From positions 1-49,043 of the forward strand of contig CBFFRP010000388.1 of NCBI GenBank assembly GCA_965644295.1: DNA of 49,043 bases, given 5' to 3'. The notes below the pieces were generated by a model. That model searched no databases. It saw only the letters and a list, made by a program, of their open reading frames with translations, and was not told where the DNA came from. Shown one piece after another: positions 1-49,043 of the stretch. A program made the position numbers and the translations under genes. How positions within the stretch are numbered: the first letter of the stretch is position 1; the number at the start of each line of letters is the position of its first letter. The DNA comes from Paraphysomonas bandaiensis (lineage: Eukaryota; Protista; Chrysophyceae).

Positions 1-275
1 ATACACTGTATATGATGTATTTGCAGTATTCCTCTATCGTATGTATGCGTCTATATCACTCGTAGGTATACAGTATCAGTATACTGTACCCTACACTGTA
101 TAAATACAGGAAGCGAATACTGAACCAATGCTTTCCCTATTCTCAATTCTGATTGGTCGAGTGCCCATTATCGTTTAGATGAGCAGCAGTTGAGAGTGTA
201 TACGGCAGAGTTCATACATTAATGTGTAGAGTATGAAGAAGAAGAATTCTCCAAGAACATTCATAAATATCGTCA

Positions 276-1104
276 TGTAACGCCGAGGCGTCAAACTAAT
301 CACATACCACAAGACCAGTGAGGTTAATATGCTACAAGGGGAGCTCTAGTGGACTGTGTGTGTATGTACAGTCTGCATCTTATCTTCGGATGAAGACACA
401 CTTCACTCTCGGATTATATGTGCCGCTGTTTTTGCTGTATGGGCAATGGAGAGATCTGATTGGTGTACTCGGGTTATACTGTTTTGTATACTATATGGAA
501 TACAGGCTGTATTGTCTATATGTATATGCTGTATAACGGTACTGGAATACGGACTGTACTTGGTGGTGATGTGTTTGCAGAGTGTGTTGTGTGACACGGG
601 GTACATAAGTACGCAATGATGCAGTTATAGGTACATGTAGGGACTATTACTATACAGCTGCTGTATTATGTATTACTGCTGAACGCTGATTGGCTAGTCA
701 CTGCATTTTTGGTCTGTGGCTGTTGAGTTGGTTTAAGGCTCTTCCTATAGGCCTCTACGTGAATCTTCCAGAAGGTGGATATCTCCACAAAATTGGCGAA
801 ATGTTGCTGAATTTTCTGCAGAATATTGTTCTTTGTTCTCTGCTGTGTTTCTAGATAGTTCATAGAATGTAAATGGTTCTGTATGAGTTGTTTGTGTTCT
901 ATGTGCTGTCATTATTATGTTACTAGCCTTGCCTATTAACACGTTTCAGGAGGTGTCTTCAGATAAGTGCTTGAGGGTGCTCAGGCAGTTGCAGGGCATA
1001 GTAATAAGCATATTTATCTCTACATTAGCTATTTTCTTGTTACATTCGCACATTCTTTTCATATACATAGCTGCACCCGGTGTGATACCCCGGGTTTGGT
1101 CAAA
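276..1104 (+). repeat. 5' LTR of Gypsy element
   Basis: Starts TGTAACGCC and ends GGTCAAA. Matches 6789-7617 at offset 6513, and the small ORF translations in both copies are identical. Confidence 0.95.
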
Positions 1105-1210
1105 GTAAATTTACTACCGAAAGCAGCGAACGAATCTGCAGATTTGGAATTGATATAAAAAAGATATATATATAATATTTATTATTACACAATACTGAGG
1201 ATTCGTTAAC

Positions 1211-2785
1211 ATGGAACACAATAATCTTCAGGAAATGCTGCAATCTTTTATGCAACAGCAACAACAAATGATACAGCAGACGTTGCATCAGAATGCACAA
1301 GTGGCACGACAAGAGATGCAGCAAGAAATTCAAAAAATAAACCAGGGATTGCTGGGAAGGTTCGAGCATGTTGACCAACGAGTGGATGCTTTGATAGAGG
1401 AAAAGCAAAAGAGCGATCAGAAAGTGGAGACTGTGCTGGAAGACATCAATGCCAGACTGGAAACTATGGAAGCTAGAACAGCCATCCTGGAAGGAGAGAA
1501 AGAATTAACTGATCAGCAGGACAGGGCAATTACCCACCCGAGCGCATCTAGAGAACGCAAGACTATTTTCATGAAAGAGGTTGAGGAGACTACACATCTG
1601 GCGGAGAGAAGGCAAGTAGTTGTACAAATGCCTACTCCCTCTCATTCGCACATATTCCTAAATTCAATGGACCTGGCGGACTATGCTCAATTTGTGACCA
1701 AGTGGTTTGACTGGCAGGTCAAGTATGGGGTGAGACTAGAGCCGGCCCTCATTGTTTCCCAAAGCATTCGAAATCTACTAATTTTCAACAATGATATGAC
1801 GGAATCTCAGTTTCAAGAACTCTCACCTGAACAATTTTGCAAGCTGATGGCTAAAGAAACTCAAGTACTGTCCAAGCTCGAGTTTTCCAACACGTTAAGG
1901 CATGCCCTAAGAGACATCAAAAAGTTAAACTGGGAAAGAGTTAGACCGAATACTCACGAGAGGTTCTTCCAAGGCATTCTGAGGCGTAGAGACATATACT
2001 TAAGGACCTTCAGGATTATTATGGAGAACAATAGCCAGTATTGCCCAGACCTGGAAGGCAAGGACTTTGGGTTAGCCCAAGTATTCCTAAATTTGATTGA
2101 TGATACTTACAACAAGACTGTCTTGGCCGAAATACCCAAGGTCAAGGCAGGGAACTATTCCAAGGTTGAAGAGTTCCTGGAAGCTTATGTTAAGAAGGCT
2201 AAGGAGCACTATGACACGTCGAAGCGTATTAGACTTGTGCCATACAGTGGTGAAGACTATAGCATGAAAAGTCATGACATGCGCAAGAACAAGCAGTACT
2301 CTTCACAGGAAGACAAGTACAAAGGACATGAGACAAAAACGTACCCGATGACCAGTGGGGAAGCTAAGCCTTTGCACCAGATAAATGACTTCAGTGATGA
2401 TGAAGATCAGGAGCCACGGGAATCCAGAAATTCAGAGCCAGACTCAGATGACGACTCTGACTATGAGGAAGATCCAAAGACCACTGCAGAAGGTCATGAC
2501 ACGAATCAGAGCTACGAGCACAAAGTGGACCAGCAGACGGCAAGAGATCAGGACACAGACTACAGAAGGCTACAAGCCATAGAGGCACCTGCTACTGGGT
2601 TGGGATGTGTCAATTTCGCCTTGTATGGGAAGTGCTTTCGAGGAGACCAGTGCAAATATGCCGGAAGTCACAATGAGAAGTGTGCAAAGGACTGCAGACA
2701 GTGGATGATGAAGAAGTTGGCGACGATGGAAAGAGATGGTCCGGGACCTCCTAAGATAATGAAGCGTGATCCAACGAAATCTTGA
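1211..2785 (+). CDS. gag: Gag-like protein (N-terminal coiled coil, acidic linker, C-terminal CCCH zinc finger)
   Basis: 524-aa ORF just after the 5' LTR, with C-x8-C-x5-C-x5-H near the C-terminus. Lies upstream of and in frame with pol. Confidence 0.85.
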   Translation: MEHNNLQEMLQSFMQQQQQMIQQTLHQNAQVARQEMQQEIQKINQGLLGRFEHVDQRVDALIEEKQKSDQKVETVLEDINARLETMEARTAILEGEKELTDQQDRAITHPSASRERKTIFMKEVEETTHLAERRQVVVQMPTPSHSHIFLNSMDLADYAQFVTKWFDWQVKYGVRLEPALIVSQSIRNLLIFNNDMTESQFQELSPEQFCKLMAKETQVLSKLEFSNTLRHALRDIKKLNWERVRPNTHERFFQGILRRRDIYLRTFRIIMENNSQYCPDLEGKDFGLAQVFLNLIDDTYNKTVLAEIPKVKAGNYSKVEEFLEAYVKKAKEHYDTSKRIRLVPYSGEDYSMKSHDMRKNKQYSSQEDKYKGHETKTYPMTSGEAKPLHQINDFSDDEDQEPRESRNSEPDSDDDSDYEEDPKTTAEGHDTNQSYEHKVDQQTARDQDTDYRRLQAIEAPATGLGCVNFALYGKCFRGDQCKYAGSHNEKCAKDCRQWMMKKLATMERDGPGPPKIMKRDPTKS

Positions 2786-5700
2786 CTACTGCAGGGTCTT
2801 TCTGGGCCCCCTGTTGTCAGTGAAACAATAAGCTCACACAGCAGGAAGGCTTGCAGAAAGGCTCTGGAGCGAAGTTTCCTGCAGGCATGCGGCATAGGCA
2901 GGAGGCTATGGACTGCCGCACACACTAAAGCGAGGATTGAAGTAGTAGATAGGAAGAATGTGGAAATAAGAAGAGACGTAGAGACATCAGTACTGTTCGA
3001 CACGGGAGCCCTCTGTTCGAACTACATCAGCATAAGGAAGTTTAGAGATATCGAGAAACACATGCATACTAAGGACATAATACACAAGAGAACAAAAGTC
3101 GGATTAGCAGACAATAAGACAGTGGCATGGAGTGACATCATGGTGAGACTTACCTTGAAGTTCGAGGATCGTTCACTGAGCGCGGTTTCATGCAAATACT
3201 CTGGAGAATTTATTGTGTTGGACATGAAAGATAATGAGATCATAATTGGGTTACCTGCGATACTAGGGGACTTGTGGGACTTCTTTTGCTACAGTCTAAA
3301 AGGCAATGCAGAAAGAAAGATTAGAACGAGCGTGCCAGATGCGGAGGAGGAAATGTTGCAGTTCTTGGCGTCCATGGACAACATAGTGCATCCCTGGTCA
3401 AATAGTATGGAGGGAGAGCCACCGGAAGAAGAAATGTCTCCGTTGCCAGTGCAGTTTGGTGAGGTGATCAAGTTTTTGGGAAAAAGCAGAGAAGAAGCCA
3501 TTCAGGAATTCAAGGATTTGATGCCCGAGCATATAGCTGAAGATTTTGACAAAGCAACACCTGTTCGAGAACTGTTACTAAATGAAGGTTTGAAAGTTTT
3601 TGTACCAGAGACATGGACTGGTATCAGAGGTGTTGAACCATTAAAACTCACCTTCAAAGACACTTTACCTCAGCGACTCAAGCCTAAAGCCAGACCCATA
3701 AACCCAAGACTCTGGGAGGCAGCAGAAAAGGAATTTTTGAGACTGCGTGGATACATGTACGAGAAGAGTAGGTCACCATGGGCGTCTTGCTTGGTTGTGG
3801 CTCCCAAAGCTACGAAGCCGTTCATCAGGTTCTGTGGTGATTACGTAGAGATCAACAAGCATATTCACATTGGTAACTACACTATACCTAATATTAGGCA
3901 CCAGTTGGATCGTATCATGGGGTACAAGGTATTTTTAGACATAGATCTCACAAATGCCTTCCACCAAATCCCATTACATGAAGAGACGGCGGAGAAGCTA
4001 TCCATTCAAACTCCTTGGGGTCAATATCAACCACGATTCATGCCTGAGGGAATAGGTCCTGCTACTGGCGTTTTACAAGAGACTGTCAATGCATTGTTTT
4101 CAGACTTACCGTGGGCCATAGTGATATTCGACAACATTTTGCTTCTGGCGATGGATTACCAAGAGGCATACGAGAGACTGAAAATCTTTATCGAGAGATG
4201 CATACAACACAATGTTGTTCTCAAGTTTGCAAAGAGCTGGCTAGGTTTTGGAGAAGTCAAGTTCTTTGGCTATAGATGTAAGCACCAGAGCTTTGAGTTG
4301 ACAGAGGATAGAAAGGCTGCATTACTTGAGATACCTTTTCCAGAATCCGGGAACAGATCCAAGAAAATCAGATCATTATTAGGATGTGGAGTTTTCTTTG
4401 CACCTTTTGTGAAAAATTACAGTGAGAAAGTTAGACATTTGACAGATCTTACGAAACCTGAATTCGACTGGTCAGATGAGTCAAAGTGGGAACACGACTA
4501 TAGACAGGAATTCGAAGATTTCAAGAAGGATTTGCAAGAGGCATGTGCACTTCATTACCCAGATTACGAGCTGCCATGGGTGATAAGAACTGATGCGAGT
4601 GAGATAGGTGTTGGCGGAGTCCTCATTCAAATCAAGACACATGCAGACGGTTCAAAGGAGGAGCAAATTATAGCGCTGATCTCCAAAAGATTCTCTAAGC
4701 AAGCACAGAAGTGGGATACTATTGAGCAGGAGGGGTTTGCAATCTACTATGTGGTCAAGAGACTGGCGTATTATCTAATCGGGAAGGAGTTTTTGTTGGA
4801 GACGGATCATAACAACCTGAGATGGATAGAAGCGTCAGAAGTACCCAAGATTATACGATGGAGAATTTACCTGCAGTCATTTGTGTTTAAGGTGAGACAT
4901 ATCCCTGGAAAAGAAAATGTACTGGCCGATACACTCTCCAGACTCCATCTATGTGTTGCTGAAGAGGACGAGCATGAAGATTGTCATACAGCGGAAGGGC
5001 TATGCCACCTGTGTAATGAAGATGACGAATTTGAGGAGGAGGAGTTAGAATATGAACAGCGCATGAGTACCTTATGCAATATGTTTGATGAGGAAGAGGT
5101 GCTAGGAGAGGAGATCAAACCCACCCCTAACCATTTGCAGCTCACACCAACGGAGTGTTTAGATCAGGTTCACAATGCCCAAGTCGGACACTGGGGAGAG
5201 CGCGAGACCTGGAGGAGGCTGAACAGGGATTTCCCTGGGCATGGCATATCCCAGCGGCAAGTTAAGGACTATATAGACCGATGCGCAAATTGCCAGAAGT
5301 CCAGGAGGGAGATGAAAACTCGGCTGATCCCTGTGCAGAGACACTTGAAACCTCCAACACACAGGACCGCAATCGGTATAGATGCATTAGCCATTACACC
5401 CCACGGCCGCAATGGAGAGACACACATTAACGTCATTGTGAATTTGTTTACGGAGCTAGCGTTTTTGAACCCAGTGAAAGGATGCTCAGCAAAGACCCTG
5501 GCGGATTCAGTCTGGAAGTATTGGGCGAATTTCGGTTTTACTGACATGATCATATCTGATTTGGGACCAGATTTAAATTCAGCGTTATTCAAGGAATTGA
5601 CCGATCTGGTGGGAGTTCGGCATGTTTTCAGCATTGCGAACAAACATGTCAATGGTTGCGAGCGGGTGAATAAGGAAGTGGGACGACACTTGCGAGCATT

Positions 5701-6763
5701 GGTATATGACACCAGAGAGAAGGATGTTTTTGACGACCCAACCTTCATCCCCAGCGTCCAAATCATTCTCAACACACACAGATCAGCAGAGACAAACTAT
5801 ACTCCATTTGAGCTGACTTTTGGGACACCAGACTCAGTCTATAGTGATCTCGCGAAGAAATTCGAGCGCGTCCCTGAGCATCTATACCTCCAGAAGATGC
5901 ACGAGAACCTTCACCAGTTACGCAACGCATCTAGACAATACCAAGAGACTCTGATCAAGAAGAGAGTGGAGGATCCTAACCAGAGGATGGGTCCCCAGAA
6001 CAAATTCCAGAAAGGGGATCTGGTCTTGTACGACCCAGGAGTGAGACCGGTGCCGAAGCTGTCTACAAAACGCAAGGGACCTTTCGAGGTAGTTCACCAG
6101 TACAAGAATGACGTAGACTGCAGAAATGTATTAACAGGGGCTATTCACAAATATTCTGTAACTGACCTAGAGTACTTTGTGGGTTCAAAGGAGGATGCCG
6201 TGGAAGCTGCCATCCGAGATCAAGAGCAATTCAGAGTCAAGGTGATTCATGGTTACAAGGGAGATTCCAACCACCGCACTAGCATGACATTCATTGTGGA
6301 GTATGCAGATGGGGACATACTGGAAGTACCATGGAGTAGAGATCTATTCGATTGTCAGGCATATGAAGATTTCTGTAAATCTAGGAAGTACTTACATCAC
6401 CTCATCCTGGATCAGAATCAGGTCACTCCTTTCAAGACTCAGCTCAGGAGGGCAGACGTCACAGCAGTGCAAGTAGGTGATAGAGTGTATGTGGATCTTC
6501 GTTTCTTTGGGGATCAGTGGTATCAGAGCTTGGACCTTCCAGACTTTTCTACAAAATCGTATGTGGTGGTCTTCGAATACACGCATTGGTACCACAGGAC
6601 ATCTAAAAAGAAGATTAGCGCTCGTTTTCTGCTTAATGGTGCTACTTACGCCCTCGATAATTATCTTGTGTTTGCGTGGGGCTCAGTCAAGACCTTCGAT
6701 GAGACCTACATGGTGCTGGTGGATGCAGACATAGCCAAAAGGTATCCCCGCATAGTCGAATAG
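2786..6763 (+). CDS. pol: Pol polyprotein: aspartic protease, RT, RNase H, integrase, chromo-like domain
   Basis: PR LFDTGA; RT IDLTNAFHQ, MPEG, IFDN; RH TDAS, EQEG, ETDH, LADTLSR; IN HHCC (H..GH..CANC), IDAL, SDLG, CER, GPF. The frame is open from the codon after the gag stop. Confidence 0.95.
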   Translation, partial: LLQGLSGPPVVSETISSHSRKACRKALERSFLQACGIGRRLWTAAHTKARIEVVDRKNVEIRRDVETSVLFDTGALCSNYISIRKFRDIEKHMHTKDIIHKRTKVGLADNKTVAWSDIMVRLTLKFEDRSLSAVSCKYSGEFIVLDMKDNEIIIGLPAILGDLWDFFCYSLKGNAERKIRTSVPDAEEEMLQFLASMDNIVHPWSNSMEGEPPEEEMSPLPVQFGEVIKFLGKSREEAIQEFKDLMPEHIAEDFDKATPVRELLLNEGLKVFVPETWTGIRGVEPLKLTFKDTLPQRLKPKARPINPRLWEAAEKEFLRLRGYMYEKSRSPWASCLVVAPKATKPFIRFCGDYVEINKHIHIGNYTIPNIRHQLDRIMGYKVFLDIDLTNAFHQIPLHEETAEKLSIQTPWGQYQPRFMPEGIGPATGVLQETVNALFSDLPWAIVIFDNILLLAMDYQEAYERLKIFIERCIQHNVVLKFAKSWLGFGEVKFFGYRCKHQSFELTEDRKAALLEIPFPESGNRSKKIRSLLGCGVFFAPFVKNYSEKVRHLTDLTKPEFDWSDESKWEHDYRQEFEDFKKDLQEACALHYPDYELPWVIRTDASEIGVGGVLIQIKTHADGSKEEQIIALISKRFSKQAQKWDTIEQEGFAIYYVVKRLAYYLIGKEFLLETDHNNLRWIEASEVPKIIRWRIYLQSFVFKVRHIPGKENVLADTLSRLHLCVAEEDEHEDCHTAEGLCHLCNEDDEFEEEELEYEQRMSTLCNMFDEEEVLGEEIKPTPNHLQLTPTECLDQVHNAQVGHWGERETWRRLNRDFPGHGISQRQVKDYIDRCANCQKSRREMKTRLIPVQRHLKPPTHRTAIGIDALAITPHGRNGETHINVIVNLFTELAFLNPVKGCSAKTLADSVWKYWANFGFTDMIISDLGPDLNSALFKELTDLVGVRHVFSIANKHVNGCERVNKEVGRHLRALVYDTREKDVFDDPTFIPSVQIILNTHRSAETNYTPFELTFGTPDSVYSDLAKKFERVPEHLYLQKMHENLHQLRNASRQYQETLIKKRVEDPNQRMGPQNKFQKGDLVLYDPGVRPVPKLSTKRKGPFEVVHQYKNDVDCRNVLTGAIHKYSVTDLEYFVGSKEDAVEAAIRDQEQFRVKVIHGYKGDSNHRTSMTFIVEYADGDILEVPWSRDLFDCQAYEDFCKSRKYLHHLILDQNQVTPFKTQLRRADVTAVQVGDRVYVDLRFFGDQWYQSLDLPDFSTKSYVVVFEYTHWYHRTSKKKISARFLLNGATYALDNYLVFAWGSVKTFDETYMVLVDADIAKRYPRIVE

Positions 6764-6769
6764 CATAAC

Positions 6770-6788
6770 AGAGAGGGGGAGGGGGCAG
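6770..6788 (+). other. Polypurine tract (PPT)
   Basis: AGAGAGGGGGAGGGGGCAG immediately 5' of the 3' LTR. Confidence 0.9.
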
Positions 6789-7617
6789 TGTAACGCCGAG
6801 GCGTCAAACTAATCACATACCACAAGACCAGTGAGGTTAATATGCTACAAGGGGAGCTCTAGTGGACTGTGTGTGTATGTACAGTCTGCATCTTATCTTC
6901 GGATGAAGACACACTTCACTCTCGGATTATATGTGCCGCTGTTTTTGCTGTATGGGCAATGGAGAGATCTGATTGGTGTACTCGGGTTATACTGTTTTGT
7001 ATACTATATGGAATACAGGCTGTATTGTCTATATGTATATGCTGTATAACGGTACTGGAATACGGACTGTACTTGGTGGTGATGTGTTTGCAGAGTGTGT
7101 TGTGTGACACGGGGTACATAAGTACGCAATGATGCAGTTATAGGTACATGTAGGGACTATTACTATACAGCTGCTGTATTATGTATTACTGCTGAACGCT
7201 GATTGGCTAGTCACTGCATTTTTGGTCTGTGGCTGTTGAGTTGGTTTAAGGCTCTTCCTATAGGCCTCTACGTGAATCTTCCAGAAGGTGGATATCTCCA
7301 CAAAATTGGCGAAATGTTGCTGAATTTTCTGCAGAATATTGTTCTTTGTTCTCTGCTGTGTTTCTAGATAGTTCATAGAATGTAAATGGTTCTGTATGAG
7401 TTGTTTGTGTTCTATGTGCTGTCATTATTATGTTACTAGCCTTGCCTATTAACACGTTTCAGGAGGTGTCTTCAGATAAGTGCTTGAGGGTGCTCAGGCA
7501 GTTGCAGGGCATAGTAATAAGCATATTTATCTCTACATTAGCTATTTTCTTGTTACATTCGCACATTCTTTTCATATACATAGCTGCACCCGGTGTGATA
7601 CCCCGGGTTTGGTCAAA
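6789..7617 (+). repeat. 3' LTR of Gypsy element
   Basis: Copy of 276-1104, followed by TSD GTCA. Confidence 0.95.
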
Positions 7618-7899
7618 GTCACTCCTTCGCAGAAAATTTGGATTTAGTCACTGTGTGGCTGTCAACGCCCAAGCGCATCGTCATTCTTTTTAGTTAAGCT
7701 TGTTCTCTCTTTGTTGGTTGTTGTAGCTCGTCACTTTTCTGTTTAGTACTGAACTGCATAGCTGGTGAGTTGTGCTTTAGTTTCTTGGGGTGCCGAGAAG
7801 CATTTAGTACTGCAGAAGTAGTATAGGTTAATAATAAGCAACATTCTCTCTCTTAAAGCGAGTTTTAGCTTATTTAGAGTTTGGCTCTCAGGTCCCAAC

Positions 7900-10082
7900 C
7901 TGAGTTCCATTGCAACTTCTTCTTTAGTACGCTGGTTTACGCCTTTTACCCAGAACATCCTACTCGGGTGATGAGTTAGTTTGATCACGTAGCGCTCATC
8001 ACCTCGAGCGGGAGTATTCAGAAATACTTGCACATCAGCCGATATGTCCGGCTTGACATCCGTATCCTCCTTTGTGTGAAACGAAACTCTCGTAATCTTT
8101 GATCTGGCACATATGCTACAGAGACAAGATTTTTTAATGCAGTCTTCGATAGGTGCTTCCTCTGCAGATTTGAGCCCGTGAATAACATCCTTCTATGTGC
8201 CTCCGTTAGAGCCCCTTTGTTGAAATGGCCCATTCTCCTATGCAGCAGTTCCAGCTCGTCCTCACCAGTCCTATCGCTAAGATTTACTTCACAATTACTC
8301 GGTGTAGACACATCTGGAAGCTCCAACAGCTGCTGAGTTGGAACTGCAGTCATTCCATTTTTCATGGGTCCCTCCAGTACCAGCTCACCGGTATTACAGT
8401 CATAAATTTGGATCCCATACCACACCGTGAATCGATAGCCCATTTCGTTCAGCTTACGTCCGGAGCACAGGCATCGATTGATCTGATCTGAAATTTCTAT
8501 GTCTCTCCATGCTCCACGGGAACCCACACTTGTGATATGAATCTCTGATCCCTTCTTAGATCCGTTTATCACCTTTGATGTATTCATATGAGTGTCAAGC
8601 ATGGTCACATCATTCATCAAGAACATTGATGATGAACAGCATGTATCTATGTATGTATAGTGTTCAGCAGTACCAATCATACAACATGTGTCACTTTTAT
8701 CATATATATCAACAGCACAGTCATAAAGCATATTCGCTTCGGACTCCGAGTCAGACTCGGTTCCTCCTCTGCGGATATTCTCGAATGTGAAAACCTTCCC
8801 AGATTTCTGGGGTTTCTTGGTCTTTCCAGTCGAATTTCGGGGACATTCGTTCGCGCGATGGTTTTTGGATTTGCATACTCTGCATCCTGTATATTCCTTA
8901 CTGCCCGGTCTTTGTCCCTTCGTTTCCCCCTTTTTCTTCCTACATTGTTCTGTATTATGATTGTGTATTATACCTTTCTTCGAGCAATAAGTGCACTTCC
9001 TCTTTGTAGATACTCTCTCTTTCTTTCGAGGCTTTTCAATATGATTCAGCTCCTCCGTGCTCTTGCGCTTCTTCTCTATGATTTTCCTCCCATACTTGGT
9101 GTCGTCGAACTGTTCGATACGTTTGGATAGCAATTCATATGGTACATCATCGGGCATTAAATACAGGGCATAATTCAAACCGTCATATTCATCACTGATA
9201 ATTCCCTCCTTCAGCCTACTAATTTTTGATTCTTCCGTTACCGTTTGGTTATGCGCCTGAAGTTCACGAAGAAGCAGCTCAAAACGCAGTACATACTCTT
9301 TCGCGGTCTCCCCTGGCTTCATCTCGAATGATCCAAACTGAGCAAGCAGAGCACTAATCTTGTTTTGTGTTCCCCCTTCAAAACACGATTTAAGAGTGCT
9401 AACCATCTCTCTGGCGCTGAACTTATTAACTCTTCCTTCAGCTGCCTTGAACTCCTTGTGCTTCAGATGAAACTTCTGCAGCGCCTTCGGAGATCGCTTC
9501 ACCGCCTCTCTGCAGTATGAGTAGGCAATTGCATTCGCCTTCCAATACTTGTCCACCGCTTCTTTGTAGGACTTGGTCTCAAGACTATTCAGGGGTTGAA
9601 TTCCGAAATCCTCTTCCTCTGGTGGCCTTTCTAGAGCCACCTCACTCTGCTCCTTTCTCATAAGGAACGTCTCAAAGTCTTCGATCCATTGTTCAACGTT
9701 GCTCTCGTCGAACCATGGAACATCAGCTCTATCCTCCTTCTCTCCTCCGCATTCGCTACCATATTGACTAAAGACCATTTTCAGATGATTAAGATCGTTG
9801 TAAGAGAAGTTTAAGTTAGTCAAACTAGATAGATTACTTTATTATGATTGTATACACAATTGTGTGTGTTGTCATGTAGCACATGTCAACAACATGATAA
9901 ATTATTTCGTTCATGTTAACCACTGCTCAACTTCCGTATCTTGAATCGTCATGATATAATACTTCAGTTTCACAGTTATAGCTATATAGCACCTTTTGAC
10001 TATTGACTACGTATTACTGTTTTTCACATTGTATTTAACGTATTCTACAGTACTATCTTAGAGAACCATACGTATTCCAACA
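7900..10082 (-). mobile_element. Truncated Ty1/Copia LTR retrotransposon (5' LTR, gag, protease, start of integrase)
   Basis: LTR 9762-10082 is homologous to 27975-28238 and 30853-31320. PBS-like TGGTAGCGAAT at 9761-9751. The ORF carries CX2CX4HX4C (CRVCKSKNHRANEC), protease-like YIDTCCS and pre-integrase LLHRRMGH. Similarity to the second copy stops near 7900. Confidence 0.88.
8018..9778 (-). pseudogene. Copia gag-pol 5' part, frameshifted near 8130
   Basis: ATG (MVFSQYGS) lies inside the LTR. The integrase CxxC (CSICARSK) falls in a different frame from the HH, indicating a frameshift. Confidence 0.8.
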
Positions 10083-10094
10083 ACCACTTCCGTT

Positions 10095-10290
10095 CAGACA
10101 TCAGGTATATCAACATTCTGCTTGCTCACCACTACGTTTGCTTTGAGTGATAGAGCAAACGTGATTGCACCATGGTGCCTGCGGTGAAGCACAAGCAGCT
10201 TTTTTAGCGTCAAATATAGTAGGATATCAGAGTTCACCAGCACTGGCTCTTAAACGTCTATTGCTAATAATAAGACATTCACTACTCTAT
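10095..10290 (+). mobile_element. 3' fragment of non-LTR/SINE-like dispersed repeat
   Basis: Shares GCACCATGGTGC..CACAAGCAG and TATTGCTAATAATAAGACATTCA with 31061-31237 and 38807-39070. Confidence 0.7.
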
Positions 10291-10467
10291 GTGGTGACAC
10301 CTACTACTTAATATTCAGTTTGAAGTTCTTTATCTAAAATGTTACTAATTAGAAGGAACTACGGGACCAAATATAACAGATGTGATATCTTCGTTTCACA
10401 TCAGATTCTATATAAATACTACTGATATGTATCTACCAATTATAACGCGAATACGAAGTACGGTAAA

Positions 10468-12042
10468 CTACGCTGCCCCTGTATACGCACTGCATGCACG
10501 TTCGTGTTGATCTAACGCATTTTTGACCAGCTCGCCATAAGTCTCAGCATCTACCACTAAATCTCCGCTATCGCAAAACTGATGAATTCAGTGAAATCAA
10601 AAACGGTACAATAAAAGTTTGAAGAGTAATATGAAGAAGTACAAAAACATGGATGGTACACTGTGACTGAGCAGGACTGAATATTTAATACCTTGTCTGA
10701 TTCTAGATCGCAAACAACTTTCGCCTTGTCCGTGTTGATGTGGCGCATGTACGGGCCACGCATGCCTAATATTGCTAGTGGATCTCCTGATGATATAGGC
10801 CACCCATCGTTGAGATACAGGGCGGTTGCAACAGATACAGAGGACATATAGAGAGCGTTAATCATACCCGACCCCTGAACTCCAACGAGTACTGAGAGGT
10901 GTTGAATTTGCTTTAAATCTTCTGCCACATTCCCTCTTATGCCGAATCGTACCCCCTCTGCAACAACTCTACATAAATCAGACATACCACGATCTTCACA
11001 CCACTGCTGCCCCGCGGTCTCAATGATACCTAGAAATTCGTCTTGATTGAAAATTCGCCTCCTGCCATCCCGAATAACAAGCCCAATAGTTTTACTCTGG
11101 TATTAATTGCACTCTTAGTAAATTCACAGTGAATACATCAATGCGTAGCTACCTTATTTAGACACAGGAGATGTTCCATAGATTTGTGGGTTTCGGAAAG
11201 AATAGAGACATCGTATGAGGTTCCATAGAGTGCTTTCTGCGATATATATCATCTCAATAGGAAACACATATGTTCGAGTCTAATGCACTCACTTCTCTAT
11301 AGGCCCGTGAGAATTGTCTCACAATAGTCGGAGACGGCTTATCAAGGGAAGGTACACCCAGTTGAACGTTAGCAAAACATACAAATCCATCTAATATATT
11401 CACTCTAGAATAAGTGCTAAAATCTATCATCCGCGAGATGTGGTTATGTATCGCACTCATATGTCCCGGAACAATTGCGTTGGTATCAAACAGTAGTTGA
11501 ATAGATTGAATCCAATATTTTCGAGAGTCTTTAAAAGCAGATGAATTAAGGTCAATGTTACCCTCAACATCAAAAGCAAACAAGAAGATTTGTGGGTCGT
11601 AACCCCACTTTGCCCGATACTTCTTCATAGCGCTCCAGAGGGGTAGTAATGTATCCGCATGAATGACGTAATAATTTGATCCCTCAGATTGATATGCCCG
11701 CTTATCATATGCAATCGGCAAAAATACACTATTCTGGATGATGGACGAGCACGCTGGTGTGAAATTTGACTTCTGTGATATACGCCACGATCTAACGACT
11801 GGAATAGGGTAGTCGCTACTAGTAAATACAGAACCTTCGAAATCTCGCCATAAACTCAAACCATGAACATTACACGAGGTAGAAATCGGCCATTGACCTC
11901 TTTCACATCTAATGATAGTGGAATCGTATGGAGGACAAGTCCCAAGAGATAAATTAGAAAAAACGTTGCTGCAAGTGTCAAAAGTACTGGTACTATTCAA
12001 CGGTATTAATATTAGTCCAAGTAGTACGTAATATAGCAGCAT
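10468..12042 (-). CDS. Glycosyltransferase family 61-like protein (multi-exon, N-terminal signal/anchor)
   Basis: Hydrophobic N-terminus. IGLVIRDGRRRIFNQ and LVGVQGSGMINALYM resemble the GT61 R..R.I.N and HGAGLTN motifs. Last exon reads FCDSGDLVVD...TGAA*. Confidence 0.65.
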
Positions 12043-12698
12043 CTCCCCTCAAATATATGCCTTTGAAAGATATCGAACTGAATTGCTAGAGAGAAATAAT
12101 GCAAGAAGACTTTAATCAGATGTGTGCTATACACAGCGGTATCATAACATCCATTAGCACAGAGCCCTATAGTACCATAAACGAAGATTTTCTACCTATT
12201 AAAGTTAAGTTCATAGAATGGATTGATAGCATGATATACGGCACTCAGGGTGTTGAATGTGCTGTCCAACGCAACAGACGGAGATCTGATGTAGATACAA
12301 TGGTGCCCCGATATTTCAGTTTACCTCTTCAAGATTTTATTTCAAAATTCAAACTCCAAATTTGGTGTATCATTTTTTTTGTACATAGATGTACTGTATG
12401 TATTCTGCATATTATACATGATGTATGTATGTGCAAGTGTCTGGAGAGGTGTGTGTGTAGCTGTAAAGGTGCTTAGAAATTAATGGGACTGGCGATTGCT
12501 TGAATTACATCCGACATAGAGCATATTTGTCCTCAAGGACAGTGTGCTATAGTATTTTTACCTCGGCGGCTCTACTGACACCAGTATCGTCTGTATTTAT
12601 ATACATTAGTGTGCATTTAATCGTCCCTGAGTAGTGTTATATTCTACTCTAAGTATATCGAATAACTCTTAACTCCATTTTAAACAACTATCATTTAC

Positions 12699-15100
12699 AT
12701 GTCAGAAATTCGAAGAGACGTACCTCTGTTCAATGAAACATTAAATTTGCATACAACATCTGCTTCACAGGAAGAGTGTGAGGTACCTCTAACACTTAAG
12801 ATATTACCCGGAAATAGACAGCATGGTAACCAACTAGAAAAGTTTTTACGATTTGAGGTTAGTTATAAAGTGTATTATTTAAGAATATGTGGGTAATGTT
12901 TACTTCAGATAACTGATGATGATGACCTATATTTCCTCTACACACTCGACGTAGGGGAACATGACTTTCATAACCTCAAACGTGACCAGAGATTAGTTAT
13001 TGACTTCTCCGGATTTTCGAAGAAGTTTATTGATCTTGTGTTGCAGTGTATACAACGTCAATCAATTAGTACTTCGTCGTATACTTCAACCTACATGGCG
13101 AAATTGGACCTGACATCTGGTGTCTTCTCTGTCATTGAAGTGAACGAGTTCAACCATGTAAATCACCTCTCTCTTCAGTTCCGTCCCGGTACCGACGCGG
13201 CTATAAAGTCATATCTAGCATCAAGCCTAAAGCTGGCGCTCTCTAAGTGTGCTGGATTGAGCAATGAAGTATTGACCCTTAAAGAGGAGTGTAACGATCT
13301 GGAGAGATCAGGCAGCGATATGTCAGCAGAACTTGGGAGCGTCAGGTAAATATATAGTATTATAGTGTTTGTATTATTGTTTATATATATTCCTATATTA
13401 ATTGGAGGAAAACTAATTGTCCCTTTAGAGATGCGCATGCACGAGAGATGCAGTCCATGTCCAATTCACACGCACAGGAGAAGAATATACTCCAGCAGCA
13501 GCATATGGATGCTGTAGAGACGCTACGTAGGCGATATGAAAGTGAAGCCAATGCACTTAGGGAATCTGCTGCGGCAGAGTATAAGGAGATATCTGATAAG
13601 ATTGGTCGGCTGGAGGAAATGTTATCTGGTGAGTACTTTTGTACTTCTTGTCATCTGTGTATGCCCGCCAATAGCATGCAACCGTTTTACATGACTGGAA
13701 TGATGTGGTATACTTATTTAGACGTCAACAAAGCGAAGATGGAGCTGGAGTTTTCATTGCGTCGCTCTGAGAGTGAGCTGGAGAAACTTAAGCCGGAGGC
13801 AGCCATGTACAAGTCGTCTATGACTGAGTCGCAGAATGCACTCAGAGACACAGAAAAGCAGAGAGCTCAGCTGGAACAGGCACTGGCTAGAAGTGAAGCC
13901 AAAAGGGAATCCTTGGAAATTCAACTTCAAGACAAAGATGAGGTCGGTGATTTGGCATGTAGTATCATCATTTCTTATTCAGTTGTAGATAATAAAGAAG
14001 GCTTCATCTTTACGTACTGCGGCTGATGAAGCTCGACAAGAGGCTCTAAAGCAGGTAGAGCTGTATGAGGGGGGTATGGAAGCTCTTCAGGAAAAGCTTA
14101 AGACTGCTGTGGCTGAGATATCAAGGGGAAATGAGGTATGTAAACGCTTGAACTGGCGTATTGGTATGATGGACTGGTGTAGAGCATTCGCAAGCTTCAG
14201 GAGGAGAGTAGTTCATATAGAGATAAACTGAATACTAAGAACGAAGTGATCAGGAAGCAAGAGTCTGTGATTAAAGATCTACGTGAAAGGATATCAGATA
14301 TGTCACGTCACCAGGCGTCAATGGAAGACTCTCTCAAGATATCTAATCAACGGCAGGAACTTCTTGAGCGGGAGTTAAGTGATGCTAAAAAGAGTATTGC
14401 TGAGGGTGCTGATATGGTACAGCGCAACCAGGAAGTGATCAATTATCTCAACGAGCTCGTTACTTCTCTACAGCTAGGGGGGACTTCCACTGTACCAGGT
14501 GGGGCATGGTCTACCCCAGTAGCAGATACACGACACCAGAGTTCACCCAGAACACAGAGCTATTCTCAAAAACAATACTCACCTGAAACTGGCGGTCATT
14601 ATATATACGAGGGAGAGGAAAGTGGAGGAGACAAATACCGGACTGACCCCTCGCCAAGTAGTATTGCAAAGGTGCCCTTCAGTCGAGTAAAGGAAACAGG
14701 ACGGGATAGTAGGGGCGATCCAGGAAGCAATGTTATTGCTGGGAGGGGGTCAGTAGAGAGGGTGCGGCTTTTTAATAGCAGTTTCGATGGGCAAGTTCCT
14801 GGGTCATCACCCGGCTATAGTTCCGGGGTAGCGTTGCCTCCTGCTCCCGTGCCACATAAATCCCCCAGTGGTCTTACAAGAGGCTACTACGATGGGCTCA
14901 TGGAAAGCCCAACGAAACGTGATTTACACAAGCAGAAGGATTCTAGTGGATCACCAAGTGGGATATCAGGAATCACTCGGAGCGCCAAGAAGAAGGTTTA
15001 TTCCTGGCAGCTGGACGACTTTGGAAGAGAGGATGAGGGGAAGTCTTCACGAGCCATGGGGGACGCAGGGGCATACCCGAGTCTCTTGAGTGCGGAATAA
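12699..15100 (+). CDS. SAS6: Spindle assembly abnormal protein 6 (centriole cartwheel), multi-exon
   Basis: After splicing, the N-terminus reads LRFEITDDDDLYFLYTLDVGEHDFHNLKRDQRLVIDF..F, the SAS-6 head domain. It is followed by a long coiled coil and a disordered tail. Confidence 0.92.
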
Positions 15101-16605
15101 GTCAATTCTGACATTGTGTGTGATTTACATTAATAATTGCCTTATGTAGTTTTAGGTCGAAAGAAGTAGCTGTTGATATTTCATTAATAATGTGATATTT
15201 TTGCTTCACTAGTAGCACAATGGAATACCAAACCACATTTAATATACACTATTTTATTGTGGTTTCAGCCTATCCATGTGTGTCTATAAAATATACTTCC
15301 CGATGTATATCACGATTGGTTCTTGAATAAGTAAGGGTGGTCAATAGTCAAGATTAAGTTTTCGAATACATCAACTTTCACGTCTTATACGTGCAGGATC
15401 TACTGACACTAGGGCAGCGTATCAAGTAATTGTCAATTAATTGACGCAGAACGCAGATTGTAGTCACGTGAATACAATGAATACCCGTTAATGTATATAA
15501 TGAAATATCAAATAGACTGAATAATTACCAAACTATACAAGATACGTGACAGTACAAGATACGGATATGTGTGTGGTGCTAATGCTCTGTTCAAACGTGC
15601 CTTACTATCTTACAATCATACTATTAAAGCTTACCCTTTATGTGAAGTTTATATATAATCAATCTTTATCTCTAATAATATACGAAGTGTATCTTTACTA
15701 AATACTAAATACTAAGACTAGCTATAAATCTTATTTGCAATTATTACTTTTGTTGTCCCAGTTAATCGAATTGCACTTCAATGGAGGATACTAAACACTA
15801 AACTACGTCTCAGTATACAGTAGCTACGTAGCTACCAACATACTATAACTTGCTCAACTGTTATTTCATCCCGTGACGACGATACATTAAGTCTATCCTT
15901 TTCTGTCCGGTCCGAGGTAGGTGAGGCTTTGTTGCTACCTTGAATCTTCACGACTGCTTTTGTCGATGCAGTGTTACGAATAATAGCAGAATTATTGCCT
16001 GTTGAGTTTTTTTTTTAGAGTAATTGAAAGCTGTAGTTATAAGGTATATAAATTATAACCGCTAAGAGTAGAATACAGTTGTGCTTAGCCGTATTATGAG
16101 AATTAATATAATGACGATATAAGTAATAAGTATAGAATAGATAGTAGTGAAATAATGGGATATAGTAACGATGCAAGGTAGTGACGTGGAAGTAAGATCG
16201 CACGAGAAATTAGAGATATCATGCAACATTTAGTAATATATCATGCAGCGAGGTCCCTCATCAACTTGAACCCACCGATGTCATGGCCCTTGGGAAGCTA
16301 TGGAATTGCACCGGACATGATCACGAGAAACTGTCCAATTCTCATTGTAATGCAACGTTATAATGTTATGTATTGCATGTATACAATATCTACATTTATC
16401 AATTGATGCTCCCATGTTTGAATGAAAATTTTATTTTTAACTAGGTGAATATCATAAAACCTAGTCATTGTAAACTGAAAATATGAATTATTAAATGACT
16501 AGGTTTTTACACCAATTTTGGTGTGACTAGGAAATTACACCAATTTGACTAGGTTCAATAATAGATCCCATAAATAGGCAGTCCTGACCCCTGACTGACC
16601 ACACT

Positions 16606-16818
16606 TGACATTGATGTCCTATTTACTAGCTTACCAATTCGTTATTAGTCTAAAGATTCTACGCTTTATCCATCCAGTCGACGAATATGGATAGTAGTAA
16701 TTAGAAAAATGTGTGACATTGATGTCCTATTTACTAGCTTACCAATTCGTTATTAGTCTAAAGATTCTACGCTTTATCCATCCAGTCGACGAATATGGAT
16801 AGTAGTAATTAGAAAAAT
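16606..16818. repeat. Tandem duplication, 108-bp period, 2 copies
   Basis: 16606-16710 is identical to 16714-16818. Confidence 0.9.
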
Positions 16819-17149
16819 TGTATGTAGAACATTAGAACCCTTTCGATTGTTGGTAGCAGTAACTGATCAAAATAACAAGCTATATCGATATGAGTATCAC
16901 GGAAAAATATGTCCAGGCATAATAAATAGAGTGATGTTATCCCGACGCATTCGACATGAATGACCAATACAAAAGCTTTCCTGCACATGTGTAAGCATAT
17001 TATTAACCATTATTATTCTACTCCCGTACACAAATGAAACGGGTAATAACAACAATCTGACGAACGATGTGTATATATCCAGCTGCCCTTAAAACGGCGA
17101 ATTTCATGGACAACTATGTAATATTTACCGCCCTCAAATTTTAGGTGCA

Positions 17150-18409
17150 TTACTGGAAGAACAAGTTGTCGCAAGCAACGCAGCACATATTAGTGCCTCG
17201 CTCCATGTAGAAGTATCCGTTCAATCCCCACGAATCGCCTTGAGAACATGATCAAACAGGTTCAAGTATCAGCAATACATACTCCAACTTACCCCATGAA
17301 TTACGAAGGATCCAATAGTCTTGCTTCGTTGTTTCATCGGTTCCCCACCCCACAATAGCAACAGCATGATTATGTTTGTCGGAAGGACAGTTGGCATCAC
17401 TGTAGATTCCCCCAGAATAATAGTAGAAGGAGTCTACGACCTCTATAGAGGTCTTAATGGCCGTGGTCATAAAGTACTCACAACCATCACCTCCTATGAG
17501 GCTCTTAAGGCAATCTTCATCCCCTACAGCACAAGGTGCAAACCACTCCTGTACGTACGCAGCGGCTTCTGAGTTGGAGTGTGCGCAGGAGGCTGTGTCG
17601 GTTGCGGTGTAGGGATGAGAAGTAGAAGATGGAAGCGCAGCGATATCCACAGCACAAGCCATTGGCTCAGAGGCTCCACCGCCCCCGCATCCATTACACT
17701 CCGTGCAACAATCAACCAAAACCTGTTCGGAGAGCTGCCAGGCGTCGCGATCGCTGGTGAGGGCGGCTGTACCGTTACTATCCACAGTAGACCAAAGGAA
17801 GTGAGACGCCTCTGCAGCAGCCATTGTGCCAAAGGCCCAGCAAGACCCACAGGAACCTTGCGTTATCATGCATACACATCACTACTAACGAGCACAGATA
17901 TCAATAACTACCTTGGTCTTTAATGGACGTGGAGAACGGGCGCAGGTCACAAGTATTGGGATTCTTCAGACCAGATAGATACTTCGATTTCGGTTCCGCA
18001 TCGGTGCTTCCAGATGCCTTCGACTTATGCTACCACACAAGAGAAGTATTATTGGCAAATATGTGTAGTATAGAGCAGCATATTGTACCACATCTACATA
18101 TGTTTCAGTCATTATATACTGCTTTTTACTGTGAGTATCCATATCAGAAAAGATATTAATTCCTTTTGAATAAGAATGATTGGCTTCATTCCAGTCGAAT
18201 ACATTTTCAACAGTGGAGGTAAAAATAGCGGAGTGAGCTGGGTCTTCAGAGGGGTTATAAATTTTATTAAAATATAATTTATATCGAGCGTACAGGTGTT
18301 CCATGGAGCCATTATCCGTTAATTGAAATTCTTTGCGTGTGTTAGGAAAGCCCAATGAGAGGGCGAGAGATGGAGTGGAGAGAAGGGTGATGATAGATGA
18401 GAGTTTCAT
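17150..18409 (-). CDS. Papain-family (C1A) cysteine protease with signal peptide and I29 prodomain, multi-exon
   Basis: QGSCGSCWAF, LSEQ.LVDC, NHAV, YWILRNSWG; prodomain GINIFSDM; last exon SWGLNGYFYMERGTNMC. Confidence 0.93.
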
Positions 18410-18713
18410 GGTTAATGTGTGTGATTATATGTGAGGGTTTTTAACTGATAGGCATAATATCAGTATCCATATACAGGTATACCTATACAGAGAGTACTGC
18501 AGTACACAGATTAGAGATATAGGAGATGGGAAATGTACTGTACGTTTCTGTCAACTTTTATCCACGCACTCGTTTTTCCACAAAAACACTCTCTCCACAC
18601 CCATTCCGACGACTCTCCAATTCTGACACGAGCATTCCACAAGCATTCCATTCTACCCCTGGCGGACTCAAATTATACCCACAACTCCATTACACTGTAC
18701 GATATGTAACAAT

Positions 18714-20255
18714 ATGGCTGCAGCTCATCACCACGATGGTGGCGATATATTCGTGTTTGCTCCTTCCGAGAATTTGGTGGCCGCTCACCTCCCATCACTC
18801 CGCGATGTTGTTCCAGAACACACCGTACTTCACGGTGGGCAGGAAAGGTTCAAATCGAACACAAGAAATCCACCACAAGATGGTGTGAGGTGTCCTGGGT
18901 GTCTTCATCATTATACCATCTGGAAGGGATTCCTGAAACACGTGCGCGCAAAGAAAGATGTTCGACGGCTACCAATAACAAATGACGAAGAAAGGGACGA
19001 CGTGTTCTACTGCAAAGCCGCAGAGATGAAAAAAGCAAGTAAAGATGATCGCTTGGAGTGCACTCGTTGTCTTGTGTGCATGTCGAGTGCGGAGTTGCAA
19101 GCAGCATTAAGGCACGACTGCCCCATCAGCAACGCCACCACATTCATACCTCCAATGGGCAGGTGCAAGGGTTGTGATTTAATTGTTAAAGTGAAGTGTA
19201 GCTGTCCCGTATGCAATGTGGCGCCCCATAGTGTTGAGTTTAGGATTCAGCCTGATCCGTGGTCGGATTGTCCCTACCCTAAGTATCCACAGCATGCTGA
19301 AGTCATCTCGGAGTACGATAAGAAGCGGCGACAGATTTACATGAATGCACTGGCCGAGCAGACTCGAATGAACAGCACTAGAGCGTCTTTTGAGGTCAAT
19401 AACTTTGCTCTAATTCATTTGAATAAACTCCTGCAAGAGCCGGATGGATACATTGTGCTGTCAGAGTTGGAGCGCCAAGCACCTGGATTTCTTGAGCGTT
19501 GCGGGGCATCAGATGCAGTTATGTCCAGAGTTCGGGAAGAACACCAGAAAGACCAGACGGACCAACGATCTTTTTTACTTCATCCCCATGCCACCTACCG
19601 ATTAGTTGAAACCATGAAGAATCTTGAGGCGGCCATTGATATGGATGTTCCGATTAAGTCTTTGATTGCAACCATTTCCCGACATAATGCTGTGCGCCTA
19701 TTAACAGAGGAGCAACGAAAGGCACTGGACGACGCATCTGTGCGCGCGGTTGCTTCGGCTCCACCGGAATATGTGGAGGGAGTTACAGACATTCCTAATG
19801 CAGACGATGGGTTGGCTGCCAAAAGACGCCGCATGGAGGAGAACGGTTGTGCTCCAACCAGTGCCCCTGAGCTGAGTGCAGTTGAACTCCAGGCCCGTGA
19901 GGAGACTGTGACTTTCCTGACATTCTTCAGACAACAGTTGTACGCTCACTTTGTTGCTTTAAATATAGGAAGAGAGGCCCAGGTGTTATATGAGGACTGC
20001 AAAGAAACAATCGCACGACTCCTCACCATCAGTGTCTCAGAAAACAAGCGGCTTGCGGACAGAATTTTTTCCCTGCTACATCCAGTGTCGGCTCCACTGT
20101 CGCCAAATAACGCGTACAGTCACGATACAGAGATGGACTTGAAAGGTTGTGTGGCTGCTGTCAATGCGGTGGTGGTTGTGTTGAGGCCTGATTTAGTTCA
20201 TGATTTGAATGAGCTGAAGCTGGAGCCCACTTCAGATGGCACTTTCCCGGAGTAG
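18714..20255 (+). CDS. Transposon-borne protein of unknown function, Cys/His-rich N-terminal half
   Basis: Intronless 513-aa ORF with ATG inside the left TIR. Contains CPGC..FLKH (C2H2-like), CTRC, CKGC and CPVC. Confidence 0.8.
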   Translation: MAAAHHHDGGDIFVFAPSENLVAAHLPSLRDVVPEHTVLHGGQERFKSNTRNPPQDGVRCPGCLHHYTIWKGFLKHVRAKKDVRRLPITNDEERDDVFYCKAAEMKKASKDDRLECTRCLVCMSSAELQAALRHDCPISNATTFIPPMGRCKGCDLIVKVKCSCPVCNVAPHSVEFRIQPDPWSDCPYPKYPQHAEVISEYDKKRRQIYMNALAEQTRMNSTRASFEVNNFALIHLNKLLQEPDGYIVLSELERQAPGFLERCGASDAVMSRVREEHQKDQTDQRSFLLHPHATYRLVETMKNLEAAIDMDVPIKSLIATISRHNAVRLLTEEQRKALDDASVRAVASAPPEYVEGVTDIPNADDGLAAKRRRMEENGCAPTSAPELSAVELQAREETVTFLTFFRQQLYAHFVALNIGREAQVLYEDCKETIARLLTISVSENKRLADRIFSLLHPVSAPLSPNNAYSHDTEMDLKGCVAAVNAVVVVLRPDLVHDLNELKLEPTSDGTFPE

Positions 20256-20781
20256 ACCCTTAGCATTGTGTCTTTTCTTATTAGTTTGTTTTCTTATTAT
20301 AGCCTGCTGATTCCAGATATAGCCTTTTATTATTATTGCTTTTCGCTGTTATTATTATTCAATCGTTGTCAAGAAGTTTTATATAAATTTTATTATTGTT
20401 AATTAATGTATTAATTATTAATCATATTATGTCATCACTAGAACTGTGTAATAATCACACATTCACCCAAATTTTTAATGGACTCATTTTGAGCCCAAAT
20501 TACACAAGCTTACTCTCATCACTATTGCCGTGAGCACTGCGCTTTCAATTTCGTATGAAACTAGTAACATATCATATAATTACAATGTGAAAAGTGAAAA
20601 GCATTCCACCGACATATAGCTAATAATATATTAAACAGATTAATATCATTTGCAAGGTATTGCAATATACTGTTCCAAATTACTTAAGAATAATAATTTA
20701 GAATAGTTAAGAATAAATAACCAGATTAATAAATACTAAGTGCAGCGCAGTCACAACGTGCACTACAACCACATAGCACCC

Positions 20782-21738
20782 CTATGATTGTTCACCGCGG
20801 TAAGGTGTGTACGGATACGTCGGGACATAAAAGTGTGCAGCTGCCATATACTGTTTGACGTCAAACCTACTAATTGTATCCAAAGCCGTCCTTAACCAAA
20901 ACTTTAATGAATTGGGCGTGACTTGTGGACTATGCTCTTGAAGAAACTTGTCCACGTAACTGAATACCCATTCCACTGGTGCAAAGGTAGGGGACGAAGC
21001 AGGACGAAAGACAACATAATGTCCAGCATCCGTTAGAGCTTTGACCACAACTCCAAAATGAGCACTCAAGCGATCCATTGTAATGACACGTCTCCCAGTA
21101 CCCTCAAGACTGGGAATTAACAGGTACACAACAAAGTGGTAGAATACCTCCGAAGTTGTGCCATGTGGATAAAATATGTTGTTGATCACACCTTTGCGAG
21201 CGTCGATAGCAACTAGCAATGAGTAGTGGGGCAGCATGCGGGCTTTGTTTCCAATAGAACTGCTTGAGGTGCTCCCAAGAGAGTGACCACAGACACGCCG
21301 TGAATTGGAGACGTAAAAGCCGCTTTCGTCTAGGTCCACAATGTCCCGATAATAAACCCCAAGCACACCCGGTCGCAGTGAATGATCAGGCGGATTGACC
21401 CAAAATGCCACTCTATCATTCTCGTCAAGATACTTGGCGATGTACTTCATATGCTTTTTCTTGAAACCAAGTCGGAGGAGTGCTCTGCACACTGTGGATC
21501 GGCTCACAGTCACGTTGCAAACAATTCTCAGAAACTCTGCGCATTCAAGCAGAGTGGTATCCTTAAAACAACATTTGTACCAAAACAATACTGTATATTG
21601 ATGCCTAGACAAACCATGTTGTGATATTCCTTCCTCTGCCTCAACAGGCTCATGCTCAACAAGTCTGTGATCAATTCGAAACACCGGATGATCATAAATG
21701 AAGTCTTCAGAAAGATCCAATACAGGAGCTGCAGCCAT
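20782..21738 (-). CDS. IS630/Tc1-like DDE transposase (DD33E)
   Basis: HTH-like VSRSTVCRALLRLGFKKK; LDESGF; MDRLSAH; SPTFAPVEWVF. 33 residues between the second D and the E. Confidence 0.92.
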   Translation of the reverse strand: MAAAPVLDLSEDFIYDHPVFRIDHRLVEHEPVEAEEGISQHGLSRHQYTVLFWYKCCFKDTTLLECAEFLRIVCNVTVSRSTVCRALLRLGFKKKHMKYIAKYLDENDRVAFWVNPPDHSLRPGVLGVYYRDIVDLDESGFYVSNSRRVCGHSLGSTSSSSIGNKARMLPHYSLLVAIDARKGVINNIFYPHGTTSEVFYHFVVYLLIPSLEGTGRRVITMDRLSAHFGVVVKALTDAGHYVVFRPASSPTFAPVEWVFSYVDKFLQEHSPQVTPNSLKFWLRTALDTISRFDVKQYMAAAHFYVPTYPYTPYRGEQS

Positions 21739-22754
21739 ATTGTTACATATTGTACAGTGTAATGGAGTTGTGGGTATAATTTGAGTCCGCCAGGGGTAGA
21801 ATGGAATGCTTGTGGAATGCTCGTGTCAGAATTGGAGAGTCGTCGGAATGGGTGTGGAGAGAGTGTTTTTGTGGAAAAACGAGTGCGTGGATAAAAGTTG
21901 ACAGAAACGTACAGTACATACTCTGCATATCTGGATATGCTGTTGTAGAATTCCTAGACAGACCTTCGCAGAGATACAATCATACAACACACCAGTACGC
22001 ATACACCAGTATACTTACACCAGTACACATTCAGCAGTACAAATACTCCAGTACACAAACACCAGGAGAGGTCATTGATTCCCACCATTTAAGATACTCT
22101 CTATTAGGGGAAGGTGAATACAGAATACAACCACTGTCAAGCCATTAATCATCATAGGCAACACTAAGTGTAGCTGCCAGCAGACATTGCCCTACTCGTA
22201 ACTACACTGCTTCTAGGGTGTGACGTTGAGTTCAGCCCTGTACTAGTAAACATGGTAATTTCCCACGGTTGCTTTGTTGCAAGCTATTGACTTACTTGCT
22301 GCAGTAGTATGTCACAAGCAAGTATCATCAAAAATACAATACAGTTTAGTAGAGACAATGCACTGCCATTTTGATATATGCACAAATTTACTGAGCTGGC
22401 AACACATATCCCGAACGTCGACAACTGATTCTTTTATGTTGATGCTGGTAGACCGTTGACATGACAGTCGATTGACATGCTACTATGTCGACATCATCAT
22501 TCATGCAGAGTGAGTATCAGCTCATGTAGCCAGGGAAGCGTGGGTTTTGACCGAGCTAGGACTACAGTTGTGAGGACCCACTCCATTCACTTTTGATAAG
22601 CGCCCGTGATTTGGCACTTATAATCCAATGTACCATAAGCTTTCGAAACAGTGTGAAACTATTCAGGCTTAAAGAAGCTTTCTCGTTTCTACCAGAGTAT
22701 TCAAGTAAAATGATTACTATGGAAAATAATAGCTTTCCATGAGTTCCATCATAA

Positions 22755-22922
22755 CAGCCGGCCTACTGAGGCGAATAAACAGCCATCCGGGAATGAGCCC
22801 ACCTCCGGGGTGTAGGACTGCCTACTAAAGTCAAGCATCCGGGCTCTTCACCTTAAGGACTCATACATCCTGAAGTCAGCAGAGGTCAGGTATTTCAACA
22901 TTCTGCTTGTTCACTGCGATGC
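22755..22922 (+). mobile_element. Internal fragment of the same non-LTR/SINE-like family
   Basis: TAAACAGCC..GCCCACCTC..CAAGCATCCGGGCT..TCACCTTAAG..TCCTGAAGTCAGC..GGTATTTCAACATT matches the reverse complement of about 39040-39200. Confidence 0.75.
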
Positions 22923-23058
22923 ATTGAGTATTACTGAAGGACTCTTTGTTTGTCACCACAAAAAGAGCAGTGTTCAAATTGCACATTTTACTAAATCTAC
23001 TCTCTGGCATACGTAAATCTATAACTTTTCCTGCACCACAAAGTGTACTTCCAAGAAT

Positions 23059-23376
23059 CAGGCTTGCGTAACAATTAATTGGTTTTAAAAGTGATAACTT
23101 CAATTATTATTGGTAAATGTTGCCAATTAATTGCAATTAATTGGCTAAATTATATATAGAATCTTACGATGTATAGCTACTAAACTTAGGTACAAACCCA
23201 CTATATGTTAGCATAGTAGTTTGGATGTATGTGCACAGTTACGTTATTAGCATTTTAATAATCGTAATAAGGGTTTGTATACACTTTAACCTCAGCACGC
23301 AAAAGTAATATATATATCATGTCAAAGATCGTTGGCAAAAAACAAACTGTTGCCAATTAATTGTTACGCAAGCCTG
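23059..23376. mobile_element. hAT-type MITE (318 bp)
   Basis: Perfect 24-bp TIR CAGGCTTGCGTAACAATTAATTGG and 8-bp TSD CCAAGAAT (23051-58, 23377-84). Confidence 0.92.
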
Positions 23377-23936
23377 CCAAGAATAATATGTTTGTTATTG
23401 GAGCAAAAAGCAATCATGCAACATCTCCTCTCTTCACATCAATTTTACTCATGTTCGCGGCTCAACCCGATAGTTATTACATAAATGTCTTACACAATAA
23501 TACATCAGGAACTATATTCTTCACGAAAAATCCCATTCTTACTGTATGTTTGTATCCGCTTTGTCAGGACTGCGTACTAATTAATTGTCAATTATTGATA
23601 TTGCAATAATTGAAATTGATAGTAGTTACATTCCCTATTCTCATCATATATGCTCTCTCTGTATATTTTCATTGTGAGTTGGTAACAGCAATGTTACTAA
23701 TTGGGGTGTACATCTCTACTCTCAATGCTACTTAATCAAACGGTCAGGGAAGACAAAAATTTCAGGATAACTAAATGACAAGCTACAGCTGTTAAAACTC
23801 TGTAAATTCTGTCATCAGACCTGTCAGTCGAGCATGAAATTCAACTGAGAATTGGATGACAGCGGTCAGAACATCTACACAAGCAAACTAACAAAAGTAT
23901 AAATAAACCTCCATTATTACAAGATGTCCAGCGTAT

Positions 23937-24462
23937 TTAAGCACTCTCTTCGACACGGAGCTTGGCACCGGCGTTGGTAACCTTGATATTAAGCTGGTTG
24001 GCTCTCTCGACAATGGTCTTCCTGGACTTGGAGGAAACGCTGTGCGCGATCTCAGCACAGTACTTCCTGCTCAATGATATATTCCATTATTACCTGCTTA
24101 CAATTCACTAACAAATCAAGCCACGACCCACCTGTTATGCATCATGAGCATCTCGAGTTCCTTTGCGTTGTGGACAACAAACTTAAGGAAGCCATTGGGG
24201 AGGATATTTCTGGTGTTCTTGTCAGACCCTGTTTACACGTTTCATTCACAACGCTAATTCGTTCCATTCCTAACGTACCGTATCCAATCGAGGGCTGAGG
24301 AATGGTTCCCTTGAAACGTCTTCTGACACGAGAATCAATACCCTTCTGCTTTCTCCATGAAGATCTACCAATGCGCCAAAACTGTTGGTGCTGGTGGCGC
24401 TCAAACTTCTTTGTGCGCTTTTTGACAATCTTGGCCTTGACTAGAGGGGTAACCTTGGTCAT
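23937..24462 (-). CDS. RPL32: 60S ribosomal protein L32 (eL32), 2 introns
   Basis: [38 protein letters not shown], continuing through spliced exons to [25 protein letters not shown]. Confidence 0.96.
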
Positions 24463-24854
24463 CTTGGAGGTTTATTTGAGGAATAAGAGTAATGTGTACT
24501 CCTTAAAAAGTTTCTCTAATTAACTCTTTAACTCCATATACATTATTTCACAACCACTATACTGGCATATCTTCAACAGACGCACCTCATCAACTCTTTC
24601 AGTTTCCAGTAGAATTACCATACCGTATATATATAATACATACATGTATTCCAATGTATACTGCTGTATGTACAGCAGGCAAAATGCTCATGCGGATTAT
24701 AAGGTGCCTCGTTGCAAGGTTTAGTTGGTGCGTGCAATGATACCCTGAAGATCAACTACGTAGAATAAAACTACTATGAAATTATTGAACTATAGCCGCT
24801 TATTGTGCTACTATTCAGCTCATTAAAATGTATACATAAAATGAGAAATTACCC

Positions 24855-26593
24855 ATGAAGCTGCCAGTTGGTATTGATGACTACAAAAAGCTAATTACTC
24901 CTACGGCCATGTGGATAAAGCCTATTTATTAAAGCCTTCCTGGATGAAAATGCTGAGTCAACGCTAATCACGCGCCCGAGACGCTTTGGAAAAACGCTCA
25001 ATATGTCCATGTTGTATTGTTTTCTATCTAATCAAAATGTCCAAGAAAACAGAGCTCTTTTTGTTAGAAGAAAGTAGAAACAGCTCAAACCAATGAACAT
25101 AAAAACTGTATGGAACTCCAAGGCCAATACCCCGTAATTTTCCTTACCTTCAAAAACATTCGGGCTAAAAATTTTGATGAAGCCAAACAGCAAATTGCTT
25201 TTAAAATAGCTGAAATTTGTGATGAACATGCGTATTTGGCTGAAAGCGATAAAATATCAACAAATGAAATGGATATCTTTTCAGCATTGTCTAGCAGGTC
25301 AGCAAGTATTGTTGAGCAACAACTTGCCTTGCTTCTTTTATCAAAATATCTGCAAAAGCATCACGGCAAAAACACAATCATTCTACTGGATGAATACGAC
25401 ACCCCTTTTCATGCGGCCTATACAAGCTCAACGCCCTATCATGAAGTATCAGTGACTTTATGAAAACATTCATAGGCGCTGCTTTTAAGGGTAATTTGGC
25501 TCTCGAAAAAGGCATGCTAACAGGAATTCTGCGCGTTTCATTAATGGACTTATTCTCAGGCGCAACTCGATTCCTGTTATGTCAATGCTAACACCTGAGT
25601 ATCGAGAATATTTTGGTTTTACCCAGCAAGAAACCCAGGCATTAATTAGCACTCATGCAATAGATTTAGCTGAATCTGAGGTCATCTCCCGAATCGATAT
25701 GGCAGCTCAATGGTATAACGGCTAAGCCTACTTCGCTCCAACTTTAACATGAAAGCACATATTGTGACTTTACTACAGAACGTAGGTTTGCAAGTGGCCA
25801 TTGACGAGCGAACTTTTTTTGCTGACCTTGAACGAAGTGAAGGTTCGTTATGGGGCTTAATGCTCTACTCGGGTTATTGAAAATAATTGGTGACAATGGA
25901 CAGCTAGGCTATGACAAAGAATACCAAATTGCCATTTCAAACCTTGAAGTCAGACAAGCCTATAGAAAAATGGTTCAAGATTGGTTTGTATCTATTGGGG
26001 AGACGGCGTACCATCAATTGTTTAACAGTTTGCAAACGGTTGATTTAGTTGCTTTCCAACAACTATTAGAAAATTATTTGGATCAAACTGCTAGCTATCA
26101 TGATCTTGGGAAAAAGACACTTGAAAAAGTTTACCATGTCATATTTTTAGGCATGTTTTTTATGCTTGGAGGAAAATATACCGTTGATTCAAACAAAGAA
26201 TATGGATTAGGGCGATATGACATTATATTAATCCCTAAGGATAAATCGAAGCCAAGTTACATATTTGAATTTAAGGCAACTGATAATGCCAGCAAACTTG
26301 CTGAGGACGTTCGTGACGCGCTAGAGCAAATTACAGAAACTCGTTATAGCGCGCGCCTCCAACTGGAAGGTATATCAGGCGCTCACCATGTTGGCATTGC
26401 ATTTTGTCGAAAGCAGATGCAAATGGGCTCAGAGCCACATGACTATCAACCTCGATTGGCCCTACCTACAGCAACATCCAGTACTGCAACACTATTCACA
26501 CCACCACCTGCCCCTAACAGTAGCCCTGATGACTTCGGAATTTCGAGCAATAATAGTGAGCGCCAGGCTAAAAAACCAAGAATTGATGACTAA
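24855..26593 (+). pseudogene. Bacterial-type AAA-ATPase_like plus PD-(D/E)XK nuclease gene, disrupted
   Basis: MKLPVGIDD, TRPRRFGKTLNMSML (Walker A), LLDEYDTP (Walker B), LTGILRVS, YFGFT, WYNG, then EYGLGRYDI..IFEFK..ALEQI..RY..GIAF. Several frameshifts and stops; no introns seen. Confidence 0.88.
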
Positions 26594-26599
26594 AAAGTC

Positions 26600-26845
26600 A
26601 CCGATTCCGGCAAGTATGTCAGGTTACCCCTTGCTACAAAAACACAAAGATTGTTTAACGGAAGAAGAAAAGCCAGTTGTTGAAAAATTATTTTTACTCT
26701 TGCCAAAATTAAAGTTAGCTTATCAGTTCAGTCGAGAGCTCAGTGGTATTTTTGATAGCCATATTACACCTGCTGAAGCAAAAGAAAAATAGCAACATGG
26801 ATAAATCATGTCAGCAAATCGTCAGTCAAATGTTTTAAGAAATAG
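26600..26845 (+). pseudogene. ISL3-family transposase fragment (bacterial IS)
   Basis: LLQKHKDCLTEEEK..LFLLLPKLKLAYQFSRELSGIFD..AKEK/IATWINHV..CFK resembles the central part of ISL3 transposases; frameshifted. Confidence 0.6.
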
Positions 26846-26959
26846 TCAATCAAATACCCTTCTAGTTTTAAGGTATATATCTCTAAGGGGCTCAGCATGC
26901 AAAGCAGCACGAAGGCTGCGATGCCAAGAGGCCAGGGCTGCTTAGTTTCTCCTTCCTCT

Positions 26960-27559
26960 CTCTTAATGCGTTCAGATGGTTGGAGTGGATAATTATGGAC
27001 GATCATCAATTTTCTTTTGTGCAGAACGTGTTGACGAAAAAGAATACCAATCTGAAGCCAATATGAAATATCTGGATGCTTTGGCGCAGCATGTTCAAAA
27101 AAATGTGAATGATGTGTTGCCTAATTCATTTAGCCTAGTTCAGGATGGTTGGACCTATGAAGGCGCAGCTCAAACGTTTTCTGTTGGACAGAACTGATGA
27201 AGAAGTGGAAAAAGAAGATGATGGTGTCGACTCACTGACGAGAAGACACCAAACGCACCAAGAACAGAAGCGACTATATATTATACGCACGACCAACCAA
27301 CTAAGTACCGCTGCTTGAAGCATATTTACTCCACTACTAATTTTGTAGAAATGCTTTTCAGTAGAGCAAAAATCAACATGAGTGATCTGCGCAAATCTAT
27401 GGCACCTCATCGATTGGAGGCCCTTATGTTCTTGCGCTTTGAAGTATATATGTGGAATGCAAGTGCAGTTGAAGAAGCTATTCGCGCTTGTAGTGAGTAA
27501 CTAATTTAATTTCTAAAAATTTTGCAATTAAATTGCAATTAATTTGTTACGCAGCCCTG
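26960..27559 (+). mobile_element. Degenerate hAT transposon 3' remnant
   Basis: FSLVQDGWT (first catalytic D region) and TTNFVEMLFSRAK..RKSMAPHRLEALMFLR (hAT C-terminal dimerisation-like). Ends in TTGTTACGCAGCCCTG, related to the MITE TIR. Confidence 0.75.
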
Positions 27560-27974
27560 CTATATTGTATAAGATATCTATTTATACGAAACCGAAGCTC
27601 TCATATAGCAGCTACTGTACCTGTAGCTGGTAGAACTTAGAACTAGACAGCTTTTTATTAATGATAGACACACCAATCTTACTAGAAATAGTATCCCTTA
27701 ATGAGACAAAAAGTCAACGCTAATCTCAGTAGAATTGTCTCAGGCACTGTCAGTCTTGGGAGCGGTGTCGAAAAACGAGAAACCCGCTCAACGTATCTGC
27801 CACCATTGACCTCACTTTCGATGTCTATCACGTACGTGTATAGTGAGAGCCAGTGATGAAAGCGGCTGGGGAGAAGTTATTTTACTAAACTTAAGAAGGG
27901 CTTGCCGTTGAAAGGATAGAGTTTATGACAATATCAAAGCATTGAGGCCACTCTTATTTGCACTAAAATAAGTC

Positions 27975-30900
27975 TGTTGGAATACGCATGGTTCTCTAAG
28001 ATCGTACTGTAGAATACAAAACAGTAATAAGTAGACAAAGATACTATATAGCTATAACCTTGTAACTGAAGTATTGTATCATGACGATTCAAGATACAAA
28101 ATAATATATCATGTTGTTGACATGTATTACATGACAGCACACACAATTGTGTATGCAATTTAATAAAGAGTCTAACTAGTTTAATTACTATAAACTTTTT
28201 TCAACGATCTTAAGTGTTGAAATGACCAATAGTCAATATGGTAGCGGATGCGGAGGAGAGAAGGAGGATAGAGCTGATGTTTCATGGTTCGACGAGAACA
28301 ATGTTGATCAATGGATTGAAGACTTCGAGACTTTTCTGATGCGTAAAGAGAAGAGTGAGGTAGCGCTCGAAAGGCCACCAAGAGAGGAAGATCTCGGACT
28401 TCCACCGCTGAACAAGCTCGAGGCGAAGTCATACAAGAGACCCGGAAGCAAGGAGTATACAGGTTGCAAAATCTGTAAATCCTAAACCCACCGAAAACAT
28501 GAATGCCCAAATAATTCGAAAGAGGCAAGAAGGTGAAAAAATCCCAGAAATCCGGGAAAGTGTTTACATTTGAGAATATCAGAAGAGGAGGCACAGAATC
28601 GGACTCCGACCAGTCTGAGTTAAACATACATGCTGTATGATTGACACTGACCACTATACATACAACATAGTTAATACATAAATGAAGTGCAGCATATGAG
28701 ATCGTGTATAGTGATACATACCAGCAGCAGTGTATATGCTACTCATTGTCTATGTTTTTGGTAAATGGTCAGCAAGTATTCGATGAATCAATTCCATCAG
28801 GCAGAGTTATTAGAGGAACTGAGATTAATGTAATTTCAAGTAGTGTAAATGACTGGAGCAACATAGAACTTTCTTCGGACATAATATATCGGTTTCTATG
28901 CTCTGGAAAACGTTTGAACGATATGGGATATGAATTAATTCATCGTTTGAAATTGAATTCGAATTGTGGACCATAAAATACTGGAGCAACAGTATTGGAG
29001 AAGGGCCTATGGTAAATGGGATGACTGTGGTACCTACTCAACGTCTACTGACACTACCAAATGTATCCAGCAATAAGGCAGGAGAGTCAAATTTGACAGA
29101 TCAGTGTGGAGTGGATGAACTTATAATAAGCTACTCCACAGAAGACTCGGCCATTTCAACAAAAAGGGGCTTTAACTGAGGCACAGGATGTTGTTCACAC
29201 TGGCTCAAATCTACAGAGGAATCACCTATCAAAGTCTCTGTGTGATATATGTGTCAGAGGAGGGGGCCAAAATAACGAGAGCATCCTTTAAGAGCAAGGA
29301 GGATACAGACATCAAGCCGGATTTATCTGCTGACGTGAATATCTTTCTGAATAGTCCTGCACGTGAAGAAATTAACTCATCATCCAGACAAGATGTTTTA
29401 TAGGTGAAAGTCCTTCGGCTGACAGCGTACACAAAAGAAATAGTGCTTCAATTCTTTAAAGAGATGTTTGAAGGGGAAGTTCAACAGTACCAATTGAGAG
29501 TAGAGGTCATTATCATGCTGATGGAGCAGGCAAGCTGCTCAATCAAGAATTGAGAGTATATCTACGAGAACAGGGTTGTCACAGGCATACAACATATAAT
29601 GGTCTTCCACTGATACCCCTGAGATGAAAGCTGTAGAGGAGAGAAAGTTTCGTACAGCTTCAGAAATGGCGCTTGCTATATGTTATATTATTGCAGTCAG
29701 GCCTACCGGTTCCATTCTGGTTAGTCGCATATTATGCGGCTCGTTATACCTTGATTAGACTTCCCACGAAAGACTGAAAAAGGTTACATGTCACCTTATG
29801 AGTATGTCACGGGTCAGCCACCCAGTTTCAAATACTTTAGGGTATGGGTGCAAAACCTATATATATACTCACTCCAAGATCTGACAGGATAAAGAACTGG
29901 GACGACAAGTCGAAATCGACGGATTTCATGTGGGATATTCGGAAGATAAAGTTGGTATTCAGGGAGTTCCTGATGCAGATAAATCCCAGGGAGAGAACCT
30001 GAACGAGTTTTGACTCAGGGAGTACCTGATTATAATATATTATATATATCTAACAGTAAAAATCCCAACAGAGAGAATCTGCGGGGGTTACCGAGAGACG
30101 AAAGCGACTACGGAGGAGGATGGCAAATGTTTCTGTTTTAGGAGAAATCAACATGATCGAAGTGCTAGATGCAGAAGAAGTAAATGCAAAATGTACAGAT
30201 GAAAGCGAAATACAGGAGCATGTCAATGAACCGAACATTTTTTTAGAGGCGGAGAAGTCCCCTCAAGCGGACGAATGGAGAACAGCCAGACGAATAGAAT
30301 GCATGAATTGGTCTTGCTTCGGGGGGTGCTCCGCGAACTAGGACTATCGCTAACGAAGCCAACTCCATTCTTCATGGACAGCAACAAGAGTGCTACTACA
30401 GACTTATCGGAAAATCCAGTGTATCATAAACGATCTAAACTTATACAGATAAAAAGTATCACTGGGTACACGGGAACACGTCAATGGTAAGTTCCCAACA
30501 GTTAGACTAATACATGTTTCAACTAAAGATATATATGGCTGCTGACATATATAAACGAAAGCGCTATCTTTGAAGCTATTTAAGATCCACGAAGAAACGA
30601 TCACAGGGGAGAAGAGGAGTATCTCTAATGAAGTAGAGCTGAGCCAGAAGAAGCCTTCGAGGAAAGAGGCTAGGGTGTGTATTAGTGGGTATGAATCCCA
30701 CATAACTGTGTTACAGCAAAGGAAGTATGAGATCTGTACACAGTATCCTTATAAAGATTTCACATCCGTTTTATCCTACAAGATGACTAGATGATATAAT
30801 ATATAGATGTAGTATAATGACGATTACTCGTTTCTACATTATTGAGGAGAAGTGTTGGAATACGTATGGTTCTCTAAGATAGTACTGTAGAATACGTTAA

Positions 30901-31320
30901 ACACAATGTGAAAAACAGTAATAAGTAGACAAAGATACTATATAGCTAAACTGTGAAACTGAAATATTGTATGCGATTGATATATATATAACGAAATAAT
31001 TTATCATGTTGTTAACATGTATTACATGACAACACACACAATTGTGTATGCAATTTAATATATATATATTGAAAGTCTTATTATTTAGCAGTAGGCGTTA
31101 AAAATCTGCACCAATGTAGTGGCTAGTTGAATGCTATACAGACTATTTAGACCTCTATCCATATCTATTATCCTACTATTATTTAACGCTACAGAATCTG
31201 CTTGTGCGTCGCCGCAAGCACCAAGGTGCAACCATTTCAATTTAATAAAGAGTGTATCTAGTTTAATTACTATAAACTTTTCTCAACAATTTTAAGTGTT
31301 AAAATGACCAATAGTCAATA
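27975..31320 (+). mobile_element. Internally deleted, degenerate Ty1/Copia element with both LTRs
   Basis: LTRs 27975-28238 and 30853-31320 (the latter interrupted). 5-bp TSD AAGTC (27970-74, 31321-25). PBS TGGTAGCGG at 28239; PPT GAGGAGAAG. Gag, integrase and RNase H remnants (FFMDS..ENPVYHKRSK). Confidence 0.92.
31061..31237 (-). mobile_element. 5'-truncated non-LTR/SINE insertion with (TA)n tail inside the Copia 3' LTR
   Basis: Absent from the 5' LTR. 10-bp TSD CAATTTAATA (31051-60, 31238-47). Ends in TATATATA. Confidence 0.85.
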
Positions 31321-31810
31321 AAGTCCCTAGAAAACAGATCAATTTATTCCATAATGTGTCATATGTAATGTGCAATGAAGTTGCTATTACATGGGTATAA
31401 ACTATAAAATATATATATCTTATATCTTTTAATTTTTCCGACTTTATGACCTACCTCTATCGTTGCTACAAAGATATAGAACTATATGACTATACCAGGG
31501 GTGAGGAACAAGGAACGATATATTACAATACTATTGTTGATAGCGTCTCACCAATAATGTTAATGGAGGTTTAAAATTTAAAACCGATACTAATATTAAC
31601 TATACTATACACCTATACACTATACCAGCATCATGCCCACCGATGATGATTCCAAAAAGTCAAGTGATCGTTGTACTAGTATTGTTATTATCCGATCAGC
31701 ACTGGCTACCAACAGTCAATACGAGCAGAGAAACGAAGTACTAAACGCAATGAGTAGACAAAACTAATCTCATCAGTCAAAAAATGAATGAACCATAAAA
31801 CACATTTCAC

Positions 31811-32957
31811 TTAACGCATTCGTGATTCTGCGCCTCCAGTGTAGTTATCCTTCCTGACGAGGACCTTACTGGGAGTGGAGGGTTGCTCCACCACAACTTC
31901 CACTCCGGGGAGGCGGTCGCTCAGGAACTGCCCCCTCTTACTAACGGGTTGTCCGTCAATGGTTATGTTGGTGCGGTACAACCACAACTCCTATGTTTAT
32001 AACGTTAGACATAGAGTACTTCTAAATAAGAAATCAAACCTGTAAATTGGGCAACTCGGCAACCTCCACTGGAAGCTGGGAGGTGAAGTTGTTTCTATCA
32101 AGATAGAGAAGCGTGAGGGCCTTGCACTGACCCAGTGATGCGGGAATACGTCCACTCATATCATTCATAGAGAGAATTAGTCTATCCAACTTCGACATTA
32201 CTCCGATCTCATGAGGAATCTTGCCGGTAAGTTTGTTTTCGCACAAAATCAAGTCACGCAACTCAGTTAGGTGTCCAATCTCGAGAGGGATAGGGCCAGT
32301 CAACTGGCAGTTCGCCATCCAGAGATATTCAAGGTTGCTCATGTACTGAATAGTAGTGGGAATCTTTCCACCCAGAGGGTTGCGATTCAAATTCAAGAAG
32401 GTCAAATACTGTAGGTTTCCAATCTCCTCGGGTATACCTCCAGTAAATTCATTGAAGCTTAAGTTCAAATACGTTAAATGAATCAAATTTCCGATCTCTT
32501 TCGGGATAGGACCACTTAATTTGCAGTGGTCCAAATCAATAGATTTTAAATTTACTAGGGGGAACAAATTTGGGAATGGGCCTATACGAGCACGTAAACA
32601 CACATAGAACAACAATAAAACAGCGCCACCTGTAAACATTCTATTGCCTCTCATAATCAACTCTAATACGTGCTCCTCTCCATTGGCAAAACCCGCTTCG
32701 ATACCAGCCCATTCACCTAGAGATTTCTCTGCTTTGCACCAATTTTCAGAGTACTTAACTTCCCAATTAGGACCACCGCCAGTTTCAAAGACTCCTTTAA
32801 GAACATCCCTATCAGGAGTGCGGGATTTTGAGGTCTTCATCGCATAAGTCGCAGCAAAAAAGAACAAAGCGGAGACAAGTATTACTAATCCGGTTATCAG
32901 TGCAATTGATTCCGTTTCTCCTATCGACCCAGCGAATATATTTTTAATAACGTCCAT
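31811..32957 (-). CDS. Leucine-rich repeat protein with N-terminal TM helix, multi-exon
   Basis: Repeated 24-aa LxxLxLxxNxLxGxIPxxIG units; hydrophobic segment IALITGLVILVSALFFFAA. Confidence 0.9.
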
Positions 32958-33432
32958 TTCGAATCGCACAACCGCAGCACTAAAATCAACAACAGATTGC
33001 TATTAATTTATCTCAATGGGTGTGCTTCACCTGATTGACAACGAGCTGGGAAAAGAAATAACGCAACAGGAGTACTTGCAAGGCAGGATTGTTGATGCTA
33101 TGGCGTCGATAAAAAAGAGAAAATTGATGCTCACCATTTGCCGAAAATTTGGGTCCCCTCATTATGTTGCACCTCTCATTCAAACAACTATACGCAAAAT
33201 ACGTAGACAATTTTACAATGAAGTAGAGATTTTCTGAAAAATTGGGATTTTAGATTTCGGAGAAAAAAATGCTGACAGCAACAGCATGCACCTCTGCAGC
33301 TGTGAATGCACAGCATGTGTGTGGAAGGTTTTCGTACTTAATCATTGCACAGATTAGAGTCTTAACCAAGTCATTTGTAGCAATATTATAGTAATTCATT
33401 GGCACTAGATCCCATTACAGTGCTATACACTT

Positions 33433-34022
33433 ATGGAAACTCAGAAAATAAACAGAGAAAAGGTGAGAAAAAGTAATTATCAGAGACATGACTAACCCCC
33501 CCTTTACCCTGCAACAGACATGCCCGCTCCTGCTGCGGTGTTTTTACAAACACGACACGAACCATGTGTAAGTCACAATCCATGCATGAATAATAGTAAC
33601 TATTTTATTGTAACGATTTTTCAGAGCGACAGACTATAAGAATGCTGCCGTTGGAATTCTCCCCTCTCAGGAGGTTCAAATTTATACTTGGCCGGATGCC
33701 ACAATGCGTGAAATTGTGGATTTGCTCAAGGTTTGGATGTGTTATATTTTATTAGAGTATAATATCGTTGTAGGATGTTGTTCTTCCAGGACAGGCGAAG
33801 CAAAGAAATAGTGCCTTTGATATTTCGCTTGTATATCCGGACAGAAACGGAGATCATAAATTGAGGCAACTTGCCCATATAAATCTCACTAGACAAGGAA
33901 ATGATGACAACAAAACACTATGTGAATTAAAGTTTGAAACTGGCGATTACTTGGACATCGCCATTGTGTCTGGGAGGGGTACTAGCCCGAGATACAGGGG
34001 TGGAAGGGGTGGCGGATATTAG
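33433..34022 (+). CDS. SAP18: Sin3-associated polypeptide 18, 4 exons
   Basis: Splicing gives INREKTCPLLLRCF...VQIYTWPDATMREIVDLLK...SLVYPD...DDNKTL..KFETGDYLDIAI, with an RGG tail. Confidence 0.92.
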
Positions 34023-35980
34023 ATTCCAGTGTGAATTGCAGATAGTATTGTATGGTGTAGGAGCAATTACATATCTGGCATATATAAATGTTATGCTACT
34101 TGCGCTTTTGGATCTGTGCTGTATGAGGTGTTTCGAAGTGATGATACTAAGAATAAGTGTGTACCGCATAGATATGGAGAACGATGTAGCACTCATCTTG
34201 TGTAGTAATCAATTTCTTACAGTATATATTCAGTTTCGAAGCCACATCAATACGTAAATGCATCTATATATTATTCCTACAAGTGCTTCGGATATACTAT
34301 TACATCATCCCTATAGGGATTCATCACACGATGATACCTAACACGGATGTATTCATCGGACTATCATATAACTCACAGATCGATATGTATGCTTTCGCTA
34401 TGTTATCAGTGGCAGTCGCATCAACTTCAACCAATATCTGGTCCTCTTTTGAATATTCCGCTAAATGAATGAATTTGTGGGACAATGGGACAATAATTAT
34501 TTCCACTTTTCATCACATAAATATGATGATTGATGATTATCTTACGCACATAAAAATAGCAACTATCCCAATTCATGGATCCCAGTTACCAAGTAATATT
34601 CAGTATTATTCTTTAACTCTGTGCTGAGTCGTGATCATCTTGCTAGATGCGGTTAAATATTTTTAAGAAAGCCTCGAAGTCTGTTGATCGAGGTTGGGAA
34701 CACTTCTCCCCACTCCCCCCTAGCTGGCCCCAACACTTATCCCACCCTACCTAACCAAGGCTACTAGCTGCTTCCTGTCCTATATTATGATCTAAACTAT
34801 ACTTCTCTTAATACTACATTTTAATAACCCAATTACCCTCCCGTTTTCGCTACACTATTCCCCTAATCCGAACAAGTCACAAAGTGTAGCTACGTTGACT
34901 GCATACACTTGCATAGTTTCCCCACTAATCATAGTTATCCGTCTTTGCCACCCTATACGGACACTCAAATAGTGGTTGTAGTTTCATAGACGATAATGAG
35001 AGTGAGTATACATCTCCCATCTGGTACTCCTTCTTCATGTTGTATTTCCCCCACCTGATCTGGAATGGTTCAAATTATCCTCAACCAGCTATCCCTCGTC
35101 CTCTGTGTGGTGACCGACCATGTTCACTGTAGTACACTTTTTATGGTGTATTGCATTCTGCGACATACATTGTATGTGTTCTGTGAATTACTCTGTCGAT
35201 TACAACTTCTTCTACAACTTCCCATAGTATACCCATGAAATACCATATAAAGAGGAACATAATATTCTTCTTATATGAACCTTATTGACCTCGTAGAAGT
35301 GTATGAAACTGTCCTGTTGTACGACTAGACTGATATTAATTCTACGAGACATAAAATGGAACATTGTGCCACACATACTTTATTCTCTGGAAGCCATACT
35401 GGCAGCTGTAGTAGTTTACGCTTTCCATTCGTCTACGATCTTAGGGGTTGTGGATCTTCATTGTTTTTTAGTTGTCTCTGGACATTATCAACTACACAGC
35501 TGCATTACATATACAGATGAAATTGATTGTCTCGCATATATTGAAATACGGAAGAGCAGAGATCGTTTAATCAGAGTATGTACAGTATCTCATTTCCATA
35601 TGGTGGATATCATATCAACAGAGACAGCAGTACGTTCTGTATATCATTACACGAAAATCCTGCATTTCTGCAGTGTCGGTCGAAAAAAGTACAGCCTCCT
35701 TATTTTTAGAATACGTACTGTAGGATGCATATATCATAATAATAATACTGTACTAGGTTGTACAGTATATTTAGATATCTTGCTGCTGTTGGGGAACGAC
35801 GAGTACGATATCGTTGAGAGGAAATCCCTGTGATCAATACACAACACAACGCAACAGGGAAAAGGAAGAATATAATATGCGCCAGGCTGTAAGAAGAGTC
35901 TATCTCGGCCAAGTAGATGGTTATAGTTGCGTTAGTGTCCACTAACTGCACCCTCCCATATTTCTTGTGCTTGAAATAGA

Positions 35981-38425
35981 ATGACTTCTCATTACAGGGA
36001 GTGGTGCCTGTTTCTCTTTATCATTGCTAGCATATCTTCATTCTTTCCTTTGTATATAAATGTCAATGGGGCGGACTTCAGTTATTTTGATCAGAAATCC
36101 AGCTTTGATTGGAAGGAATATCGTTTGCTGTGTCTGGCAGCTGTTTCCACCGCACTGCCCTTATTTCTAGACACCCTATTGGACTTCAAGCTTCCATTGC
36201 GAATCACAGGCCCACGTTGGGTGTTCGTTTTGGCATTAATTATCCCGAATGCCATTAGTTTTTTTTCAACAAGAGTTATAACCGCTCATACGGTGTCTGT
36301 TGCTGTCTGTTGTGTGTTTTGCAGAGAGTTCTTGATGAACGGCGCTCTCTTAAGCTTTTTGCTTCATCGAAATTGCAATAAAAGAACTGTAATAGCAACC
36401 TCAGTCATGGCATTTCTCACCATAGTAGTTTTACACATCAGACTATGTTTCGTATTTGGTGTGTCTTTGTATGGTGTTGGATGGATGCGTGCGACCTATG
36501 CACTGAGCTCACTACGAGATTTATTGTTATTTGCGATATGTACCAAACGCTTTGTTAGCATGCAGCCCAATAGCGAAGAATATATGGATACGATTTATGC
36601 ATCGCTTCCAGTGGTTGGAGTAGCCCTAAAGGCTATTGTGGTATTTGGAGCGGACCAGCTCACGTACATGATCGCAGTTGACATATTTCTTTGTATTGTT
36701 GCAACTGTACTTCCTGGAAGGCACGCAAGACACGAGAAGTCTATTGCCGAGGTAAAATTCACAAGTCGTAAATACAATTTGATTCATTGTTTATAGCATA
36801 TTCTTCAATCCAAGCGTGATTTTGTGAGCTACATCTCTCATGAGCTCAGGACCCCTCTTAACACTGTCTACATGGGCATTCAGCTGCTCTCAAGTCGAAT
36901 GTCATCGCTACATTGCGATAAACAATCAGATTTGCATGACATTGTTTCTGATATCGAGTCGTCATGTTGCATAGCGATTGATATATTGAGCGATTTACTT
37001 GTTGTTAACAAAGTTGAGGATGGGGTTCTGCAACTGGACAGGAAAGAGCAGTCTGTCAGGCAGCTTCTGTCTACTGTAGTTGACCCTTTCAATGTTCAGG
37101 TACTAGTTTTTTATTGTGGACATTTGTTACAACTAAATTTTGTATTGAATGGTAGGCTCAGCAGAAACAGATTATTTTTGAACATAGTGATGCTAAGCAC
37201 TTAGACCCTTCCATTGCTGAAGAAGAAACACGTATCTGCGTTGACGTGAGCAAATTTAGTCAAGTTCTCCGAAATTTAATATCGAACGCTTTGAAGTTCA
37301 CTCCATCTGGGGGTAGAGTAGACCTATATGCTTTTCTTACGACACGACCACCTTACGACAGCGCTACTAAGAATAAAGCTAATCCCATTCGAAGAAATAC
37401 TCGTGTTTTTTCATCCATGAGTGAGTCGTCTGTTACGCACAATCAACTTGCCGACAGTTCATCCAGTGATGCGAGTACTACTGTCCTGAGGATCGAGGTT
37501 CATGACACCGGGCCTGGTGTGTCAGAGGTTAGCAATGTCGTAATGTGTAGTGTATTCTCTGCTGATAGTTTAGTAGGAAAACCAGAAACGCTTGTTCAAT
37601 GAGATTGTCCAGTTCAACGCAGCAGAACTTCAGGGAGGGGGAGGATCAGGATTGGGTCTCTGGATATCTAAGGCAATCATGGACCATCATGGGGGTACTT
37701 TGGGTGTGATATCTACCCCCGGTATGGGGTCCATATTTTATATCGAAGTGGAAGTTCTACCACCAGCAAGCTCCACGTGCTCGACAGATGGGTGTGATAA
37801 ATTCAGCTTGTCTGAATCGAGAGAAGCTATTATCTCCCCGTCTTCAATACGGAAGATGTCCTCAGCCTTCCGTCGTTACATTCCAGTCTCCCCAAAGGTA
37901 AATATAGTGAGTGACTGTGAGCCAGCAGAGTCCGCCGAGAGAAAAGATAGCTTGGAACGATTGACAGTAGGTAATATTACGATCAACAAAGTGCTAGTTG
38001 TGGATGATTCGTCGGTGAACCGTAAGATGATATGCCGTCTTCTAGTTCCACTGGTAGGATCCGTATCGCAGGCTGGTGATGGAGCAGAAGCACTCCAATT
38101 AGTAACAGATGCACTAAATGAAGGAAACTCATATGATATAGTATTTATGGATGTAAATATGCCTGTCATGGATGGCGTTAGAGCAACTCGCCTAATGAGA
38201 TCTGCCGGATACAAAGGATATATTACTTTTCTAACAGGAAACGCAATGCCTGAAGAGCGGGCATCATTCTTTAGTGCGGGAGGAGATGACGTTCTGATTA
38301 AGCCCTGCACCCTTGCTAACTTGGAGGGTGTTCTTATAGGTATACATCTCCTATTTACTTCATTGTACTGTTGGCTAATATACTATTATGTAGCTGCGTA
38401 CAGAGAATTACGCTGTACAGCATAA
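35981..38425 (+). CDS. Membrane-bound hybrid histidine kinase (TM-HisKA-HATPase-receiver), multi-exon
   Basis: Multiple TM helices; SHELRTPLN; NLISNALKFT; DTGPG; GSGLGL; receiver VVDD..FMDVNMPVMDG..LTG..KP. Confidence 0.93.
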
Positions 38426-38806
38426 ACATTATACATTCATTAGGTATAATCCGAGGAGTATATGTAGAAAATTCGGTGGAAATGCTGCGCTACAATATAA
38501 AGCTTGAAAGCGCATTGCACATATTGCTTTCGACTGGAATGAATTATATGTTTGCCATTTCTCATTTGATTCGAAAATGGCTGAATTAAAATAAATAGGT
38601 AAATGTAAGAGTCAAGTATTTCTCTTGTAGTTATTCGAATTTGAAATAACTATGAATACAAGCTTATTACTACAGTTCTCAGATTAAGTCATTATTACGA
38701 TATATATATATTATCAATGTGCTAAATCATAAACTAGTGGCTAGTAGCCACCGGCTGAATCGCTATAGTAATCTTGCCAATGTATATTTCTGTAAATTCC
38801 ATTACG

Positions 38807-39345
38807 ATATATATACTAGTGGTGAATGTCTTATTATTAGCAATAGGCGTTTAAGAGTAAGTGCTTAACTCTAATTTCCTACTATTTAACAATACAAAAA
38901 AACGAGGAGGAGAAAAGCGGCAAGCCTTTTTTTAACCCCCGCTTTTCCCCTCCTCGTTTTTCTAATACGAAAACTGCTTGTGCGTCATCGAAAGCACCAA
39001 GATGCAACCACTTTCGCTCTATCGCTCAAAAAGCAGACGCAGTGAGTAAGTAAAATGTTGAAATACCAGGCATCAGCTGACTTCAGGATATTTGATTTCT
39101 TAAGGTGAACAGCCCGGATGCTTGGCATCAGCAGGCAGCCCAACACCCCGGATGCCTTCGAGGTGGGCCCATCCCAAGACCCCAGACGGCTGTTTACTCG
39201 TCATGGCCCAAAGACGTCTACACAAGCATTTGGCTATGAGCGGGAAAAAATTATCTACTGGCTCTATATATGCGGCCCACTTTAACTTATCTCCGGTACT
39301 TATCCCTCAGAACACCACTAAAAGGTGTGAGGCAGACTTTGTTGA
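38807..39345 (-). mobile_element. Longest copy of the non-LTR/SINE-like family, with (TA)n tail
   Basis: Homologous to 22755-22922, 10095-10290 and 31061-31237. TATATATA at the 3' end (about 38807-38816). Confidence 0.75.
38896..38963. mobile_element. 68-bp miniature inverted-repeat insertion
   Basis: 25-bp inverted arms (2 mismatches) and 5-bp direct repeat AATAC on both sides. Absent from the homologous copies. Confidence 0.75.
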
Positions 39346-39959
39346 AGGACGATATATATATACTAAGGCAATATCGTTTTAAGAATGGTTTTTACTTTAA
39401 TTGTATTTTGTCAATAGTTCAACAATTTTATAGTGTTTTATGTATTGCTGAATTTCTGACAAACTTCTCACACGCACGCTCTCCCATCCCTGGTTTCACA
39501 CCGCCATAATCAAACTAGCAAAAGCCGCATGGAATCCAAACACCCCCCAGGTTGAGCGCTACTGGACCGGCCACATTACTGCCACACAATTGGCCGACGC
39601 ATTCGGACGCCACATATCCAGCTCACTGCTCGAACATCAGCTCCACGCCCTTGTTTACACTCTCATCTACATTTTGCCCCATCCACTCCTCACATAACCC
39701 ATGGCACAGGCCCGCCAGACACATTGCCCAAAGGTAGACCCCCCGACTAACCTCACTACAAGGGACGGTTGCACCATGGTGCTCGCAGCGATGCACAAGC
39801 AGTCCCGAGACGGTTGCCCGCCACTAGTAGTATATATAGCAAGGCCAGTTTTCAGTCAGTCTATAGTAGATGTAAAACTAGTTTCTGTACACAACCGTTC
39901 TCATGTAATAATCAGACTTTCTTATATTGCTGAATTTTCTGAAGCACTGCCAAAATAAT

Positions 39960-40240
39960 CTCACATATAATAACATCTGTCTCATTATTTTTAGCAATAG
40001 AGGCATGGAAGTATTAAAACTAATAGAAATTGAAACTAAACAGAGGTCTACCTATCACTATTAATGCTAATATCCTACTATATATATCGCTATGGATATT
40101 GCTTGTGAGTCGCCGCAAGCACCAAGGTGCGACCACCTCCGCTTTGAGTAGGTGAAAAGGGTTTGAGTTGGTCCTCTGGAGGGTGTAGTGCTCCACCTAG
40201 GCTATGCTTGCTCCGGCAGGCAGCCCTTGGGGTATGGGTC
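39960..40240 (-). mobile_element. Diverged copy of the non-LTR/SINE-like family
   Basis: Contains the conserved hairpin motif (40099-40134), GGGCTGCCTGC..CAAGCAT and the ATTGCTAA-like 3' end. Confidence 0.6.
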
Positions 40241-41702
40241 TGTGCATCGAACTTAAGCTGTACGTTCAGTTAATTAAGTTTTATAGCAAGAATCGAAACC
40301 TTTGAGGTCTGGTGGAGCGACCTCGACAAAAAGTTGAAGAAAAAGGATGTATGCATTAGCTTCATTTTTTAGGCTATTCAACCTTTGGTAGAAGCCCTCG
40401 AAATCTTTGAACAATACTTCAATACGATGATCCCTAAGTAATTGTGTAATGTAGTGAGTTGTGAGTTAATTACAAGACTCTTGTACTATACTGTCAAAAA
40501 ATAAACGGTTTTTTCGCTTGTTAACAAATTGTAAGTAGTGATAAATATGCAAGAGATGATGGTCGAATAGTTTAGAGTCAAATAGTAGTTCACTGGCAAC
40601 ACTTTACTGGGATCTTGTTGCTTATATTGACTGTTTACACTGACATTCATGCTCTTATAGATTACAAGAAAAATATATGCGGACAGTCTTTTTAGGTGTG
40701 CGAGTAGGACAGCACTTTTAACAGTTTGGAGTTTACTATATTTGGTGAATAGCTTGTGACAGAGACAGTACAAATTCTAGTATCGAACTTAAAGAGCATT
40801 CTTCGTTGCAGATAATAATCAGAATTGTTCGATATTATAATAATAGATGAGTTATGTGGTTATGAAGAGTAATTTATGATTAACTAAATCTATTTTCAAA
40901 GACACATAAGCATGAGCAATATAATATATCTATTTTATTGCAATATATTGCAATATATTGTGAGGCCAAATTTTGTTAAAATAGTAATAAATATATTGTA
41001 GCAAAGAAAGTATATAATAGCAAGTAGTCTTATATCCAATATATAGTTTTACCTGGCCCTGTGCAAAGAGGCTAGTGTAACGTGTAACGTTTTAGTGGTG
41101 AAACGTAGTATGAATTGGTCGATTTGAACTAGCAGTTTGCTAGCTTCAAAATATTTGCTGGAGACTTGGTGTGTGCGGCTATTGGTCGTCTCAATTCTCA
41201 ATGGAATCACTAAAAAATGGTAGAGCGAGCTGATTGACTCAAACGCTGATACAACTGTTGAAAGTTTGCTGGATGAGGCACACACGAACTTCACAGTCAC
41301 TATATTACTCATGTGTGCAACGCTATAAAACAGTAATGGAAAAGTATTTATATTCAATTTACTAACTACTAACCACATATTACATATTGTAGTCGTGCAC
41401 TGCAACTAGGGAAATGCAAGATCGGGAAGACCATGACAATATCATAGGTTTCCTACGCATTAATATTTACTTATTATACTTCACTAGCTAACGATAACTA
41501 ATAATCGCAAATCATAGTTATGGAAATATACGCATATTTTTGTATCATTCACAATAGAGCCACTGGTACAGATAACGTGCTCAACAAAGTGAAGAGCAGC
41601 CACGTTCTTTCCGACCATACAAAAGTATCGAAAATCAGTCTGCACGTTCACATATTTCCACCATCAACCTATTGCATTCTTGCAGTAAATCCGAGCAAAA
41701 GA

Positions 41703-42712
41703 CTAGTATATGACCACAGATTGATAAGTGGGCACAAGATATTTGATGTTGATAAAGGCATCTTCTCCGCCATGGATCTCAAGTTGTTCAAGAGTTTCGG
41801 AAATGAGTTCACCAAGATTCATCCTCTTCCGCTGACTGTAGTCAATGCCGTCGCCGAGGTTCTCATTATTGTTAATAAAGATATTGAGTACTGGGAGAAT
41901 CTGTCGGTAGTACGGTACCAAAGCTTGCCCAATAAGCCCCCCTCCGTTCTGGGTGTCGCAATTAACAAGTGCCTGCAATATTTTTAGAACCTTGACAATA
42001 ACCTCTTTTTGTCGCGTATTAAGGGCGGTTTTGATTGGAATAATTAACTGTGGAATGACTGGAAGAACCTTATGGGAGCCAGCTTCCAACATATCTAAAA
42101 CGGCCTGCTCTGCAACAAAGGCATATGGCTGCTCAACTTCCCTCAAGCCGTCAAAGAAGATAGGTAAGTAGTGATGAAAGTCCAACTTTTGAATTTCAAC
42201 TTTCCATGCTAAACGGTTAGCAACGCCCCCGTGGTCAATTTGGATGGGTAAATCGCCGCGCTCGTAAAACCTGATAAGCTTCGTCATAGACGCTAAGGAA
42301 ACGTAGACAAACTACCTTCGGAGTTCAGTATTGGGAGGGTTTGCACGTGGAGCAAATGCAGAATGTGGATTGCGCTTAGGACTTCTTGACTTTCTATTTG
42401 GTGGAGACTCAGGCCCTGTGTTTACTGTCACCTTGGGTACCTGACTAATATTATTGCGACAAACGGGACAAAGTAATCAAGACATACCACAACAGTTCCA
42501 CCTAGTCCTGTACCTCTCTTTAATGATGAGGCAGGATTTGGTTTTGCTGTCTTCTTACTGTGTGAGAAGGCACTAACATCTACATCAACACTAGAGCCGA
42601 TGTGGTGTCCGCCAGGCCTTTCTTTTATTGCTGCCATATTAGTGGCATCAAAAGCTGATCCCGTCTCAGGAAAAGGCTTTCTCCTTGGGTTTAATCTAAG
42701 GTCAGTAGTCAT
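41703..42712 (-). CDS. PACRG: Parkin co-regulated gene protein (axonemal inner junction), multi-exon
   Basis: [76 protein letters not shown]. Confidence 0.96.
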
Positions 42713-43057
42713 CGACTTGCTTGAACAAATACACCTGCTATCGACCAATATGACTATATATATCTGTATGTATGTATGTGTTGTGGAGACTGCAGAACTG
42801 ATCTGGAAAGAATGATCACGAAAGATGAAACTGCTAACTAGATGAAACGAAGTGATAAAGTGAAAGATCATGTGAGATGAGATATCTTCAACAGACACAA
42901 TTAAACTGAAAAAAAAGACAACTCTTATAAAGACAAATCATCACAGAAAGGCCTCTAGCTAAGCAATATGATTGGATATACACTACATTCTATAACATTC
43001 GCCACACAAAAATAAATACACATGATGGGATAGCCAGAAACCCCAGTGAGTCAGTCT

Positions 43058-46000
43058 CATTGATGATAATATTTTTCATACTCTACTCTGGTGCTCTGAG
43101 AAGAGCGCTAGTCATTGTGAGAGTGAATAATGCAAAAATCTATTTCTGAGGGATATAATTGTGTGATGGAATCAATCGTGTTGTTGTTGTTGCTATGTTG
43201 TGGTGTGTATGGCAGCTGTTGCTGTAATTGTTTTTGCTGTGGGTGTTATTATATATATCCCATTGATGATAATATTTTTCATACTCTACTCTGGTGCTCT
43301 GAGAAGAGCGCTAGTCATTGTGAGAGTGAATAATGCAAAAATCTATTTCTGAGGGATATAATTGTGTGTTCTGGAATCAATCGTGTTGTTGTTGTTGCTA
43401 TGTTGTGGTGTGTATGGCAGCTGTTGCTGTAATTGTTTTTGCTGTGGGTGTTATTATATATATCCCATTGATGATAATATTTTTCATACTCTACTCTGGT
43501 GCTCTGAGAAGAGCGCTAGTCATTGTGAGAGTGAATAATGCAAACATCTATTTCTGAGGGATATAATTGTGTGTTCTGGAATCAATCGTGTTGTTGTTGT
43601 TGCTATGTTGTGGTGTGTATGGCAGCTGTTGCTGTAATTGTTTTTGCTGTGGGTGTTATTATATATATCCCATTGATGATAATATTTTTCATACTCTACT
43701 CTGGTGCTCTGAGAAGAGCGCTAGTCATTGTGAGAGTGAATAATGCAAAAATCTATTTCTGAGGGATATAATTGTGTGTTATGGAATCAATCGTGTTGTT
43801 GTTGTTGCTATGTTGTGGTGTGTATGGCAGCTGTTGCTGTAATTGTTTTTGCTGTGGGTGTTATTATATATATCCCATTGATGATAATATTTTTCATACT
43901 CTACTCTGGTGCTCTGAGAAGAGCGCTAGTCATTGTGAGAGTGAATAATGCAAAAATCTATTTCTGAGGGATATAATTGTGTGTTATGGAATCAATCGTG
44001 TTGTTGTTGTTGCTATGTTGTGGTGTGTATGGCAGCTGTTGCTGTAATTGTTTTTGCTGTGGGTGTTATTATATATATCCCATTGATGATAATATTTTTC
44101 ATACTCTACTCTGGTGCTCTGAGAAGAGCGCTAGTCATTGTGAGAGTGAATAATGCAAAAATCTATTTCTGAGGGATATAATTGTGTGTTATGGAATCAA
44201 TCGTGTTGTTGTTGTTGCTATGTTGTGGTGTGTATGGCAGCTGTTGCTGTAATTGTTTTTGCTGTGGGTGTTATTATATATATCCCATTGATGATAATAT
44301 TTTTCATACTCTACTCTGGTGCTCTGAGAAGAGCGCTAGTCATTGTGAGAGTGAATAATGCAAAAATCTATTTCTGAGGGATATAATTGTGTGTTATGGA
44401 ATCAATCGTGTTGTTGTTGTTGCTATGTTGTGGTGTGTATGGCAGCTGTTGCTGTAATTGTTTTTGCTGTGGGTGTTATTATATATATCCCATTGATGAT
44501 AATATTTTTCATACTCTACTCTGGTGCTCTGAGAAGAGCGCTAGTCATTGTGAGAGTGAATAATGCAAAAATCTATTTCTGAGGGATATAATTGTGTGTT
44601 ATGGAATCAATCGTGTTGTTGTTGTTGCTATGTTGTGGTGTGTATGGCAGCTGTTGCTGTAATTGTTTTTGCTGTGGGTGTTATTATATATATCCCATTG
44701 ATGATAATATTTTTCATACTCTACTCTGGTGCTCTGAGAAGAGCGCTAGTCATTGTGAGAGTGAATAATGCAAAAATCTATTTCTGAGGGATATAATTGT
44801 GTGTTATGGAATCAATCGTGTTGTTGTTGTTGCTATGTTGTGGTGTGTATGGCAGCTGTTGCTGTAATTGTTTTTGCTGTGGGTGTTATTATATATATCC
44901 CATTGATGATAATATTTTTCATACTCTACTCTGGTGCTCTGAGAAGAGCGCTAGTCATTGTGAGAGTGAATAATGCAAAAATCTATTTCTGAGGGATATA
45001 ATTGTGTGTTATGGAATCAATCGTGTTGTTGTTGTTGCTATGTTGTGGTGTGTATGGCAGCTGTTGCTGTAATTGTTTTTGCTGTGGGTGTTATTATATA
45101 TATCCCATTGATGATAATATTTTTCATACTCTACTCTGGTGCTCTGAGAAGAGCGCTAGTCATTGTGAGAGTGAATAATGCAAAAATCTATTTCTGAGGG
45201 ATATAATTGTGTGTTATGGAATCAATCGTGTTGTTGTTGTTGCTATGTTGTGGTGTGTATGGCAGCTGTTGCTGTAATTGTTTTTGCTGTGGGTGTTATT
45301 ATATATATCCCATTGATGATAATATTTTTCATACTCTACTCTGGTGCTCTGAGAAGAGCGCTAGTCATTGTGAGAGTGAATAATGCAAAAATCTATTTCT
45401 GAGGGATATAATTGTGTGTTATGGAATCAATCGTGTTGTTGTTGTTGCTATGTTGTGGTGTGTATGGCAGCTGTTGCTGTAATTGTTTTTGCTGTGGGTG
45501 TTATTATATATATCCCATTGATGATAATATTTTTCATACTCTACTCTGGTGCTCTGAGAAGAGCGCTAGTCATTGTGAGAGTGAATAATGCAAAAATCTA
45601 TTTCTGAGGGATATAATTGTGTGTTATGGAATCAATCGTGTTGTTGTTGTTGCTATGTTGTGGTGTGTATGGCAGCTGTACAGCTGTAATTGTTTTTGCT
45701 GTGGGTGTTATTATATATATCCCATTGATGATAATATTTTTCATACTCTACTCTGGTGCTCTGAGAAGAGCGCTAGTCATTGTGAGAGTGAATAATGCAA
45801 AAATCTATTTCTGAGGGATATAATTGTGTGTTATGGAATCAATCGTGTTGTTGTTGTTGCTATGTTGTGGTGTGTATGGCAGCTGTTGCTGTAATTGTTT
45901 TTGCTGTGGGTGTTATTATATATATCCCATTGATGATAATATTTTTCATACTCTACTCTGGTGCTCTGAGAAGAGCGCTAGTCATTGTGAGAGTGAATAA

Positions 46001-49000
46001 TGCAAAAATCTATTTCTGAGGGATATAATTGTGTGTTATGGAATCAATCGTGTTGTTGTTGTTGCTATGTTGTGGTGTGTATGGCAGCTGTTGCTGTAAT
46101 TGTTTTTGCTGTGGGTGTTATTATATATATCCCATTGATGATAATATTTTTCATACTCTACTCTGGTGCTCTGAGAAGAGCGCTAGTCATTGTGAGAGTG
46201 AATAATGCAAAAATCTATTTCTGAGGGATATAATTGTGTGTTATGGAATCAATCGTGTTGTTGTTGTTGCTATGTTGTGGTGTGTATGGCAGCTGTTGCT
46301 GTAATTGTTTTTGCTGTGGGTGTTATTATATATATCCCATTGATGATAATATTTTTCATACTCTACTCTGGTGCTCTGAGAAGAGCGCTAGTCATTGTGA
46401 GAGTGAATAATGCAAAAATCTATTTCTGAGGGATATAATTGTGTGTTATGGAATCAATCGTGTTGTTGTTGTTGCTATGTTGTGGTGTGTATGGCAGCTG
46501 TACAGCTGTAATTGTTTTTGCTGTGGGTGTTATTATATATATCCATTGATGATAATATTTTTCGTACTCTACTCTGGTGCTCTGAGAAGAGCGCTAGTCA
46601 TTGTGAGAGTGAATAATGCAAAAATCTATTTCTGAGGGATATAATTGTGTGTTATGGAATCAATCGTGTTGTTGTTGTTGCTATGTTGTGGTGTGTATGG
46701 CAGCTGTACAGCTGTAATTGTTTTTGCTGTGGGTGTTATTATATATATCCCATTGATGATAATATTTTTCATACTCTACTCTGGTGCTCTGAGAAGAGCG
46801 CTAGTCATTGTGAGAGTGAATAATGCAAAAATCTATTTCTGAGGGATATAATTGTGTGTTATGGAATCAATCGTGTTGTTGTTGTTGCTATGTTGTGGTG
46901 TGTATGGCAGCTGTTGCTGTAATTGTTTTTGCTGTGGGTGTTATTATATATATCCCATTGATGATAATATTTTTCATACTCTACTCTGGTGCTCTGAGAA
47001 GAGCGCTAGTCATTGTGAGAGTGAATAATGCAAAAATCTATTTCTGAGGGATATAATTGTGTGTTATGGAATCAATCGTGTTGTTGTTGTTGCTATGTTG
47101 TGGTGTGTATGGCAGCTGTTGCTGTAATTGTTTTTGCTGTGGGTGTTATTATATATATCCCATTGATGATAATATTTTTCATACTCTACTCTGGTGCTCT
47201 GAGAAGAGCGCTAGTCATTGTGAGAGTGAATAATGCAAAAATCTATTTCTGAGGGATATAATTGTGTGTTATGGAATCAATCGTGTTGTTGTTGTTGCTA
47301 TGTTGTGGTGTGTATGGCAGCTGTACAGCTGTAATTGTTTTTGCTGTGGGTGTTATTATATATATCCCATTGATGATAATATTTTTCGTACTCTACTCTG
47401 GTGCTCTGAGAAGAGCGCTAGTCATTGTGAGAGTGAATAATGCAAAAATCTATTTCTGAGGGATATAATTGTGTGTTATGGAATCAATCGTGTTGTTGTT
47501 GTTGCTATGTTGTGGTGTGTATGGCAGCTGTACAGCTGTAATTGTTTTTGCTGTGGGTGTTATTATATATATCCCATTGATGATAATATTTTTCATACTC
47601 TACTCTGGTGCTCTGAGAAGAGCGCTAGTCATTGTGAGAGTGAATAATGCAAAAATCTATTTCTGAGGGATATAATTGTGTGTTATGGAATCAATCGTGT
47701 TGTTGTTGTTGCTATGTTGTGGTGTGTATGGCAGCTGTTGCTGTAATTGTTTTTGCTGTGGGTGTTATTATATATATCCCATTGATGATAATATTTTTCA
47801 TACTCTACTCTGGTGCTCTGAGAAGAGCGCTAGTCATTGTGAGAGTGAATAATGCAAAAATCTATTTCTGAGGGATATAATTGTGTGTTATGGAATCAAT
47901 CGTGTTGTTGTTGTTGCTATGTTGTGGTGTGTATGGCAGCTGTACAGCTGTAATTGTTTTTGCTGTGGGTGTTATTATATATATCCCATTGATGATAATA
48001 TTTTTCATACTCTACTCTGGTGCTCTGAGAAGAGCGCTAGTCATTGTGAGAGTGAATAATGCAAAAATCTATTTCTGAGGGATATAATTGTGTGTTATGG
48101 AATCAATCGTGTTGTTGTTGTTGCTATGTTGTGGTGTGTATGGCAGCTGTTGCTGTAATTGTTTTTGCTGTGGGTGTTATTATATATATCCCATTGATGA
48201 TAATATTTTTCATACTCTACTCTGGTGCTCTGAGAAGAGCGCTAGTCATTGTGAGAGTGAATAATGCAAAAATCTATTTCTGAGGGATATAATTGTGTGT
48301 TATGGAATCAATCGTGTTGTTGTTGTTGCTATGTTGTGGTGTGTATGGCAGCTGTAATTGTTTTTGCTGTGGGTGTTATTATATATATCCCATTGATGAT
48401 AATATTTTTCATACTCTACTCTGGTGCTCTGAGAAGAGCGCTAGTCATTGTGAGAGTGAATAATGCAAAAATCTATTTCTGAGGGATATAATTGTGTGTT
48501 ATGGAATCAATCGTGTTGTTGTTGTTGCTATGTTGTGGTGTGTATGGCAGCTGTACAGCTGTAATTGTTTTTGCTGTGGGTGTTATTATATATATCCCAT
48601 TGATGATAATATTTTTCATACTCTACTCTGGTGCTCTGAGAAGAGCGCTAGTCATTGTGAGAGTGAATAATGCAAAAATCTATTTCTGAGGGATATAATT
48701 GTGTGTTATGGAATCAATCGTGTTGTTGTTGTTGCTATGTTGTGGTGTGTATGGCAGCTGTACAGCTGTAATTGTTTTTGCTGTGGGTGTTATTATATAT
48801 ATCCCATTGATGATAATATTTTTCATACTCTACTCTGGTGCTCTGAGAAGAGCGCTAGTCATTGTGAGAGTGAATAATGCAAAAATCTATTTCTGAGGGA
48901 TATAATTGTGTGTTATGGAATCAATCGTGTTGTTGTTGTTGCTATGTTGTGGTGTGTATGGCAGCTGTAATTGTTTTTGCTGTGGGTGTTATTATATATA

Positions 49001-49043
49001 TCCCATTGATGATAATATTTTTCATACTCTACTCTGGTGCTCT
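43058..49043. repeat. Satellite array, 205-bp unit (203/207/199-bp variants), about 29 copies, running off the window
   Basis: Near-identical units starting CATTGATGATAATATTTTTC; the ORF track repeats every 205 bp. Confidence 0.98.

What the first reader, a model, noticed from the sequence alone, without database searches (positions are those of the whole stretch)
18538..21914. Tc1/IS630 transposon whose two long TIRs each launch a gene (MuDR-like convergent two-gene design)
Seen: 189-bp TIRs with one mismatch and TA flanks. The inverted repeat extends through the ATG and first four codons of both ORFs, so the transposase (MAAAP) and the 513-aa protein (MAAAH) share essentially the same promoter, 5'UTR and start context. 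They face each other across a 526-bp AT-rich spacer. Known: most Tc1/mariner elements carry a single gene. Convergent genes driven from TIR promoters characterise maize MuDR (Mutator superfamily), and multi-ORF IS630-Tc1 elements are known from ciliates (TBE, Tec). Inference: a young two-component transposon with coupled expression of transposase and an accessory factor, possibly an undescribed family.
Basis: partly seen in the sequence, partly recalled or inferred. Interest (0 to 1): 0.85.

Follow-up and report, generated by a model that had tools for sequence, protein, structure and literature searches.

The report
Two-gene Tc1/IS630-like transposon, diatom
A young, apparently still mobile cut-and-paste transposon of a marine diatom carries, besides its transposase, a second conserved gene for an unknown zinc-binding protein. 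Both genes start inside the element's two identical end repeats, a design rare in this transposon superfamily but recurrent among marine protists.

Summary
The element spans 18538-21914 (3377 bp), with 189-bp TIRs (one mismatch) and TA on both sides. Each TIR holds 176 nt of leader plus ATG GCT GCA GCT C of an inward-facing ORF: a 318-aa DDE_3 transposase and a 513-aa protein.

- **Copies:** the 62.6-Mb genome, a diatom by its silicon transporters, holds 10 copies at 99.1-100% identity. All 7 complete ends are flanked by TA.
- **Selection:** substitutions between copies are 5 synonymous/0 non-synonymous in the transposase and 5/4 in ORF513, two of the four being private.
- **Not a one-off capture:** an exhaustive profile search finds 44 related clusters. 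On 5 environmental contigs plus an old relic in this genome, the homologue lies convergent to a DDE_3 transposase (36-50% identical over near-full length).
- **Start codons in the TIR:** one such lineage (50% identical transposase) has about 400-bp TIRs holding the ATG and 31 codons shared by both genes. Another has TIRs ending upstream of both ATGs, so ATG inclusion varies.
- **Expression:** polyA metatranscriptomes hold both genes as separate intron-less contigs with a hole in the spacer. Start sites could not be read.
- **ORF513:** no Pfam family and no known fold.

A second, unrelated two-gene family in the same genome was noted by other readers of this scan (s1-440742, s1-439151). I rate it a new variant of a known kind.

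The parts
18536..18537 (.). TA target-site duplication, left
   Evidence: TA flanks both ends of all 7 copies with intact ends
18538..18726 (+). Left TIR, 189 bp, starting CTGTACGTTTCTG. It contains 176 nt of leader and the first 13 nt of ORF513
   Evidence: Internal direct repeats TCCACACCCATTCC / TCCACAAGCATTCC lie at 18594-18607 and 18636-18649
18714..20255 (+). ORF513 ('ORF2'), a 513-aa accessory protein, intron-less
18894..19229 (+). Cys/His-rich, presumably zinc-binding N-terminal domain (residues about 61-172: CPxC, CxxCxxC, HxC, CxxC, CxCxxC, H)
   Evidence: The Cys/His pattern is conserved across homologues. pLDDT is above 90 with the 45-sequence alignment. Language-model neighbours are zinc-finger clusters, a lead only
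19311..19763 (+). Conserved helical middle domain (residues 200-350; motifs DGYIVL-E, RHNAV)
19821..19832 (+). KRRR basic patch (residues 370-373) in a disordered linker, a possible nuclear localisation signal
   Evidence: Low-pLDDT segment 358-382; homologues also have basic residues here. The NLS role is inference
19878..20192 (+). C-terminal helical bundle (residues 389-493)
   Evidence: only non-specific helical-bundle matches, Z 8.2 or less
20256..20781 (.). AT-rich (29% GC) spacer holding both 3' ends
   Evidence: In the four RNA runs laid, no contig covers 20377-20516. It carries 5 substitutions and 2 indels among copies
20782..21738 (-). Transposase, 318 aa, DDE_3. Inferred triad D137 (21328-21330), D222 (21073-21075), E256 (20971-20973), with 33 residues between D222 and E256
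21726..21914 (-). Right TIR, 189 bp, containing the leader and first 13 nt of the transposase ORF
21915..21916 (.). TA target-site duplication, right
19072..19072 (+). Private substitution of this copy (T; the other 9 copies and all RNA contigs have C), giving P120L in ORF513

Best explanation
This is one copy of a recently active cut-and-paste DNA transposon of the IS630/Tc1/mariner (ITm) superfamily in a diatom. It belongs to a previously unnamed ITm clade whose members carry two convergent genes.

**Shown**
- A DDE_3 transposase and a TA duplication.
- 189-bp TIRs, which in 5 of the 7 copies with intact ends are identical over all 189 bp.
- 10 near-identical copies.
- Purifying selection on both genes.
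- Conservation of the gene pair across lineages whose transposases are 36-50% identical over near-full length.
- Both genes present as separate, intron-less contigs in polyA RNA libraries.

**Inferred**
- Each TIR acts as the promoter and 5'UTR for the gene next to it. Because the two ends are identical, the transposase and the 513-aa protein would be transcribed and initiated from the same sequence, and so co-regulated. Their 3' ends meet in the AT-rich spacer.
- The position of the inner TIR edge relative to the ATG drifts between lineages. Sharing of the first codons is therefore probably a by-product of homogenisation of the two ends, not a requirement.

**Most likely role of ORF513 (speculative, about 0.3-0.4)**
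I think it is a nuclear, zinc-finger DNA- or chromatin-binding cofactor of transposition, comparable in logic to the Myb-like partner of PIF/Harbinger transposases. The transposase of this clade looks shortened at the N-terminus, lacking the first helices of the first helix-turn-helix.
For: **Anatomy:**

**Superfamily:** Pfam DDE_3 at E 2.6e-8, above its cut-off. NCBIfam IS630 matches nearly end to end at E 1e-9, but below its cut-off.

**Mobility**
- 10 copies at 99.1-100% identity on 8 contigs.
- TA on both sides of 7/7 complete copies at unrelated sites.
- The transposase ORF is intact and identical in protein in all 10 copies.
- ORF513 is intact in 8/10 copies, with two private 1-nt deletions.

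**Selection**
- Transposase: 5 synonymous / 0 non-synonymous, p = 6e-4.
- ORF513: 5/4. Counting only substitutions shared by several copies, 5/2, omega about 0.12, p = 0.008.

**TIR homogeneity:** the substitution at 18663 is mirrored at 21789 in the same 6 copies.

**Conserved pairing**
- L036: transposase 50% identical, ORF2 29%, E 2e-24.
- L042: transposase C-terminal fragment 41%, ORF2 24%.
- L045, L046 and a 3182-nt ENA/JGI contig: an ORF2 homologue followed by a convergent DDE_3 gene.
- Relic on contig C169 of this genome: intact 546-aa ORF2 homologue with decayed transposase pieces, convergent.
- The closest transposase pair is also the closest ORF2 pair.

**ATG inside the TIR in a second lineage:** in L036/L043/L044, TA|CTGTGC... 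ends and about 400-bp TIRs hold the ATG plus 31 codons used by both ORFs.

**Reality of the ORF513 family:** 44 representative clusters at E <= 1e-3. AlphaFold pLDDT rises from 47 to 84.7 with the family alignment.

**RNA:** in polyA metatranscriptome X1, contigs cover 18697-20376 and 20700-21755, with no joints. Run X6 shows the same pattern.

**Precedents**
- Inward transcription from both IRs of a Tc1-like element is reported for Sleeping Beauty (PMC3343047, abstract).
- An unrelated ITm family in this genome has the same layout, with both ATGs at the inner TIR edges.
Against: - No transcription start site was observed. The outer contig ends (18697, 21755) lie exactly 30 nt inside each TIR, as expected of k=31 assembly at a repeat edge. 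Read-through from flanking DNA is not excluded.
- Logan contigs cannot prove that the material was RNA. The hole in the spacer argues for RNA, but could partly reflect copy-to-copy variation there.
- ATG inclusion in the TIR is not conserved. In L045 the TIR ends at least 118 nt upstream. In L046 the mirrored ATG only opens a 41-codon upstream ORF.
- The function of ORF513 is unknown: no Pfam, NCBIfam or PDB sequence match and no convincing fold match.
- The complex prediction gave no answer.
- A deletion derivative (L043/L044) keeps an intact transposase but has lost most of ORF2. ORF2 may therefore act in trans or be dispensable.
- Two contigs with 780-1050 nt downstream of an ORF2 homologue show no recognisable transposase (L041; JGI 2809-nt contig).
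- The shortened first helix-turn-helix rests on alignment and on sub-threshold Pfam hits in relatives only.
Confidence: 0.78

Rival explanations
1. ORF513 is a host gene captured once by a Tc1-like element (transduplication) and carried as neutral cargo.
For: It has no recognisable transposon-related domain. An intact paralogue (C169, 546 aa, about 36% identity) sits beside a dead transposase and could be taken for the host source.
Against: - The pair recurs, in the same convergent order, on 5 independent environmental contigs and in this genome's C169 relic, with transposases 36-50% identical over near-full length and ORF2 24-32% identical.
- The C169 paralogue itself is followed by convergent transposase remnants, and its relatives on C149, C206 and C139 are decayed repeats.
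- There is an excess of synonymous change among copies.
Confidence: 0.05
2. The gene pair is real, but the start codons lie in the TIRs only because gene conversion between the two ends has crept inward. The promoters need not be in the TIR, and expression of the two genes need not be coupled.
For: - The inner TIR edge lies at ATG+12 nt here, ATG+93 nt in L036/L044, ATG+20 nt in L046 and at least 118 nt upstream in L045.
- A substitution mirrored in both TIRs shows that homogenisation occurs.
- No start site was observed.
Against: - In every lineage seen, and in the unrelated family Z, both genes abut a TIR and face inward, with little or no unique sequence upstream. Within the element, the only upstream sequence available as a promoter is the TIR.
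- Both genes reach similar contig depth in one polyA library (36.8 against 29.2). This is weak evidence.
Confidence: 0.3
3. ORF513 is not a helper but a regulator, either a transposition inhibitor or an anti-silencing factor. It would be kept because it limits damage to the host or protects the element from silencing.
For: It is conserved and under purifying selection without any catalytic signature. Deletion derivatives lacking most of ORF2 exist with an intact transposase.
Against: Nothing in the data distinguishes this from a cofactor role, and the complex prediction gave no answer. Elements that lost ORF2 (C282 and L044-type) are not seen at high copy number in the data at hand.
Confidence: 0.25
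4. The near-identical copies arose by segmental duplication or assembly redundancy, not by transposition.
For: Two copies on C433 lie in tandem and share the same foreign 1059-bp piece in the right TIR with the C259 copy. No empty-site haplotig was found for the window's insertion.
Against: Seven copies have unrelated flanks that begin exactly at the TIR ends, with TA on each side. Three sub-lineages differ by shared substitutions. Environmental runs carry further haplotypes.
Confidence: 0.03

Closest known systems
Classical Tc1/IS630-type (ITm) elements such as Tc1, Sleeping Beauty and Bari
   Same: A DDE_3-type transposase, TA duplication and TIRs of a few hundred bp with internal repeats. 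For Sleeping Beauty, convergent transcription driven by both IRs is reported (PMC3343047). For Bari, promoters lie in the terminal sequences (PMC6446368).
   Different: - Those elements carry one gene.
- Here the inward transcription from the second end serves a conserved 513-aa gene, and the start codons lie inside the TIRs.
- The transposase profile finds no solved Tc1/mariner transposase at E <= 1.
- The D-to-E spacing is 33 by my count.
- The N-terminal DNA-binding region is shorter than in relatives.
Maize MuDR (Mutator superfamily)
   Same: Two convergently transcribed genes, transposase mudrA and a second gene mudrB of unknown function, between TIRs of about 215 bp (PMC3440606).
   Different: A different superfamily. 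There is no MULE transposase domain here and the duplication is TA rather than 9 bp (the 9-bp figure is from general knowledge). The second genes share no homology. The likeness is of layout only.
Ciliate TBE and Tec elements
   Same: ITm elements with a DD34E transposase and extra ORFs. TBE carries a zinc-finger protein and Tec has very long TIRs (PMC7325037). The TBE 57-kDa protein is predicted to have zinc-finger and kinase domains (bioRxiv 10.1101/2025.03.17.643836).
   Different: Those have three ORFs, against two here. No kinase domain is seen in ORF513. Homology between ORF513 and the TBE proteins could not be tested, because no TBE sequence was available to the tools.
Fungal Dici elements (ITm, 2026)
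   Same: Young, active ITm elements with TA duplication that carry additional CDSs of unknown function, described as unusual for the superfamily (PMC13469147).
   Different: Dici has three CDSs with the transposase in the centre, TIRs of only 8-33 bp and a 470-aa transposase with a full paired domain. The accessory proteins were not compared here.
PIF/Harbinger two-component transposons
   Same: A working model only: a transposase plus a separately encoded DNA-binding partner needed for nuclear import and end binding (general knowledge, not tested here).
   Different: A different transposase family and a 3-bp duplication. The partner is Myb/SANT-like rather than Cys-rich. No evidence yet that ORF513 binds DNA or the transposase (one search gave no answer).

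Membership tests
IS630/Tc1/mariner (ITm) superfamily | Transposase with the DDE_3 / IS630-type catalytic domain | tested here: met
   Pfam PF13358 at 34.3 bits against a cut-off of 28.6, residues 133-268. Relatives score up to 52 bits.
IS630/Tc1/mariner (ITm) superfamily | TA target-site duplication | tested here: met
   TA on both sides of 7/7 copies with intact ends, and TA|CTGTGC ends in the L036/L044 lineage.
IS630/Tc1/mariner (ITm) superfamily | Terminal inverted repeats | tested here: met
   189 bp with one mismatch here; fully identical in 5 of the 7 copies with both ends intact.
IS630/Tc1/mariner (ITm) superfamily | D,D,E triad with family-typical spacing (DD34E for Tc1) | tested here: inconclusive
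   The motifs DLDES, TMDRLSAH and PVEW give D137, D222 and E256, with 33 residues between the last two. The assignment rests on motif alignment only, with no structure.
IS630/Tc1/mariner (ITm) superfamily | Bipartite (paired-like) N-terminal HTH DNA-binding domain | tested here: inconclusive
   No HTH family at E <= 1 in the window's protein. Relatives give sub-threshold PAX/HTH hits for two HTHs, and the window clade only for the second. The N-terminus is about 35-45 residues shorter.
Bacterial IS630 family (NCBIfam NF033545 equivalog) | Score above the curated cut-off | tested here: not met
   38.2 bits against a cut-off of 100, although nearly the whole profile is aligned.
Mutator/MuDR | MULE transposase domain and long (9-11 bp) duplication | tested here: not met
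   Only DDE_3 was found, and the duplication is TA.
Mutator/MuDR | Two convergent genes, each next to a TIR of about 200 bp | tested here: met
   This is a likeness of layout, not membership.
Ciliate TBE/Tec | Three ORFs including a zinc-finger/kinase protein (TBE) or a recombinase (Tec) | tested here: not met
   Two ORFs only, and no kinase or recombinase domain.
Ciliate TBE/Tec | Transposase and accessory proteins group with TBE/Tec in a tree | not testable with these tools
   No reference sequences of TBE, Tec, Tc1 or mariner could be fetched.
New two-gene ITm clade (this report) | ORF513-family gene convergent to a DDE_3 transposase between TIRs | tested here: met
   The window family, the C169 relic, L036, L042, L045, L046 and the 3182-nt ENA/JGI contig.

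The most novel reading that the evidence does not exclude
A widespread clade of Tc1/IS630-type transposons in marine protists is an obligate two-component system. The transposase has lost part of its own DNA-binding domain and depends on an element-encoded, zinc-binding protein of a new fold. The two proteins are made in fixed proportion because both genes are read from the same sequence, the two identical TIRs. The same layout has evolved independently in a second ITm family of this diatom with an unrelated partner gene.
Probability: 0.3. Interest if true: 0.75.

Novelty: new variant of a known kind. Interest (0 to 1): 0.62.

Why it matters
ITm elements are the textbook one-gene transposon. 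Conserved accessory genes are known only from ciliates (TBE/Tec) and, since 2026, from fungi (Dici).

- **A third, independent case.** It has a clear structural logic, mirror-image ends that each launch a gene, and a partner protein family without Pfam entry or known fold. The family is spread through marine eukaryotic metagenomes and is present in polyA metatranscriptomes.
- **A testable question.** It asks what a cut-and-paste transposase can need beyond itself.
- **A practical candidate.** The element looks currently active (10 copies, intact genes). Natural DNA-transposon tools for diatoms are lacking (my general knowledge, not checked here), so it is a candidate for insertional mutagenesis.
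- **A general adaptation?** A second, unrelated two-gene ITm family in the same genome suggests the layout may be a general adaptation in this host lineage.

Tried and rejected
- **Word-indexed protein search with ORF513:** nothing found. Only the exhaustive profile search found the family.
- **Collection scans:** a metagenome scan with the ORF513 alignment found nothing confirmed. A viral-contig scan with the transposase alignment found nothing.
- **First AlphaFold run with 3 sequences:** unusable, pLDDT 47.
- **Fold searches with the good model:** Foldseek against the PDB gave nothing at E <= 0.001. The wide VIA search gave only generic helical-bundle matches to residues 382-497, best Z 8.2, below what is meaningful for helical bundles. 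The ESM Atlas gave TM <= 0.28.
- **Sequence searches:** the ORF513 profile against PDB sequences gave nothing below E 0.1. The transposase profile against PDB sequences gave nothing at E <= 1.
- **Complex prediction, transposase with ORF513:** 'no answer', score 0.00, partner poorly folded. This is not evidence either way.
- **RNA contig ends as start sites:** rejected. They lie exactly k-1 = 30 nt inside each TIR.
- **Empty-site haplotig for the window's insertion:** none in the assembly.
- **TIRs around the C169 relic:** none detectable.
- **Tyrosine-recombinase identity of the 547-aa ORF of the C58 element:** not supported by Pfam, NCBIfam or PDB sequence searches.
- **Transposase phylogeny against IS630, Tc1, TBE and Tec:** not done, because reference sequences cannot be fetched with these tools.


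Full report
**1. The observation**

The repeat finder returns a single inverted pair in 18000-22500, with arms 18533-18726 and 21726-21919, 194 nt, 99% complementary. Reading both ends and comparing ten copies puts the element at 18538-21914 (3377 bp). It starts CTGTACGTTTCTG and has TA on each side.

The five extra paired bases are the TA duplication plus a palindromic target (ATGTA|element|TACAT). Each 189-bp TIR ends with AACAATATGGCTGCAGCTC. The ATG at 18714 opens a 513-aa ORF on the + strand (to 20255). The mirrored ATG at 21738 opens a 318-aa ORF on the - strand (to 20782).

The two proteins share MAAA and then diverge (H or P). Between the stop codons lie 526 bp at 29% GC, against 45% for the element and 41% for the window.

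**2. What the genes are**

- *The 318-aa protein.* It matches Pfam DDE_3 above the gathering cut-off (34.3 against 28.6 bits). It aligns along nearly the whole NCBIfam IS630 profile, but far below its cut-off.
- *Catalytic residues.* Conserved motifs place them at D137, D222 and E256, with 33 residues between the last two. This is a motif-based assignment.
- *N-terminus.* Relatives found later (L044, L045, L046) are 30-45 residues longer at the N-terminus. They give sub-threshold paired-box/HTH hits for two helix-turn-helix units. The window's clade shows only the second. Its first HTH therefore seems cut down to little more than the helix (V/Y)(F/Y)RIDHRL.
- *The 513-aa protein.* It has no Pfam or NCBIfam family.

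**3. Host and copy number**

The assembly is 62.6 Mb in 669 contigs. It holds at least seven silicon-transporter genes, so it is a diatom.

The element occurs ten times at 99.1-100% identity. The copies lie on C388 (this window), C2, C433 (two), C297, C185, C78 (two, head to head, 97 bp apart), C32 and C259.

- Seven copies have both ends intact, and all seven are flanked by TA in otherwise unrelated sequence.
- Three copies (C433 twice, C259) carry the same 1059-bp foreign piece in the right TIR.
- The copies fall into three sub-lineages separated by shared substitutions.

**4. Selection**

All ten transposase ORFs encode the same protein. The five variable sites are all synonymous (p = 6e-4).

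ORF513 is intact in eight copies; two carry private 1-nt deletions. Of its nine variable codons, five are synonymous and four are not. Two of the four are private to one copy, among them this window's P120L at 19072. Counting only substitutions shared by several copies gives 5:2, omega about 0.12, p = 0.008. The spacer carries 5 substitutions and two indels in 526 bp.

One TIR substitution (18663) is mirrored at 21789 in the same six copies. In the copies of those lineages that keep both ends, the TIRs are identical over all 189 bp, apart from two private changes in the C185 copy (21751, 21847). The two ends are therefore kept alike.

**5. Is ORF513 a one-off capture?**

No.

- The word-indexed search found nothing. 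An exhaustive profile search of 1.84 billion representatives found 44 related clusters, 10 of them below E 1e-30. Most are fragments from metagenomes.
- Wherever the contig reaches far enough, the homologue is followed by a convergent DDE_3 gene:

| Locus | Transposase identity to window | ORF2 identity to window |
|---|---|---|
| L036 | 50% | 29% (E 2e-24) |
| L042 | 41% (C-terminal fragment) | 24% |
| L045 | 36% | 28% |
| L046 | 38% | 32% |
| 3182-nt ENA/JGI contig | no DNA served | no DNA served |

- In this genome, contig C169 carries an intact 546-aa homologue (about 36% identity) followed by decayed, convergent transposase pieces. Decayed relatives of it lie on C149, C206 and C139.
- The closest transposase pair (L042/L045, 74% over the C-terminal fragment available for L042) is also the closest ORF2 pair (40%).
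- Two contigs with 780-1050 nt downstream show no recognisable transposase.

**6. Do ATG-containing TIRs recur?**

Partly.

- *L036/L043/L044.* The ends are TA|CTGTGCTTTTCACC, and the TIRs of about 360-400 bp contain the ATG plus 31 codons (MPDSPTGKRKSDEISSSDTDVSQTNISDTR) that head both ORFs. L043 and L044 are internal-deletion derivatives in which ORF2 is reduced to 230 aa.
- *L046.* The 55-nt inverted repeat at the contig ends contains the transposase ATG. On the other side, the mirrored ATG only opens a 41-codon ORF that overlaps the start of ORF2.
- *L045.* The repeat ends at least 118 nt upstream of both ATGs.

The constant feature is two inward-facing genes, each abutting a TIR. How far the repeat reaches into the genes varies.

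**7. RNA**

The identical transposase is found on Tara Oceans and other marine metagenome contigs. Twenty public runs hold the element, ten of them recorded as RNA.

- Laid on 18300-22150, the polyA metatranscriptome X1 gives two separate contigs, 18697-20376 (depth 36.8) and 20700-21755 (29.2).
- Run X6 gives the same pattern. X11 and X13 add pieces that reach into the spacer from the transposase side as far as 20517.
- No contig covers 20377-20516, and no joints (introns) are seen.
- The outer ends at 18697 and 21755 lie exactly 30 nt inside each TIR. That is what a k=31 assembly does at the edge of an inverted repeat, so they say nothing about start sites.
- Contigs cannot prove RNA origin or strand. 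The hole in a ten-copy spacer argues against DNA carry-over.

**8. The ORF513 protein**

With a 45-sequence family alignment, AlphaFold gives mean pLDDT 84.7, against 47 with three sequences. The model has four parts:

- A Cys/His-rich domain (about residues 61-172), with a Cys/His pattern conserved across the family: CPxC, CxxCxxC, HxC, CxxC, CxCxxC, H.
- A helical middle domain (200-350).
- A disordered linker with a KRRR patch (370-373).
- A C-terminal helical bundle (389-493).

No sequence or fold search gave a convincing relative. Language-model neighbours of residues 55-200 are zinc-finger clusters, which is a lead only. The complex prediction with the transposase gave no answer.

**9. 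How it most likely works**

- *Shown.* It is an ITm-type element that inserts at TA, is present in ten near-identical copies and has both genes under purifying selection. The gene pair is old and conserved.
- *Inferred: the TIRs as promoters.* Each TIR would serve as promoter and leader for the adjacent gene. Convergent transcription driven by both IRs is reported for Sleeping Beauty (PMC3343047), and terminal promoters for Bari elements (PMC6446368). In this clade the inward transcription from the 'far' end has been put to use for a second gene. Because the ends are homogenised, both genes see the same upstream sequence and, here, the same start context.
- *Speculative: the role of ORF513.* It would be a nuclear zinc-finger cofactor that supplies DNA or chromatin binding to a transposase with a reduced N-terminal domain, in the manner of the Harbinger Myb-like partner. 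A regulatory or anti-silencing role fits the data equally well.

**10. Comparison and novelty**

- *MuDR.* It shares the layout: two convergently transcribed genes between TIRs of about 215 bp, with a second gene of unknown function (PMC3440606). It shares nothing else.
- *Within ITm.* Extra genes are described for ciliate TBE and Tec (PMC7325037; bioRxiv 10.1101/2025.03.17.643836) and for fungal Dici, where they are called unusual for the superfamily (PMC13469147).
- *Literature.* Seven full-text searches found no description of a diatom two-gene ITm family. Repbase and Dfam could not be consulted.
- *Rating.* A new variant of a known kind, with a new accessory protein family.

**11. The design is not unique in this genome**

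A Pfam DDE_3 search of the assembly shows another family of at least 14 copies. An example is C14:36091-39569: 3479 bp, perfect 200-bp TIRs and TA flanks.

- Its transposase ATG lies 11 nt inside one TIR edge.
- The ATG of a convergent second gene straddles the other TIR edge.
- That second gene is unrelated to ORF513 (hhalign probability 0.9%).
- The transposase is only about 24% identical to the L045 type.

Other first readers of this scan noted this family (s1-440742, s1-439151), and another noted ORF513 itself (s1-439261).

**12. Limits**

- No start sites, no strand information and no experimental activity.
- No reference-based phylogeny.
- The Cys-rich domain was not folded alone.

Noticed in passing
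G000:C14:36091-39569 (L058:2091-5569); also C134, C241, C247, C551, C249, C128, C217, C357, C439, C611, C294, C297:369348, C306: A second, unrelated two-gene ITm family of at least 14 copies: 3479 bp, perfect 200-bp TIRs, TA flanks, a DDE_3 transposase and a convergent, probably spliced second gene. Both ATGs lie at the inner TIR edges. The second gene is not homologous to ORF513. Nine copies share a frameshift in the transposase.
   Followed up: partly
G000:C58:213319-218825 (L047:1020-6526); also C111:178368, C396:1-38, and inside the right TIR of the C433 and C259 copies: A 5.5-kb element with 1226-bp perfect inverted repeats whose first 41 nt are identical to the termini of the window's element. 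It is embedded between (ACAT)n and (ATGT)n tracts. A 1059-bp derivative of its arm sits in the right TIR (element positions 36-41, TTTTTC duplicated) of three copies. Its 547-aa ORF has no Pfam, NCBIfam or PDB match. Other readers call similar elements Crypton-like.
   Followed up: partly
G000:C169:238617-240257 (L031:4618-6258): An intact 546-aa paralogue of ORF513 (about 36% identity) next to a decayed transposase and without detectable TIRs. It is either a lucky survivor or a domesticated copy. Related copies on C149, C206 and C139 are decayed.
   Followed up: partly
G000:C282:27947-28990 (L032:5948-6991): An older transposase-only relic, 90% identical in DNA, with an open frame of 347 aa. 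ORF513 and the outer TIRs are gone. Against the active copies dS is 0.17 and dN/dS is 0.26.
   Followed up: partly
window:43058-49043: A 205-bp satellite, 29 copies at 99% identity, with strong GC skew (+0.37). It runs to the end of the window.
   Followed up: no
window:22125-22216: A dispersed repeat of about 90 nt with at least 26 further copies in the genome at 72-87% identity. It is not a tRNA by ARAGORN.
   Followed up: no
G000:C78:164549-171388: Two copies of the element lie head to head, 97 bp apart, with their ORF513-side ends facing each other. One has a frameshifted ORF513.
   Followed up: no
G000:C2:67071-70447 and the C433 and C259 copies: Several copies sit in (ACAT)n/(ATGT)n microsatellite. 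At C2 the two flanks are inverted relative to each other, not continuous, so the palindrome extends beyond the TIRs. This is unexplained.
   Followed up: no
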